The position numbers were made by a program, and so were the translations under genes. Shown here in pieces: positions 1 to 64,000 of a DNA stretch of 64,000 bases (the first letter of the stretch is position 1; each line of letters starts with the position of its first letter). The stretch is from Dehalococcoidia bacterium. Lineage in GTDB: Bacteria; Chloroflexota; Dehalococcoidia; Lucifugimonadales; UBA3495. The notes under the pieces are model-generated. The model was not told the origin of the DNA. It saw nothing but the letters and a program-made list of their open reading frames with translations, and did not search any database. The DNA lies in contig OY761986.2 in assembly GCA_963665155.2 (NCBI GenBank), forward strand, positions 215,789-279,788, given 5' to 3'.

Positions 1-440
1 TCAATCGATGATGTTGAACCTGAACTGTTGGCGAACGATTTTTGACTGCGCTGGCCTAATACCTCGTCGATTTTGGAATGAGTGGTAGAACTGCCAGCGA
101 TGTTATTCAACGAAACAGCGGCATGCACTGCATGCACTAAAGGTGTTTGCATGGAATGGGGACAGGGGCTAATCGTGGACATGGACTCGTTTAGAACGAA
201 TCCCTCATGCGCCGTTTGGAATGGAGAATGAAGCTCCAAGGTATGTGTATTCGGTGCCCTCGTAGACTTGGTGAAGCCAGAATTGAAGAACGATGTCCTC
301 TACTGGGAACCGCTACTCCACGGAGCAAAGTCGCTCGAGTTCGCCGCAAGGAGGTTCCAGTTCGATTTGGGGATTGTCGAGCGTAGTGTGGCGTACGACT
401 TTTCCCATCGACCATCGGGTTAGGCCGGGGGAGATACCCA

Positions 441-761
441 ATGGCCCACATGAAGTGGTTTGGAGACGTCTATACGTACACCCACCGCGCTTTGCTTCAC
501 GCGATCGCCGAGCCTGGTGAATGGTTTGTCCACCCCATGTTATTTCGCAGCGAAGGAAAGAGGCCTCGACAACCTGGCGGAGGGCTTGATGCCGCAACTT
601 ACGCGGATGCAATTGGACTGCCCTTTGAGCATGTGCTCAAAGGCAACGACCGGACTCGTCAACGACTGGAAGGCGATGTCGCCGTTCATCCTGAGTGCCA
701 CTTGTTTCTTGACCCTGATACTGGCATTTGTGAACGCGAAGCCCAGGAAGATACTTCCTAG
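441..761 (+). CDS. hypothetical protein (106 aa)
   Basis: ATG ORF with purine-rich GGGGGAGA about 8 nt upstream. Residue mix is protein-like, but no family is recognised. Confidence 0.25.
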   Translation: MAHMKWFGDVYTYTHRALLHAIAEPGEWFVHPMLFRSEGKRPRQPGGGLDAATYADAIGLPFEHVLKGNDRTRQRLEGDVAVHPECHLFLDPDTGICEREAQEDTS

Positions 762-784
762 CCAAACACCGCCAAGGGAAGATA

Positions 785-1018
785 GTGATGGTTTTTGACC
801 ACGCCTACCCGGACGGCGGAGCGGCACGTCAGAAAGTCCTAGCTAAGTTGCTGCTGTTTGCCGACAATTGTTTACCGAGCGCAGCCGTGATGGTGCGGGA
901 GCATCGCTGCGTCTGCTACGTCTTGGTATCCACGGACAGGGCAGTTTTGGCAGACGCCATGCAAGGGATGCGCGACGAACTCCGCATCCCTTGCCGCTGG
1001 CTCGTGCCGGGACCATGA
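785..1018 (+). CDS. hypothetical protein (77 aa)
   Basis: ORF starts 24 nt after the previous one, with AAGGGAAG upstream. No family recognised. Confidence 0.2.
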   Translation: MMVFDHAYPDGGAARQKVLAKLLLFADNCLPSAAVMVREHRCVCYVLVSTDRAVLADAMQGMRDELRIPCRWLVPGP

Positions 1019-1207
1019 AATTCATCTCCCCAAGGCTGTCTGGTAACCAGGGTTGGTGAATCCTCTATGGACACTGTGTCCAAAGCGCGAACGTCGGAGA
1101 AGCCTGGGCTTTGCATACTGATTTTGGTTCCGGTGCTGATTTACCAACCCCGGCAGTTTGTCACCTACGAAAACCAGCACTGGTTTCGGAATTCTTGTAA
1201 CGTCGGA

Positions 1208-1613
1208 CTAAACGCCTTCCGTCTTTGGTTGTGTCAACATCGCGGAGTAACCCCGCTCATCGACCACGTGGGTCACCGACACCCGGCCCCGGCTGTCGTA
1301 GCCGGTGGTGTAGGCGAACTCCACCTCGGCGCCCCAGGGAACGCGCCCGCCGATGCGCACGGTGCCGCCGCCTGGGTTGCTGCCGCTGTGCGGCCCGCCG
1401 GCGCCCTTGACCACCACGCCGTTGCGTGAACCCTTCTTCCAGGCCATCACCTTCAGTTCCACCGGCGCCACCTGCTCCGCCGCCGTGGGCTGGAACAGGA
1501 CACCGTGCAGCCGCCGCAGCACGTCCCCTGACGCGTTCCGCTGGCCGTTCATGATCTGGGAGAGATGGCCGGTGCTGATGCCCGCCAGCCGGGCCACCTG
1601 GTTCTGGGTAAGG
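1208..1613 (-). CDS. multi-HTH (XRE-like) DNA-binding protein, 3' exon: fifth HTH module plus ~95-aa uncharacterised C-terminal domain
   Basis: The frame is open up to 1613. LTQNQVARLAGISTGHLSQIMNGQRN matches the repeated HTH modules of 4037-4860. The ORF-track GTG start (1597) lies inside that module. TAG stop at 1208. Confidence 0.6.
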
Positions 1614-1670
1614 TAGGCCGCCGGCGAGTTACCCCGTGTTACCGGAGCACTTTTCCGTCGGCCCCCTTCC

Positions 1671-1704
<34 letters not shown>

Positions 1705-1713
1705 TCCAGTGTC

Positions 1714-3576
1714 TTATGCTTCGCAGTTGGGTACATGGTTGGCGTTGGCCCCCTGTTTCAGCGGACGCCCGGCGTGGATGTCCGCGTGGCAGGACCCACA
1801 GCCCACCAGCGTCTTGCGACGCCGCTGGGCCATCATCACCACCCAGGTGGGCCGTTCAGCCCGGCCTTTCTGTCGCAGGTCTTTCAATGCCCGTATGTGG
1901 TGCACCTGGACTTTCACCCTGGAGCCGCAAAGCTCGCAGGTGTCGGCCAGCAGGCGCTGTACGAGTTCCGTCCGACCGTTGATGATGGGGGGATGTTCGT
2001 CAACCAGGGTAGCCGTGGTGTCGCGCGCCAGGGATACGCCTCCCCAGTAGGTTGCCAGCGGTTTCTGGCCTGGGTGTTCTTCCTTCACCATCAAGACCTT
2101 TCGGGGGCCTTGTTCCGTCTGAATCGTGGTCTTGTACGGCTTGAACACCTGGGGGACGCTGATTCTCAGCTTGCCCGCCAGGGTCTTGGCCAGTGACATT
2201 CCCATGACCCACTGTAGATAGCTTAGAGTGCCCAGCTTGGCCGCCAGCCGGTAGTAGTTGGCGACGCCCCGGAACTCCGCCTGATACAGGTGCACGATGC
2301 TGTAGGGCGAGTCGTGCCGCCGTTCCCCGCGGTGCCAGGGTTTGCCTTTTGCCATGTATTTGGCGCTTTTGACGCGTACAATGTCCCGGGGGACGCGCAG
2401 CCCGATGACGCCGTTGACCGCGCGGCGGCCCTGGGCGTCGAGCTTGGTTGCGCTCTCCTGGACGGTGACCTCGTAGCCGAGGAACCGTGCTGCCTCGGTG
2501 CGGCCGTGGGTGAGCAGGGTCTTGGACTCGGAAAGCTCCAGCTTGAGGCTATCGCCCAGGAACTCCCCTATCCGGTTCTTGATTTCCTCGGCCTCGTTCC
2601 TTGGCCCCGCGAATCCGAGCAGGAAGTCGTCGGCGTACCGAATGTACCGCAGGCGCCGGTATTCCGGGTCGTGGGTGTTGCCATAGGGCAACGACCGAAG
2701 GATAGGGCGCAAGGACGCCGCCTCCTTTTCACGTCCGGCTTTCCGCAGACCTTGCATCTGACGGACGGTCCTGCCATATTCCGGGTTTTGCCGCCGCCTT
2801 TCACCCCGGTTGTAGGCGGGCAAGAGCACTCCCTCCACGAACCTGTCCAACCGGTCCATGTAGATGTTGGCGAGCATGGGACTCACGATGCCGCCCTGTG
2901 GCGTGCCACTGTAGGTGGCGTGGCGCTTCCAGTCCTCCAGGTAGCCAGCCCGGAGAAGCTGGGAGACCAGCCGCAGGAAGCGGTTGTCGCGGATTTTCTC
3001 GCGCATTATCTCCAGCAGCACCGAATGGTCGATGTTGTCGAAGCAGCCCGAGATGTCCCCCTCGACGAGCCAAGTGGTGCCTGTCCAGGTGCGGGAGATT
3101 TCCGTGAGCGCCGTGTGGCACCCCCGGTGGGGCCGGAAGCCGTGCGACCGGTCGCTGAACTGCGGTTCGTAGTACGCCTCCAGTAGGAGACGCATCACTT
3201 CTTGCAGCACCTTGTCCGACCACGTGGGCAGGCCCGGGGGCCGCCGCTTCCCGTTGGCTTTCGGGATGTATACGCGGCGGGACGGAGTCCACCGGTAGCG
3301 CTCGAAGCGGAGGGCCTCGATGATTGCGCTGATGTCCTCCAGTTTCATCCCATCTGCGGTTTCCCGCGTTGCGCCTGGAGTGAGCGCGCCGTCGTTGCTG
3401 GCGATGCGCCCGTAGGCCATGAGGTACAGGTCCGGGTTCCAGAGTTGGCGGTAGAGGTCGTTCACGGGCAGGCCCCGTGTACCTCGGTCGCGAATGATTC
3501 CCAGTACGGTTGTGGCGTTGCGCATCTCGCGCACCTTCCTTTCTGAGTTTCGAAGACACCTGCCTCCCTTTGCCAT
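1714..3576 (-). CDS. group II intron reverse transcriptase/maturase with C-terminal HNH endonuclease domain
   Basis: 620-aa ORF with RT motifs PQGGIVSPMLANIYM and RYADDFLLG (YADD), a maturase region, and a C-terminal CELCG...HHI...CGSCHADIH motif. The start may be Met18 (3525). Confidence 0.95.
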   Translation of the reverse strand: MAKGGRCLRNSERKVREMRNATTVLGIIRDRGTRGLPVNDLYRQLWNPDLYLMAYGRIASNDGALTPGATRETADGMKLEDISAIIEALRFERYRWTPSRRVYIPKANGKRRPPGLPTWSDKVLQEVMRLLLEAYYEPQFSDRSHGFRPHRGCHTALTEISRTWTGTTWLVEGDISGCFDNIDHSVLLEIMREKIRDNRFLRLVSQLLRAGYLEDWKRHATYSGTPQGGIVSPMLANIYMDRLDRFVEGVLLPAYNRGERRRQNPEYGRTVRQMQGLRKAGREKEAASLRPILRSLPYGNTHDPEYRRLRYIRYADDFLLGFAGPRNEAEEIKNRIGEFLGDSLKLELSESKTLLTHGRTEAARFLGYEVTVQESATKLDAQGRRAVNGVIGLRVPRDIVRVKSAKYMAKGKPWHRGERRHDSPYSIVHLYQAEFRGVANYYRLAAKLGTLSYLQWVMGMSLAKTLAGKLRISVPQVFKPYKTTIQTEQGPRKVLMVKEEHPGQKPLATYWGGVSLARDTTATLVDEHPPIINGRTELVQRLLADTCELCGSRVKVQVHHIRALKDLRQKGRAERPTWVVMMAQRRRKTLVGCGSCHADIHAGRPLKQGANANHVPNCEA

Positions 3577-4036
3577 GTACCAGGCTTTCCCTGGCTCAGA
3601 CTACTACGGAGGCTCCGTTGCCATAGGACTCGCGTCCCGTAGGCAATCCAATGTTCCTCGATAGCAAACGTGATAGCGCGACTTAGGTGCCTCTTTCGTT
3701 CCCTTGAGCGGGGTCATTCCCCGCTGTCTACCTGTCGGGAAATCCCGGCCACCTACAGCCATTGGCCGGTGAACAGGTAGCTTCGCGTTGTAGGTGTTGT
3801 AAGCGAAGGACGGCACGTTTCATCACTGAGAACTGAGGTTCAAGCAGTGTAGCTTTCACCATATCGCGCGGGTCTTGCGGAGCACCGGCCTAAACACCTT
3901 CAGCCGGTCTCCGCTTTTCCCACATGCTATGGTCCCCTTTGGCTTTCGCCGCCAGGTAAGTGGGCTGACCCAGGGGCATCTTCCCGAGCCCCTCTCGCCT
4001 TGAGCAAGGATTTAACTATCGAGTGACATTGCGCAC

Positions 4037-4860
4037 CTGTAACCGTGGGCATCCATGCGGTCCCACAAGGCGCGCGGGTCAACGTCGCGAGTTTGAGCGG
4101 CCTCGACCCTGGCCGGGCCGTCCAGCGCCGCCTCGATCTTGGCCTGGAAGGCAGGACCCATGTTCCGCTGGCCCCGCGAGGCCTGGATCAGGTAGCCGTA
4201 GGACACCCCGGCCCGCTCCGCCAGGCCCTTGAGGCTCATGCCCTTCTCTCGGGCGCGCTCCCGGATGTAGGTGGTTTCCCCTTTCACCGGGCCGCCCTGG
4301 CGGTTTGCGCACACGGCGGGCGCGATCTCCACCTGACCGCCCAGAACCTTCTCCACCCGGGCCTGGACCGCCGGGCTCATGTTGCGGCGACCCCGGCATA
4401 CGTCGGACATGTAGCCTGCGGACACCCCCACCCGCTGGGCCAGGTCCTTCTGGCTCAGGCCCAACTCACGGGCCTGCTCCCGGATGGAAGTACTCTCGCC
4501 CTGCACCAGCCCGCCCTGGCGGTAGACGATCCCCTGCCCCGGCACCTCGCCCAGGACCGCCATGGCCCTCTCCCGCAGCATGGGAGACCAGGGCCGGCGC
4601 CCGCTGGCCACCGAGGACAGGTAGCCGTAGTTCACGCCCATCTTCTCCGCCAGTTCCTTCAGGGTGAGGCCCTTACGCCGGGCCGCTGCCCGCAGTTCGC
4701 TCTCGGGCTTGCCCCGGTGCGCCGTCTCTTTCTCCGTTCCGGCGTGCGCCTCCGTGTGCTGTAGAGTGTCGATGTCGCCGTGGCCGTCTCCCAAGCCGTT
4801 GAGGCTGGCCGTCACGTTGTGGGTGATCTCCGTCCTGTCGATGATGGTAATCGCCTTCAT
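4037..4860 (-). CDS. multi-HTH (XRE-like) DNA-binding protein, 5' exon: four tandem HTH modules
   Basis: Start chosen at ATG 4860 (MKAITIID), with GGAGGAAG 5 nt upstream. Contains four repeats each with an XRE-type helix-turn-helix, e.g. KGLTLKELAEKMGVNYGYLSSVASGRRP. The ORF-track stop at 4012 lies inside the intron. Confidence 0.65.
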
Positions 4861-4986
4861 GTCGCTTCCTCCGAAAGGCGAAAAGCGAGGCCGGCCCGAA
4901 TGGACCGACCCCGCTCTCCGGTTAAAGATGCAGGTCGTTGGGTGCGGTCCATTCAGCCGCTCTGGTGTCCGCCGGCGAAACACGAA

Positions 4987-5030
4987 GAGCGGGGCCGCCT
5001 CCCCCTCAGTTGGGAGAGACGACCCCGCTC
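4987..5030 (-). terminator. GC-rich stem-loop upstream of the multi-HTH gene
   Basis: Arms GAGCGGGGCCG / CGACCCCGCTC with nested CTCCC/GGGAG pairing. On the minus strand it is followed by TTCGTGTTTCG. Function unproven. Confidence 0.35.
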
Positions 5031-6439
5031 GTTGGCGCCTATTCGATTGTCAGTGGCGGCCCCACGGAGCCGCCCCGGTTGCCGCCGCGCCGTGCTTTGG
5101 GCAGCGGCCCTGGGTTACCGCCGGTTCACGGGTTGCTCCAACCGGCCCGTAGTGAAAAGAGATTCCAGGTTATGGTCGTTATCCAGCACCTCCTAGTTGT
5201 TCTCGTTGATCCGTCGCCTGTTGCTGACGTTGTTGTCGCCGATGGCCTGCCACAGCTGCTGCCCTTCGCGGGGAGCGACGCCATTCCACCGGCCATCGAT
5301 ACCCTCCCGTGTCTCACCGCGCTGGACACACTACGCCCACGGTCTGGGTCCGCCATGTAAATGCCGGAATAGTGGGTTGGCGCAAGACGCACCAGGCCCA
5401 GGGTCGAGCGCCGCAACGGAGGACAACGGAATGAGCGTTGGCGGAAGGCGCGGTTAGCCCAGGGTGAAGGTCAGCCGCTCAATCCAACCGCCGGGCGCAA
5501 GACGCACTGGGCCCAGGGCATTACAGTGCAATGTAGAACGCCGATTTCGGGGGTTGGCAGGAATGCGGTTCGCCGAGGTTGAAAGTCGCTGGGCAACCGC
5601 TGTGAGAGGAAATGGGAGAGGAACGCACTGGGGCCAGCGGCCACGCCGCTGGAAACCGCGTTGCAATGGCAAGCGTCCGATCTGCTGTTCTCCAGCGACC
5701 GGAGCGTGTTGAGAATGCGGTGCCGCTGCTCTTTGTGCGGCAGCTATGCCGCAGTGATGATGAGACAGCCGAAACTTGTCAGCATTTCCGACCGTAGCGT
5801 GAAGGGGCAGCGAAGCATGTCAACCGCTCCGCCAAGGAAACCGATGGGTAATGGGAAGCTGGGGTCGCCGTGCTGTTTCCGGTTGCCACCTCCTCGAATC
5901 AGTCCGTGGGGCAGGAATGTCGCCATGGATGGGGATACCGGGTGAAGCGCACTGGCGCCTCGGGGAATGTCTCTCGCAGACACCCGTCGGGAGAGCGGGG
6001 CTCGATCCCTCTGAGCAGGTCCGGCATGGGCGGCCATTCGGAGAGCAGGGCTCGATCCTATGCGGCCAAACCCGGGTCCAGGGACGGGACCCTCCAGTTT
6101 TCTCGGCTGGAAACGCTGGCAAAAGCCTGACTACGTAATCCAGTATCCGGCACCGGGTTGCCCCTGGCAAGACCACAAGCGTTCTGACAGCGAAAGTGTT
6201 GCCTTTTGTTGCTCTAAACTCTAATTGCAGGTCCGGGGCCGGAGTCGTTCACCTCCATGATGCAGTCCCTGGGGTCGGGGTTCCGTACCATGGGTCAGGG
6301 TTCACCGGCCGCGGGTAGAGTGTCAATCACTCCCACCAGGCAGCAATTCCCTGGTGGGCGCTCCGGGGAGAGAAGCCTCGATCCTCACGGAGCAGGCCCG
6401 GGTGAACAGGGATCACGACCCCGGCAACTGTCTTTAATG

Positions 6440-6990
6440 TCAAGAGGAAATAACGACGATTGCCGGAGTCATGTCGCTCCAGGATGAGCGATGCTTGAGC
6501 ATGGCGTTGAGGATGACGAGCAGCTTGCGCATACAAGCGACCAGGACCAGCTTCTTCGGCTTGCCAGCGGCCAGCAGCCGCTGGTAGAAGTCCCGGATGA
6601 CCGGATTGACAGCGCACCCCGCCACCGGAGCCTCAGATACTACCCGACCCTTCCCACCCCGGTCCGGTGATTGAGCATCAGCAACCGGGCCGCGCCCTGG
6701 TGAACCCGCTGGTGCGCCATCCGGTTCACCAGGGCCATGACTCAGCTCGTACACGTTCACCACGCCGCCATCACCGCCGCAGTTGCCAGCGTGGGCCAAC
6801 CGGCTTCCAGCGTCGTTACTCTAACCCGCCGCCACGGTCCCGTCTCTACCGCCATCACCGCACCGAGCACCCGAGACTGCTCTCCTGTTCCCCTCGCCAA
6901 CCTCGCCGCCACCAACTCACCGGAGCCAATGCTGCCGCCGCTGCCCAGCCCCGGCCACAAGCCCCGGCCCCCTCCCAATCCCTGGGGGGC
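6440..6990 (-). pseudogene. IS110-family transposase remnant (C-terminal part, decayed)
   Basis: 6440-6619 encodes NPVIRDFYQRLLAAGKPKKLVLVACMRKLLVILNAMLKHRSSW, the conserved IS110 C-terminus. Another frame at ~6760-6960 gives IGSGELVAARLARGTGEQSR, which resembles the GIG...LLAELG motif. No N-terminal catalytic domain was found. Confidence 0.55.
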
Positions 6991-7148
6991 AAAATGTATT
7001 TCCCCAATAGGGGCCTTGTCCCCCTGTCCCGAATCCGGCGGGGTACAGCGATGTACCTTTCCAATAGGGCCGATGCACCCCCTGATCGGAACCTGCCCTG
7101 GAATCCAAGTGCTTACACCAATTAGGCTGAAATGGGCGGATTGCCCCC

Positions 7149-7220
7149 ATTTCAGCTACGAATTCCCCGCCACAGACCAATGTGCTCCAAGTCCACATTC
7201 CTGTACACGTCCATAACGTC
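7149..7220 (+). repeat. repeat family member A1 (ATTTCA - 46 nt - CTGTACACG - YATRAC)
   Basis: ATTTCA starts at 7149 and CTGTACACG at 7201, an offset of 52 nt. It pairs best with A2, sharing CAGCTACGAA and CCAAGTCCA. Confidence 0.8.
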
Positions 7221-8380
7221 GAGCCGGACCCCGCAAATACCGCGCCCTGAAAGGGGGGGTGCGCTCACCCCCGCCTGGCGCTAACCGGGGTCATCAGGCC
7301 GTGGATATTCGCGGACCTCCGGCCACCGCCCCGGGGTCAGCGCCTGCCACGCTCAGTCAGCAACTCCGGCACACGTCACCCCGCCCCAAGAGTGCAATTC
7401 CTGCAATACAATCCATACAATCAGGTTGACACCGAGCGTCAACAAACTCACTGCCCGTATCGCCCTCCAGACCCACGAATCCAGGTTCATTTGCCTTTGA
7501 AATCCCGCCGGTGGCATTCAGCGGCGCAGTTCAAATTCCCTTACAGGGCTCCCACTGTGAAAATGGCCCCGGAGCGTTTGCACTTTGCCGTTGCCGCCCC
7601 TGAGCCGTACCGCCTGCCCGGCCTCACCGCCACTGGCCGTCAACGCCAGCGCGGCCCGCCGTTGCCCGCCTTGAGCCCTTCTCCGGGGCCATGAGAGAGG
7701 AATCAAACCAGGACTCGGAGTCGGGAGCAACGCCACGCCGACGCCGTTTTGCTAATCGGGGTCGCCAGGTCAGCGATATTCACGGTCATCCAGTCACCGG
7801 CTTGCCTCCGTGGAAACCGCCGGCATCCAGCCCCGGCTTCAACCAACGCGCCACTCCGTCCCCCCCCCCGGCTGCTGGCAACATTGCGAACGCCACCAGC
7901 CGGGGCTGCGAATCCTTTGCGGGACAGGGGCTAAACCAAAGCCGTCGCCGTCCAGGTCCTGTAAAGGGACTTCGCCCATGCTATTCAGCCTGGCGACAAG
8001 TATGTTCATCACGGTGCCAGGACCTCTGCCAGACCCGTTTTCCTGTTCTACCCCGCCACGGCGCGCCAGGTGGGAAGGGGGCTTTAACTGGGTCAGCCAC
8101 ACTGCGCTGGCATCGCCGGCCCTGCGCCACCGGCCTGGCCATCTTCCCCACGCATTGCCCGGCCCCGCCGCCACCTGGTCTGACGCCGCCGCCCACCACG
8201 TCAATCACACCAGCTTTCTTCATGGGCTATCCGCGCCGGACCACTACACCCCGCTCTCGTCGCTCGCTCCAACTTTGCTGGACGTTCACTTCCCAAAAGG
8301 GAAGTCAACCCCGATTTTCCGGAACCAGCCCTTTCCCCGGATTGCTTGCAGGAACCGTCCAAATGCCCCGTTTTTCGCCG

Positions 8381-8452
8381 ATTTCACGTTCAGAAAGCCC
8401 CCGACTTCCCGAAAGGGAAGTAATCCGGATCCCTGTACACGGGTATACCATT
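8381..8452 (+). repeat. repeat family member B1
   Basis: ATTTCACGTT starts at 8381 and CTGTACACGGGTATA at 8433, an offset of 52 nt. The interior holds the hairpin ACTTCCCGAAAGGGAAGT. Confidence 0.8.
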
Positions 8453-9111
8453 ACATCCCGACCTCCAACCCCCCCGGCGTCCCGCTCCAGCTCATTTCCC
8501 TGCGTATTCCGGCCCTGGTCAACGCCGACGCCCGTCGCATCACAGCCAGTGCCAGTCCGCTCATTACCTCATGGGTGACGCATGGAGGTTGCCGCCGCCG
8601 GGACCCCGAAACCGGCTGCCACCGGCCCAACTTGGACAGGCTGACAAGAATGCTCCCTTCCGTTCCTGACACTTCCTGTAGGGAGCCTTGGCACAAAGCT
8701 GAAATCCGGCGCTCCAACCCTGTCAGACCCCTGGGGACCAAGCCGGGGGCATTCTGTTGCAGAACCGGCGCCTCGGCCAGCCCAGCGCAGGCCGCCGAAC
8801 CCCGTAGCCCAATCACCGCGTTCAGCTCGATGAAGCGTTTGACGTGCCAGGTTTGACACGTAATGACGGGAGAATACACGGCCGTCCGGGCATCACCCTG
8901 CCCATCCCGCCGCCGGCCAGCCTGTCAGCTTGGCCGGGGAACCGCCGAGGTCGGCCCCGGCGTATTACCAATTAAGGGCAGTGGGGAAACCCTGTCCTGA
9001 CCGGAGAATATACCTTGTTCCGTGGTAGCGCGTTTCCGAATCGTGGCAGCGGCAACCCGGGCCGCCGGTCCATCCGCAGGGTTGCCCGGGGCCGCTGGGG
9101 AGGCGAGGACC

Positions 9112-9450
9112 GTGGAACTGGACACTGTCAGGGTTAACGGCATGGTGATAGCCAGGGCCGAAGGCCGCGTCGACAGCGCCAATGCCCGGGAGTTCCAGGA
9201 GGCTTTGGAAATCGCCGCGGCCGGTGGCGTCCGGGCTGTCATCCTGGACCTGGAACTGCTGTCCTACATCAGCAGCGCCGGCCTACGGGCCATCCTGATA
9301 TTCGCCAGGGACCAGGAACGACCGGGCGTGAAGTTCGCCGTCTGCTGCCTCTCCGAGCCGGTGCGCCGGGTCTTCTGGGTCCGAGGCTTCGACCGGGTGA
9401 TTCGGGTGGCCGCCTCCCGGGAGGAAGCAATCAACGACTTTACCGGCTGA
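9112..9450 (+). CDS. STAS-domain protein (SpoIIAA-like anti-sigma-factor antagonist)
   Basis: VELDTVRVNGMVIARAEGRVDSANAREFQEAL...LDLELLSYISSAGLRAIL. GTG at 9112 is preceded by GGGGAGG. The ORF is open from 9022. Confidence 0.7.
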   Translation: MELDTVRVNGMVIARAEGRVDSANAREFQEALEIAAAGGVRAVILDLELLSYISSAGLRAILIFARDQERPGVKFAVCCLSEPVRRVFWVRGFDRVIRVAASREEAINDFTG

Positions 9451-9754
9451 ACTCCCCACACCGCCCGCCCAGCCCGCACGCCGTTCACTGTGTCCAGCGT
9501 GATGACGTGAGACTACTCGCAGGCCTGGCGCCTCACGAGGTCGCCGACCCGTTCTGGCAGCTCGTCCCCGCCGCCGTGATCCTGGACCTCACCGCTTACA
9601 ACGGGGAATTACGCTTGATTGCCTGACCCGCTGAAGCAACCACATCGCTGACAACGCCTGAGTCCCCCGCGCCCTGGTCAGCATCACCGCCGCGACCGTC
9701 CCCGCTGCCTGCCCGGACCAGCCAGACACCATCTCCCGGCCCCGTCCCAACCGG

Positions 9755-9899
9755 CTGGACAGACTGTCCGATTTCGTAACTGGCACTGTCCAGCGGGGGT
9801 GGAAGCTGCTCTGGAACCCGGGTGCTCGCTGGATACGTCCTGTAGGGGCCTATCTCCCCCGATTTCACGTTTGACTGGACAGAATTGGACAGTTGTCCA
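9755..9899. promoter_or_regulatory. cluster of TGGACAG / CTGTCCA motifs (operator-like)
   Basis: GGACAGACTGTCC palindrome at 9757-9769, CTGTCCAG at 9786-9793, and TGGACAG at 9876 and 9886 followed by TGTCCA at 9894. Confidence 0.4.
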
Positions 9900-9933
9900 C
9901 CAACTCCCAATTTCTGTACACGGGTATAACGTA
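9862..9933 (+). repeat. repeat family member B2
   Basis: ATTTCACGTT starts at 9862 and CTGTACACGGGTATA at 9914, an offset of 52 nt. Confidence 0.8.
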
Positions 9934-9956
9934 CTTGCCGCCGCCGAAAACCCCGC

Positions 9957-9996
9957 GCCACATAAGGGAGGACGCGCGCGTCCTCCCTTATGTGGC
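9957..9996. repeat. perfect 40-nt palindrome
   Basis: GCCACATAAGGGAGGACGCG|CGCGTCCTCCCTTATGTGGC. Every position was checked as self-complementary. Confidence 0.95.
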
Positions 9997-10068
9997 ATAC
10001 GCGCTCCCGCAGCTTGGCCGGGCCGTGGAAGCCATCTCCCGGCCCTCCCGGGTGGATCATCCGGCCCG

Positions 10069-10105
10069 CCCTCCCCCGTGGGGCATTTTGCCCCACGGGG
10101 GAGGG
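10069..10105. other. 15-bp perfect stem, 7-nt loop hairpin
   Basis: CCCTCCCCCGTGGGG cattttg CCCCACGGGGGAGGG. Confidence 0.9.
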
Positions 10106-10133
10106 CCGTGCCCCATCACGCCCGGAATCCCCA

Positions 10134-10149
10134 TGTTCCACGTGGAACA
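10134..10149. promoter_or_regulatory. parS-like 16-bp palindrome
   Basis: TGTTCCACGTGGAACA compared with the ParB-binding consensus TGTTNCACGTGAAACA. There is one mismatch, plus the N position. It lies ~20 kb from dnaA. Confidence 0.45.
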
Positions 10150-10239
10150 TTTCGTAGCTGGCCGTACCCCATGGCCCTGGAACCAGCCCTTCCCAGAAAG
10201 TGTTGCCTGAATTGGCCCCAAACCCCCCGAAATTCCCCT

Positions 10240-10311
10240 ATTCCAGCTACGAAACTGGTCCCCTGCCCCGTCCCGCCCCAAGTCCAAATCCCTGTACACG
10301 TCTATGACATC
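10240..10311 (+). repeat. repeat family member A2
   Basis: ATTCCA starts at 10240 and CTGTACACG at 10292, an offset of 52 nt. Confidence 0.8.
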
Positions 10312-10335
10312 ACCACCGGGGCGTGGCGCCTGAAA

Positions 10336-10373
10336 CCCTATAAGGTGGTTCATCTGTGAACCACCTTATAGGG
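10336..10373. other. 17-bp stem hairpin
   Basis: CCCTATAAGGTGGTTCA tc.. TGAACCACCTTATAGGG, followed by GGTTTGT. Confidence 0.85.
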
Positions 10374-10459
10374 GGTTTGTCCCGGAACAGCCGCCCATCA
10401 GACTGGAAGACAAAGGCCGGTTCCGGCGGGTAATTGACGCCGGCAACCGGGGGAGGGAT

Positions 10460-10684
10460 ATGATGCGAAAGAAGAAAGGCAAGGGCCGCAGAGACCAGAC
10501 CGGCAGGGCGGCCACGTACCCCGTCGCCGCGCCTCCGGTCTACACGGCGGAGCAGCGGGAGACGGTGCGGCGGGGGCTGCGCGTCCTGGCCAGGATCATC
10601 GCCCGCGCCCACCTGCGGCGGCAGGCGGAACGGGCGCGCGTGCACTGCTCCGGTCCACCGCTAGAGGAAAGGGCCGATGCATGA
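10460..10684 (+). CDS. hypothetical small basic protein (74 aa)
   Basis: GGGAGGG lies just upstream of tandem ATGs. The Arg-rich helical-looking segment is RETVRRGLRVLARIIARAHLRRQ. No family recognised. Confidence 0.3.
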   Translation: MMRKKKGKGRRDQTGRAATYPVAAPPVYTAEQRETVRRGLRVLARIIARAHLRRQAERARVHCSGPPLEERADA

Positions 10685-10745
10685 TGCGTTCCCGTGCCCC
10701 CCCGATGCCATCAACTCACCACCAGCCATCCCAACCCTTTCAATG

Positions 10746-10766
10746 ATTCCCTATTAGGAATATAAT
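10746..10766 (+). promoter_or_regulatory. candidate TA promoter: ATTCC-N6-GGAAT inverted repeat overlapping a TATAAT box
   Basis: TATAAT at 10761-10766 ends only 6 nt before the ATG at 10773, and there is no spaced SD. This suggests a leaderless transcript. The -35 element is weak. Confidence 0.35.
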
Positions 10767-10772
10767 GGGGTC

Positions 10773-11135
10773 ATGGCCTGGGAGGTTGAATACACGGACC
10801 AGTTTGGGCAGTGGTGGCGCGACCTGTCGGAGGACCAGCAAGACGCGGTGGCCTCCAGGGTTGAGTTATTGATGGAGCACGGTCCCAACCTGCCCTACCC
10901 CTATTCCTCGGATATAAGGGGTTCACGCCACGGGCGGATGCGAGAACTCCGGGCACAAAGGGCGGGCAGGGCCATCCGGGTCCTGTACGCCTTTGACCCC
11001 AGGCGGACATCCATATTGCTAATCGGCGGCGACAAGACGGGCAACGACCGATTCTACCATGAGTACGTGCCCATAGCCGACGACCTTTATGACGTGCATC
11101 TGGAAGAACTACGTGAGGAGGGGTTAATCGAATGA
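10773..11135 (+). CDS. type II toxin, RelE/HigB-like (Gp49-type addiction-module killer)
   Basis: 120 aa. The motif ...RMRELRAQRAGRAIRVLYAFDPRRTSILLIGGDKTG... is typical of this family. It overlaps the downstream HTH gene by 4 nt (ATGA). Confidence 0.75.
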   Translation: MAWEVEYTDQFGQWWRDLSEDQQDAVASRVELLMEHGPNLPYPYSSDIRGSRHGRMRELRAQRAGRAIRVLYAFDPRRTSILLIGGDKTGNDRFYHEYVPIADDLYDVHLEELREEGLIE

Positions 11136-11467
11136 GCGGACGTCATTCCTTCAGTGAACTGACAAAGGACTTCACCCCGGAGCGCCGGAGCCGTATCGAC
11201 GCCATGAAAGCCGAACTGCTGGCGGATATGCCGCTACACGAACTGCGCCGGGCCAGGGCGTTGAGCCAGCGAGACCTGGCCGAGCGGCTGAAAGTAAACC
11301 AGCCGGCCATCGCCAAGCTGGAGCGGCGCGCGGACGTGTACGTCTCCAGCCTACGGTCCTACATCGAAGCGGTGGGCGGGAAGTTGAAGATCATCGCCGA
11401 GTTTCCCGAAGGCGAGGTGGCAATTACAAACTTCTCCCACGTGGGAGAAGGCGAGGACGGCCCATAG
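11132..11467 (+). CDS. XRE-family HTH antitoxin (HigA-like)
   Basis: LHELRRARALSQRDLAERLKVNQPAIAKLERR is an HTH motif. The gene is translationally coupled to the toxin gene. Confidence 0.8.
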   Translation: MSGRHSFSELTKDFTPERRSRIDAMKAELLADMPLHELRRARALSQRDLAERLKVNQPAIAKLERRADVYVSSLRSYIEAVGGKLKIIAEFPEGEVAITNFSHVGEGEDGP

Positions 11468-11554
11468 AGGGCGGAGAAGGCGTCGTTAGTCTTTGGAAGG
11501 TGAAAGAACTGAACACCGGGCTGAGGCGGCGAGTACGGGGCAGCCCTGGAAATT

Positions 11555-13240
11555 ATGACGACCCAGACGAACATCCTCTATCCGATTGCCCGCAGCGACT
11601 CCGGACAGGCAGTGCACGTAGGGGAAGCCTCTAAAGGCTGCTCCTACGAATGCTTCGGATGCTCCGCCCCGATGGTGGCCAAGCAGGGCGGCAAGCGGCG
11701 GTGGCATTTCGCTCACAAACCTCCCTTTGAACGCTGCGCCGACCCGGACAAGGCACTACACGATACGGCCAAAGCCCTGATTATGCAGGGCTTCTCAGGC
11801 GCCCTGGCCCGGCAGGGCGCCTATCGCCTGGGGTGTCCATGTGAGGAATGCGGTAGGCCAGTCTCCCGGAATATCGCGGTCCCAGGGGCCAAGGTGGAAG
11901 CGGAAAAGAGTGTCGTGGCGGGTACCCGCTCCGACCTGGTGGTCAATCAGCCCGGTAGAGGCCCGGTCATCATCGAGGTAGTGGTCACTCACGACCTGGA
12001 ACCGGAGTCCCGCGAGAGTTATGAGAAGTCGGGGACTCCGATCCTGAAAATCCGTCCCACATGGGACACGCTGGACAAACTGGAGTCAGAGGTCATATCA
12101 GACGATACTCTCAACGTTCCGCCCGTCCGTTGCGCCTCGTGCAAGCGGGCAACGGAACGTCGGCGTCGTGAACGGGAGCAGATTCAAGAGCGCGTCGATT
12201 CGATGCTCAGGCAATTGAATGAACGGCGGCAGCCGGACCAGGGCAAGTTCCCGTTTCGCCCCTGGACGCACGACCAGTTTGAGCGGCCCATGTTCCCACG
12301 CATACGCCAACAGGCGTACACCAACGCCCTTATCTTGACCGGGTCGGGGTTTGTCCAAGCCAAGCAGAAGCCGTGGCTGTTCTTGTTCCGGCTACCGGGC
12401 GGCGTTTTCTTCGCCAACTTCGGGTCAAACGAAGAAGTTGCGATCTGGGAAGACCCGGCGGCTTTCATTCACTGGAAGCTGGACAGATACTCAGAGGAAA
12501 TAGAGAAGGCCACCAGCCGAGTTGAACGCTTCCACTCCCAGTTTCTGGCGGATGCGCTGTGCGAGAGTTTGAAAGGAGACCGGTCGTTGTTCGACCAGGT
12601 TTGGACATTGGTTGCCCCGTCCGGTTGGGAGATTCCACAATGGTCAGACCAAGTTAGAGTTGTACCAGAGCAAAAGGTGGAGGGAGGCCGTGTGGACATC
12701 TGCATTCACTGCTTTGCTCCGCAGGACCGGGTTGTAGGGATTGAAATCAAGACAGTGGAAGACTCAACCGAGCCTGGTCAGTTGGAGCGGTACCGCGCGG
12801 GCCTGAAGAGAAAATTCTGGGAGTCCGAGATACAGATTGCTTACCTCACGCCTTTCAACAGGGAACATGCTGGAAATGGGGCCGACTCACTCCCCACTGT
12901 TATGGAGTTCGAACGATTCAAACGATTGAATCCCGAGGCGCGCCCGCGCCATGTGAGTTGGCTCGACCTGGAAAGCATACCCTGGGATGGCGACCCGTTG
13001 TGGGAGCAACATCGAGCCTACGTGCGCAACCACATTTCGTCCCCCCAGAACCGACGGGCGAGTGTGGAGCAGAACCGGGATCTGGCCTTTTTCTTTGGTG
13101 TGGAACCCGCTGAACGCTTTTGGGCAGAGGTTCGCGCATTGACGGTAAAGGAAGAGGGCAAGCGCGTCTTCATAGACTTGGCAGACCAACCAGACCCTTC
13201 TGCGGTCGCCAAATCGCTTGTAAGAGAGCGTGTCCCATAA
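11555..13240 (+). CDS. CoiA-like nuclease domain fused to a second PD-(D/E)xK-like domain (561 aa)
   Basis: The N-terminus has YECFGCSAPMVAKQGGKRRWHFAHK (CoiA-type Zn motif) and RSDLVV...VIIEVVVTH. The C-terminus has GRVDICI...VVGIEIKTVEDSTEPGQLERY (D...E.K motif). Confidence 0.65.
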   Translation: MTTQTNILYPIARSDSGQAVHVGEASKGCSYECFGCSAPMVAKQGGKRRWHFAHKPPFERCADPDKALHDTAKALIMQGFSGALARQGAYRLGCPCEECGRPVSRNIAVPGAKVEAEKSVVAGTRSDLVVNQPGRGPVIIEVVVTHDLEPESRESYEKSGTPILKIRPTWDTLDKLESEVISDDTLNVPPVRCASCKRATERRRREREQIQERVDSMLRQLNERRQPDQGKFPFRPWTHDQFERPMFPRIRQQAYTNALILTGSGFVQAKQKPWLFLFRLPGGVFFANFGSNEEVAIWEDPAAFIHWKLDRYSEEIEKATSRVERFHSQFLADALCESLKGDRSLFDQVWTLVAPSGWEIPQWSDQVRVVPEQKVEGGRVDICIHCFAPQDRVVGIEIKTVEDSTEPGQLERYRAGLKRKFWESEIQIAYLTPFNREHAGNGADSLPTVMEFERFKRLNPEARPRHVSWLDLESIPWDGDPLWEQHRAYVRNHISSPQNRRASVEQNRDLAFFFGVEPAERFWAEVRALTVKEEGKRVFIDLADQPDPSAVAKSLVRERVP

Positions 13241-13303
13241 ACCCTCTTCCCGGGGGGTTGGTGAAGCAGTAATCTGATAGAAACAACTGGCAGGCACGAT
13301 ACT

Positions 13304-14716
13304 ATGGCTTATAACCTTTTGCGCTGCGAGCGAGACCAGAGCTACTTGATGCCGCCGTCCATGAGGGATTGGTTGAGCGAGGGTCACCTGGCCTGGTTCA
13401 TTGTGGATGCAGTAGGCCAGATGGATCTGAGGGAGTTCTATGCAGCCTACCGAAGTGATGGCTGGGGTGCAGCGGCCTACGATCCGGGAATGATGGTGGC
13501 CATCCTGTTGTACGCCTACTGCCTGGGTCTACGCAGTTCCAGGCGCATAGCCCGCGCTCTCGAGGAAGATGTAAGTTTCCGGGTGGTGGCGGCCAACCAG
13601 CAGCCAGACTTCCGTACCATCTGTCGCTTTAGGGCGGAGCACGAGGAGGCGCTCGAGAAGCTCTTTGTAGAGGTACTGAGGCTATGCCATGAAGCGGGTC
13701 TGGTGAAGCTGGGGGTAGTGGCTCTTGATGGGACGAAGGTGGCAGCCAACGCGGCGCTGGCCACCAACCGGAGCCACCAAGCCATTGAGGAAGAAGTGCA
13801 GACGCCTCTCGTCTCTGGCCTCCATCAACTCGTGGACCAGGGCGGCGGCGGTGGTGAAGAGGATGCCCATTACGGTCCCGACCGGCGAGGGGATGAGCTA
13901 CCGGAAGGGCTGGGGGGACGGACGGAGCGGCTCAGGCGCCTGAAGGAAGCCAAGGAACGTCTGCAGCGGGAGGCTGAAGCAGCAGCCAGGGCTGTCCAGG
14001 AGCGCGTGGAGCAACGGCGGGCAGAAGAAGTGGCCACAGGCAAAAAGAAGCGGGGGCGCAAGCCCAAGGTGGTAGAGTCACTTCCTACCGAAGAGGCGAA
14101 GGCTAATACCACCGACCCGGACAGCCGCATCATGAAGACCAGGCAAGGGTACGTGCAGGGCTACAATGCCCAGGCGGTGGTGAGCGAGGGGCAGATCATA
14201 GTAGCCGTTGGAGTGACCCAAGGGGCCAATGATGTGCAGCAACTGGAGCCGATGCTCCAAACCATGGCGCATACTCTGAAGGCAGCCGGCATAGAGGACC
14301 GGCCAAAAGCGGGCCTGGCCGATGCCGGGTACTGGAGTGAGGCCAACATCAGGGCTTGCTCCTGGCCGGAGATGCCTGAGCTTCTTATTGCCACCACCAA
14401 GGATTGGAAACAGCGGAAGATGCTACGGGAGAAGGGGTGTCCCCGAGGACGTATACCAAAAGGACTGAGCCCGAGGGACAGGATGGAGCGCAAGCTGCTG
14501 ACAAAGCGAGGCCGAGCTCTGTACAAGAAGCGGGGTGTACTGGTGGAGCCGGTGTTCGGACAGGTCAAGGAAGGACAGGGGTTCCGACGGTTTATGAGAC
14601 GGGGGTTGGGCGCTGCACAGAGTGAGTGGTCCCTGGCAGGGATGACCCATAACTTGCTCAAGCTATGGCGCAGTGGCCAAGCCCCTTGGGGCTGGGCCCA
14701 GGCCCCACGGAACTAA
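13304..14716 (+). mobile_element. IS1182-family transposase gene (IS fills the 13241-14853 gap; ends not resolved)
   Basis: 470 aa. The N-terminus MAYNLLRCERDQSYLMPPSMRDWLSEGHLAWF...SSRRIARALEEDVSFR is characteristic. The C-terminus has PVFGQVKEGQGFRRFMRRGL. Confidence 0.85.
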
Positions 14717-14853
14717 GAGAGGCAGACGACCTTTCTGGGGGCCGACAAGCGGCCAGTGGAACTGGACGGGCCGACCTCTCTTGAGGCCCATCGCTCCCAC
14801 ACCTGTGTTAGTCAGCTCGCCCACCGGTCTATGAGACAAACTCTGAGGTTTAC

Positions 14854-15141
14854 TCACTTTGGAACGTTCAGTTCAGGGAATCCGGCAGCGCGGTGTTCCT
14901 CGAAGAGTTGGTAGAACTCCTCGACCGTCATCCCGAAGGCCTCACGGAAGACTTCCGGCCAAGTGGTGCCGGGTTGCTTCAGCGCCAAATAGTAGCGAAG
15001 CAATCCATGCTCTCCGACTTGGGATGCCAGCAGCTCCACGGCCAGTAGGAAATAAGGGTATCGGTTGGGTATGTTCCTGATTTGATCCTGGACAATCATT
15101 TCCCGCAGGGGTATGTCGATGCGTTCGGCTCTCGACACCAA
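14854..15141 (-). pseudogene. C-terminal (fourth) module of the peptidase-MA-like protein, out of frame with 15096-17174
   Basis: FLLAVELLASQVGEH...EAFGMTVEEFYQLFEEHRAAGFP repeats the module ending seen three times upstream. The frame change occurs at C5 run 15142-15146. Confidence 0.6.
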
Positions 15142-17174
15142 CCCCCGGTCAGAGTTACGCTTACTTCGTAATCGAGTGCGTCGCCCGCATCCATTGCCCT
15201 GTAGGCAAGATACTCCGCAACGCCCTCATGGAGCCAACGGGGACCAGTCTTAGGTACTTCGTGGTCTTGGCTCCCCCTACTTAAACCGCTCAGTTCGCTT
15301 TGGTACAGGTGAAACAATTCGTGGGCGGCAACTTTGCCACCAGTGTCCGTGTCGAATTTCGTCGCGTTGCCCATCCAATACTTGACACTCGCCCTCGCAA
15401 AGCCGGTCTCCCAATAATCTCGGGAATTCTGCAAGCTCGATCCGGACAGCTTTGAATGTGTGGCGGCCAGGTCGTCCAGGTTCCGGTAAAGGTACACTTC
15501 GTATTCCGATTGAATCCCGGGCATTCCAATAGACTGGGCGTACTCGTGCATTAGCCGGGTACCTTCGACTACCGTTTCGGCAATCTCAGTCGAGACATCG
15601 GGCTCTATGAACCACTTCACGTACTCTGGTGAACCCGGCAAAGTGACCAGCGGCGGGAGTGTGGGACAGCGGGGGCGAGGAAATGCGGCGGCGCGGCGTT
15701 CCTCGAACCGTTGGTAGAATTCTTCGATGGTTATTCCAAAAGCCGCGTGAAACGCCTCCTGCCAGTTGCTCCCGGGTTGCAGCGCAGCAAAATACGCGAT
15801 TACAGCATCTGGGTCTGCCTGCTCCGCCAGCAACTCTACCGCAAGAAAGCCGTGTGCGGAGGAGTTTTCCAGCGCCCAGAAATCCTCCGAGGTTTCGGCT
15901 TCGCTCAAGGGCGTGTCCTCTGACTCTGAGATGCGCGCATAGCTGCTCCTGGTCGGGTCGCATGACTCCGGGACCGTCGACCTGAGCGCCTGGTAGGTGA
16001 TGTATTTCTCGGAGCCTTTCCTTAACCATGCGGGGCCGCCAGGCGGCACACGGTCAGCCGGGGCCCACAGTCGCAGGCCGCTCATCTCTTGCAGGAGAGC
16101 ATCGCTAAAGTGGACTCCCAGTTGCCGCTCGCGGGTTTCCGCCGACCACTCCTGGTAGCGATCTGCCGATGTGTTCACTGCTACCCAGTTTGAGCCGTTT
16201 GCGAACGGGTTTCGCCCGGCGGCAAAATCCGGCCCAACCCGGTTTTCCAACTCACGGCCGGTAGTTGCCTCAAATTCGGCTGCCAGGGCATCCAGGTTGC
16301 GGTGGAGGAAGATGGTTATCGGGCTGCCAAGCCGAGACAATCCGAGGTCAACGGCGTAATCGTGGACCGCGAGGACCGTCTCCCTCGCCTCGGCCACCGC
16401 CGTGGGATTCACCTCATCGCCGACCTTCCAGAAGATGTAGTCGTCAACAGTCTGCGGCCCCGTTGGCGTGGGGCGGTTCGGGTCGGGGAACCCGGCGGCG
16501 CGGTGCTCTTCGAACAGATCGTAGAACTCGTCTATGGTCATTTCATACGCCTGCTCGAATGCCAAACGCCATCCGGGACGGGGATGCCGTTCAGAGGAAA
16601 GCCCCAAGGGCATCATCCAGGGTTCCAAAAGCATGAAGTAGTCAGGAAGCTTGCTGAGTCCGACGTGAGAGGCCAACAATTCGGCGGCAACAAACCCACA
16701 CATATGTATGCATTCAATCCACTCGCTTCTGTCGCTTCTGTCGTTGCGCTCTTCATCCGTTAGATGCTCCGGGTAAAGTTCGACTTCCAGAAGCTGCATA
16801 TCCAGGGCCTTCCCACCCTTCACATAGCGTTCTCGGAGCTTTGAATAATCGGTGCCAAGGTGATCGGAAACTAGTAACTGATGTATCATGGTAGCCATGC
16901 CCTCGACCAGCCAACGCGGCTCTGTAACTGCTCCATACTGAGTAAACGCCACCGGGTCCGTTAAAAATCCTGCTATATTATGCTGAAAGGTGTTGTGAAC
17001 CAAGTCGTGGACCACTGAACTCAGCAGACTGTGACCGTGCGAATCCCGCGGCTGTTCACCGGCAGAGGACGCCTTGACAATCAATCCGGTCCGGTCAACG
17101 GCTATCCACCTCCCCGTCTCCCATTGCTTCCTGAGCCTATCAATTGGCCAGCCCCACTGCTTGTGGTGCTGCAA
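15096..17174 (-). CDS. modular peptidase-MA-like (HExxH) protein, three repeated modules
   Basis: AAHELFHLYQ (HExxH) followed by GPRWLHEGVAEYLAY. Degenerate copies are HDLVH...EPRWLVEGMATMI. Each module ends with EEFYxxFEExRAAxFP. The N-terminus appears frameshifted as well. Confidence 0.6.
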   Translation of the reverse strand: MQHHKQWGWPIDRLRKQWETGRWIAVDRTGLIVKASSAGEQPRDSHGHSLLSSVVHDLVHNTFQHNIAGFLTDPVAFTQYGAVTEPRWLVEGMATMIHQLLVSDHLGTDYSKLRERYVKGGKALDMQLLEVELYPEHLTDEERNDRSDRSEWIECIHMCGFVAAELLASHVGLSKLPDYFMLLEPWMMPLGLSSERHPRPGWRLAFEQAYEMTIDEFYDLFEEHRAAGFPDPNRPTPTGPQTVDDYIFWKVGDEVNPTAVAEARETVLAVHDYAVDLGLSRLGSPITIFLHRNLDALAAEFEATTGRELENRVGPDFAAGRNPFANGSNWVAVNTSADRYQEWSAETRERQLGVHFSDALLQEMSGLRLWAPADRVPPGGPAWLRKGSEKYITYQALRSTVPESCDPTRSSYARISESEDTPLSEAETSEDFWALENSSAHGFLAVELLAEQADPDAVIAYFAALQPGSNWQEAFHAAFGITIEEFYQRFEERRAAAFPRPRCPTLPPLVTLPGSPEYVKWFIEPDVSTEIAETVVEGTRLMHEYAQSIGMPGIQSEYEVYLYRNLDDLAATHSKLSGSSLQNSRDYWETGFARASVKYWMGNATKFDTDTGGKVAAHELFHLYQSELSGLSRGSQDHEVPKTGPRWLHEGVAEYLAYRAMDAGDALDYEVSVTLTGGWCREPNASTYPCGK

Positions 17175-17379
17175 AGTCAGCCTCTCGATGTCGTGGTCAA
17201 TCTAAATTCCGAATGGTTCTATGGGCTCCGGCACACCCAACGATTATCTCAACAACTCAACCATCCTGGCTCCCTGAATTACTGTTTCCACCTCCACTGG
17301 ATGGTGGATTTCACCTACGATTTGCCATTTGATGTAGGACGACAACCCTGGGTCCTGGAGTAACTCGGCAAATGGTCCG

Positions 17380-17443
17380 GGCGTGGGCGTAGCCGTGGGT
17401 GCGGGTGTCGGGGACGGCGTGGGCGTAGCCGTGGGTGCGGGTG
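17380..17443. repeat. 36-nt direct repeat x2 (Pro/Thr/Ala linker in one minus frame)
   Basis: GGCGTGGGCGTAGCCGTGGGTGCGGGTG occurs at 17380 and 17416. One minus frame reads PAPTATPTPSPTPAPTATPTP. Confidence 0.8.
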
Positions 17444-17717
17444 GCAGCGGTCCCAGCCAACCTGTCGCTCAATCGCTGTCGAGCCCCAGTATGCCCTCAA
17501 CACTTTCGACCGTTAGCTCCCCTGTCAGGGATTGCTTGATCAGCTCGGTTGCGATGGCAATATCCCTGTCGTTGAACTGACCTTCTGCATCTGCCGCTGC
17601 CAGGAAATCTCCTTCAGACTGACATTGCTACCCGAGGAGAAAATACTTGGGAGACACCCGCTGAGAGCGTGTTTCCAAAATCCCCTCTCCCTCCGGGAGA
17701 TGGCCAGGGCGCCCCCG

Positions 17718-20700
17718 TCACTCAAAGTCCGCCTGCGTCAACCCCCGTGCCTGACTGCCCCAGCAGGCGACGGAGCCGTCCGTCCTCACTCCGCAGGTGT
17801 GGCCATACCCGGCGCTGACGGAGGAGAACTCCCCGGCTGGCGCCCTAGCCTCGTCATACGGGTCATAGCCCCAGCAGGCGACGGAGCCATTCCGCCGCAC
17901 CCCGCATGTGTGGCGAAACCCGGTACTGACGGAGGCGAATTCCCCAGCCGGCGCCGTGACCCGGCCAGACCAGTCATAGCCCCAGCAGGCGACGGTGCCG
18001 TCCCGCCGCACCCCGCAGGTGTGGGAGGACCCGGCACTGACGGAGGCGAACCCCCCGGACGGCGGCGTGGCTTGGCCTTTATTGTCATGGCCCCAGCAGG
18101 CGACGGCGCCGTCCCGCTGCACCCCGCAGGTGTGCCAAAGCCCGGCGCTGACGGAGGCGAATTCCCCGGACGGCGGCGTGGCCTGGCCATGAAAGTCATG
18201 GCCCCAGCAGGCGACGGAACCGTCCCGCCGCACCCCGCAGGTGTGGAAGCTCCCGGCGGTGACCGAGGCGAACTCCCCGGACGGCGGCGTGGCTTGGCCA
18301 GCCCTGTCAGCGCCCCAGCAGGCGACGGAACCGTCCCGCCGCACCCCGCAGGTGTGGAAGCTCCCGGCGGTGACCGAGGCGAACTCCCCGGACGGCGGCG
18401 TGGCCTGGCCAACCACGCTGCGCGTGTCATCGCGATCATCGCCCCAGCAGGCGACGGCGCCGTCCCGCCGCACCCCGCAGGTGTGGTACTCCCCGGCACT
18501 GACCGAGGCGAACTCCCCGGACGGCGGCGTGGCCTGGCCATAATCGCCATCGCCCCAGCAGTCGACGGCGCCGTCCCGCCGCACCCCGCAGGTGTGGATC
18601 CCCCCAGCGCTGACGGAGGCGAACTCCCCGGCCGGCGGCGTGGCCCGACCATCATCACTGTCATTGCCCCAACAGGCGACGGAGCCGTCCCGCCGCACCC
18701 CGCAGGTGTGGATCCCCCCGGCGCTGACGGAGGCGAAGCGTGTCTGCATGCCCTTCACCGCCGGGTCCGCGGCCACCTCAATCCTGATTACGGCGGCGCC
18801 GAATCGTTCTGAGGACTTGCCAAAGTGGGGAGCGATCACAAACCCGTGCCTGATGGCCGAATCCCACTTGAGCGTGTTCCACCCCGCAATGTCATCGCCA
18901 TCGTCCCAAGTGGGGCTTCCCGATGCCCAGTGGGTGGCAGACATTACATGAGCGAGCGAGGTTTCCGCCGCCGCGGCGAATATTATGGCGTAGGTCCCTG
19001 GCTCCATTGGCGCGGTCAGGTTTATCGGAACTTCGTACTCGCTGGTTGCCAATGCCGCCGCCCAACCGTCGATAGTCCAGTAACTACTCTCATGGGGACC
19101 CCAGGACGGGGTTGCTCCCACGGGAAATACTGCATGGGAGCGATGAGCGTTGGTGACCGAAATGATAGCGACTCCCGAAATCGCCTCTCCTGAGGTCACC
19201 GAAATTGTCGGAGGGTCAACAATCAGCGACTGCCCATTAATCCTGCCGCCCAGCAGGCGAATTGCGTCTCCGGTCACCTCTGGCGTTCTGCCGGTGGTGG
19301 TTCCGTTCTGCTTGCCGGGAGCCGGTGCGCCGTAGTATGCGCCGGCGTCTATCACGCCGAACTTACTGAGTGCAGGTTCCAGTTTCAGCGAGAGACTCAA
19401 CGGGCCGTTGTACACCAACGCCTCAATCTTGTTCCATCCGTTGTTTAGTGCCAGCGGTCCGTAACTTGCAGGATCCTCGGCATTGCCTCTCCCGGCAACA
19501 AACTCATCATTAGCATACAGCGCGACCCCATCATCTCCGCTTACGCCCACTTCGTAACTCCCGCTGCCTTCATGGTAGAGCCAGGTCCTAAACCCCACCA
19601 CAGTATTGCCAAACTCAAACTTCCTCCGACCTGTGAGTCTGACCAGGAAGCTCCCATCTTCGACATAACTGTCAAAGGCCCCAAAGTCGGAAATTTGCGG
19701 AATATAGGTGTCGGGATTCTCGTGAACTCCCGGTTTGATGAATCTTTCCCACTGGGAATAATGTGGGTCAAGGGGGGGCAGCTCAAAGTTCTCGACTTGT
19801 ACCGATACTTGCTCCACAATCCAGCCCTGCTGGTCCGTCACCGTTCCGGCATCCGGGTTCCGCGAGCAGTCCGTGTATTCTTCCGCGCAGACCCACCCCC
19901 GAATCAGTATAGGAAACTCTCCGATGAAGCCCGGCGTTATACGCAGCCGCAGCGTCCTGTCGTCCGACATTGACCACGACGGGTCGTCCGATTCCACCAA
20001 GAGGTGTTCGGCAGGGAAGGGCGTCGGCTCTCCCGATTCATCGCGATAGATAGTCGCTCCCGGCTGGTAGAACGTGACGTTCGACAGGCCGGTCGTATAA
20101 TCCAACATTTCCACGTTGGCACGGGAAGACGAATGCATCCTTTCAGAGCCACCGGAATCGGTCAGCGCCGGGAAGGACACGGAAATCCCGCCGTGCTCTC
20201 CCGCTTGTTGGAGGCCGTACATTCGAACGGCGAGGGTGAAGCTGTCGCCGAATTCGACACTGCTCTCCGAAATATCATACTCCAGTTGAGTACCGAGTCT
20301 CGGCGTAGGCTTGATATCGGGATCTACGAGGGATACACCCAGTTTCTCGGCGGCTCGCCTGAGCGCCGCCGCTGCGTTAATTACCCCGGCGCCGGTCCTC
20401 GTTTCCCCGGGCGGGGGCGTAGTGGCGGTTTCGGTGATGATTTCCCGTACCTCCGCCGGACTAAGCGTGAACTCGCCGTTGTGGTCGAAGTCCACGGACC
20501 AGATCAAGGCGGCCAGCCCCGACACTTGGGGTGTGGCGAATGAGGTCCCGAACCAGAGTCTGGAACCATTAACTTGAGCAAACCTGCCCTCAAGAAAGGG
20601 CGAATACCCGACTATTCCCCCGGGGGCGCTGACCTTGATGGACGCTCCATAGCCTCCTTCAAACGTCCCTTTCCCGTTCGCCGTACTGCCGACGGCTATC

Positions 20701-21818
20701 ACGTTCCGATGGTCATCGGCATACCAGGCAGGAAATGCGCCTAAGCTGTACTGTATCTCACGAAGGATTCCATGGTTTGCGCCGGCTGCAACGATCAACA
20801 CGTTGCGTCGGGCAGCTCTCTCGATCACAGGCTCCATACCAGTCAGCCATGCAGTCAGGACAGGCACGCCCGCGCTGACGTTTATCACTTTCGCGTCCAG
20901 ATCAATCGCAGCGTCTATACCCGCAACCACGTTGAAGAGCGCTTGGCCGCCTTTCCACACCTTGACGACTGCCAAAGGCGATTCCCAGGAGACCCCCGTC
21001 ATGCCGTCATTATTGTTGGCCGCGGCAGCGGCCACTCCGGCAACAGCCGTACCATGGTACGCCTGCATCGCTGTTTGCAGGGTGAAGTGTGCCGGGCGAT
21101 CTGGCGAGGTATTCGGTTTCTTCAACTTTGGATTGCCCAGGTCGAATCTCTCCTTTATCTTTGACCTAAGATCGGGGATTTCGTCCACTCCCGTATCTAC
21201 GATTCCGATGATTACCTCTTCCGAACCAGTGTGGATTGCCCATGCCTCCGGCGCCTTGATCTCCTGGAGATATGCCGAGTGGCCGAACCACGGGTCATTG
21301 GGCGGTTGGATGGCGGACTGGGAAAGTTCGGCCTGCGCATTCGGAAAGGCCTCTTCCACTTCCGATAACTGTTCAAGGGGCTCAATGGCCTCTTGTAGCT
21401 CCAGGCCGGCCGGAAGCTCCACCTGGTAAATGCCCACGGATGGGATCTCGCCGACGATTAAGCTTCCCACTTCCTCCAATGCAGTCGAAACCTCGTCTAT
21501 GGTCGTGCCACGTTTGGCTACCACGATCAACTGATCCCCTGCGACAAGCAATCCGGTGTCCTCCCAAGACACCCAGTTGCCGTCGGCCACTGGCTTGGCA
21601 TAGGCCATTCGGTCCGAACGGGAATCCTCCCTCGGAGAGGTTCTCGCTGTCAGAGTTGGAGGGGCAGAAGTTTCCGTTGGCGCCTGCTCTAAGGAATCAC
21701 GCCCAAGGTCCCGTTCTGCGGGTGGTTCGTCTCGAAGGAAGACGTACACCGCCAGAGCAGCGACCGCCGCCAGGATCACGCATCCGATGACTGTGCCGGT
21801 AAGGTTTCTGCGACTCAT
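17718..21818 (-). CDS. membrane-anchored S8 (subtilisin-like) serine peptidase with PA14-like region and ~12 C-terminal RCC1-like repeats
   Basis: TM helix VIGCVILAAVAALAVYVFL. Catalytic motifs are GIVDTGVD, HGTAVAGV and GTSFATPQVSG. The C-terminal repeat is FASVSAG..HTCGVRRDG.V.CWG. ATG at 21818 has GAGAGG upstream; the ORF is open to 21836. Confidence 0.9.
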   Translation of the reverse strand: MSRRNLTGTVIGCVILAAVAALAVYVFLRDEPPAERDLGRDSLEQAPTETSAPPTLTARTSPREDSRSDRMAYAKPVADGNWVSWEDTGLLVAGDQLIVVAKRGTTIDEVSTALEEVGSLIVGEIPSVGIYQVELPAGLELQEAIEPLEQLSEVEEAFPNAQAELSQSAIQPPNDPWFGHSAYLQEIKAPEAWAIHTGSEEVIIGIVDTGVDEIPDLRSKIKERFDLGNPKLKKPNTSPDRPAHFTLQTAMQAYHGTAVAGVAAAAANNNDGMTGVSWESPLAVVKVWKGGQALFNVVAGIDAAIDLDAKVINVSAGVPVLTAWLTGMEPVIERAARRNVLIVAAGANHGILREIQYSLGAFPAWYADDHRNVIAVGSTANGKGTFEGGYGASIKVSAPGGIVGYSPFLEGRFAQVNGSRLWFGTSFATPQVSGLAALIWSVDFDHNGEFTLSPAEVREIITETATTPPPGETRTGAGVINAAAALRRAAEKLGVSLVDPDIKPTPRLGTQLEYDISESSVEFGDSFTLAVRMYGLQQAGEHGGISVSFPALTDSGGSERMHSSSRANVEMLDYTTGLSNVTFYQPGATIYRDESGEPTPFPAEHLLVESDDPSWSMSDDRTLRLRITPGFIGEFPILIRGWVCAEEYTDCSRNPDAGTVTDQQGWIVEQVSVQVENFELPPLDPHYSQWERFIKPGVHENPDTYIPQISDFGAFDSYVEDGSFLVRLTGRRKFEFGNTVVGFRTWLYHEGSGSYEVGVSGDDGVALYANDEFVAGRGNAEDPASYGPLALNNGWNKIEALVYNGPLSLSLKLEPALSKFGVIDAGAYYGAPAPGKQNGTTTGRTPEVTGDAIRLLGGRINGQSLIVDPPTISVTSGEAISGVAIISVTNAHRSHAVFPVGATPSWGPHESSYWTIDGWAAALATSEYEVPINLTAPMEPGTYAIIFAAAAETSLAHVMSATHWASGSPTWDDGDDIAGWNTLKWDSAIRHGFVIAPHFGKSSERFGAAVIRIEVAADPAVKGMQTRFASVSAGGIHTCGVRRDGSVACWGNDSDDGRATPPAGEFASVSAGGIHTCGVRRDGAVDCWGDGDYGQATPPSGEFASVSAGEYHTCGVRRDGAVACWGDDRDDTRSVVGQATPPSGEFASVTAGSFHTCGVRRDGSVACWGADRAGQATPPSGEFASVTAGSFHTCGVRRDGSVACWGHDFHGQATPPSGEFASVSAGLWHTCGVQRDGAVACWGHDNKGQATPPSGGFASVSAGSSHTCGVRRDGTVACWGYDWSGRVTAPAGEFASVSTGFRHTCGVRRNGSVACWGYDPYDEARAPAGEFSSVSAGYGHTCGVRTDGSVACWGSQARGLTQADFE

Positions 21819-22128
21819 GGATATGACCTCTCTCACTTGGCTAAGCAGTTAGCAGGCAGACGCGATCGGGACACTACGACGCCTGCCCTCTTTAAGCTGC
21901 ATCAAGTAACCCTCTCTCTAAAGCTTCAGAAACCAGTCGCGTCGGCATGTGGCTGTGCCGGCGGACGCCGACCCCATCCGCGATTGCGTGCGCAACGATG
22001 AGAGAGGCGGAAGACTTGGCCCTACGGCGGCAGGCTGGAAGTCGCGAGTGTTGACCAACAACCGACACTTGGTACACACCCTCCTTGCTTGACCTGTGTA
22101 ACCTTTACGTTCCAGCATTTCCGGCGGC

Positions 22129-22422
22129 TTATCTCCAACCCCAACAGGCGACGGCGCCGTCCACCTGCACCCCGCAGGTGTGGCTCCGCCCGGCGCTGAC
22201 CGAGGCGAATTCCCCGGCCGGCGGCGTGGCCTCGCCATAATAGTCACTGCCCCAGCAGGCGACGGCGCCGTCCACCTGCACCCCGCAGGCGTGCCAAGAC
22301 CCGGCGCTGACCGAGGCGAATTCCCAAGGCGACGGCGTGGCCTGGCCATCCGCGTCGCCCAACCGGATATTCTTTTCGTGTCCAACGAGCGGTCCGGCAT
22401 CATCACCGACGCAAACATACAA
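22129..22422 (-). pseudogene. orphan fragment with two RCC1-like repeats
   Basis: EFASVSAGSWHACGVQVDGAVACWG appears twice. There is no peptidase or other domain and no convincing start. Confidence 0.55.
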
Positions 22423-22673
22423 GGCGCACCGGACTTGGTGGTGGAAATACTACCGGGACAGTCGAGTATGACCGGGGCTATAAACAGGTCCTATATGGTC
22501 GTCACGGGGTACTGGAATATTGGATCGTGGACCCTGAGGCCGAGACAGTGGAAGTATTGACTCTTGGAGACCAAGGATTGACTCCAGCAGCGACCTACGG
22601 GCGGGGCGATATGGTAGGCTCTCCCCTTTTACAGGGCATATCTCTGGTCGTTGACCAAGTTTTCAGCGACTGA
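22363..22673 (+). pseudogene. Uma2-family (DUF820) endonuclease remnant, N-terminally truncated and frameshifted
   Basis: PDILFVSNERSGIITDANIQGAPDLVVEIL is followed, after a 1-nt shift near 22452, by TVEYDRGYKQVLYGRHGVLEYWIVDPEAETVEVL...VFSD*. Confidence 0.65.
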
Positions 22674-22749
22674 ACGCTAGTTCTATTGGTTTAGCCTTTG
22701 AGTGTGACGCCTCACCTCCGATCAGCAGCTTAATTCTGCCCACAGGCAG

Positions 22750-23934
22750 CTACAGCCCGAACTTCTCAGCCGCTTTTGCGAATCCTGTGATCGCTCCTTC
22801 TAGCACTGAGTCCTCAACGCAGTAGGAAATCCTAAAGTAGCCCGGCGTGCCAAACCCTCGACCGGGCACGGTCAAAACGTTCCATTCCTGCAAAGCGTCC
22901 ACGAAGACCACATCATCTTCCACCGGAGACTTGGGGAACAGATAGAACGCTCCCTGAGGCTTGATCACCGAGTACCCCAACTCCGTCAGGTGCCCATAAA
23001 GATAATCGCGCTTCTGCTGATATTGGCCAGCGTCGATGCTAACTCCTTGCAGGGAGCGGACGAGATGTTGCATGAGGGCAGGAGCGTTGACGAAGCCCAG
23101 TGTTCGGTTGCAGAAGGTCAGCCCATTGGCCAACTCCTCTTTTTCCGGGTAATCGGGGTTTATGGCAATGTAACCGATGCGCTCTCCGGGTAGGGCTAAG
23201 TCTTTGGCATGGGATGTCACCACTACCGAGTTCCTATAATGGGGCAGGACTTGAGGGTAGGTGAGGCCATCAAAAATTATTCGGCGGTAAGGCTCGTCGC
23301 TAATAATAAAAATCTCCGTCCCGTGCTCGACCTGTTTGCGGCTCAACAGATCGCCCAAAGCAGCGAGGTGGTCCGACGTGTAAACGACTCCGGTAGGATT
23401 ATTGGGCGAATTTACGATCAAAGCCCTGGTTTTTGACGTAATGGCCGACTCTATCGCCGCCATGTCGGGCAAAAATTCGTCGGTGGTCGGTACCACTACG
23501 GCCACTCCACCGTGGTTGTCCACGTAATAGCCGTACTCCACGAAGTAGGGAGAGAGGATTATGACTTCTTCTCCCGGATTGAGAATGGTCTTGAGCATCA
23601 CATTAATCGCCGCTGCGGCACCGCAGGTCATGATGATGTCGCCTGCGGTCATAGCCAATCCGGTCTCAGTTGCCAATCCTTCGGCCACGGCCTGGCGTGT
23701 CTCGGGATAGCCCGCATTGGGCATGTAGCGGTGCATCCCTTTAATGGGTTGCTCGGCCAATCGCCGCAACTCACGGTGAAATTCCTCCGGTGGCTCAACC
23801 ACGGGGTTGCCAAGGGAAAGGTCGAAGACATTATCTTCACCGTACTGGGCCTTCAACGTGATTCCAGCCTCGAACATGCGGCGTATCCAGCCGCCCTGCT
23901 CTACGAAACCCCTGACCTTATCTGAGATTGGCAT
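22750..23934 (-). CDS. pyridoxal-phosphate-dependent aminotransferase (class I/II)
   Basis: 394 aa from MPISDKV. Family-typical motifs are LSLGNP, NSPNNPTG and SHAKDLALPGERIGY. Confidence 0.9.
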   Translation of the reverse strand: MPISDKVRGFVEQGGWIRRMFEAGITLKAQYGEDNVFDLSLGNPVVEPPEEFHRELRRLAEQPIKGMHRYMPNAGYPETRQAVAEGLATETGLAMTAGDIIMTCGAAAAINVMLKTILNPGEEVIILSPYFVEYGYYVDNHGGVAVVVPTTDEFLPDMAAIESAITSKTRALIVNSPNNPTGVVYTSDHLAALGDLLSRKQVEHGTEIFIISDEPYRRIIFDGLTYPQVLPHYRNSVVVTSHAKDLALPGERIGYIAINPDYPEKEELANGLTFCNRTLGFVNAPALMQHLVRSLQGVSIDAGQYQQKRDYLYGHLTELGYSVIKPQGAFYLFPKSPVEDDVVFVDALQEWNVLTVPGRGFGTPGYFRISYCVEDSVLEGAITGFAKAAEKFGL

Positions 23935-24134
23935 GTGTTTACCCCTTTCGGTTTTCGCCGCAGAGCCCGCGCACTGACGCCTGCCAAGCCTGCGGATTGT
24001 AGCAACGAGGGTGTTTGGTGTCAAAGATATTCCGACTCTTGCTTTTGGTATCTGGTGGTGCTTGCATGTCTTTCCTGCTTTTGGACCTTGGTTTACACTG
24101 TCCTGGATATAGAACGGGCAGGGGAGGCAGCCAC

Positions 24135-25058
24135 ATGATAGTCGACATCCACGCTCACCTGATGGGTGAGGAAGTACCAGGCAAAGCCTTTTGGGACGGT
24201 TTTACCCGCCTGGCAGCGGTGCAGACGGGCCGAAGCGAGGATCGGGTGCGCCAGCGTTTGCCAGATATTTGGGACCTGACTGGCGACCGCCTCATCGCCG
24301 ACCTGGATTCGGCCCAGGTGGAAAAGGTCATGATAATGCCGGTGGACTGGGGATTGGTCCCAGCGTTCAAAGAGTCGACTATGGGCATCTGGGAGCAGCA
24401 CCTGGTCCACGCCGAGGTGGCCGGGCAGCACCCGGATAGGATGATAACCTTCGCTTGCTTCGACCCACGGCGGGCCAATGCCGTGGAGCTATTGGAGCGG
24501 GCGGTTGTTGAACTTGGCATGGTCGGATTAAAGATTCATCCGGCGGCCGGTTTCTTCCCCAATGAGAGAATGGTTTATCCGATGTACGAAAAGGCCATAG
24601 AGTTGGGAATTCCGGTGATGTTCCACACGGGTCCCGAACCCAAGCCGTTGTACAGTCGCCACTGCCAGCCGGTGTATGTCGACGATGTGGCAGCCGACTT
24701 CCCGGACCTGAATATTATCCTGGCCCACGCCGGTCTGAGCGCTTGGTGGCAGGAGGCTGCGGGGGTAGCGTCGGTGGCTCCCAACGTATACTTGGACATT
24801 TCCGGATGGCAGCCGATGGCGCGTTTTCGTCCCCTGGAATTTTACTCGACGCTGCGGTCTTTAATCGACACCGTGGGCGCCAAGCGCATCATGTGGGGCA
24901 GCGACTACCCGGCTTTAAGGTTGCTTATGCCGGAAGCCGATTGGGCCAAAGCGATTGGCGAGCCTGCTGAGGCGGCCCAAGAGAAAGGAATCAGTTTCTC
25001 GGAAGCGGAAGTTTCGACTATCATGGGGGACAACGCCGCCCTGTTGCTGAAGCTGTAG
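24135..25058 (+). CDS. amidohydrolase-family (TIM-barrel metal-dependent) hydrolase
   Basis: MIVDIHAHL start with GGGAGG upstream. Also has ...KIHPAAGFFP...ILAHAG...MWGSDYP. Confidence 0.85.
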   Translation: MIVDIHAHLMGEEVPGKAFWDGFTRLAAVQTGRSEDRVRQRLPDIWDLTGDRLIADLDSAQVEKVMIMPVDWGLVPAFKESTMGIWEQHLVHAEVAGQHPDRMITFACFDPRRANAVELLERAVVELGMVGLKIHPAAGFFPNERMVYPMYEKAIELGIPVMFHTGPEPKPLYSRHCQPVYVDDVAADFPDLNIILAHAGLSAWWQEAAGVASVAPNVYLDISGWQPMARFRPLEFYSTLRSLIDTVGAKRIMWGSDYPALRLLMPEADWAKAIGEPAEAAQEKGISFSEAEVSTIMGDNAALLLKL

Positions 25059-25823
25059 AGGCGAAAGTTTTTTGGGAAGGGTTTGGGGAACCCTTTCTTC
25101 CAAGAAAGGGTTCCCCAAACCCTTCCCAATGAATTTAGGTCTAGCAGCAGCTAGCTCGAGGGACAGGTCCGCCTCGACCATCTTGAAGTCCATCCCCTGG
25201 CCAAAATGATAGGTTAAGCTGTACCTCACCTGCTCCATCTCAACAGAGGCCCCTAGGACAGTAGAGACCGAAGTCACCCCACGGTCCTCAATGCCGCAGG
25301 GAACAATATTGTCGTAATAAGAAAGGTCGGTGTTGACGTTTAACGACAGCCCGTGATAGGCCACGCCCCGGCTGATCTTCACCCCAATGGCTGCGATTTT
25401 GGTATCGTCCACCCACACCCCGGTCAATCCTTCTACCAAGTCAGCACGCACGTCAAAATCCGCCAGGGTATCTATAATGATGCGCTCCAAAGTACGTACG
25501 TACTTGACCGGGCCACCCCACTCTTTCAGATTTACCACCGGATAGGCGACAAGCTGTCCCGGACCATGGAAAGTAACCTGACCCCCGCGGTCCGTCTCGT
25601 AGATGGTGATTCCTTTTTCTTGTAGCGCTTCGGGGGAAAGGAGCACGTGCTCGGTCTTGCTCAAACGCCCTTTGGTGTAAACGGGAGGATGTTCCAACAG
25701 CAACAACGTATTGGGCCGGTGACCGTCGCGGATCTCTTGCGCCAAGCGTAGTTGAAGATCCCAGGCTTGCTGGTATTCTAGTGTGCCCACGTGGGCGGCT
25801 TGGCAGACGGGGGCTGTAGGCAC
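24915..25823 (-). CDS. lipB: lipoyl(octanoyl) transferase LipB (ORF has a ~70-aa atypical C-terminal extension)
   Basis: LLLEHPPVYTKG, RGGQVTFHGPGQLVAYP and KIAAIGVKISRGVAYHGLSLNV. The tail beyond ~25150 is antisense to the amidohydrolase gene and crosses the palindrome. Confidence 0.85.
   Translation of the reverse strand: MPTAPVCQAAHVGTLEYQQAWDLQLRLAQEIRDGHRPNTLLLLEHPPVYTKGRLSKTEHVLLSPEALQEKGITIYETDRGGQVTFHGPGQLVAYPVVNLKEWGGPVKYVRTLERIIIDTLADFDVRADLVEGLTGVWVDDTKIAAIGVKISRGVAYHGLSLNVNTDLSYYDNIVPCGIEDRGVTSVSTVLGASVEMEQVRYSLTYHFGQGMDFKMVEADLSLELAAARPKFIGKGLGNPFLEERVPQTLPKKLSPLQLQQQGGVVPHDSRNFRFRETDSFLLGRLSRLANRFGPIGFRHKQP
25072..25129. terminator. 58-nt perfect palindrome (28-bp arms), likely bidirectional terminator
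   Basis: TTGGGAAGGGTTTGGGGAACCCTTTCTT cc AAGAAAGGGTTCCCCAAACCCTTCCCAA. It lies 14 nt after the amidohydrolase stop and is preceded by TTTTTT. Confidence 0.8.
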
Positions 25824-25859
25824 AAGCTAAAGCTCAGTAAAAAGGCTGTGTAAAAAGAA

Positions 25860-27272
25860 TCAGAAAATGGATGTTTCCGGGCCTATGGTTTCTAAACGAG
25901 CTTTAACCGCTTGCAAGAACCCACTGGCCTCTGCTCCGTCGTTGATTCGGTGATCGAAGGAGAGACACAGGTTCATCATGGACCGGATGGCGATGGCATC
26001 GTCACGAACCACCGGACGCTTGACTATCGCTTCGGTAGTCATAATGCCCGCTTGGGGATGGTTGATGATGGGTTGAGACACGGTGGAACCCAACGCGCCA
26101 GTATTATTCAGGGTGAAAGTGCCCCCTTGAACATCGACTAAGGTCAACTTGCGCTGGCGGGCCCTCTGGGCAACATCGCCTAATGCCCGGGCTAAGCCAG
26201 CAATGCTCATCCGGTCAGCGTCGTGTATGACCGGCACGATCAATCCCTCGCTCGCAGCTACAGCGATCCCAAGATTGATTCTATTTTTGAGGATGATCTT
26301 GTCGCCGCCCCAAGAGGCGTTGAGTGTACGGTGCTCTTTCAACGACTCCACCACAGCTTTCATGATGAAGGGTAAATAGGTTAGCTCCACGCCTTCCCGC
26401 TCTTGAAATGCCGTCCTGATTTTGGCACGGAGAGACACCAAGCCGGAGACGTCGACTTCGATGGAACTCCAAGCGTGGGGAATCTCGGTGATGCTTCTGA
26501 CCATGGCCTCGGCAATCATTCGCCTGATTGGCGTGAGAGGCACATACTCCTCGTCTTCCTGCGGCTCGGAGGCTGAAACGGGAGCAGGGACGGAAGCGGC
26601 TGGCGTACCGGCCACAGGCTCAGCCACTGCGGGTTTTGGTCCGGACTCGATGTATTTATGGACATCGTCACGGGTGATGCGTCCACCCATCCCAGTCCCG
26701 TGGACTTGGCCAATTTCAATATTGTGCTCTTTTACCAATCGCCGGACCGCAGGCGAAAGACGTACCCCTTGGCTGACCGGGGCCGCCGCTGGTTGCGCAA
26801 CTGCCGGGGCGACTGGGGTGGGAGGCTCTTGAGTGGGAGCCTCCTCGACTGGACCGCCGCCGGTAGGTCCCACGGGCGCAGTGTTCTTTACCAGGTAGCC
26901 GATGGTCCCAGCGCGGGCTTCCGGCGAAGTTTGCACCGGCGTAGCTCGAGTAACCGGGGCTTGGGTCGCGGGGGTTTGAGACCCCAAAGAAACTAACTCG
27001 GGTGTGGGAGCAGGGGGAGTTGGCGGCGGCACTTCGTCCGATTCCATTTCAGCGATGGGCGCACCCATAGGAATGGTCTCGCCTTCTTCAGCCAACACCC
27101 GGAGCAACGCCCCGGTCACTGGCGAGGGCACTTCCATGGTTACTTTATCGGTTATTACTTCCACCAACGGCTCGTAGCGTTGGACCATGTCTCCTGGCTT
27201 TTTCAGCCACTTGCCGATGGTTCCTTCGACTACGGATTCGCCGACATGGGGAAGCTCGATGGTTACAGACAA
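25860..27272 (-). CDS. 2-oxoacid dehydrogenase E2 (dihydrolipoamide acyltransferase)
   Basis: Lipoyl domain (EVITDKVTMEVPSP), Pro/Ala linkers, a subunit-binding domain (SPAVRRLVKEHNI) and the catalytic DHRINDG. Confidence 0.95.
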   Translation of the reverse strand: MSVTIELPHVGESVVEGTIGKWLKKPGDMVQRYEPLVEVITDKVTMEVPSPVTGALLRVLAEEGETIPMGAPIAEMESDEVPPPTPPAPTPELVSLGSQTPATQAPVTRATPVQTSPEARAGTIGYLVKNTAPVGPTGGGPVEEAPTQEPPTPVAPAVAQPAAAPVSQGVRLSPAVRRLVKEHNIEIGQVHGTGMGGRITRDDVHKYIESGPKPAVAEPVAGTPAASVPAPVSASEPQEDEEYVPLTPIRRMIAEAMVRSITEIPHAWSSIEVDVSGLVSLRAKIRTAFQEREGVELTYLPFIMKAVVESLKEHRTLNASWGGDKIILKNRINLGIAVAASEGLIVPVIHDADRMSIAGLARALGDVAQRARQRKLTLVDVQGGTFTLNNTGALGSTVSQPIINHPQAGIMTTEAIVKRPVVRDDAIAIRSMMNLCLSFDHRINDGAEASGFLQAVKARLETIGPETSIF

Positions 27273-27289
27273 TGGAACACCGCCAAGAT

Positions 27290-28273
27290 TCAGTATGCTG
27301 CTAATTTGCGCAGGGCTTGGACCACTTTCTCGGTATCGGGCATGTAGGCTTCTTCCAGGTTCAGGGCAAAGGGCATGGTGGGGACGTCTAGGCCACAGAG
27401 CCGGGAGACGGGCCCATCCAGGTATTCGAAGGCTTGATCGGCGACCAGGGCCGCGATCTCGGCACCGACACCTCCGGTTACATTATCCTCATGGACAATG
27501 AGCAGTTTTCCAGTCTTCTTTACCGACTCAAGCACGGTTTCCGTGTCTAAAGGAGTCAAAGTCCGCAGGTCAACGACCTCGACGTTAATGCCCTCTCCGG
27601 AAACCTGCTCTGCGGCTTCCAGGCAATAATGAAGTGTCAATCCATAGGAGACAATGGTCATGTCGCTACCGAGACGTTTTACGTCCGCAACACCGAGGGG
27701 AATGGTGTATTCCCCCTCCGGCACTTCGCCTCGGACCAAGCGGTAGGTTTTTTTGTGCTCGAGAAAGACCACTGGATTGTCGTCCCGGACAGCGGATTTC
27801 AGCAAGCCTTTGGCGTCGTATGGGGTGGATGGAGTGACGACCTTTAGGCCGGGCGTGTGGAAGAAATGGGTCTCCACATTTTGCGAATGGAACAACCCTC
27901 CTCTTATGCCGCCGCCGTAAGGTATGCGCACCACTAAGGGCACACTGACAGCGCCGTTGGTGCCGTAGCAGGTACGGGCCGCCTCGCCGATGAGTTGGTT
28001 GACCGTGGGCCAAACGAAATCGGCAAATTCCACTTCGGGAATGGGCCGGAGCCCTCGGAAGGCCGCACCCAAGGCGATTCCCATAATTGAGGCCTCCGCC
28101 AAGGGGGCATCCATCACTCGAGAAGCGCCAAATTCGTCGATAAGGCCTTGGGTAGCCAGGAAAACGCCGCCGCGCTTGCCTACGTCTTCACCCAACACGA
28201 ATACCTTGGAGTCTCGTCGCATCTCTTCCCGAATTGCGTCCCGAACCGCTTCAATGACGGTGATTACTGGCAA
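27290..28273 (-). CDS. 2-oxoacid dehydrogenase E1 beta subunit
   Basis: 327 aa with transketolase-like pyrimidine-binding and C-terminal domains (GEDVGKRGGVF..., PLD...). Confidence 0.95.
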   Translation of the reverse strand: MPVITVIEAVRDAIREEMRRDSKVFVLGEDVGKRGGVFLATQGLIDEFGASRVMDAPLAEASIMGIALGAAFRGLRPIPEVEFADFVWPTVNQLIGEAARTCYGTNGAVSVPLVVRIPYGGGIRGGLFHSQNVETHFFHTPGLKVVTPSTPYDAKGLLKSAVRDDNPVVFLEHKKTYRLVRGEVPEGEYTIPLGVADVKRLGSDMTIVSYGLTLHYCLEAAEQVSGEGINVEVVDLRTLTPLDTETVLESVKKTGKLLIVHEDNVTGGVGAEIAALVADQAFEYLDGPVSRLCGLDVPTMPFALNLEEAYMPDTEKVVQALRKLAAY

Positions 28274-28377
28274 AGCCGCCTCCCAGTTAGGTAATTTATA
28301 TAAGGCAAGTGATCAGAATCCAATGAAGTGGGTTGATCTTCTCGATGACTTGGAATAATGCGAACGGCAAACGTCCG

Positions 28378-29442
28378 TCAAGGAGCGTAGACCATATCGT
28401 TGATCGTGGAAGCGTCAGGAAGGTCCGCTGCATCAGCGGCGTCGGTGGCTTCGTTTATGGCTTGTTGGGCTCGAGCCTTTATATTTTCCACTTCCTGTTG
28501 GTCAAGTAATCCTTGCTCTATCAAGAGATTGGCCATGGTCAGAACAGGGTCCAGTTTGCGGGCCTCCTCAACTTCCTCGGCTGGCCGATACCGCCGATCA
28601 TCATCGTCAGTGGTGTGGGGCATAAACCGCTCCACCTTCATTTCCAACAGCACGGGTCCCTCGCTGCGAGCGTGGTTGATGGCCTCACGAGTAGCTTCAT
28701 AGCACTGGATTAGGTCCATTCCGTCGACTGCGAATCCAGGAAAGCCGTAGCTCGCAGAACGGGAATAGATATCGTCTATTGCCATCTGTTGAGATTGGGG
28801 CACGGAAATTGCGTAGCGGTTATTTTCGCACACAAATATGATAGGAAGATGATGGATTCCGGCGAAGTTCATGGCCTCATGGGTTTCACCTTGGCTCGAG
28901 CCACCGTCGCCGAAGTAGACCAGAACTACGGTATCGTCGCCCAACATCTTGCAACCCAAAGCGTATCCCGCACCCTGGGTGAGACCGGCGGACACCACGT
29001 TGGAAATCTGAATAATCTTGTTTGGAAGGTCGGCGCCCTGAAGGGGGAATTGCCTGGCGTTACTGTACGGTTCCCCTGCTTTGCCCATGAATGATTTCAT
29101 TACCTGGGTGGGGGTTAGCCCCGCTGACATTTTCAAAGCCAGGTCCCGATAATACGGGAATAGAAAACAACGGCCGTCTTTTTCCGCCGCCAGCAGGCTG
29201 CCCAGTTGAGCTGCTTCATGACCTTGGGAAGATGCGGCTATGGGAACCTTGCCTTGGCGGTTCAATGCCCAAATCCGCTCGTCGGCGGTGCGTGCCAAGA
29301 CCATCCGGGTGAATATGTCCACCAAGTCTTCGGAGGTGAGGCTGCCGGGTAGAGGCCCAGACGCCTTTGCTGTTTCTTTTCTTTTGGTTGCGGTTGCTTT
29401 GCCGCCGGACTGGCGGGTGCCCCTAGGTTTGGTCTGAGCCAT
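28378..29442 (-). CDS. 2-oxoacid dehydrogenase E1 alpha subunit (TPP-dependent)
   Basis: Has the GDGGSSQGETHEAMNFA TPP-binding motif. Start at MAQTKPRG with GAGGGG upstream; the ORF is open to 29511. Confidence 0.9.
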   Translation of the reverse strand: MAQTKPRGTRQSGGKATATKRKETAKASGPLPGSLTSEDLVDIFTRMVLARTADERIWALNRQGKVPIAASSQGHEAAQLGSLLAAEKDGRCFLFPYYRDLALKMSAGLTPTQVMKSFMGKAGEPYSNARQFPLQGADLPNKIIQISNVVSAGLTQGAGYALGCKMLGDDTVVLVYFGDGGSSQGETHEAMNFAGIHHLPIIFVCENNRYAISVPQSQQMAIDDIYSRSASYGFPGFAVDGMDLIQCYEATREAINHARSEGPVLLEMKVERFMPHTTDDDDRRYRPAEEVEEARKLDPVLTMANLLIEQGLLDQQEVENIKARAQQAINEATDAADAADLPDASTINDMVYAP

Positions 29443-30139
29443 TATTTCCCCTCGAGAAGGATTGCGTATTAGGACATTGGATAAACCGAGTGATAGGTCT
29501 TGGGTCATCATGGCGGAGCCGTTTTTGGCCGACGAGCGTTTTGTTAGTCCACCAAATGCTAGGCCCCGAATCTTAAACTATCTGCTTAAACTATCAAATT
29601 GAACGAGATTATCGAGCATCGGTCGAATCTAGATTCTTCCGATGTTGACCCATAAACCATGCCGATTGACCGTTCGGGTGGCCACAATTATATATGCCCA
29701 CAAGCGATGCTCGCAAATCCCCGTCTATTGCCGGTCATCGGGGGTTTTTTCCGAGGGAACAATGGGCCATGAATACGATGGATACCAAGAGGACGATGAA
29801 TAGGACGATGAATTTGAGGCGCAGGGACTAGCACTAATTTGGTTGCTTTGCGGTTCAGCCAAATTCCGAACTAACCAGGGCTCATAGGGACCGAGGTCAT
29901 TGAAAAATAAAAGTTGTAGCAATATTCGTGACATTCTCCATTGACAACGTCCTTTTAGGCGTGGATTAGAATCTCGGAGTTGAAATTGTCGATGCGCGGC
30001 CGAGCCGATGGGCTCAGGTTCCTCGTATCAAGACAATTTCCGGGGCCTGGTGGAGCTTAGCTTGATTGGAGCTTGGCTTAATTGGAAGTGGGCCCGGGTT
30101 GATGCCGGGACCGGTGCGAGGGGTAGGGGGATGAATAGA

Positions 30140-30164
30140 GCCAGCTTAACATTGTTAAGCTGGC
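30140..30164. repeat. 25-nt perfect palindrome upstream of dnaA
   Basis: GCCAGCTTAACATTGTTAAGCTGGC. Confidence 0.9.
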
Positions 30165-30387
30165 CGGTCCCGGAGATGAGTGGCGGCGCTAATGCAGCGC
30201 CCGTGCATGCGGGCGACTGTATTGGCATTAATGAATTCTTAGTTAACATAACGTTGATACATCGCCTGGCTGCAACCAGGGTGCCGAAACAATAACACCT
30301 TAATCTTCCAGTGCTCTGAAATTCTGTGGAAGAGGAAGAATCCGTGGGCATCGGGCGGGACACTGTTGACGTGGGAGTGTGCGGAAA

Positions 30388-31845
30388 ATGAATGAGGTAA
30401 CCAGCAAGGAGGTCTGGAGAGCCGTCTTGGGCGAACTCCAGCTCCAACTTCCTCGGCCCACCTATGAAACCTGGTTAAAACAGACTGAAGGTGTCAGCTG
30501 TGATGGCCAATATTTCGTGGTGGAAGTGCCGACCGCATTTACCGTGGCTTGGCTGGAACGGCGGATGTACCAGTCCATTCAAAAGACGGTGGAGAAAGTA
30601 TCCAAACAGTCATTGGAAATAATTTTTCAAGTAAAAGACAGCGGCGCCAGCCAATCAACAACTAATCGCGCCAACACGGATTTGAAACGATCCGGGTCAG
30701 GAGAACTTGGCCCTAGGCGATCTGGATTCAGGGCCTCCATAGAGGACGAGCTTGGGACCTCCAACAGGATGGGCCAGGCTTCCAGCCTCAATCCCAAGTA
30801 CACCTTCGATTCGTTTGTGGTGGGAGCGTCCAACAACTTAGCCTACAGCGCCGCAAGGGCGGTCTGTGAGGCACCCGGGCGGGACTATAACCCGTTATTT
30901 ATTTATTCCGGGGTGGGCTTGGGCAAGACTCACTTGCTCCATGCGATCGGTCATCAATGCATTGCTCAGGGAATGCAGGTGCTCTACGCTACCTCCGAGC
31001 AGTTCACCAACGAGTTCATTTCGGCGATCTTGAACCGCACCACAGAGGCCTTTCGCAACCGCTACCGTAGCGTCCAAGTCCTACTAATGGATGATGTCCA
31101 GTTTTTGAGCGGCAAAGAGCAGACCCACGAAGGTTTCTTTCATACGTTTAACGAGCTTCACGTTTCGGGAAACCAGGTGGTTATTACTTCAGATCGACCG
31201 CCACGCTCCCTGGCATTGTTGGAAGACAGGTTGCGGTCCCGGTTTGAGTGGGGCCTGACCACGGATATCCAGCCGCCAAATCTGGAAACCCGCATGGCTA
31301 TTCTGGCCGCCAAAGCAGCACAGATCGGCGTGACATTAAGCGACAGTATCGTGGAATTGATTGCCAAAAGGGTCCAGAAAAACGTGAGGGAATTAGAAGG
31401 CGTCTTGAATCGTATGGCTGCGTTTGCGCAACTTGGAAACACGCCGGTAACCCTGGAATCCACCATGAGAATATTGGGCGATCTGAATGCCGACGCAGAC
31501 CGTCACTCCATCGACCCTGAGCGGATAATCGAAGAGACAGCCAGTTTCTATAAATTGTCGCCATCCGACATTTTAGGGCGCAGCCGGACGCAAAAAATCG
31601 CCCTTGCCCGCCAAGTGGTCATGTACCTGCTTATTTATGAGCTGGAGCTTTCCCCGACCCAGGTCGGACGTCTCCTGGGGGGGAGAGATCATGCCACAGT
31701 GATACATGGCGCCGGAAAGGTTAACGGTGGCGTCAACGAGAACGGCCAATTGCGCAAAGATGTCTTGATTATAAAAGAGGCCATATTCGCTCCTGAACCC
31801 AAAGACCGCGCGGGAACCGGAATGGCGAACGCAATCTCCGGCTAG
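30388..31845 (+). CDS. dnaA: chromosomal replication initiator DnaA
   Basis: Walker A GVGLGKTHLLHAIG, LLMDDVQFL, NVRELEG, and the C-terminal DNA-binding domain ...IALARQVVMYL...HATV. Confidence 0.97.
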   Translation: MNEVTSKEVWRAVLGELQLQLPRPTYETWLKQTEGVSCDGQYFVVEVPTAFTVAWLERRMYQSIQKTVEKVSKQSLEIIFQVKDSGASQSTTNRANTDLKRSGSGELGPRRSGFRASIEDELGTSNRMGQASSLNPKYTFDSFVVGASNNLAYSAARAVCEAPGRDYNPLFIYSGVGLGKTHLLHAIGHQCIAQGMQVLYATSEQFTNEFISAILNRTTEAFRNRYRSVQVLLMDDVQFLSGKEQTHEGFFHTFNELHVSGNQVVITSDRPPRSLALLEDRLRSRFEWGLTTDIQPPNLETRMAILAAKAAQIGVTLSDSIVELIAKRVQKNVRELEGVLNRMAAFAQLGNTPVTLESTMRILGDLNADADRHSIDPERIIEETASFYKLSPSDILGRSRTQKIALARQVVMYLLIYELELSPTQVGRLLGGRDHATVIHGAGKVNGGVNENGQLRKDVLIIKEAIFAPEPKDRAGTGMANAISG

Positions 31846-31880
31846 GCTTAACGGGTAGGCTTAAAAGGGGAGGAATTTCC

Positions 31881-31963
31881 TCTGGATTGCGAGAACTATC
31901 CAGCCGCCCCTCAGTGGATAACCTGGCTATTTTCGTGGAAAGGATGCCGCGAATCGTGGATAG
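31881..31963. promoter_or_regulatory. cluster of co-oriented DnaA-box-like 9-mers downstream of dnaA
   Basis: Each is compared with TGTGGATAA. AGTGGATAA at 31913 matches 8/9, CGTGGATAG at 31955 matches 7/9, and CGTGGAAAG at 31934 and TCTGGATTG at 31881 each match 6/9. An AT-rich tract follows at ~32066-32085. Confidence 0.5.
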
Positions 31964-32110
31964 GTATGTGTGGGAGCGCTGGAGACGACTTCCTGTGGGC
32001 CAACCCACGGGTGACCCGAGACCTGGCTGGCTAAATCTCCAATTGGTGTAAGATGTCTCTTTGCACACTAATATTTATTCACCCCAGGAATTGGTAATGA
32101 AGAAATCCGC

Positions 32111-33307
32111 ATGACAACCCCTTTGAAAATCCACGTCATCGTCAAAACCCACGAACTCGCGCTGAAAGGCAAGAACCGGCCCTGGTTTATGCGACACTTG
32201 GTTAACAACCTGCGCAAAGCCACTAGGGGAACGGGAGTGTCGAAAGTGTGGCAAGGTCACATGTTGGTGGGGCTGTCGTTGCGGGACGAGTCCAGTTGGC
32301 CAGAGGTGCGAGACCGGGTCAGGGAATGCTTTGGCGTGGCCAAGTTCTTTAAAGCGTATGAGGTGCCTCTCGATTTGGACAAGGTGAAGGAGGTATTGCC
32401 AGACCTCTTGAGTGACCGGCAATTCCAGTCCTTTCGCATATCGGCCAACCGGGCCGACAAAAGGTTCCCAATAACCTCCGAGGAAATCAACCGCGACATG
32501 GGCACCTTCGTAAAGGACCTTTCCGGCGCTCGGGTGGACCTGAAGAATCCAGAGCTTGAAGTTTTTATTGACGTGCTGGCTTCCGGCATTCTCCTTTATT
32601 TCGAGGAAGTGAAGGGTCACGGCGGCTTGCCCGTAGGGGTCAGCGGTGACGTGATGACAATGCTTTCGGGGGGTATAGACTCGCCGGTTGCAGCGTGGCA
32701 AATGATGAAGCGAGGTTGCCGCTCCCATTTCACCCACTTTCATAGCTACCCTTTGGTCGACCGCTCTTCCATCGAAAAGGCTATGGATTTGACTGACCAC
32801 CTTACGCAACACCAATTTACGTCCAGCTTGTCATTGGTGCCTTTGGGAGAAATTCAAAAGAAAATAATCGTGGCTACACCGCCAGCCTTTCGTGTGATTC
32901 TATACCGCCGGTTTATGGTGAGAATTACCGAAGTTTTGGCCCGACGCCAGGGTGCCAAAGCGATTATCACCGGCGAAAGCTGCGGTCAGGTGAGTTCACA
33001 GACCCTCGATAACATCGCCGTGATCGACGCCGTGGCTAATATGCCTGTCCTTCGGCCGTTAATTGGGCAAAACAAAGAGGAAATCATAAATTTGTCCCGC
33101 AAGATGGGCACTTTTCCGATTTCCATACAGCCGGACCAAGATTGCTGCAGCCTTTTCGTGCCCAAGCATCCCGAAACCCACGCTCGCCTCGAGACAGTGC
33201 TCAAGTTGGAGTCCGGTCTTGCGGTAGACGAGTTGGTTGAAGCGGCGGTGGCTGGTACCGAAGTGCGTGAATTTTCCGCGATTCATTCCGAATCGCAGGT
33301 CGTCTGA
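32111..33307 (+). CDS. thiI: tRNA 4-thiouridine(8) synthase ThiI
   Basis: THUMP-type N-terminus and the PP-loop SGGIDSPVAAW. Confidence 0.9.
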   Translation: MTTPLKIHVIVKTHELALKGKNRPWFMRHLVNNLRKATRGTGVSKVWQGHMLVGLSLRDESSWPEVRDRVRECFGVAKFFKAYEVPLDLDKVKEVLPDLLSDRQFQSFRISANRADKRFPITSEEINRDMGTFVKDLSGARVDLKNPELEVFIDVLASGILLYFEEVKGHGGLPVGVSGDVMTMLSGGIDSPVAAWQMMKRGCRSHFTHFHSYPLVDRSSIEKAMDLTDHLTQHQFTSSLSLVPLGEIQKKIIVATPPAFRVILYRRFMVRITEVLARRQGAKAIITGESCGQVSSQTLDNIAVIDAVANMPVLRPLIGQNKEEIINLSRKMGTFPISIQPDQDCCSLFVPKHPETHARLETVLKLESGLAVDELVEAAVAGTEVREFSAIHSESQVV

Positions 33308-33324
33308 CCGGGTTCGCGCTCCGT

Positions 33325-34473
33325 ATGGAAAGCGAAGGAGAGCCGACATCAGAAGACCTGTCAACGGGCCCCTCAGATGCCAACTTCCCTCCGGCAGGTG
33401 AGCCTCTCTTAATTGGGACACTCCCTCCCATAGACGATGGACATCGGTCCAAGTTATTGACAGACCTGCTAAAAGGCGTCTCCCGCAGTTTTTATCTAAC
33501 CCTCCGTGTGTTGCCGCCGGGCCTGCGCCAGCCGATGGGCCTGGCTTATTTGTTGGCCAGAGCCGCCGATACCATCGCCGATACCTCGCTGGTCTCTCCC
33601 GAGTTGCGCTTGGAGCTTCTTTTGGAGCTGCGTCGCCAGGTTAAAGGGCCCGCCCTATTGGAGCCGCTACGGCGCATTGAATCGGAACTGACGGACCTCC
33701 AATCCATCCCCAAAGAACGGGAGTTGCTGTCCGCACTCCCAGCGGCATTCGCATTGCTGGAGGCTACACCTGAGCCTGACGCAACCTTTGTGCGCTCCGT
33801 CGTTGTTACCCTGACGATGGGAATGGAACAGGACCTTGTCCTATTTCCGGTTGAAGGCTCGGGCAGTGTGAAGTCGCTGGAGGACGCGTTCGCATTGGAC
33901 CGGTACACCTATTTGGTCGCTGGTTGTGTCGGTGAGTTCTGGACGGCGATTACGGTGGCCCATACCAACTCTCTGAGGAATTGGGACCGAGATGCTATGG
34001 CCCGGACAGGGGTCAGGTTCGGCAAAGCGCTGCAACTAACCAATGTTCTGCGCGATGTGCCCAAGGACTTGCGGATTGGGCGGTGTTACTTACCTGGTTC
34101 CGAACTGGCCGGGCTGGGGCTTTCTCCCGAGGATTTGCTGGACCCAACCCACGGTAACGTTGCTCGTCTCGTCTTGGTGGATTGGATTAATACTGCGTTG
34201 GATCATTACCAAGCCGCTGAAGACTATCTTCTGGCCATTCCCCGCCGCTCTCCCAAGCTCCGTCTGGCAGTACTTTGGCCGATATTGATCGGCCTGGCCA
34301 CCTTGGCCCGCCTTGCCAGGAACCGGCAGTGGCTAGACCCGGATTATCCGTCTCGGGTGAGCCGCCAATGGGTGTACAAAACTTTGGCTTTGTCATTGCC
34401 AGCGGTGGTCTCTAACCGAGTCTTGAAGGCATGGATCGCTCGATTGCGGCGTCAGGTCATCGAAGCCCTGTAG
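33325..34473 (+). CDS. squalene/phytoene synthase family protein
   Basis: SRSFYLTLRVLP, LLARAADTIADT, YLVAGCVGEF and LQLTNVLRDVPKDLRIGRCYLP. Confidence 0.85.
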   Translation: MESEGEPTSEDLSTGPSDANFPPAGEPLLIGTLPPIDDGHRSKLLTDLLKGVSRSFYLTLRVLPPGLRQPMGLAYLLARAADTIADTSLVSPELRLELLLELRRQVKGPALLEPLRRIESELTDLQSIPKERELLSALPAAFALLEATPEPDATFVRSVVVTLTMGMEQDLVLFPVEGSGSVKSLEDAFALDRYTYLVAGCVGEFWTAITVAHTNSLRNWDRDAMARTGVRFGKALQLTNVLRDVPKDLRIGRCYLPGSELAGLGLSPEDLLDPTHGNVARLVLVDWINTALDHYQAAEDYLLAIPRRSPKLRLAVLWPILIGLATLARLARNRQWLDPDYPSRVSRQWVYKTLALSLPAVVSNRVLKAWIARLRRQVIEAL

Positions 34474-34630
34474 ACCAATTCCCGTCTCCCGCTGGCGCCC
34501 TTCATACTTCCGATGCGGAGCGGTGTTTTTCCGGGTGGTTCTTGACGCTCTTAGGAAATCATGTAGTATTAGCATCGTGCCCAAAATGAGCGTTTAGAGT
34601 CGAAGAACGGAGCCCAATTGGAGGCTGCGA

Positions 34631-35677
34631 ATGGAATTTGGCTTGTTCGTCGAATTTCCTTGTCGTGATGGGGTTAGCCAGGCGCAGGTATTCCAGGAGT
34701 CTTTCCAACTTGTGGACGCTGCGGAGGAACTGGGGACGGATGCAGTTTGGCTGGCGGAGTACCACTTCGATCCCAACCGCTCGGTGCTTTCCGCCCCGAT
34801 CACCGTCGCCAGTGCGGTAGCCGCACGTACCAAGAGAGTCAAGATCGGCATTGCCGTCCACGTGTTGCCTCTGCGTAACCCGGTCCGCATCGCCGAAGAA
34901 GTAGCGACCCTAGACCACATCAGCGGTGGACGGTTGGACTTCGGCATTGGTCGTTCGGCATTTCCAAGCGTCTACTTGGGCTATGGGATTGACCATGACG
35001 AGAGCCGGGACCGGTTCAGTGAATGCCTGGAAGTAATCCTGAAATCCTGGACCGAAGAACGGTTCTCCTACCAAGGTGAATACTACCAATACGATAACCT
35101 GTGCGTGGTCCCCAAGCCCCTGCAAACCCCTCATCCGCCCATCCGTATCGGTGCGACTACCGTTGAAACATTCGCCTTGGTGGGCCAGATGGGTTATCCG
35201 ATATTTATTAACCCTTCCCGCGTCAGTTCACTGTCGGACTTGGTGCGGATGATCAAGGAGTTCAGGGAGGCACGGAGCGACGCTGGTTATCCGGCAGATG
35301 TTGATGTGGGATTGAGGGTACCGGTTTATGTGGCGGAGACCAAAGAGCAGGCCTACAGCGAACCAAAGGAAAGCGCCCTCTTTTAGTTGCAACGCCTGAT
35401 CAATGTGATAACCGCTTCCGCCTCACAAGGGGGCATCAGTGACGACCGGTTGGCCCAAGCCGAGCGCCTGAAAGGCTTGGACTACGAGGCGATGCTAAAG
35501 AATATGCTGATTTACGGAACCCCCGAGATGGTGACCGAGCGGTTGATGCAGTTGCAAGAAGAACTGGGAATCAACCAGTTTGTCTACGAAGTGAATTTCG
35601 GTTGCCGGGTGCCATTGGAGCATCAAATTAAATCCGTGCGATTGCTGAACGAACGCGTCGTGCCAAATTTTAAGTAG
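34631..35677 (+). pseudogene. LLM-class flavin-dependent oxidoreductase interrupted by one in-frame TAG (35384-35386)
   Basis: The 251-aa N-terminal part and 96-aa C-terminal part are contiguous in one frame (...KESALF*LQRLINV...). The C-terminal part carries the family-typical YGTPEMVTERL. Confidence 0.7.
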
Positions 35678-35746
35678 CTGTCAGCCGCCAAATTAGGTAT
35701 TTGGTCGGTCTGATCTAATATTTAATAAACAACCGAGGAGAGAATA

Positions 35747-36115
35747 ATGGTTAATTACGTTAGGATCTACAGCGGAGCCGACGGTCAGTCCCACATGGAA
35801 GACTACGAGCCCGATTTCAGCCCCTTCGTAGACACCGAAGGTGCCCACGGTGAAGGGACGCCGGTGGAGGCGGCCACCAGCTTTACTATTAGGACTAATC
35901 CCCCTGGTTATTTTCTGGATTTCCACTGCGCTCCCCGCCGCCAGTATTCAATCACAATCGCCGGGGAAATAGAGGTAGGGACAGGAGATGGGACAGTGAG
36001 GCGATTCGGGGCCCCCACAATTCTGCTGGCCGAGGACCTGACGGGCCAAGGCCATTCCACCCGTGTTGTGGGCACTGAAATTAGGGTTAGCATCGCTATA
36101 CCCCTGGCGGACTAG
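35747..36115 (+). CDS. cupin-like small protein (122 aa)
   Basis: GAGGAG RBS. Beta-rich sequence with a ...HCAPRRQYSITIAGEIEVG... cupin-like core. Family-level guess only. Confidence 0.5.
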   Translation: MVNYVRIYSGADGQSHMEDYEPDFSPFVDTEGAHGEGTPVEAATSFTIRTNPPGYFLDFHCAPRRQYSITIAGEIEVGTGDGTVRRFGAPTILLAEDLTGQGHSTRVVGTEIRVSIAIPLAD

Positions 36116-36264
36116 GACTGGTTTCACAAGGCTGGTTCCGCAAAGCTGTTTTCAATAAAAGAATATCGCTACTCTACCGTATGTTCCGGAATGGCGAATC
36201 TCATAAAGCAAACGGATTTTACAGGACAATTTCCGGCTCAAAACACACCAGGTGAGGTGCCCGC

Positions 36265-37469
36265 ATGGCTAGTTCCATTCTGAAAGGGGAGTTCAATCCC
36301 CCGGTACAGTCGCGAATCATCTTGGGCCGAGGCAAAGTCGCCACGCTCAATGAGGAGATTTCCAAGTTGGGAGGGCACCGGGTGTTGGTCCTCTCTGGTA
36401 AGTCGGTTGCCGAAAAGACGGAAGCAGTTAACCGGGTGGTTCAGGCCTTGGGGGAATCATGCGTGGGCGTCTACTTGGGATCGTCGCAGCGTGCGCCTTT
36501 GTCCACAGCGGTGGCTGCCACAGCCATGGCGGTTGAAAAAGGAGCGGACACGCTGGTGGGCGTCGGCGGTAGCACCATATCCGATGCTTCCCGGATGATC
36601 GGTGTCATGATCGCCGAGGGTATCGACAGCGAATCCCGGATGCGGGCTCTGGGAGAAGAGTCTCATGGCATGCTCACCCCGGACTTGGTTGGGAAGCGCC
36701 TACCCTATCAGGTGTCAATCCCAACTACCCTTTCGGCGGGAGAGTTCAATGTGGGTGGTGGGAACGTTCTGGACGATCAGGCAGGCCACAAGATTCGGGT
36801 GCGTAACCCGGACCTCTTCGCTCATCTAATTGTCTTGGACCCGGAAATGACCGAAGGAACACCGGACTGGCTGTGGCTTTCCACCGGCGTTAAAGCCTTG
36901 GACCATTGCATTGAGCGCTTGTATAGCGCCGGCAACCAACCCGCCATCGACGCTCCGATCCTGTCCGCAGCTGAACTGCTGTTTAACTACCTGCCCCAAT
37001 CCAGAGAGCAAGACAAAGACTTGGACGCCAGGCTCCAGTGCTTGCTTGGCGCCCGGCTGTCTATGATGGGAGCGCCCAATTTCGCCATGGGCCTGAGCCA
37101 TGCTCTGGGCCACATCATCGGCGTCAAGTATTCCGTGGGTCACGGCTACACCTCCTGTGTTACTCAACCCTACGTTATGGAATACAATCGCTCGGCATCG
37201 GCTGGCAAACAGGCGTTGTTGGCCAAGGCGGCGGGCCTGGATACCAAAGGGATGAGCGACGAGGCAGCGGCAGAAGCGGCGGCTGGGGCCCCGTGGACCG
37301 GTTTATCCTAGGCTTGGGCATGCCTCACAAGCTACGAGAGTTGGAGGTGCCCCGGGAAGATTTCCCGGAAATCGCTCAACTCACAATTGGCGACGGCGGT
37401 TGCCTCACAAACCCCGTGCCTATAACCAGGGTGGAGCAGGTGATTGAGGTCTTGGAGGCTGCTTTCTGA
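36265..37469 (+). CDS. iron-containing alcohol dehydrogenase family (maleylacetate-reductase-like), frameshifted near 37285-37292
   Basis: GGSTISDASR, ...ALDHCIERL..., ...GLSHALGHIIG. The C-terminus (VDRFILGLGMPHKLRELEVPREDF...) continues in another frame after the G4C4 run. Confidence 0.8.
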
Positions 37470-37587
37470 GCGAGGCCTAGTAGCACCCAGGGCGCAAAGC
37501 GAGGAACGTGTTCTATTTAAGCCGAGGCGGAATTTCAATTTTCACCCACTTGCTGAATCTGTGTTCAGTCTTTGAACACACAATAAT

Positions 37588-38223
37588 TTGCATAAACAAG
37601 TGATGGAATCCAACGCCAAATTCGTAGTTGAATCTACGGCTCAGTCTGTTGAAGATGCCGAGACCTTGGCCTTAGCCGACCGGCACGCCAAAGTTTTGTT
37701 TGCTACCGGCCACCGGATGGCAGCCCTGGCGTGGCTCCAAGAAGCACTGCATTATAGAGCACTGACTCTTGGCCCAGAACATCCGGAGACCATCGAAAAC
37801 CGGAATATGTTAGGCCGTGCTTGCCGGGCTGCTGGCCGCCACCAAGAAGCGATCCAACTCTACCGGCAGAACCTGGAAATACTTCACCGCACGCTGGGTC
37901 CGGGCGATGCGTACACCTTGCGGGGGCAAAGCCGCTTGGCCAACTGCTACTATGCCGCTGGCCGCTTCCAGGATGCCTTGAAATTGTTCCGGAAAACATT
38001 CAAAACCCGAGAGCATACGCTGGGAGCCGACCATCCTGATACCCTGCGCAGCCGCAGCAGCCTGGCCAACTGTTGCTTGAGGCTGGGGCAGGTCGAAGAA
38101 GCCGTGCGGCTCCACCGCGCCACGCTGGCCGACCGGGAGCGGGTGTTGGGGCCGCAGCACCCCAGAACCTACACCAGCCGCAACAGGCTGGCGGCTTCGC
38201 TAAAGGTGGCGACCCTGCAATAG
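37588..38223 (+). CDS. tetratricopeptide-repeat protein
   Basis: Four to five TPR_10/12-like units (HPDTL.SR..LANCY...G...EA). The start is uncertain (TTG 37588 or ATG 37603). Confidence 0.8.
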   Translation: MHKQVMESNAKFVVESTAQSVEDAETLALADRHAKVLFATGHRMAALAWLQEALHYRALTLGPEHPETIENRNMLGRACRAAGRHQEAIQLYRQNLEILHRTLGPGDAYTLRGQSRLANCYYAAGRFQDALKLFRKTFKTREHTLGADHPDTLRSRSSLANCCLRLGQVEEAVRLHRATLADRERVLGPQHPRTYTSRNRLAASLKVATLQ

Positions 38224-38275
38224 CCTCGTTAATATAGCTTCGTTAATTAAGCCAAATTAATTTAGGAGATATCAC

Positions 38276-39235
38276 ATGAAATACGGATTTACCCTTCCTG
38301 GAAGAGGTCCCTTGGCCACGCCGGAAAGGCTGGGCATTTTGGCCAGGAAGGGCGAAGAACTTGGCTTCGACGCGCTTCTGACGGGAGACCATATCCTGGT
38401 GCCCAAGACCATCACTTCACCATATCCGTACACCGAAACCGGCGAGTTTCCCGGCGGGCCGTCGGGCGAGTCCATGGAGCAACTCACCTTGTTGGCCTTC
38501 CTGGCGGGCCAGACCAGCAAGATACGCCTGGTTACCAGCGTTATCATAGTTCCCCACCGGAACGCTTTGGTGGCCGCCAAGGCCTTAGCGACCCTGGACG
38601 TCTTATCCCAAGGAAGATTGGTGGTGGGGATTGGCGTGGGCTGGATGCGGGAAGAATTCGAGGCTCTAGGACTGCCACCCTTTGAAGAGCGGGGCGCCGT
38701 TACCGACGAGTATATCCGGGTGTTCAAAGAGGTCTGGACCGAAGACAACCCCAGCTACGACGGTAAGTATGTAAAATTCGATAACATCAGCTTTTTGCCC
38801 AAGCCAGTGCAAAAGCCCCACCCGCCCATTTGGGTTGGTGGGGAAAGTCGTCCGGCGCTGCGACGCACAGCGGAATTGGCTGACGGCTGGTACCCCTTGG
38901 GTTCGAACCCGACCTTTCCCATGGGAACGCCGGAGCAGCTAAAAGCCGGGTTGGAGCGATTGGCGACCTATGCCAAGATGTTCGACCGGGACCCGGCGGA
39001 GATCGAAACAATCTACCGCACCCACCAGTTCCAACTCAATAAAAGCGCAGGCGCGGACAATGGCCGGTTGCCATTTGTGGGCAATGCCGACCAGATAGCC
39101 GGGGACATCCGGCAGTACCAAGACATGGGAGTTGGCTCTCTGGTGTTGGATTTCCTGCGGCAGACGGAAGAACTGGACGAGGTTCTGGGCCGTATGGAAG
39201 ACTTCGCCGACCAAGTTTTCTCGAAGGTCGCTTGA
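38276..39235 (+). CDS. LLM-class (probably F420-dependent) oxidoreductase
   Basis: GGAGAT RBS. GFDALLTGDHI, VGIGVGWMREEF and PHPPIWVGG. Confidence 0.85.
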   Translation: MKYGFTLPGRGPLATPERLGILARKGEELGFDALLTGDHILVPKTITSPYPYTETGEFPGGPSGESMEQLTLLAFLAGQTSKIRLVTSVIIVPHRNALVAAKALATLDVLSQGRLVVGIGVGWMREEFEALGLPPFEERGAVTDEYIRVFKEVWTEDNPSYDGKYVKFDNISFLPKPVQKPHPPIWVGGESRPALRRTAELADGWYPLGSNPTFPMGTPEQLKAGLERLATYAKMFDRDPAEIETIYRTHQFQLNKSAGADNGRLPFVGNADQIAGDIRQYQDMGVGSLVLDFLRQTEELDEVLGRMEDFADQVFSKVA

Positions 39236-39290
39236 CCCATATCGACCTTTTTATCGAGTATTCAATATTAGTCGAAATGGGAGGAAAAAG

Positions 39291-39548
39291 ATGAGCGTAC
39301 TAATTGGCGGGGTCATGTACGCCAGTGGTCAGGAGTATCGCCTTAACGGTGAGGGCATCACATGGACTGGGATTAATGCTACACGAACCGTCCCGGAATC
39401 CATAAGATTGAGCTTCAAGGGAAAGACCCAAACTCGGGAGCGCACTCATGCCTGGATTGTGATGTCCCCCGAAGAAGCGACGGCCGTCGCTAGAGCTTTG
39501 TTGAGCGCAGTACAAGGCGACGGACGTCAAATAACTATCGATTTCTAG
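39291..39548 (+). CDS. hypothetical protein (85 aa)
   Basis: GGGAGGAAAAAG lies directly upstream of the ATG. No family recognised. Confidence 0.4.
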   Translation: MSVLIGGVMYASGQEYRLNGEGITWTGINATRTVPESIRLSFKGKTQTRERTHAWIVMSPEEATAVARALLSAVQGDGRQITIDF

Positions 39549-39659
39549 AGAAGACCACTGCGACAACAAAGCTCTTAGGTAGGAGTTTCGACAATTGTAG
39601 ATTTTTCTAGTCTACCATCTACCTTTGTCGACGAGACTCCCGTGAAAGATCAGGTTAGC

Positions 39660-40067
39660 CTAGGCGTGCTCACCCTCAGCGAACTGGAAGTATATTCCGT
39701 GGGCGCTTTCCAGAGAAATGTTGAAGGTCTTGTATCCGTAAGGGCTGACGTTGGGCGATTCAGTTTGCATCTTGTTGCCTTTGCTTTTCAGGTCGGTGAA
39801 GGCCTGATCGATGCCGTCAACGCCCCAAGCCACGTGCATGACTCCGGGACCGGTCTCCTTTAGCTGCTTGGCCATAGTGGTGTCATCCCGCAACGGCTCG
39901 AAGAAATCCACCAGCGTCGGGCCGATTTTGTAAAGAATGGCCTTGAACCCGCGGTCGGTGAATTCATCGGTACGCTCGGGTTTTAGCCCGAAGTTCTTAT
40001 CCAAATAGTCCGCCATTTCCTGGACGCTCTCGACGACGTAGGTCACGTGGTGCACTTTGGTTAACAT
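39660..40067 (-). CDS. VOC-family protein (glyoxalase/methylmalonyl-CoA-epimerase-like)
   Basis: HHVTYVV...GPGVMHVAW... paired beta-alpha-beta-beta-beta modules. Confidence 0.8.
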   Translation of the reverse strand: MLTKVHHVTYVVESVQEMADYLDKNFGLKPERTDEFTDRGFKAILYKIGPTLVDFFEPLRDDTTMAKQLKETGPGVMHVAWGVDGIDQAFTDLKSKGNKMQTESPNVSPYGYKTFNISLESAHGIYFQFAEGEHA

Positions 40068-40322
40068 TTTCCTCTCCTGAGTACTGAATTGATGCTGGCA
40101 GACTAGCCCCTTTTGGCCGAGGAATCAACCTTTTGGGTCAATTGACTTGCCAGCAGTGCAACCCTATTATCAGAAACCAGAATCAAACTACCATTAGCTG
40201 AGTAGATCGTTAGGCGGTTGCTTGAACTCCCTTATTCTGTGGACCGAAGGATTTGCGTCAACCGCCGGAACCCTATTACCCAGAGATTTGTTAAATCCGG
40301 ATTTTGCAACAAGAGGTAAGCA

Positions 40323-41168
40323 ATGCCAAAATTCTCATCCAACGGCGTAGAAATTTATTACGAAGTGACCGGCCACGGTTTTCCCTTGGTTTGGAGCCAT
40401 GAATTTGGCGGGTCTATGGAGAGCTGGCAAAATCAGGTCAGGTATTTCAGCCGCCATTACCAGGTGATAACCTACGCAGCCCGAGGCTGGGCACCGTCGG
40501 ACATTCCCACTGAGCCAGAGGCGTACTCACAAGAAATTGTGGTCAACGACCTATACCTGCTCCTAATGCATCTTGGAATTGAGCAGGCCCACATCGGCGG
40601 TCTTTCCATGGGCGGTAGCTGTGCGTTGAACTTTGGGATTGCTCATCCGGAAATGGCGCGTTCGTTAATCGTCGCCTCGGCAGGCTCGGGCAGCGATAAT
40701 CGGGAAAGCTTTTTAGCCAGCAGCAAAGTGATGGCCGACCGCCTATTGTCGGAAGGTATGGAGATTGTGGGAAACGAGTACGCCCGGACCAATACCCGGC
40801 TACAGCTTTTGCGTAAAGACCCTCAGGGCTTCGAAGAGTTTCTCCGATTGCTGTTGGCCCACAACAATGTCAGCTCCGCGCTAACTTTCCGGGAGTACGT
40901 CATGGCCCGACCCACGGTCTATGCCCTGGAGGATAAGCTGCAGGCGCTTCATGTTCCAACGCTGATAATGATCGGGGATGAAGACGAACCTTGCGTCGAC
41001 TCCGCCGTTTTCATGAAGCGGACCATACCCCGGTCGGGTCTGGTGGTGTTTCCTCAGAGCGGTCACGCCATAAATCTGGAAGAACCGGACCTGTTCAACC
41101 GATCGGTGATGGACTTCCTGACCTTGGTGGAGGCCGATAGGTGGGTTGAGCGGCCAGCCAGAAAGTAG
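40323..41168 (+). CDS. alpha/beta hydrolase
   Basis: Nucleophile elbow GLSMGG and a C-terminal SGHAINLEEP motif. Confidence 0.85.
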   Translation: MPKFSSNGVEIYYEVTGHGFPLVWSHEFGGSMESWQNQVRYFSRHYQVITYAARGWAPSDIPTEPEAYSQEIVVNDLYLLLMHLGIEQAHIGGLSMGGSCALNFGIAHPEMARSLIVASAGSGSDNRESFLASSKVMADRLLSEGMEIVGNEYARTNTRLQLLRKDPQGFEEFLRLLLAHNNVSSALTFREYVMARPTVYALEDKLQALHVPTLIMIGDEDEPCVDSAVFMKRTIPRSGLVVFPQSGHAINLEEPDLFNRSVMDFLTLVEADRWVERPARK

Positions 41169-41286
41169 TTGGGGAATAAAAGATCTCCGTTCGTGGTGGT
41201 TTAGTCGATCCACATTTCCGGGCAGGGACCATTCGGCAGGCTCACGACGAGAGGAGATGGTTGCTCCGGCATATTCAGGCTAATCT

Positions 41287-42303
41287 CTAGCGGTGCAACT
41301 CCTCGATTATCTTGGGTACTGCTTCTTCGTCCACCGGCGAATTGGCGACGGTGGTTAGCACGACCTCATCCAGCAACCCACCGAACCGCTCCTTTATCCG
41401 TCCGGCTACTTCATCGTGTGGGCCGATGACGGCGAAGGTGTCTAACATTTCATCGTTGATAAGACCAGCCATGCGGTCCCATTCGCCCTTTAAGGACAAC
41501 TCGTGGAGCTTCTGGCCGACCTCTTCGAAACCGTGGGTTTCGAGCACTGGGAAATAAGTTCTGGTGGAAAAATAGAAGGCGATCTGGCGTCTCACCGCTT
41601 CTTTCCTAGTGTTGATGGTCTCTTGATCGACGCCGGTAATTACGAAACCGGAACCGGCTAAAATGATCTCCTTAGGGTCCCGTCCAGCAATCCGGGCCCC
41701 TTTGGCCAGGTTGGGCTTGATAACCTCGGTCAAGTACTTGGCCGACGTGATCGGGTGGAGGGCGATTCCTTGACACACCTCACCGGCCACCCGGCAGTTG
41801 TAGGGATTCAAAGCGCTGATAAACACCGGCGGGGCACCTACCGAGCTTGAACCCGGGCTGAAAAAGGGCGTCATCAGTGAGAAATTGTAATACTCGCCGT
41901 GGTAGTCCAGTTTCGTATCGTCTTGCCAAGTTTCCCAAATTGCGTGAAGCGACTGGACGTACTCCCGCAGCCGGGGACCGGGAGAGCCCCACTCCGTCGA
42001 GAAGCGACGCTCGATGTGGCCTTTGACCTGAGTGCCTAGGCCCAAACGGAAACGGCCTTCGGAGAAGTTCTGCAGGTCCATGGCGGTATAGGCCACCACC
42101 ATGGGTGAGCGAGGAAATGCTATTGTCACCCTTGTTTCCAGAGTCACCCTGGATGTGGTGGTAGCGGCCAAAAGCAAGGGAAAGAAGGGATCGTGGGCCG
42201 TATCCTCGGTGCACAGACTGTCGTACCCCAACGATTCGGCGCGACGGGCCTCCTCTGGAATGCCTTTAAGGTCGCTGGTGTTCAGGTGGTGGAGTACCCG
42301 CAT
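41287..42303 (-). CDS. LLM-class F420-dependent oxidoreductase
   Basis: 338 aa luciferase-like TIM barrel (GYDSLCTEDTAHDPF, RFRLGLGTQV). Confidence 0.85.
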   Translation of the reverse strand: MRVLHHLNTSDLKGIPEEARRAESLGYDSLCTEDTAHDPFFPLLLAATTTSRVTLETRVTIAFPRSPMVVAYTAMDLQNFSEGRFRLGLGTQVKGHIERRFSTEWGSPGPRLREYVQSLHAIWETWQDDTKLDYHGEYYNFSLMTPFFSPGSSSVGAPPVFISALNPYNCRVAGEVCQGIALHPITSAKYLTEVIKPNLAKGARIAGRDPKEIILAGSGFVITGVDQETINTRKEAVRRQIAFYFSTRTYFPVLETHGFEEVGQKLHELSLKGEWDRMAGLINDEMLDTFAVIGPHDEVAGRIKERFGGLLDEVVLTTVANSPVDEEAVPKIIEELHR

Positions 42304-42783
42304 GGCCGTGTTACCTCATCTGCGATAGCCTAATTGTGATGGAAGGAACTGATTATATCGAGGGTGCTTGGCAAAGCTGGTGATTTTCGACTTGTTCGGA
42401 GCAAAATAGGCACGGTGGTTCGCCCATTGTGGCTTCGTAATGGTGGTCAGACGATCAAGTCGGCAAGGCCGCCTTGCCTTTACACTGACGGAGGCAGGTT
42501 CCGAGAAGGTCGCTCAGATGAAAACTAATATGGACTCAAACCACTGCCAGCATGGCGGGAGTCTAAATAGTACACGATCGATGATAGGGGGCGCAACGCA
42601 GCAGCAAACTAGCACAGGAGCGGTGAAAAGAAGGAGGGTTACCGGTGGTTGGGGCGGGAGTTTTGAGTCCCAAAAGGAGTGCGTTTGGCATCCGCACCTG
42701 GCAGCATTCACATTGTAATGAAACTGCCAGATGCGAATTTACTTGTTTCTTAGGCTTCGCGGTTAGTCACGGTATTTCAAGGC

Positions 42784-43818
42784 TTACAGGGGGCCGCCAG
42801 TGAATATGGCGCGCTGTTTATGGAAAACTTGGACCCGCTGGCGTGCGGTTTCCACCACAAAGACCCGGCCCTCATCATCCACATCTATTGCTATCGGTCC
42901 CTGGAATAGTCTCTCTCTTTCCCCTAGGCCCTGAGCCAACTGTCGGCCTCTGACCATGGCAGGCTCTAGCTCTACCCTTTGCCTGCCCCATTGGGACAGG
43001 GTCGCTTCGCCCAACAACTTGACGATAAAGTTGCCATCGGCGTCAAACACCTGAACACGATCGTTCGTGAAGTCGGTTACGTAGATGATCCCGTCCTTGT
43101 CGACCGCAATTCCGGTGGGCCGATAGAACTCACCGTCTCCCTGTCCGGAGGTGCCAAACTTCATCAGGAACCGACCGTCGGGGGTGAACTTCTGAATTCG
43201 GTCGTTGCGCCAATCGGCTATGTACACATCCCCATTGTGGTCGATTTCGATGCCCCAAGGATGGTCAAAATCGCCATCGCCGGTGCCGAATTGCCCCCAT
43301 GTGGACAGGAATTTACCGTCTTTGGTAAAGACTTGGACCCGGTGGTTAACGCTGTCTACCAGGTACAAGTTGTCGTTCGCATCGAAGGCCAGCCCGGAGG
43401 GATGGTTAAATTCACCTTCACCGTCGCCCAGCTTTCCCCATGTGCTGACACAATCGCCTTCTTTGTTGAAGATCGATATCCGGTTGAGCCATTCGTCGGC
43501 TACGTAGGCAATACCATCACTATCGAGGGCGATGGATGTTGGCCACATTAAGCTGCCCGCGGTAGCGGAGGCATCCGCTTCTTCCGGGGCGATTTTAAAT
43601 CCGAACTCTCGGACCAATTCTTCGTCCACGGTGAAGACCGTAACTCGCTTGCAAGGGAAGAACGCCGGTGTCTCCGAGCCACGGTTTAATACGTATAGCA
43701 GGTTATCTTTGTCACGAGTTATAGCCACCGGATAGAAGAATCCAGTCCCGCTGCGGACCTCTTGCCGTCCGATGGTGTGACTATATTGAAAGGTTACAGG
43801 CGCGATCTCGGTGACCAT
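42784..43818 (-). CDS. NHL-repeat (six-bladed beta-propeller) protein
   Basis: Repeated G.G.GEF..P.GIA.D..G..YV.D..N.R.Q.F units. Confidence 0.85.
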   Translation of the reverse strand: MVTEIAPVTFQYSHTIGRQEVRSGTGFFYPVAITRDKDNLLYVLNRGSETPAFFPCKRVTVFTVDEELVREFGFKIAPEEADASATAGSLMWPTSIALDSDGIAYVADEWLNRISIFNKEGDCVSTWGKLGDGEGEFNHPSGLAFDANDNLYLVDSVNHRVQVFTKDGKFLSTWGQFGTGDGDFDHPWGIEIDHNGDVYIADWRNDRIQKFTPDGRFLMKFGTSGQGDGEFYRPTGIAVDKDGIIYVTDFTNDRVQVFDADGNFIVKLLGEATLSQWGRQRVELEPAMVRGRQLAQGLGERERLFQGPIAIDVDDEGRVFVVETARQRVQVFHKQRAIFTGGPL

Positions 43819-43918
43819 GTTTCCTCGCTAGTGTGTCTTAGTATAATCCGGCTGAGTCTGAAATTTACTTGCCTGAATGAACATCGTAGAGAACATCTAT
43901 CGATCTTGGAGCTAATCG

Positions 43919-43964
43919 AAATCCCCCCAGTCCCCCTTTTAAAAGGGGGAAGCAGGGGGATTTT
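43919..43964. repeat. nested-hairpin REP-like element
   Basis: Outer arms AAATCCCCC/GGGGGATTT enclose the 20-nt palindrome TCCCCCTTTTAAAAGGGGGA. A related copy lies at 49733-49777. Confidence 0.75.
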
Positions 43965-44029
43965 GTCCCAGGGTTGGAGCCTGCTAATTTCTAGAAAACT
44001 GTCTAAAGTTCAACAAACCCCAAAGGTTG

Positions 44030-45166
44030 TTATTTTATAAAGTCGAACTGCTCGTAAGTTCCCCCGAGAATCGGCTTGGAGTCCAAGCCCATCCACTGCT
44101 CGAGGATAGTTGCGTAGGTGCTCCGGAAATCGTTGTTCCACTGAAGGTCGCCATTGTCGAGCTTGTTCGGCTCCAAGGAAGGATACTCTCCGTAGAGGCC
44201 GCCCTTTACTGCGTCGCCGATCATGAACGCCACGCTGCCAGAGCCGTGGTCGGTGCCGGAGCCGTTCTCTTGCACCCGTCGGCCAAACTCTGTAAACACC
44301 ATCATTACGATTTCTTCGTTGGCGTTGTGCTCTTTCAGGTCCTGGTAGAAGTCGCCGATGGCGTTTGAAACATCTCCCCACAGTTTATGTAGGCTGACGT
44401 TTTCGTTGGCGTGGGTATCGAATGTGCCGGGATTGACTCCGGTATAGAGAATCCTAGTGCCGAAGTCCGAGAAATGCACTTGAGCAATGTTCTTCAGCCA
44501 CTGAGCGAAGGGGCTATTGCCATACTCAACGCTGGAAGAGTAAGTGTTGGGTGCCTCACTCAGAATGTCCGCTCCTCTCAGAGCGTCCAAGCCGGTCTGG
44601 GAAAGGTAGTCGCTCACTGGGCCGTTGCCGAGCATTGGAGCATACATTCGGGCGAATATATCCAAGGCTTCGCTTCGCTGATCTTCGCCCTGGATGCCGG
44701 TCAATACTCCGTAATTGCTCAGGTCGCCTACAGAGGCTACCGAAACTCCGGGCGCAGCCAGAGCGCGGGGTAGTCCGCGACCGAAGTTCACAGCAGTAAG
44801 AATGTTCTCTTTATTGGGGTCCAAGTCCTTGATCGCCCGGCCTAGCCAGCCCTCGGAGATCATCTTTTCGGGCTCGGCGGTATGCCAGATGTCCAAGGAA
44901 CGGAAGTGGGAGCGAATGGGGTTCGGGTATCCAATACCCTGCAAGACGGCGACTTTACCCTGGTCGTACAAGTCTTTTATCGGGGCCATGGCTGGGTGGA
45001 ACCCAACCTTGTCATCTACCGCCAAAACCTCTTCCGGCGAAATATTCAGTACTTGCCGGTAATCCGAATAGTGGGGGTCGCTATAGGGAATGAAGGTGTT
45101 CAGGGCGTCGTAGGCCCCCGTCATCTGAAGTATTACCAGCACCGGGTCTTTCTTGTTGGAGGTCAT
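44030..45166 (-). CDS. DUF1501 domain protein
   Basis: GIGYPNPIRSHFRSLDIWHT and ...DHGSGS... are typical of the family. It is paired with DUF1800 upstream. Confidence 0.85.
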   Translation of the reverse strand: MTSNKKDPVLVILQMTGAYDALNTFIPYSDPHYSDYRQVLNISPEEVLAVDDKVGFHPAMAPIKDLYDQGKVAVLQGIGYPNPIRSHFRSLDIWHTAEPEKMISEGWLGRAIKDLDPNKENILTAVNFGRGLPRALAAPGVSVASVGDLSNYGVLTGIQGEDQRSEALDIFARMYAPMLGNGPVSDYLSQTGLDALRGADILSEAPNTYSSSVEYGNSPFAQWLKNIAQVHFSDFGTRILYTGVNPGTFDTHANENVSLHKLWGDVSNAIGDFYQDLKEHNANEEIVMMVFTEFGRRVQENGSGTDHGSGSVAFMIGDAVKGGLYGEYPSLEPNKLDNGDLQWNNDFRSTYATILEQWMGLDSKPILGGTYEQFDFIK

Positions 45167-45237
45167 AAGTTCTCCTTAGCGAAATGAGTTGTTATACCTA
45201 AACTTACCAGCGTCTACGCCGAGAATCGATTATACGG

Positions 45238-46641
45238 TTAGGCGTATAGATATTCCTTGGTGGATACGATCATCTGGAGCATCTGAGCGACATGCTGCGG
45301 AAACTCCTTGGTGTTGGTCGTCAACTCGCCGTTTTTTCGTGCGTGTTCCACCAACATTTGGTGAGTCTCGTCGGCTACTTCGTAGTGCCCCAGCAGGCGC
45401 AGGCAACCGTCCACCAAGCCTTGGGGGGACATGGTGGGGCCTTCCGCAGCCAGCTTTTGAACCATTTCTTGTATACCCGGGTAGCTGACATCACCTACGT
45501 AGTCGGCGATAAAATTGATCCGGCGCAACAACGTCCCTCCGTCAATCCATTCCTTGCCCGTGTGCCAGCCCTCGACGGAAGGCGGGTTCAGGATCTCCTG
45601 ACCCATGTGCTTCATTTCCTCGAAAATTGCTTCAAAGCCGGGTTTGGGAGTTGTCCAGTCGCCAGCCAAGCGCAAAGTGCCAATTACCGTCTCAATTGGG
45701 CCCTTGATTCGGGAGAATCGAGCTTCTTTGAAAGCGTCAGAATTAAACAGCACTCGCAGCATCGAGCGGATGTTGTAGTTGGACCGGAAGTACTCGTCTT
45801 CCAGCATCTTTATGGTGTCGATGTCCCTCGGCGGGGTGTCCATCCATGCTGGCACCTGAGCCTCATCGGCTACGAAGTAGTTGTACAGGTGGCGGGAGAT
45901 GAACCGCGCCGTGGCCGGCTGCTTGACGATGATATCTATGATGTCCTCACCGTTGAAATAGCCGGTGTGGCCCAAGAATGTTTTCTCTCCATCATCGTGG
46001 TCGTCGGGGTTAAAAACAAATTGGGAACTGTAGCGACCGTAGGGCTGGGCCGGAATGCCGTTGGCGATGGTCCAGCCTGTAAACGCCCTTGCGCACTCCT
46101 TTACGTCATCTTCGGTGTAGTTGAACTGGCCGTCCATGCCCACACCCAGAGAGAACAACTCTAGCAACTCACGTCCGTAGTTTTCGTTTATCGAGTCTTT
46201 GTGGCTAAGACAATTGTCCAGGAAGTACACCATGGCTGGGTCTTTGGAAATCTCGATCAGCAGGTCTTTGAAACTGCCCATACCGCAACGGCGGAGCATT
46301 TCCAACTCGACATAAGATGCCACATAGCTCTGTGTTTTGCTGTCGGCGGTGCATAGAATGCCATGCCAGAAGAGGACCATTTTCTCTTCCAACTGGCTCT
46401 TGGAGTTCACCATCCGAAAAGCTATGTATTCAGGCACGCAGCGGATGAAGTGATTCCATTCGATGTAGTACCTTTCCGCTAGGTCCAAATCCATCCCGTG
46501 AGTCGTTTCATCGGGATGCAGCAGTTCCTCCACGGTTGCTTCGTACCCTTTCGCTGCTCGGGTTTCAAGCTCATCATACTGGGCGCCGAATCCAGCGCGC
46601 CGCATGAGGTGAGCCATCAAAGCGATATCGTTCTCTGCCAT
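45238..46641 (-). CDS. DUF1800 domain protein
   Basis: HLMRRAGFGA, ...NYGRELLELFSLG..., and the canonical DUF1800-DUF1501 gene pair. Confidence 0.85.
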   Translation of the reverse strand: MAENDIALMAHLMRRAGFGAQYDELETRAAKGYEATVEELLHPDETTHGMDLDLAERYYIEWNHFIRCVPEYIAFRMVNSKSQLEEKMVLFWHGILCTADSKTQSYVASYVELEMLRRCGMGSFKDLLIEISKDPAMVYFLDNCLSHKDSINENYGRELLELFSLGVGMDGQFNYTEDDVKECARAFTGWTIANGIPAQPYGRYSSQFVFNPDDHDDGEKTFLGHTGYFNGEDIIDIIVKQPATARFISRHLYNYFVADEAQVPAWMDTPPRDIDTIKMLEDEYFRSNYNIRSMLRVLFNSDAFKEARFSRIKGPIETVIGTLRLAGDWTTPKPGFEAIFEEMKHMGQEILNPPSVEGWHTGKEWIDGGTLLRRINFIADYVGDVSYPGIQEMVQKLAAEGPTMSPQGLVDGCLRLLGHYEVADETHQMLVEHARKNGELTTNTKEFPQHVAQMLQMIVSTKEYLYA

Positions 46642-47124
46642 CTATTCTCCTATTCGAGTTGAGCGTGCAGATAATTGGTATGTATGTTAGCACTCCGGCT
46701 TTGCCCAATTCAAGACAGTATGTCAAACGGCTGTCGGATTAAGTTATCTCCGTCTGGGTAGGCCAGCAATTAATGCTATACGCCACCCAATTCTACACCA
46801 GAGTGACTCAACTGCACAGGGCCAAATTACGGTTAAATTAGTTTAGGGCACCGGCGATAGGATGTGGACAATAGACTGGTCTAAGGCTACTATTTCCACA
46901 CAAATCATCTCTTAGTAATTTGATGCGGTTGGCGGTTATTCGATGCACCTAGATGCGGTTAATTGAAAACAAGTTCGTGACGCACCAGGACCTAAAAGTG
47001 TACCCGTAATTTCTTTTGAAGCGGTGGAGGGGCCGGGTCAACGTTTGCTTGGAAGACTGACGGGCAATAGGTGCGTGGCACAAATTAGCGATTCAATTCA
47101 GTCGAAATAGATTGGAGAGGGATA

Positions 47125-47964
47125 ATGTCCGCAACAGAACAGCGGGTAAGTCTGATCAAATCCGAATCCAAGCGCATTCACCGGTACTTGGGAACCCTGT
47201 CCACTGAGGAATTGGCCCGGCCCAGCGCTTGCGAGGGGTGGGAGGGACGAGACGTTGTAGCACATTTGATTGGGGCGATTGATCTATTTTCCGCGAATAT
47301 TTCCCGGGGAGCGAGTGGAGACCCGTCGCCTCCGGAAGGCTTCCCGCCTGCCAGCGTCGATGCATTGGCTGCCAGAATGGTGGCGGGCGCCCAGAGAGCT
47401 ATTACCATGCGAGAAAGCATGGGCGACCAGCTATTGTCTACTTTTGCTCAACGTTGTGAAGACCTCGACGGGATCCTTGCGGGGTTGGGCGCTGGAGACT
47501 GGGAGAAACCTTGTTACCATCCCGCCACAGTAATCTCCGTTGGTAGTTATATCGACCTTCGGCTGGCGGAGTTGGCGGTCCACGAGTGGGATATCAGATC
47601 GAAACTGGAAGAATCGGCGCATCTATCCCAAGATTGCCTGCCTGCGGTTATGGACTTGATACCTACGTTTGTCGTTGGCCGGCTGTTCCGGCCGGGACAT
47701 CAGCAAGGTACCTCCGCAATTTACCGCTTCCATGTAACTGGGGCAGTGACCGGGGCAATTCCGGGTAGCCGCGACATTGTAGTGGAGAACGGCGAGTCAC
47801 GAATGGAGCCAGGCAGCGAATCTGCGGCCGACGTCACATTTAATTGCGATGCGGAAACCTTTGCCCTTCTTATATACGGTCGTTATAAGGTTAAACAGGC
47901 CGAGTCGGAGGGGCGGATCACCGTCGAGGGAGACCGTGACTTGGCTTCTCAAATCAGCGAGTAA
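47125..47964 (+). CDS. DinB/maleylpyruvate-isomerase-like (mycothiol-dependent enzyme family) protein
   Basis: N-terminal four-helix DinB-like region (W..RDVVAHL) and a C-terminal SCP2-like part. Family-level call. Confidence 0.65.
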   Translation: MSATEQRVSLIKSESKRIHRYLGTLSTEELARPSACEGWEGRDVVAHLIGAIDLFSANISRGASGDPSPPEGFPPASVDALAARMVAGAQRAITMRESMGDQLLSTFAQRCEDLDGILAGLGAGDWEKPCYHPATVISVGSYIDLRLAELAVHEWDIRSKLEESAHLSQDCLPAVMDLIPTFVVGRLFRPGHQQGTSAIYRFHVTGAVTGAIPGSRDIVVENGESRMEPGSESAADVTFNCDAETFALLIYGRYKVKQAESEGRITVEGDRDLASQISE

Positions 47965-48258
47965 AGTAGTTTGTGCTTTATCCCAAAGCCCAACCTAATC
48001 CGGAAGTTGACCCATAGGTCACTCCCAGTCTTGGTCTCGCGCAAGAAACCTACATTGTTGGCTGGTGAATAGCCAGCTAAACCTCTAGAAACTCGGACGG
48101 AAACCCCGATTCTCCCCAAGCCGTCGTTTTCTCAACGTCGATTATCGAAGTAACAGTTGGTTATTGTAACGTATTACATATACTATTGTACCGTATAAGA
48201 CTGGAATACGTCTGCTTGGCGTAGCGCGAAACCCGGCCAATGGCTTTCCGGACAGACT

Positions 48259-49726
48259 CCTAGTATTACAACGTCAGTTAGTTTGATAGGATGACTGTGT
48301 AGCTGGAGAGGGAATAGGCGGGTGAGGTGGGGATGTGGATGCGGCAGCTTTCGAGCAGGTGTACGGGTCATTTCGGGATTTTCACGCTTACTTCGCGCCG
48401 CTGTTTGGCCGCCGGGAGACGCGGGAGCACAGCGGTCATTATCTCCAGGCCCTGCTGGTACAGTCTGGGGAGCGGCGCAACGCTGAGAACCTGTCGGAGA
48501 CGGTTCCGGGGTCAGCCCGAGGGATGCAGCGGTTTCTCACCGATTCTCCCTGGGACGATGAGGTGATTATAGGACGGCTGCAGGAGTACCTGGGAACCCG
48601 GCTGGAGCATCCGGAAGGGGTGTGGGTGCTGGACGGCAGCGACTTTCCCAAGCAGGGGAGGAAGTCGGTGGGAGTGGCCCGGCAGTACTGCGGGAGGCTG
48701 GGGAAGGTGGCCAACTGCCAGGCGGGGATGTTCCTGGCCTATGTCAGCCCGTTGGGACGGGCATTGGTGGACAAGGGGCTGTATCTGCCCGAGAGTTGGA
48801 CCTCGGACAAAGACCGGTGTGAGGCGGCGGGTGTGCCGGAGGATAGGCAGGGCTACCGGTCCAAGACGGAGTTGGCCTTGGAGATGGTGGGGCGGGCACA
48901 GGAGCGGGGCCACCTGAAGGCTGGATGGGTCGCGGCGGACGACGCCTTCGGGATGTCGCCGTCCTTCCGGGAGGGCCTGGCGGCCTTGGGGATGTGGTAC
49001 GTGCTGGACGTTCCGTCCGGCTTTACGGTGTGGCCGCCGGAGCCTGCCTGGACCAGTGCGGAGTATCAGGGATTCGGGCGTCCCCGCAAACCCAGGCTGC
49101 GAGACGGTCAGCGCCGGACCATGGAGCAGCGCAGCGACGAGTTGCCGGAGGAGGCCTGGCGTGAGATTACGGTGGCCGAGGGAAGCCAGGGGCCACGCAG
49201 CTACCTTTTCAGCGCCCAGAGGGTGCGACCGACCAGCAGGCGCAAGCCCGGCGAAATCCACTGGGCCGTCTACCGCCGGAACCGGGACGGCAGCGAACCC
49301 CGCTACTACCTGTCCAATGCTCCGGAGGATACCCCGTTGGAGACCCTGGCATACGTGGGAGGCTCCCGTTGGCGTATAGAAACGGAGTTTGAGACGGAGA
49401 AAAGCGACGTAGGCCTGGACGAGTACGAGACCCGCACCTGGGCTGGCTGGCATCACCACGTGGCCCTGTGCCTGCTGGGCGGAGCTTTTCTGCTGAGCCT
49501 GCAACAGGCTTGGGGGGAAAAAGATGCCCCGGATCACGAGGCCGCAGGTCTACCGGGTGGTGCGGGAAATGCTGCCCCGGGAACGGTTCGGGCCAACCGA
49601 GTTGCTGCGGTGGCTTGAGGATACGCAGGACAGTAACGAACGGGCCAAACGCTCCCATGCCAAGCGCCGCGCCGCCATGCGGGCATCACCCCACATCCCT
49701 CCCTGAACTGACGTTGTAATACTAGG
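48259..49726 (+). mobile_element. IS701-family insertion sequence (1468 bp) with 21-bp perfect terminal inverted repeats
   Basis: IRL is CCTAGTATTACAACGTCAGTT (48259-48279). IRR is its exact reverse complement (49706-49726). Confidence 0.9.
48335..49706 (+). CDS. IS701-family DDE transposase, frameshifted near 49512-49523
   Basis: GRRETREHSGHYLQALL..., RWRIETEFETEKSDVGLDEYETRTWAGWHHH. The C-terminus (MPRITRPQVYRVVREML...) is in another frame after the G6A5 run. Confidence 0.85.
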
Positions 49727-49732
49727 GGAAAG

Positions 49733-49777
49733 TCCCCCTTCGTAAAAGGGGGATTTAGGGGGATTTAGGGGGATTTC
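49733..49777. repeat. hairpin plus 3x tandem GGGGGATTTA, related to 43919-43964
   Basis: TCCCCCTT cgtaa AAGGGGGA is followed by GGGGGATTTA x3. It directly abuts the IS701 right end. Confidence 0.7.
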
Positions 49778-49883
49778 GTCTGTCCATCAAACTTAGATAA
49801 AATCCAACTGCCGACGCAAAGCCTGGAAAAAATTCCCAGGTATCCCTATATCAGGTATGCCTGTATATAGAAGGAGATAACCA

Positions 49884-50816
49884 ATGCGAATTGGATTAAT
49901 TTCCGGCGCTAGTCGCGAACCTGTCACCCTATCCGAGCAAGTGGAGCAGGCCGTAATGGCCGAAGCCGAAGGATTTGACTCCATTTGGTTCCCGCAACTC
50001 CCAACCTTCGGTTTCGACGCTCTTACGGTGATCGCATTGGCCGGAGGGAAGACTGAGCGAATTGAATTTGGAACTGCGGTCTTACCGACCTTCCCTACGC
50101 ATCCTCTGACCATGGCCAAACAAGCGTTAACCGCTCAGGTGGCCTGCGATGGGCGCCTGACTCTGGGCCTCGGCCTCTCCCATCAGCCAATGATCGAAGA
50201 TGTGATGGGTCTTTCCTACGAGAAGCCTGCAGCTCACATGCGAGAATACCTGGCGGTCACCAAGGCTCTGATCAATGACGGGCAGGTTGATTTTGACGGT
50301 CGGTTCTTCCGGGTAAAAGCCGAACTTACGGTTAGTGAGGCGACACCCGTTCCCATTGTAATCGCTGCGCTGGCGCCTAGGATGCTGCGGATGGCTGGCG
50401 AACTTGTGGATGGCACGGCAACCTGGATGGCGGGGGTAAAAACGGTGGGGGACCATGTCGCTCCCCGGATACAAGCCGCCGCCCAGTCAGCGGGTAAAAC
50501 CCCGGCCAGGGTTATCGTAGGACTGCCGTTGGCGGTGACCGATGACCCTCAGGGCGCCAGGGATGTCGCCGCTCGGGTCTTCGAGCGTTACGGCCAGTTG
50601 ACCAACTACCGCAGGCTCTTGGACATTGAAGGAGTTGAAGGGCCTTCCGAGGTTACGGTGGTTGGCGACGAACTCCATGTGGAACAGCAGCTTAAGGCTT
50701 TTGCCAGCGCTGGTGCTACCGAATTTATGGCCTCGGTTATGCCCGTCGGGAATGACGCCCAAGAGTCCGTCGCCCGGACCAAGCGCTTGTTGGCGAGCTT
50801 GGTGGGAAAACTTTAG
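49884..50816 (+). CDS. LLM-class F420-dependent oxidoreductase
   Basis: GGAGAT RBS. GFDSIWFPQ..., LTLGLGLSHQP. Confidence 0.85.
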   Translation: MRIGLISGASREPVTLSEQVEQAVMAEAEGFDSIWFPQLPTFGFDALTVIALAGGKTERIEFGTAVLPTFPTHPLTMAKQALTAQVACDGRLTLGLGLSHQPMIEDVMGLSYEKPAAHMREYLAVTKALINDGQVDFDGRFFRVKAELTVSEATPVPIVIAALAPRMLRMAGELVDGTATWMAGVKTVGDHVAPRIQAAAQSAGKTPARVIVGLPLAVTDDPQGARDVAARVFERYGQLTNYRRLLDIEGVEGPSEVTVVGDELHVEQQLKAFASAGATEFMASVMPVGNDAQESVARTKRLLASLVGKL

Positions 50817-50839
50817 CGGTTCACATAACGGTATGAGTC

Positions 50840-51590
50840 TTACTTGGCCGTGAATCCACCGTCGACAATTAGCTCGGTGCCGGTAATGTAGGATGCCTCG
50901 TCCGATGCCAGGAAAAGCACGGCGTTGGCTACCTCTTCCGGCTGGCCATCTCGGCCCATGGGTATGGAGTCCATCATTGCTTCCCTGGCGCTGTCTCCCC
51001 GCTGGAAAGACGTGAGCATCGGCGGCATGATGCCGGGGTGGACCGAGTTGACCCTGATGCCCTCCTTGGCGTGTTGGACGGCAGCGGCCTTGGTGACCAG
51101 CCGGACCGCTCCCTTTGAAGCGTTGTAGCCAGGATGGACTGCTTCTTGGCCCACGAAACCGGAGATTGAGGATATGTTGACGATGGATCCGCCGCCAACC
51201 GTCCGCATCTCCGGGACAGCGTATTTCATGCCAAGAAAGACTCGCTTGGCGTTGATGTTGAGCAGCCGGTCCCAAGCTTCGGTGCTGGTGTGGTCCTTTT
51301 CGCCGCTGCCGCTGATGCCAGCGTTGTTGACCAGGATATCCAGCTTGCCGAACTGGGCCACCACTTGGGCCCACCGCCTTCTCCCATTGGTCCTCTTGGG
51401 AAACGTCCAAAGCCACGAAAATGGCCTCGCCACCGGTGTCGGTGATCTCTGCCTCCAACCTGCGGCTGTCTTCCTCTCGTACGTCGGCGATGACCACCTT
51501 GGCTCCTTCTTGAGCGAACAATTTAGCCTCGGCGGCACCCATCCCGTGGGCTGCGCCGGTGATTAGAGCAACCTTGCCTGTTAGCCTCAT
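50840..51590 (-). CDS. SDR-family oxidoreductase, frameshifted at 51367-51372
   Basis: The N-terminus TGAAHGMG (51590 frame) and NNAG...YNASKGAV...PGIM (50840 frame) join as ...QWEKAV|AQVVAQFGKLDILVNNAG if one G is removed from GGGCCC. Confidence 0.85.
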
Positions 51591-51651
51591 GTCTCCTCCC
51601 TTCTGGTATGTCTATTTGTCAAAGTTATCGGCAAATGCTTCGTAAAATATT

Positions 51652-52872
51652 TCAAAGTACGATACCGTCGTCGACCCACGCCGTTAGTTCCTTAGTAGAT
51701 GCACCGAGCAAACCTTGGAGCACGTATTGGTTGTGCTGGCCCAGTAATGGGCTGGCTGAGCGTATGGTGGCGGGGGTTTCGCTGAGTACCCAAGGCGGAC
51801 CCTGAACTTTTTGACGGCCCAGAACCGGGTGCTCCACTTCCCTCCAAGCCTCACGGGCAATCAGGTGAGGATCCGAGGCCAGGGCTTCCCCGTTCATCGA
51901 GGGCGAGGCAGCGACGCTGGCTGATTGTAGCAGTTGGGCTGCTTCATCGGGAGTTTTGGCTTGAGTCCATATTTGAATCAGCGAGTCGAGAGCCTCCCCG
52001 TTCTGATGGCGAAGCGAGCGATCCTTGAATCGAGGGTCCGCGCTCCATTCGAGGTGGTCTGCGGCCTGGCAAAACGCTTCCCATTCCGCATCGGTGGATA
52101 CGGCGATGGTTACCCAAGCATCTCGGCCTTTGCACGGGTAGCACCCATGAGGCGCCATCACTGGGTGTTGATTTCCCTGGCGGTGGGCGATGGCCCCATT
52201 CATAGCGAAGTCCATGAGAGCTTCCCCGGTGAACATGGCTATGGATTCCCGCGAGGAAATATCTATAAATTGCCCTTCCCCGGTGCGCAGACGATGGAAG
52301 AGACCGCTCAAGATTGAAAATGCCGCCGTTGCGCCCACCCGGCAATCTATGCTGTCGTGTAACTCCGCCGGGGGTCCATCTGGGTAACCCGTCAGGTGGC
52401 CCAAACCGGATAGAGCATTGAAAGCCGGGGCATAACCGGGGTAGGAACTCTCGGGCCCGGTCCCTCCCGCGCCGGTGATGGATGCGAATACCAGAGTTGG
52501 ATTGATCCGGCGTAGCGTTTGATAACCTAGGCCCAAGCGGTCCATCACGCCGGGCCGCATGTTCTCCACCACTGCGTCGCTTATTCCCACCAAGCCATGG
52601 ACCAATCTGATGGCTTCCGGTTGCTTGAGGTTCACCTGAACGCTGAACTTGTCGAGATTAATAGTATTGAAGACGGGCGAACCGTCGGAGTCGTCGTAGG
52701 CGTAAGGCGGGCGCCGGGCGGCATCGAGCTGAGCTTCGCTCTCTATTTTGATGACCTCCGCGCCCAACAAGGCCAGCATCAAAGAAGGAAACGGCCCGGC
52801 CAAGAGGTTTGTCAGGTCCAACACTCGGACACCCCAAAGAGCGGGTCGAGGTTCGGAAGGGCTCGTCGTCAT
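51652..52872 (-). CDS. CaiB/BaiF-family (type III) CoA-transferase
   Basis: VRVLDLTNLLAGPF...LGAEVIKIE. 406 aa. Confidence 0.9.
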   Translation of the reverse strand: MTTSPSEPRPALWGVRVLDLTNLLAGPFPSLMLALLGAEVIKIESEAQLDAARRPPYAYDDSDGSPVFNTINLDKFSVQVNLKQPEAIRLVHGLVGISDAVVENMRPGVMDRLGLGYQTLRRINPTLVFASITGAGGTGPESSYPGYAPAFNALSGLGHLTGYPDGPPAELHDSIDCRVGATAAFSILSGLFHRLRTGEGQFIDISSRESIAMFTGEALMDFAMNGAIAHRQGNQHPVMAPHGCYPCKGRDAWVTIAVSTDAEWEAFCQAADHLEWSADPRFKDRSLRHQNGEALDSLIQIWTQAKTPDEAAQLLQSASVAASPSMNGEALASDPHLIAREAWREVEHPVLGRQKVQGPPWVLSETPATIRSASPLLGQHNQYVLQGLLGASTKELTAWVDDGIVL

Positions 52873-53175
52873 CAGACCACACCCGCCTTTAAGAGATCGG
52901 CCAATTCTCTCCGGAGGGCGGTTCGTAGGAGATTGTGAATGTTAGTCATCAAACCACACCCGCCTTTTTCAGATTGGCCAATTCTCCCCGGAGGGCGGTT
53001 CGTAGGGGATTGTGAATGTTGGTCATCAAACCACACCCGCCTTTTTCAGATTGGCCAATTCTCCCCGGAGGGCGGTTCGTAGGGGATTGTGAATGTTGGT
53101 CATCAGACCACACCCGCCTTTTGCAGATTGGCCAATTTTCCCTGAAGAGTGGTTCATAGGGGATTGTGAATGTTA
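52868..53175. repeat. 77-bp tandem repeat, 4 full copies (a fifth partial copy runs into the 3' end of 53180-54394)
   Basis: GTCATCA starts at 52868, 52945, 53022, 53099 and 53176, an exact period of 77. Copies 2 and 3 are identical. Confidence 0.95.
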
Positions 53176-53179
53176 GTCA

Positions 53180-54394
53180 TCAAACCACACCCGCCTTTTG
53201 CAGATTGGCCAATTCTAATGGAAGCAGGCCCAACTCTCCGCAGAAGATTTCCTCGTTGTGCTGACCCAACAATGGCGCTGGCTGGGGGGTCTCTTCCGCC
53301 ATACCGGAAAATCGGTAGGGACGTATCGGGTAAGAAAGCTCTCCGGCTTGGGGATGGACCACTGCCCGGAAGAAACGGCGTGCCTGCAGTTGTGGCGACC
53401 TATGAAGGTCGCGGGAGTCGGCATATAACCCCACCGGGCAACCGCTGGGGGCTACCTGGGAATAGATCTCATCTTTGCCCAGAGTCTCGGTCCACCGGGA
53501 AATCATAGAATTGACTTCACCGGCGTTCTGGATGCGGGCAGCCCGGTTCAAGAATCGCTCATCATCGGCCATTTCCGGTTGGCTCATGATCTCTACCAAG
53601 GCTCGCCATTGACGGTCTTCTCGGGGGTAGAGCATTACGTAGCCGTCACGGCAGGGGAAAATGCCGCCGTAGACGTAGCTGCGGGTCCGGCCGACAACTT
53701 GGCCTTCGGCGTCAGCCTGAGCCAACATGAGGCGGTTGAGGCCGAAGGTGGCTTCCTGTTTGGAAACGTCCACATGCTGGCCCACTCCCCAGACTTCCCT
53801 GGCGTAGAGGGCAGCGACGGTGCCGGAAGCGGCTATAGTTCCAGCGTCGTACTCGCCAAGATGAGTCCCAGCGGCCACGGGAGGCCGGTCGGGGAACCTG
53901 GAATGAGTAGCGCCGCCGGGCAGGGTGTAACCCTCACCCGAGGCGTGGAAAGTGTTGATGTGATGGGCCTTCCATTTAGACTGTGGACCGAATTGGCCGT
54001 ATGGCGTAACCGAGACGTAGACTAAAGCCGGATTGATTTCATGAAGTTGTGGGAAGCTCAGGCCCAAGACTTCCATTTGTCCGGGAGTCGAGTCTTCAAT
54101 TAGAACGTCGGCTATGGCCGCCAGCTTGAGGAACAACTCTTTGCCCATGGGTGTAGACGGGTCGAGGGTGATGCTGCGCTTGTTCAGGCTCAGGTGTAGA
54201 AAAAGTCCGCTTTTCTCCGGGTGAGGATTATTCTCCGGAAAGGGGCCGAAGTTCCGGGCCGGGTCGCCCGTCCCAGGGGGCTCAATTTTGATCACGTCCG
54301 CCCCCAAGTCCGCCAGCAGCTTCCCGCAGTACGGTCCGGCGGCGAACCCGGCGTACTCCAGTACCTTAATTCCCTTGAACGGAGAAGACACCAA
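53180..54394 (-). CDS. CaiB/BaiF-family CoA-transferase
   Basis: IKVLEYAGFAAGPYCGKLLADLGADVIKIE. 404 aa. Confidence 0.9.
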   Translation of the reverse strand: MVSSPFKGIKVLEYAGFAAGPYCGKLLADLGADVIKIEPPGTGDPARNFGPFPENNPHPEKSGLFLHLSLNKRSITLDPSTPMGKELFLKLAAIADVLIEDSTPGQMEVLGLSFPQLHEINPALVYVSVTPYGQFGPQSKWKAHHINTFHASGEGYTLPGGATHSRFPDRPPVAAGTHLGEYDAGTIAASGTVAALYAREVWGVGQHVDVSKQEATFGLNRLMLAQADAEGQVVGRTRSYVYGGIFPCRDGYVMLYPREDRQWRALVEIMSQPEMADDERFLNRAARIQNAGEVNSMISRWTETLGKDEIYSQVAPSGCPVGLYADSRDLHRSPQLQARRFFRAVVHPQAGELSYPIRPYRFSGMAEETPQPAPLLGQHNEEIFCGELGLLPLELANLQKAGVV

Positions 54395-54437
54395 ACACCT
54401 CCACTAGAGCGGTCAGCGGTCCGCTGATGGCTGACCG

Positions 54438-55685
54438 CTAAATCACCCCCTTGTCCCTAAGGGACTCGATCTCATCCCACGAGTAACCTGCGTCCAGCAG
54501 GACTTCCTCGGTATGCTGCCCCAGTTCGGGCGCGCCGCTTCGCACCTCCGGCTGGAGCCCGCTATAGGAGACCGGGAACCCGATGGTCTTGGTCTTGCCA
54601 AAGACTTCGTGGTCGTAATCAAACACAAATCCGTTGGCGGCTATCTGGGGGTCGAGTGGGATATCCTGGACGCTGTTGACGGGAGCGCAAATCAGGCCTT
54701 TTTCACGGCAAAGGGGTAGCCACTCGTCCCGGCTCTTTGTGGCTGTGGCCCTGTCGATAATTTCTATCAGTTGTTCGCAATGCTCGGCCCGGTTTCGCGT
54801 GGAGTTAAAATCCGGGTTGGACTCTACTTCATCTCCTAGGCCCAATACCTGGCAGAAATCGTGCCAGGATTGTTGGGGCCGGTTGATGGAGAACATGATC
54901 CACTGACCGTCGGCGCATGGGTACCAACCTACCAGTGGATTAAAGACCTTGGTTCGTGTGGGCCGCTTGGGCATCCGCCCGCCCATCAAGTAGATGTTGA
55001 AGGGCATGGCGTTTAGGTGTACCAGCGCTCCCAATAGTGATGCTTCCACTCGTTGGCCCTCTCCGGTCTTTTCCCTCCAGTAGAGAGCGCCGGTGACTGC
55101 TTGGACTAGCATTGTCGCACCCAACTGGTCGGCCGCTCCGGGAGTCATGTACTGCGGTGGGTCGCCTTCCTGGCCGATGAGGTGCATCATTCCGGACCAA
55201 GCGAAGGCCACGTTATCGAAAGAGCGCTCATCCGAGGAAGGTCCGTTTTCTCCGTATCCGCTGGCAACGGCGTAGATCAGACGGGGGTTCTCCAGGGCCA
55301 AATGCTCGTAGTCCAAGCCCAAGTTTTGCCTCACCACCCTTCGGTGGTTGGTAATCAGCACATCGGCCCCGGCGACCAGCTTCTTGAACAACTCCTGGCC
55401 TTCCGGGGATTTCAGGTTCAAGGTGATGGAGCGTTTGTTGCGGTTGGCCCCTTCGAACAAGACGTTGCGGCCCCCCGGCAACTCCAGAGAGACTCCCATG
55501 ATGCTGCGCCAAGTGCGGGCAATGTCCCCGTCAGGGTCCTCGACCTTCACGACATCGGCGCCCAAGTCGCCCAGCATATAGCCGGTGGCCGCGCCGTGGT
55601 GCGCTTGGGTCCAGTCGATGACTTTTATCCCGTCCAGTAGGTTGGGCAAGGTAGGGCCTCGTTGCCACTGAGGCCGGAAGGGCAC
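54438..55685 (-). CDS. CaiB/BaiF-family CoA-transferase
   Basis: IKVIDWTQAHHGAATGYMLGDLGADVVKVE. 415 aa. Confidence 0.9.
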   Translation of the reverse strand: MPFRPQWQRGPTLPNLLDGIKVIDWTQAHHGAATGYMLGDLGADVVKVEDPDGDIARTWRSIMGVSLELPGGRNVLFEGANRNKRSITLNLKSPEGQELFKKLVAGADVLITNHRRVVRQNLGLDYEHLALENPRLIYAVASGYGENGPSSDERSFDNVAFAWSGMMHLIGQEGDPPQYMTPGAADQLGATMLVQAVTGALYWREKTGEGQRVEASLLGALVHLNAMPFNIYLMGGRMPKRPTRTKVFNPLVGWYPCADGQWIMFSINRPQQSWHDFCQVLGLGDEVESNPDFNSTRNRAEHCEQLIEIIDRATATKSRDEWLPLCREKGLICAPVNSVQDIPLDPQIAANGFVFDYDHEVFGKTKTIGFPVSYSGLQPEVRSGAPELGQHTEEVLLDAGYSWDEIESLRDKGVI

Positions 55686-55787
55686 CGGGAAATGAAAAAG
55701 CTCCGAGCCTCCGCAGTCTAGTGGCCATCTAGGTATTCGCGCCTGTGTTAGGATAACCCAACGTAGCGAGACAAGCTATCAGTAATT

Positions 55788-55934
55788 AGCTATCAGCGAT
55801 CAGCCGTCAGCTTTCAGAAATGAGGCGGTTTAGGCTGAGCGGGCACATGGCTGGATTGGATGGCCTCGGGAAGGCTCAGGAAGGCTCGGATGGTAGGGCG
55901 CCAATCAAAAGCTGACCGCTGATTGCTGATAGCT
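55788..55934. repeat. 27-bp imperfect inverted repeat flanking 93 bp in a divergent intergenic region
   Basis: AGCTATCAGCGATCAGCCGTCAGCTTT (55788-55814) pairs with AAAGCTGACCGCTGATTGCTGATAGCT (55908-55934), 25/27 complementary. Confidence 0.8.
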
Positions 55935-55962
55935 GACAGCTAAAAACTCTGGAGGTTTTTTT

Positions 55963-56805
55963 ATGGAAGCAAAGTTCGTTCAAGCAGGCGACGTTAAGCT
56001 CCAATACTACCAACACGGTCACGGAAGCGAAGCTTTGGTACTGGTTCACGGGTATGTGTCTTCTGGCAGGATTTGGCGGCTAACTATGGAACAGTTGGAC
56101 CCGGCCCGTTTCAACGTAATCGCTCTAAATAACCGGGGCGCTGGCGAGTCGGCACGTGCGTCTAATGGGGTGCCCTTTGGGGAAGAGGCCTACACCGTGG
56201 AAAACTTCGCCAAAGACTTGCACAACGTTGTGGAGGCTTTGGGGCTAAACGGTTTCAATCTGGTTGGTCATTCCATGGGCGGCGCCACTGTAACCCAGTA
56301 CGCTCTGGCCCATCAAGACGCGATAAAGTCGTTGGTGTTGCTTAACTCTGCGCCTCTGAAAGGCCGGGATTTGGCACCGAACTGGGATGAGCCCATTAAG
56401 GAGCAGTTTCGCACCGGAGCGCCAGCGCAAGGGGATATGGGCTTCCAAGGGTCCCACATCACCGATGAGTTCAAAAGATTCGTTCTGGAAGACATTGGCC
56501 GAAACCCCATAGAGCGGGCCCTAGCGGGTCGGCCTTCCATGTCTCGCCTAAGGTTAAGGGAAAGGCTGAGCGAGATAAAAGTCCCGACCATGGTGGTGGG
56601 CGGCGACCGGGACGACACGGTGGGCGTCCACAACATCGTGGCCGACTATCTGGCCCTATCCGAGGAGTCGCGCTCCCTGCACATCTACCACGGCATCGGT
56701 CACTCGCCGAACGTTGAGGTGCCGGAGAGCTTGGCGGGGCTGCTGGGGCGGTTTGTGGCGGAGGTGGGGGTGAACGAAGCTACGCCTGCGCATATTGGTT
56801 TATAG
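55963..56805 (+). CDS. alpha/beta hydrolase
   Basis: GGAGG RBS. HGYVSSG..., nucleophile elbow GHSMGG, and C-terminal GIGHSPN. Confidence 0.85.
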   Translation: MEAKFVQAGDVKLQYYQHGHGSEALVLVHGYVSSGRIWRLTMEQLDPARFNVIALNNRGAGESARASNGVPFGEEAYTVENFAKDLHNVVEALGLNGFNLVGHSMGGATVTQYALAHQDAIKSLVLLNSAPLKGRDLAPNWDEPIKEQFRTGAPAQGDMGFQGSHITDEFKRFVLEDIGRNPIERALAGRPSMSRLRLRERLSEIKVPTMVVGGDRDDTVGVHNIVADYLALSEESRSLHIYHGIGHSPNVEVPESLAGLLGRFVAEVGVNEATPAHIGL

Positions 56806-56865
56806 ACCAAGTTGGAACTGGGGGTTTCCCAACCACAATTGTGGATAGCGGTTCTATCCCGCGAA

Positions 56866-56898
56866 ACAAAAAAGCCCCGACTTAATCGGGGGTTTTTT
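56866..56898. terminator. intrinsic terminator (A-tract, hairpin, T-tract)
   Basis: AAAAAAGCCCCGACTTAATCGGGGGTTTTTT. Confidence 0.8.
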
Positions 56899-56944
56899 GT
56901 AGTTGCCCTAACAGAGTAGTAGCCCAGAGTTTGAGCCCAAGACA

Positions 56945-57016
56945 TTAGGTGCTATCTTACGTCAAGCCGGCTTGAGTGTTCGGAGCTTTGTCGATGCAGC
57001 CGAGGAGATCTTGTGA
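56945..57016 (+). pseudogene. possible hicA toxin remnant (C-terminal ~23 codons only)
   Basis: LGAILRQAGLSVRSFVDAAEEIL* resembles a HicA C-terminus. Its TGA overlaps the hicB ATG. The frame is closed by TAA at 56909 with no start. Confidence 0.3.
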
Positions 57017-57282
57017 TGGAAAAGCGAAAAGTCACGGTGATTCTATTTCCTGGAGAAGATAGCGGCTATGTAGCGTACATGCCCCTGTTTCCTAGTTGCA
57101 CCACACAAGGGGAAACTGTCGAGGAAACCTTGCGAAATGCGAAAGAATCGTTGGAGCTAGCCCTAGAAGAAGCTACTGACACGGACCTAGAATGCCTGGA
57201 CTATTCGCACGCGAGGCACATCGTGCTGGGCGAAGTGGAGGTGGAGGTTTCGGGCCAGGTCAGGATATCCGCTAACCGGTAG
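57013..57282 (+). CDS. hicB: HicB-family antitoxin
   Basis: VTVILFPGEDSGYVAYMPLFPSCTTQGETVEETLRNAKESLELALEE, a typical HicB N-terminal fold. Confidence 0.75.
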   Translation: MMEKRKVTVILFPGEDSGYVAYMPLFPSCTTQGETVEETLRNAKESLELALEEATDTDLECLDYSHARHIVLGEVEVEVSGQVRISANR

Positions 57283-57420
57283 GGGGTTGCCAACTACACA
57301 TCTTCCACGTTTTCGCTCACGCCCCACATACAGGATATCTTTGAGATATAGTCCAGGTAAGACCGCTGGGGTCTCACACCTTCACCACTTCAGCCAGTAT
57401 ACGCTTACCAATATCCTGTT

Positions 57421-57690
57421 TTAGCGCGTTTTCATCACTAGATCCACATTTACGCCAAGAATAGTAGTTAAGTAGCGTTCTAGCCGCACGAACTCAAACA
57501 TGGTGGGCGTCTGGCTGAATTCCACCATTAGGTCGATATCGCTGCTTCGATTACTCTCACCCTTGGCATAAGAGCCAAATACGCCCAAAGTCTTGACCCC
57601 ATAATTCTCCGTAATGGCTGGAAGAACGCCTTTAAGGGCACAACGGATTTCTTCCAACGTGATCCGGATATGTGGGCCTCTTTTAGTCAC
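57421..57690 (-). CDS. nucleotidyltransferase-domain protein (MNT-type antitoxin)
   Basis: GVFGSYAKGESNRSSDIDLMVEF (GS...DxD motif). 89 aa. Confidence 0.8.
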   Translation of the reverse strand: MTKRGPHIRITLEEIRCALKGVLPAITENYGVKTLGVFGSYAKGESNRSSDIDLMVEFSQTPTMFEFVRLERYLTTILGVNVDLVMKTR

Positions 57691-57809
57691 GGATGCCTCT
57701 CATGGAGACCATATTATTATTGGTGAAGAGAATTTATAGAACTGTTTCCATCATACCTATTAAGTTACGACGCAGCAAACCGAACGAATCAAGAGACCAA
57801 TCCACAACA

Positions 57810-57837
57810 AAGAGCCCCGACTAAGTCGGGGCTCTTT
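57810..57837 (-). terminator. hairpin terminating the 16S transcription unit
   Basis: AAGAGCCCCGAC taa GTCGGGGCTCTT. On the minus strand it is followed by TGTTGTGG. Confidence 0.6.
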
Positions 57838-57857
57838 CTTTAGTAACAATAACTGAA

Positions 57858-57889
57858 GCGCCTTAACGGCTGAATAGCGGAAAGAAGTA
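57858..57889 (-). other. 3' arm of the 16S precursor processing stem
   Basis: Complementary to 59613-59644: 28/32 Watson-Crick pairs plus 2 G-U. Confidence 0.75.
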
Positions 57890-58091
57890 ATTGGTTCAAG
57901 AGTAATTATAGGTCTCCTCGGTAAAACCGAGAAGCCCGGCGGGTTTTCTTAGGGAACCATTCTTTGAGCCGGGGAGCAAAGCTCTTAACCAACTAGCTCT
58001 AGGAACGGAACACCTGCCGGTCGACCTAGGAGTTGTGCCCGGCCTCCGCCCCGATTGCTCGAGGGTAACAGACCAAGCTCTGTGCTCCTTT

Positions 58092-59603
<1,512 letters not shown>

Positions 59604-59612
59604 TTAAAACCC

Positions 59613-59644
59613 TACTTCTTTCCACTATTCAACTGTTAAGGTGC
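59613..59644 (-). other. 5' arm of the 16S precursor processing stem
   Basis: TACTTCTTTCCACTATTCAACTGTTAAGGTGC is complementary to 57858-57889. Confidence 0.75.
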
Positions 59645-59924
59645 CGCCGCTACTCACTCGTGAGCAGCAGTTCCGCTAGTATACTGGGCCACGAGGGTGC
59701 TGTCAATATAGTCGGGGCACAAATATCACCCCATTCGCCAGCCCGTGCTCTTGACCAAATCCGATTTCGATGGCCCAACCACCGCTCTAAGCCAGCCGCC
59801 ACTCCAATGATGTAATACCGATTCAATCCGGGTTTCGGAGACTCCACTTAACAGGAAGTTCGCCCAAACGACTTCTGGATCCGCGCTCTGTAGGAATCTG
59901 CGTCGCGCTGCTTCGTAGTTAAAC

Positions 59925-61920
59925 CAATTTTGATTCCCTCGTAAAAACCCCTCGTCCTCCGGGGGCAATGGGAGGATAATGTGGGGAAAGGGCGTTGGGG
60001 CAGCGCCTGGCCGAGGGAGGGGAGGATGTTCCGAATACGAGACCCGCAAGAGAGCCTCTGGCAGTCCCAGTTCCTGGTGACGCCGAAGAAGGCTAAGCGT
60101 CTGGAGAGAAGTTGGGCCGAGGTTTTCCGAAACGAGGCGCTCCCCCTGATTGACGAGGAGCGCTTTGCTCCCATGTACTGCGTGGACAACGGCCGTCCCA
60201 ACCGGGCGGTGCAGACCGTCCTCGGGGTCCACCTCCTCAAAGAGATGTTCAACCTCACCGACGATGAAGCTCTGGAACAACTAGAGTTCAACCTGCTCTG
60301 GCACCACGCCCTGCGGCTGGACATCGAGGAGACCCACCTGCCCCAGAAGACCCTCCACAACTTCCGAGTTCGCCTGATGCAGCACGACGGTGGCCGGCTG
60401 GCTTTCCAGGAGACCACGGACCGGATCATCCAGGCGCTGGGCATACGCACCGGAAAGCAACGGCTGGACTCCACCCACATCATGAGCAACATCGCCACAC
60501 TCACCCGGCTGGGCCTGTTCTGTGAGACGATGCGGTTGTTCCTGCGGGCCTTGCGCTGGGAGCACCCAGAGCTTCGCCCTGGGGTTCCGGAGGGCCTCCT
60601 AGGGCGCTATTTGAAGGAAGAAGACGAGGCGACCCACTACGAGGACGCCCGCACGGGGGAGGGTCGGCGACGCCTTTCGGTCTGTGCCCGGGACCTCTAC
60701 CGGCTGGTGGACCGGTTCCATGGCACGACTGCTGCCCAGCTGGAGGAGTACCGGCTGCTGGAGCGGCTGCTGCGGGAGCAGTGCCATGTGGGCAAACACC
60801 GGGACGGGCACCCCAGGGACGATGACGACGATGCTGGGGAATGCAAGGTGCCCGTGGCCTTGAAGGACCCGAAGCAGGTGTCCGCCGACTCGCTGCAATC
60901 GCCCCACGACCCGGATGTGACCTACAGCGGCCACAAGGGGAAGGGGTACGAGGTGCAGGTGGCGGAGACCTGCCACGAGGAGAACGCCACCCAGCTCATC
61001 ACCCACGTGGAGGTGACCCCCTCGAGTGGGAGCGACACCGACGTGAGCGTGCCGGTCGTTGACGGGCTCGCGGAGCGGAAGGTCCGACCGGACGAGCTCT
61101 TCGCCGACACGGCGTAGGGGTCGGGCCGCAATGCCTTCGAAGCCTCGCGCCGGGGAACGGAACTGGTGAGCCCGGTGGCGGGGTCGGCGCCGGGGAACTC
61201 GCACGAAGGAGAGGGTGACGGACCACCGCCGCTCACCGCCGCGGACTTTCAGATCGACGTCACAGGGGAGCAGGCCACGGTGTGCCCCGCCGGCCACCCG
61301 TCCATCGAGGAGCACGAGTTGGAGGATGCGCCGGAGCGGGTAGAGGTCCACTTTGCCAGGACAACATGCGAGCCCTGCCCCTTGCGGTCCCGTTGCCCAG
61401 TGAAGCTGGACCGGCGTGCGGGGGCCTACGTCCTCAAGGCGGACCTGGTGAAGGTGAACATCGAGCGGCGCCGGAGGGCCGAGGCCACCGAGGAGTGGCG
61501 CAAGCGGTATGCCATAAGGGCCGGGATCGAGGGAACGAACTCCGAGCTGAAGCGCGCCCACGGGCTTGGGCGCTTGCGGGTGCGAGGGGGCCGTCGGGTG
61601 CGGCTTGCCGTCTACCTGAAGGCGTTGGCGTGCAACTTCAAGCGGATGGTCCATGCACGCCTGGTGGAGATGGAGAACACGGCTCAGCGGGCGGTCGGGA
61701 CGGTACCTGCGGTCACGGCCGCATGAGGGCGCCGCTCCACAGCTTCCACCGGGTGCCCTGAGCCACGGAAGGGGTAGCGCAACGGGATCACGCTTGTCCT
61801 GAGCGCGGCAGATGGTGCGGTGAGGCCAGCAGCCGGCATCCCGTGGCCTCCTCCCTTCCAGGCCCCTTCGCACGCCAGGGTTCATCTCAAACAGGCCTTT
61901 TTGCGAGGGAATCAATTTTG
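59925..61920 (+). mobile_element. IS5/IS1182-superfamily insertion sequence (~2.0 kb), imperfect terminal inverted repeats
   Basis: The left end is CAATTTTGATTCCCTCGTAAAAA. The reverse complement of the right end (61898-61920) is CAAAATTGATTCCCTCGCAAAAA. Confidence 0.7.
60026..61726 (+). pseudogene. DDE transposase (DUF772-type N-terminus, DDE C-terminus) with in-frame TAG at 61115-61117
   Basis: ...NGRPNRAVQTVLGVHLLKEMFNLTDDEALEQL..., DSTHIMSN, and C-terminal YAIRAGIEGTNSELKRAHGLGRLRVRG. ELFADTA*GSG replaces the expected Tyr codon (TAY) of the ADTAYGS motif. Confidence 0.8.
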
Positions 61921-62184
61921 CGTGGTGGGATGGGGTGTCTCTATGATTATTGCGATTTGCTCTAAAATCGCCGCTGCCGTAAGGTCATCCATAGATGGCG
62001 AGGCAAGTGTGCCTTGGGTACGGAGTTGATCCACGATCGTCCATAAGGCCTTGGATAGCTGGGCATTGGCGATAAGCCTCCTTTTGATCATCGCCATCGG
62101 ATCAGTCTCAACATCATCAGGACAACCATAGGAGGCATCGTTTGCTTCTTTGTCGGTTAATCGAATTTCAGTTGCGTCTATCAT
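61912..62184 (-). CDS. hypothetical protein (90 aa); 3' end lies in the IS terminal repeat
   Basis: The ORF's last three codons and its stop (61912-61920) fall inside the IS right end (61898-61920). The C-terminus was probably altered by the insertion. Confidence 0.3.
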   Translation of the reverse strand: MIDATEIRLTDKEANDASYGCPDDVETDPMAMIKRRLIANAQLSKALWTIVDQLRTQGTLASPSMDDLTAAAILEQIAIIIETPHPTTQN

Positions 62185-62422
62185 AACCTCTCGACAATTG
62201 GCCGGTCCTGGGTCTTTCCTTCAGGACACCGTAGCCTTACACCTGCCTAGAATGCTCCCTGGCGGTAATATCGAGACCAGCTTAAGCTGGATAATAAATT
62301 GATTTGATTATTAAAGGATTATTAAGGCCCACATTATATTTCACTTATGAGTCGAACTAGGGTGCAGCCTAACAGGTAGGCTAGTGCGATTACCGACAAT
62401 GGGTGCTGGGGCCCAAACCCGG

Positions 62423-63343
62423 TCAGGCAGTGCCCACGTAAACAGTGACTCCTTCCATATAGTGAAGGTCAGAGCGTTGGAAGGCATACTCTGGGCTTTC
62501 CGGGTCTACAAGTTTATCAATGGTTTCAGCGTCGGCTTGACTAATAAAGCCCCGCCTTTCATCGCTTTCCACCCAACGCCGTAGCAAGTTGGTCATAAAC
62601 TCCACCTGCAGCGGTTGCAAGGGTGGCAAGACCTCTAGCATGAAGCTCTTGGCCGTCACGTTGCCCAAACCAGCGTCCCGTAATAACTGGGTCCAGCCAA
62701 AGGGATAGGCCAAAACACCCTCCCCGCCCCGTACATGGGTGTGGAACCAAGCCTCGAAGGCTACGTCCAAGCGGTCTTCAAGCCCAGGCTGGCCAACACC
62801 GGAATCTATGGGTAGGAACCGGGACCGCAGACCACCCTCCCGCAGCGCCAACCGGCCTCCCGGTTTTAGAACTCTCCGCAACTCTTTGACCCCGGCAAGC
62901 TGATCGGCTAGGTGGTGAAGGGTGCGGCTCGACCAGACCAAGTCGAATGTACCGTCCTCAAAGGGCAGACGCCCAATGTCGCCCTCGTGGTAGCTCGCCC
63001 TGTCCTTGTGCGGGCTTTTCTCAACTCTCTCCCTGGCTGTTTGCAACAACTCCGGGGTTACATCCAAAGCGGCCACGGTTCCTTCCGGACCCACGGCCCC
63101 GGCCAACAACTCGGTAAAGCCTCCAGCGCCCGAGCCCGCCTCCAATGCCTTGGTGCCTGATGATATGTTTAGCCAATCGGATATTTCTTGGTAAACGCCA
63201 CCGTAGAAAGCGTCAGCCCTTATTAGATTGGAAGGGTCATATGCCCCGTGTCCGTGTCCGTCGCCGTGTCCATGCCGGCTGCTGTGTCCGTGTGATTCGT
63301 GTTCATGCTCTTGGGCAGTCACTAGTCGCCTCTCATTTACCAT
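62423..63343 (-). CDS. class I SAM-dependent methyltransferase with His-rich N-terminus
   Basis: LEAGSGAGGFTELLA (motif I) and LKPGGRLAL. The N-terminus is EHEHESHGHSSRHGHGDGHGHG. Confidence 0.85.
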   Translation of the reverse strand: MVNERRLVTAQEHEHESHGHSSRHGHGDGHGHGAYDPSNLIRADAFYGGVYQEISDWLNISSGTKALEAGSGAGGFTELLAGAVGPEGTVAALDVTPELLQTARERVEKSPHKDRASYHEGDIGRLPFEDGTFDLVWSSRTLHHLADQLAGVKELRRVLKPGGRLALREGGLRSRFLPIDSGVGQPGLEDRLDVAFEAWFHTHVRGGEGVLAYPFGWTQLLRDAGLGNVTAKSFMLEVLPPLQPLQVEFMTNLLRRWVESDERRGFISQADAETIDKLVDPESPEYAFQRSDLHYMEGVTVYVGTA

Positions 63344-63516
63344 ATAATAGTGGGGATAGGATTTGGTGGAGTCTCACGCCGCCTTCAATCACCACCGGTT
63401 AATACCCATTATACGGATGCCAAGCTGCCGGCGCTGATCGGCTTTTTTTGAGACGTTCCGATAAAGGAAACGGCAGGTTGAGCAGCGTCAAGGATGGGGG
63501 ATATAATCGTTTAACG

Positions 63517-64000
63517 ATGAATAATCGGCAAATTAAAGACTTGGGCGAGTTTGGCCTCATCGATCTGCTCAACTGTATGATTGTGGAGGAGCGGTGCGCC
63601 ACTCACAACGCTTCAACCCACGGCTTCCCTTTGCTGGTGGACACGGGAGACGATACTGCGGCGTGGAGGACAACCGAGGGAACCGAGCTATTCACCACTG
63701 ACACGGTGGTGGAAGGGGTCCATTTCACAAGGTCCACCACGCCTTGGGCCGACTTGGGTTGGAAATCCCTGGCGTCCAACATAAGCGACGTCGCCGCAAT
63801 GGGCGGCTTCCCTCATTACGCACTCATTACCTTGGGGCTGCCTCCGGAAACGGAGGTGGAGGACATCCGGGAGCTTTACCGGGGTATGCTGGAAATCAGC
63901 AACGCCTATGGGGTCGCTTTGGTTGGCGGGGACATGGTCCGCTCGCCGGTGGTATTTATAACAGTGGGCCTGACAGGTTACCATCCGGAAAATCCCATGT
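63517..64000 (+). CDS. thiL: thiamine-monophosphate kinase ThiL (5' partial, runs off window)
   Basis: My own translation gives MNNRQIKDLGEFGLIDLL...DTGDDTAAW...TTDTVVEGVHF...GWKSLASNISDVAAMGG...LVGGDM. It is absent from the ORF track because no stop lies in the window. Confidence 0.85.
   Translation, partial: MNNRQIKDLGEFGLIDLLNCMIVEERCATHNASTHGFPLLVDTGDDTAAWRTTEGTELFTTDTVVEGVHFTRSTTPWADLGWKSLASNISDVAAMGGFPHYALITLGLPPETEVEDIRELYRGMLEISNAYGVALVGGDMVRSPVVFITVGLTGYHPENPM

Follow-up and report, generated by a model that had tools for sequence, protein, structure and literature searches.

Among the closest described systems are two kinds of control region. Gram-positive conjugative elements are controlled by divergent promoter/operator switches, such as Pc/Pr of pLS20 (Rco) and immR-Pxis of ICEBs1 (ImmR), and the SXT/R391 and IncA/C elements carry boxes for a master activator (SetCD/AcaCD), which are present also in mobilizable genomic islands. 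To our knowledge, hardly any conjugative element of the Chloroflexota, or of sponge symbionts at large, has been characterised. Here we analysed four related repeats in a 64,000-nucleotide stretch of a Dehalococcoidia genome (the window). They belong to a family of modules, each an approximately 250-base control region that heads transfer operons of conjugative or mobilizable elements in uncultured sponge-associated Dehalococcoidia, and are an undescribed variant of the familiar switch-region kind rather than a new class of element. Literature searches on conjugative elements of Chloroflexota or sponge symbionts gave no description of the element family, and a literature search with the conserved 9-mer of the module returned unrelated primer matches only.

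As in the pLS20 and ICEBs1 switches, an HTH regulator gene diverges from a long conjugation operon, several putative regulator sites are spread across a 200–400 bp intergenic region, and each long transfer operon has a single control region. Unlike those switches, the modules occur in the phylum Chloroflexota, lack sigma70-like −35/−10 elements, combine one scaffold with at least five interchangeable putative operator types, hold an invariant 9-mer and a perfect palindrome of 36–44 bp at fixed distances, and, besides forming heterotypic arrays, recur before the operons for the relaxase and the recombinase. Like the SetCD/AcaCD boxes, one cis motif stands before mating-pore, DNA-processing and excision operons, and modules are found also in elements without a type IV secretion system (T4SS), as known boxes are in islands that ride on a helper. 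Unlike the approximately 20-bp SetCD/AcaCD box, the conserved unit of the module spans approximately 130–250 nt with fixed internal spacing, and its type-specific palindromes point to added repressor control.

Four modules in tandem

The sequence CTGTACACG starts at positions 7201, 8433, 9914 and 10292 of the window, each time on the + strand in a search of both strands; no further copy exists on either strand of the whole window and its reverse complement is absent. In 4/4 copies ATT(T/C)CA starts exactly 52 nt before CTGTACACG. The pattern ATTYCA-N46-CTGTACACG (two mismatches or fewer) gave 4 matches in the window versus 0.11 expected, and the extended core TCCNNATNNCTGTACACGNNYATRMC (three mismatches or fewer) gave 4 versus 0.01, so that the four same-strand copies at fixed 52-nt spacing described in a sequence-only reading of this DNA are confirmed, against a chance expectation of 0.01–0.11 matches. 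The strings by which that reading had divided the copies into two subtypes were likewise found (CAGCTACGAA and CCAAGTCCA in A1 and A2; CCGATTTCACGTT and CTGTACACGGGTATA in B1 and B2), as were its three downstream hairpins at 7253–7272, 9957–9996 (20/20 pairs, without a loop) and 10336–10373 (17/17 pairs). The repeat is longer than had been supposed, at approximately 250–300 nt. A third conserved block, GGAACCWGCYCT, had been overlooked upstream of ATT(T/C)CA at 7088, 8321, 9801 and 10179, at distances of 113, 112, 113 and 113 nt from the core in the four copies in order; a near-perfect palindrome at approximately +46 belongs to the repeat; and each copy has its own palindromes upstream, with an interior one in addition in the B copies. 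Each of the four copies in the window retains an intact core and three intact scaffold blocks. The features are as follows:

1208–1597: C-terminal part of a multi-HTH regulator, split from the N-terminal part by a group II intron
4012–4983, − strand: gene for the N-terminal part of the multi-HTH (Cro/C1-type) regulator
6986–7272, + strand: module A1 (type A1), profile (nhmmer) score 115
6986–6999 and 7042–7056, + strand: upstream palindromes of A1, degenerate
7088–7099, + strand: block 1 of A1, GGAACCTGCCCT
7126–7136 and 7146–7156, + strand: inverted repeat of A1, GCTGAAATGGG/CCCATTTCAGC, spanning the ATTTCA of the sequence-only reading
7192–7217, + strand: core of A1, TCCACATTCCTGTACACGTCCATAAC, followed by a GC hairpin at 7253–7272
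8289–8449, + strand: module B1 (family type D), profile score 76
8289–8304 and 8405–8420, + strand: two occurrences of the B1 palindrome, upstream (CTTCCCAAAAGGGAAG) and interior (CTTCCCGAAAGGGAAG)
8321–8332, 8378–8389 and 8424–8449, + strand: block 1, block 2 and core of B1
9757–9996, + strand: module B2 (type B), profile score 109
9757–9769 and 9786–9792, + strand: upstream palindrome of B2, GGACAGACTGTCC, and half-site CTGTCCA
9801–9812, 9859–9870 and 9905–9930, + strand: block 1, block 2 and core of B2
9876–9898 and 9957–9996, + strand: interior TGGACAGAATTGGACAGTTGTCC of B2 and its perfect 40-bp palindrome
10068–10373, + strand: module A2 (type A2), profile score 104
10068–10106 and 10134–10149, + strand: upstream palindromes of A2, the first holding TGGGGCATTTTGCCCCA, the second TGTTCCACGTGGAACA
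10179–10190, 10237–10248, 10283–10308 and 10336–10373, + strand: block 1, block 2, core and downstream palindrome of A2
10460–10684, + strand: gene encoding a basic protein of 74 aa, its start 168 nt beyond the core of A2

A2 is the sole window copy that still has its native downstream gene. Downstream of A1 there is no credible ORF and no codon-phase signal, an ORF and codon-phase scan found no ORF downstream of B1, which is also without a downstream palindrome, and a Pfam search with the small ORFs of 5100–8900 gave no match. B2 has an identity of 0.84–0.90 to three orthologous arrays.

Module types, regulators and operons across genomes

Scanning 185,579 genomes with the core pattern revealed 54 loci, of which approximately 47 were taken as true, almost all of them in metagenome-assembled genomes of Dehalococcoidia/Chloroflexi; the remaining 7 or so look like chance matches. 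A profile search yielded 80 copies (76 in 47 loci and the 4 in the window), on one strand within any locus and with tandem arrays of 2–6 same-strand copies. Both searches were anchored on CTGTACACG, which inflates its apparent invariance. When 78 distinct copies were compared, those of the window included, 60 had an ATTYCA-like block at −52, so that the spacing of the two end motifs is kept family-wide, and approximately 60 had GGAAC at −113 or −112. The scaffold consensus reads GGAACC.GCCCT at −113, cccc.ATTTCAG at −56 and, for the core, Tcc.aAT.CCTGTACACG..tATgACa at −9 to +17, with core conservation that is contiguous and at the sequence level. Combined with the −52 and −113 blocks, the core TCCNNATNNCTGTACACGNNYATRMC forms a compact signature by which metagenome-assembled genomes can be searched for these elements and for degenerate relatives of them.

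Intact elements carry one module between a divergent gene for an approximately 300-aa HTH regulator and a T4SS operon that encodes a secreted 205–220-aa protein, TrbL/VirB6, a T4SS pilin, and PrgI-like and VirB4-like proteins. Further modules head either an operon of small-protein, MOBC-like relaxase and excisionase-like genes, in that order, or a serine-recombinase operon. The first downstream gene, from four gene families, lies on the module strand in 64/65 cases (T4SS head 46/46, MOBC-like protein 7/7, RHH 5/5, serine recombinase 6/7), and its start codon is approximately 160 to 190 nt from the core; the operon-head position and co-orientation expected of a transfer-operon promoter/operator region were thus found in 64 of 65. 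In locus L056 an A2 module precedes genes for a 71-aa protein, a MOBC-like protein and an xis-like protein, and a D module follows xis, before an antitoxin-like gene and a recombinase gene; modules ahead of successive operons are a regulon-like pattern. Homologues of the 74-aa protein of the window (71–101 aa) open the operon in intact elements, directly preceding the gene for a 673-aa protein; in the window, HigB/HigA-like genes come next and there is no relaxase gene. The multi-HTH regulator gene reads away from the module region in all MOB-type loci. Searches of NCBIfam and PDB with the relaxase-like, 74-aa, regulator and secreted proteins gave no match.

The sequence-only reading had regarded the interiors as free; they instead carry type-specific palindromes of at least five kinds, and the type tracks the clade of the adjacent HTH regulator. 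These palindromes are 14–16 bp long; two lie upstream, types B and D have a further one in the interval from block 2 to the core, and the five kinds that were compared occupy equivalent positions in the module. Module type equals the clade of the neighbouring regulator in 29/29 loci, and the regulators diverge in the HTH region; repeated dyads are thus matched to an adjacent putative DNA-binding regulator, as in the control region of a transfer operon, although linkage alone could cause the agreement. A near-perfect palindrome of 36–44 bp begins at approximately +46. Compensatory base changes, which had been proposed as a check, were found at 14/18 of its pairs with almost no wobble, and it is selected for perfect Watson–Crick symmetry, centre included.

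Promoter/operator cassette, transfer origin or relic

We favour, with modest confidence and from sequence comparison, the reading of the module as a non-σ70 promoter/operator cassette. Each repeat would be one modular cis-regulatory cassette at the head of transfer operons of integrative conjugative or mobilizable elements of Dehalococcoidia. The core would act as a non-sigma70 promoter or as the binding site of a family-wide factor and would fire the operon to its right; the type-specific palindromes would be operators for the cognate HTH regulator encoded divergently beside the module, in which case the types, at least five, would represent regulatory specificity groups on one shared scaffold; and the +46 palindrome may act on the leader or as a DNA hairpin. 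One scaffold with interchangeable palindromes (putative operators) that track the regulator lends itself naturally to work on the diversification of regulatory specificity among mobile elements.

When the window modules and three intact intergenic regions were scanned for the sigma70 consensus (TTGACA-like −35 and TATAAT-like −10, 16–18 bp apart), no match came up. In the core, the nearest ‘−10’ is YATRAC, without the usual T at its end, and A(A/G/C)TCC stands in the ‘−35’ place. The host rRNA promoter is canonical (TTGACA-17-TATACT), and the three intact intergenic regions hold no sigma70-like promoter; the operons therefore require a promoter of some other kind, for which no candidate but the core is universally conserved. 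The B2–A2 pair has an identity of 0.84–0.86 to three orthologous arrays versus 0.73 for the adjacent ORF and 0.61 for the pre-array spacer, and is apparently under purifying selection. Some observations fit the promoter/operator reading less well: A1 and B1 have no downstream ORF and therefore no obvious job as promoters, and may be relics, and the perfect symmetry of the +46 palindrome is unexplained by a promoter model.

Among described promoter kinds, a sigma-54 promoter was rejected, with the GG/GC in “TGGAAT…TGCTT” one base too close and the arrangement varying between copies, as was an ECF-type promoter (GGAAC-N17-TGCTT, or AAC-N16-CGT around the core), whose spacing and letters are inconsistent across types. 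A Frpo-like single-strand promoter was also rejected: no sequence in the window is complementary to the core. The surroundings of TGTACA resemble the LexA, NtcA, PhoB-box and P2 Ogr-type dyads only in part.

In the main rival reading, possible though on balance unlikely, the module serves as an origin of transfer (oriT), either by itself or in overlap with a promoter. A relaxase of MOBC type (PD-(D/E)XK, restriction-endonuclease-like) would nick in or beside the palindromic TGTACA of the core, and the type-specific palindromes 100–250 bp away would be binding sites that give the relaxase or an accessory protein its specificity. The inverted repeat of the oriT would be the +46 palindrome, and in elements that have no relaxase, such as that of the window, heterotypic arrays would make it possible for several helper types to mobilise a hitchhiking island. 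The first intergenic region upstream of a relaxase gene is heuristically taken to comprise oriT (PMC12857230; bioRxiv 10.64898/2026.01.13.699239), and a module lies directly upstream of the genes for the small basic protein and the 673-aa protein, whose family often has PF13814 (Replic_Relax), which corresponds to the MOBC relaxase class (PMC5357655, Table 1). In this placement, upstream of a small-protein and PF13814-type gene pair, in the large inverted repeat and in candidate specificity repeats far from the conserved site, the modules resemble the MOBC oriT of pAD1 (oriT2/TraX). The pAD1 relaxase TraX has an N-terminal wHTH and binds repeats 70–120 bp from nic (PMC12857230), a distance paralleled by the fixed long-range spacing of the modules. 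Consistent with an oriT are also the absence of sigma70 features from the core, the lack of RNA contigs over the modules and the +46 palindrome, which looks DNA-level because of its compensatory changes at 14/18 pairs and almost no wobble. Orphan modules in islands without a relaxase are like oriT islands, and islands with oriTs only are reported to be common (bioRxiv 10.64898/2026.01.13.699239), which agrees with this reading.

Several points argue against an oriT. Unlike pAD1 oriT2, the modules occur in several copies per element or in tandem arrays, are strictly co-oriented with downstream genes, and in some cases head T4SS operons that have no relaxase gene nearby. An oriT should be functional at a single site per element, whereas arrays of 2–6 and two separate places in L056, before different operons, were found; as oriTs, same-strand tandem arrays should give partial transfers. 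DNA contigs of four runs contain no joints between modules. Neither the co-orientation nor the constant 160–190 nt to the start codon is needed by an oriT. The Replic_Relax match of the query protein is weak (E = 0.007), and the relaxase-like protein has no NCBIfam or PDB relative. Were a PD-(D/E)XK relaxase to nick the core, the core would mark the oriT for a class of relaxases that is poorly understood. The window array would then be, as the first of its kind, an oriT array with multiple specificities, centred on a restriction-enzyme-like (MOBC) relaxase with TGTACA as its cutting site.

The window holds a decayed mobilizable element, in the order multi-HTH regulator gene, approximately 2 kb without genes, array, 74-aa gene and foreign genes at the relaxase position. 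Its copies lie inside an integrated mobile element whose family is undescribed, so that the concern of the sequence-only reading that they could be parts of a known IS or prophage repeat applies only loosely. The gene-poor array holds four cassettes of four types in tandem, A1–D–B–A2, and is intact in DNA contigs of three runs, with a single contig across 6572–9986; the order A1–D–B recurs in three other genomes with type C in fourth place. A tentative and rather unlikely suggestion is that this heterotypic array (A1–D–B–A2/C, four genomes) is a functional multi-input device of a hitchhiking island, with cassettes keyed to the regulator or relaxase of different helper types. If so, an element without a T4SS could sense, or be mobilised by, several co-resident conjugative elements. 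The modules also suit the study of how T4SS-less islands couple to helpers.

It is quite improbable that the window copies are instead non-functional relics, operon heads whose bodies were lost in the decay and rearrangement of nested or tandem elements, and equally so that the order common to four genomes reflects descent from one decayed island, not function. Such loss would agree with the missing ORFs downstream of A1 and B1, with module types in the array that head different operons elsewhere, and with a region where an IS, a high-copy IS-like fragment and a group II intron are present and no T4SS, HTH-regulator or relaxase protein remnants were found between the copies. Decay is seen elsewhere, in a type C module fused to a 3′ fragment of a relaxase-like gene (L008) and in broken regulator genes (L015 and L041). 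Against relics, conservation is higher in B2, A2 and their palindromes than in the ORF and spacer next to them, the cores and scaffold blocks of each window copy are intact, and the A1–D–B–X order persists despite large indels between modules.

RNA and other element classes

Of the two earlier proposals, a DNA site recognised by a protein or a family of small structured RNA genes, the DNA site is supported, as the control region of a transfer operon, and the RNA gene is not. That each copy is a small RNA gene or structured RNA element is very improbable: the strong hairpin after 3/4 copies, the covariation of the hairpins and the ORF-free stretches between copies would suit it, but there is no Rfam match even at E ≤ 1, the hairpins have no U-tails, the palindromes are symmetric through their centres with almost no G–U pairs, and the part of the module that is best conserved does not pair and is constrained in sequence. 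Rfam searches gave no match for the whole window at the gathering threshold and, for 4900–10800 at E ≤ 1, only spurious miRNA matches on one palindrome. The short transcripts for which an RNA-seq check had been proposed did not appear in four sponge metatranscriptomes: assembled contigs, which drop rare RNAs and would come from normally repressed transfer operons, cover neighbouring genes and neither the modules (at 90% or 80% likeness) nor the 74-aa ORF of the window genome. RNA contigs identical to the window start only at approximately 10780, and the module of a related intact locus (L006) is likewise without RNA coverage. Strand asymmetry of folding energy was uninformative because the minus strand folds better through being G-rich.

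Other classes were rejected. An intrinsic terminator was called by a terminator scan for 0/3 hairpins, whose flanks are ATACGCG, GGTTTGT and GCCTGGC. A MITE or IS end does not fit copies that are confined to conjugative-element loci at a fixed position relative to genes, and no terminal inverted repeats were found around the modules. Like integron attC arrays, the modules are same-strand repeats 0.4–1.5 kb apart with conserved ends and variable interiors, near small cassette-like genes (STAS, toxin–antitoxin); unlike attC, they are homologous to intergenic regions of conjugative elements. Their two ends are not complementary and show no R''/R' pairing, the reverse complement of CTGTACACG is missing from the window, no RYYYAAC/GTTRRRY motifs are visible in the module sequence, and no integron integrase is present among the scanned ORFs.

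In a test for parS, a 16-bp palindrome of TGTTNCACGTGAAACA type, the upstream palindrome of A2 at 10134–10149, TGTTCCACGTGGAACA, fits TGTTNCACGTGNAACA and is kept in three other loci (L009, L040 and L043). Because its central four bases vary in other A2-type loci (ACCT, ACAA, AAAA and TCGT), the parS-like match looks like one allele of a TGTTCC-N4-GGAACA palindrome.

A four-copy module and its relatives

Exact counts in the 64-kb window gave four copies of CTGTACACG, all on the + strand and each with ATT(T/C)CA starting 52 nt upstream, and none of its reverse complement, in agreement with the sequence-only reading, which had reported four same-strand copies at this spacing and nowhere else in the window; the subtype strings and three hairpins that it described were likewise present. 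The pair ATTYCA-N46-CTGTACACG gave 4 matches at up to 2 mismatches against 0.11 expected, the extended core TCCNNATNNCTGTACACGNNYATRMC gave 4 at up to 3 mismatches against 0.01 expected, and a profile of the four copies matched nothing else in the window. Aligning the copies over 260 nt revealed a third conserved block, GGAACCWGCYCT; the ends and spacing first described are real, but the repeat is longer.

Module A1: core 7201, + strand; GGAACCWGCYCT at 7088, 113 nt upstream
Module B1 (type D): core 8433, + strand; GGAACCWGCYCT at 8321, 112 nt upstream
Module B2 (type B): core 9914, + strand; GGAACCWGCYCT at 9801, 113 nt upstream
Module A2: core 10292, + strand; GGAACCWGCYCT at 10179, 113 nt upstream

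The interiors, earlier taken to be free, carry a palindrome specific to each module type at equivalent positions:

Type A1: GGTGCA-N3-TGCACC
Type A2: TGTTCC-N4-GGAACA
Type B: GGACA-N2-3-TGTCC
Type C: GTTGYA-N4-TGCAAC
Type D: CTTCCC-N4-GGGAAG

Two palindrome copies lie upstream in each module, each followed by an ATTTC-containing scaffold to which the ATTTCA noticed earlier belongs; in type A1, ATTTCA doubles as the 3′ arm of an 11-bp inverted repeat, and types B and D have an additional palindrome copy between the ATTYCA-like block and the core.

A core-pattern scan of one genome per species (185,579 species) revealed 54 loci, about 47 of them in Dehalococcoidia/Chloroflexi metagenome-assembled genomes (MAGs), several with sponge-derived bin names. 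The other 7 or so (among them Planktotalea, Streptomyces and Roseobacter) fit chance in number; neither they nor the sole viral-contig match carry the remaining parts of the module. Searching with a profile of the region −125 to +25 around the core found 76 copies in 47 loci in addition to the four in the window; copies within any one locus share one strand, about 30 loci have a single copy and the others have arrays of 2–6. CTGTACACG was exact in 76 of the 80 listed copies, an invariance that is partly circular because both searches were anchored on the core. Among 78 distinct copies, 60 have the ATTYCA-like block at −52 and about 60 have GGAAC at −113 or −112. The conservation profile of the core reads ccaa.Tcc.aAT.CCTGTACACG..tATgACa, with secondary peaks at cccc..TTtcAg (−57 to −46) and ggaa.c.gc.ct (−113). 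Outside Chloroflexi, one locus alone has a complete A2-type module (Candidatus Binatia MAG; profile score 89), owing either to horizontal transfer or to mis-binning.

The order A1-D-B-fourth module recurs in three other genomes, with type C replacing A2 in fourth place:

L001 array: cores 5681, 6010, 6739, 7018
L008 array: cores 2731, 3054, 3983, 4252
L032 array: cores 3777, 4191, 5099, 5379

The B2-A2 pair was found again in four loci (L009, L040, L043 and L007). In comparisons with three orthologous arrays, identity is 0.84–0.86 for the modules, 0.73 for the 74-aa open reading frame (ORF) and 0.61 for the pre-array spacer. DNA contigs from three metagenome runs span 6572–9986 unbroken, and none from any of four runs contained joints between modules.

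A near-perfect palindrome lies about 46 nt after the core. Compensatory base changes, a search for which the sequence-only reading had proposed, were seen as double changes in 14 of its 18 pairs across 19 copies of types A1, A2 and B, with wobble in only 4 cells; the centre is usually self-complementary too (CGCG, GCGC, CCGG), and no U-tract follows. Selection acts on the symmetry itself, and the palindrome has the look of a DNA-level rather than an RNA feature. Longer A2-type versions (L007, L009, L030, L003) contain GAACC-AGG-GTTC, a match to GAAC-N4-GTTC, the core of the LexA (Cheo) box in Gram-positive bacteria; the window's shorter A2 palindrome does not contain it.

Gene context of the modules

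In single-copy loci a gene for a ~300-aa protein with a weak helix–turn–helix (HTH) match lies divergently to the left of the module, and an operon begins about 158–174 nt past the core on the right, encoding a secreted 205–220-aa protein, a TrbL/VirB6 homologue, a type IV secretion system (T4SS) pilin, and PrgI-like and VirB4-like proteins. Farther left are primase and Rad52-like genes (by Pfam) and exonuclease-like, SSB and RadC-like genes (named by reading the sequence only), which together with the T4SS operon indicate an integrative conjugative element.

Modules also occur in a T4SS-less unit, ordered as a multi-HTH gene (− strand), a gene-poor stretch, the module(s), genes for 71–101-aa, 673-aa and 112–127-aa HTH_17-like proteins, cargo and a large serine recombinase. 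The 673-aa family has >1,200 homologues, many with a precomputed match to PF13814 (Replic_Relax), the MOBC relaxase class (PMC5357655). The gene-poor stretch has 2–6 kb without confident genes in all loci with this relaxase operon; in the window, as in L042/L056, it is about 2 kb long. Modules stand also ahead of RHH or antitoxin-like genes and the recombinase; in the single element L056, the relaxase operon is headed by an A2 module, and past an excisionase-like gene comes a D module. The first downstream gene is co-oriented with the module in 46/46, 7/7, 5/5 and 6/7 cases across four gene families. In two genomes (L005/L042(L056) and L029/L058) a T4SS-operon module lies ~23 kb from a relaxase-operon module and the operons converge, reflecting either one ~45-kb element with two arms or a conjugative element with an adjoining integrated mobilizable element.

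Candidate functions of the module

We lean towards reading the module, from its sequence and context, as a promoter/operator cassette, because of its orientation and constant distance to start codons, because the operons that modules precede in one element are of three kinds, and because palindrome type agrees with regulator clade. This agreement held in 29/29 loci, the regulator HTH region differing by clade (SPRTLTRF in B, DPRTVAAS in A1, DRKTMWRS in A2); it fits putative operator/repressor pairs and could also come from linkage alone. No sigma70-like promoter was found in three intact intergenic regions and the host rRNA promoter is canonical, suggesting that the transfer operons need a non-canonical promoter, for which the core is the sole universal candidate. 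In sponge metatranscriptomes, contigs identical to the window covered 5589–6066 and, with short gaps, about 10780–13086; those over the 10773–13240 region begin at about 10780–10789 and end at about 13086. None covered the window modules, even at 80% likeness, and a related intact locus likewise had no RNA coverage over its module.

That the module is an origin of transfer (oriT) is rather unlikely, although a MOBC-like gene adjoins it, its core includes a palindromic hexamer, TGTACA, and the +46 palindrome appears to act at the DNA level. Such a hexamer would suit a restriction-enzyme-like nuclease. In plasmid pIP501, for example, promoter and oriT functions overlap. An oriT would also accord with the distant bind sites of pAD1 TraX (PMC12857230) and with the reported commonness of oriT-only islands (preprint 10.64898/2026.01.13.699239). 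It is improbable that orphan copies are relics. Of the two possibilities first raised, a protein-recognised DNA site survives as the favoured promoter/operator cassette, and an RNA gene family is very improbable.

A conjugative-element control region is an already known kind of feature. Four aspects appear undescribed here: the element family; its scaffold, shared by five or more interchangeable palindrome types; an invariant core whose long-range spacings are fixed; and heterotypic arrays that are conserved between genomes.

Two symmetric sequences lie upstream of the A2 core:

10068–10106: perfect 18-bp inverted repeat with a 3-nt loop, GCCCTCCCCCGTGGGGCA ttt TGCCCCACGGGGGAGGGC, window-unique
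10134–10149: TGTTCCACGTGGAACA, perfect 16-bp palindrome fitting the parS pattern TGTTNCACGTGNAACA

The second is kept in L009, L040 and L043; because its central four bases vary in other A2-type loci, the site is more likely an allele of the type A2 palindrome than a centromere. The first, with 0.38 identity to orthologous arrays and TGTTCC/GCCCCA half-sites in its place in other genomes, resembles an operator variant that has recently become symmetric.

The array and its surroundings in the window

The window holds a decayed mobilizable element in which A2 alone heads its native gene; at the protein level, no remains of T4SS, regulator or relaxase genes were found in the window. GC content is 0.61–0.68 at 1,000–15,000 against about 0.55 for most of the remainder, and codon-phase GC gave no coding signal over about 6,900–9,000 or most of 9,480–10,400. 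The 16S rRNA gene indicates that the window is chromosomal.

1208–1597, − strand: multi-HTH regulator gene, C-terminal part
about 1608–3974, − strand: group II intron (Rfam Intron_gpII match 1608–1706)
1714–3576: 620-aa ORF inside the intron, putative intron-encoded protein
4012–4983, − strand: multi-HTH regulator gene, N-terminal part
9022–9450: STAS gene
10460–10684: gene for a 74-aa basic protein
10773–11467: Gp49/HigB-like gene and HTH partner
11555–13240: CoiA/PD-(D/E)XK-like gene (CoiA_N, 561 aa)
13304–14716: DDE transposase gene
58092–59605: bacterial 16S rRNA gene

The Gp49/HigB-like and HTH pair and the CoiA_N gene (10773–13240) occupy the relaxase-operon position of intact elements. 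The intron interrupts the regulator gene (1208–4983), whose two parts jointly align with uninterrupted ~327-aa homologues in L042/L056, and the gene may still be functional if the intron splices.

The ~1.5 kb at 4990–6450, in the gene-poor position of the T4SS-less units, is 70–95% conserved in many related loci, most strongly at 6040–6146 and 6298–6422, and has no coding signal or Rfam match, and the RNA contigs over 5589–6066 fall within it; it contains three copies of GGCGCAAGACGCAC..GGCCCAGGG at 5376–5519 and three GAGAGCRGGGCTCGATCC-like units at about 5990, 6040 and 6360, and may be a large non-coding RNA. Metagenome contigs over 6424–6660 have a depth of 500–8,500x against about 20x in the flanks, and RNA contigs are abundant too. 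A 41-residue stretch of its minus-strand translation, which had no Pfam match, presumably resembles the C-terminal tail of IS110-family transposases; an intact IS110 transposase occupies the equivalent position in L057. The STAS-domain gene lies in a ~630-bp insertion relative to L040 (segment 8864–9518). The repeats TGACGGGAGAATACAC (8864) and TGACGTGAGACTACTC (9503) flank this insertion, and TGACCGGAGAATATAC at 8998 is a third copy; the insertion could be a small mobile cassette, or recombination at short repeats could have produced it.
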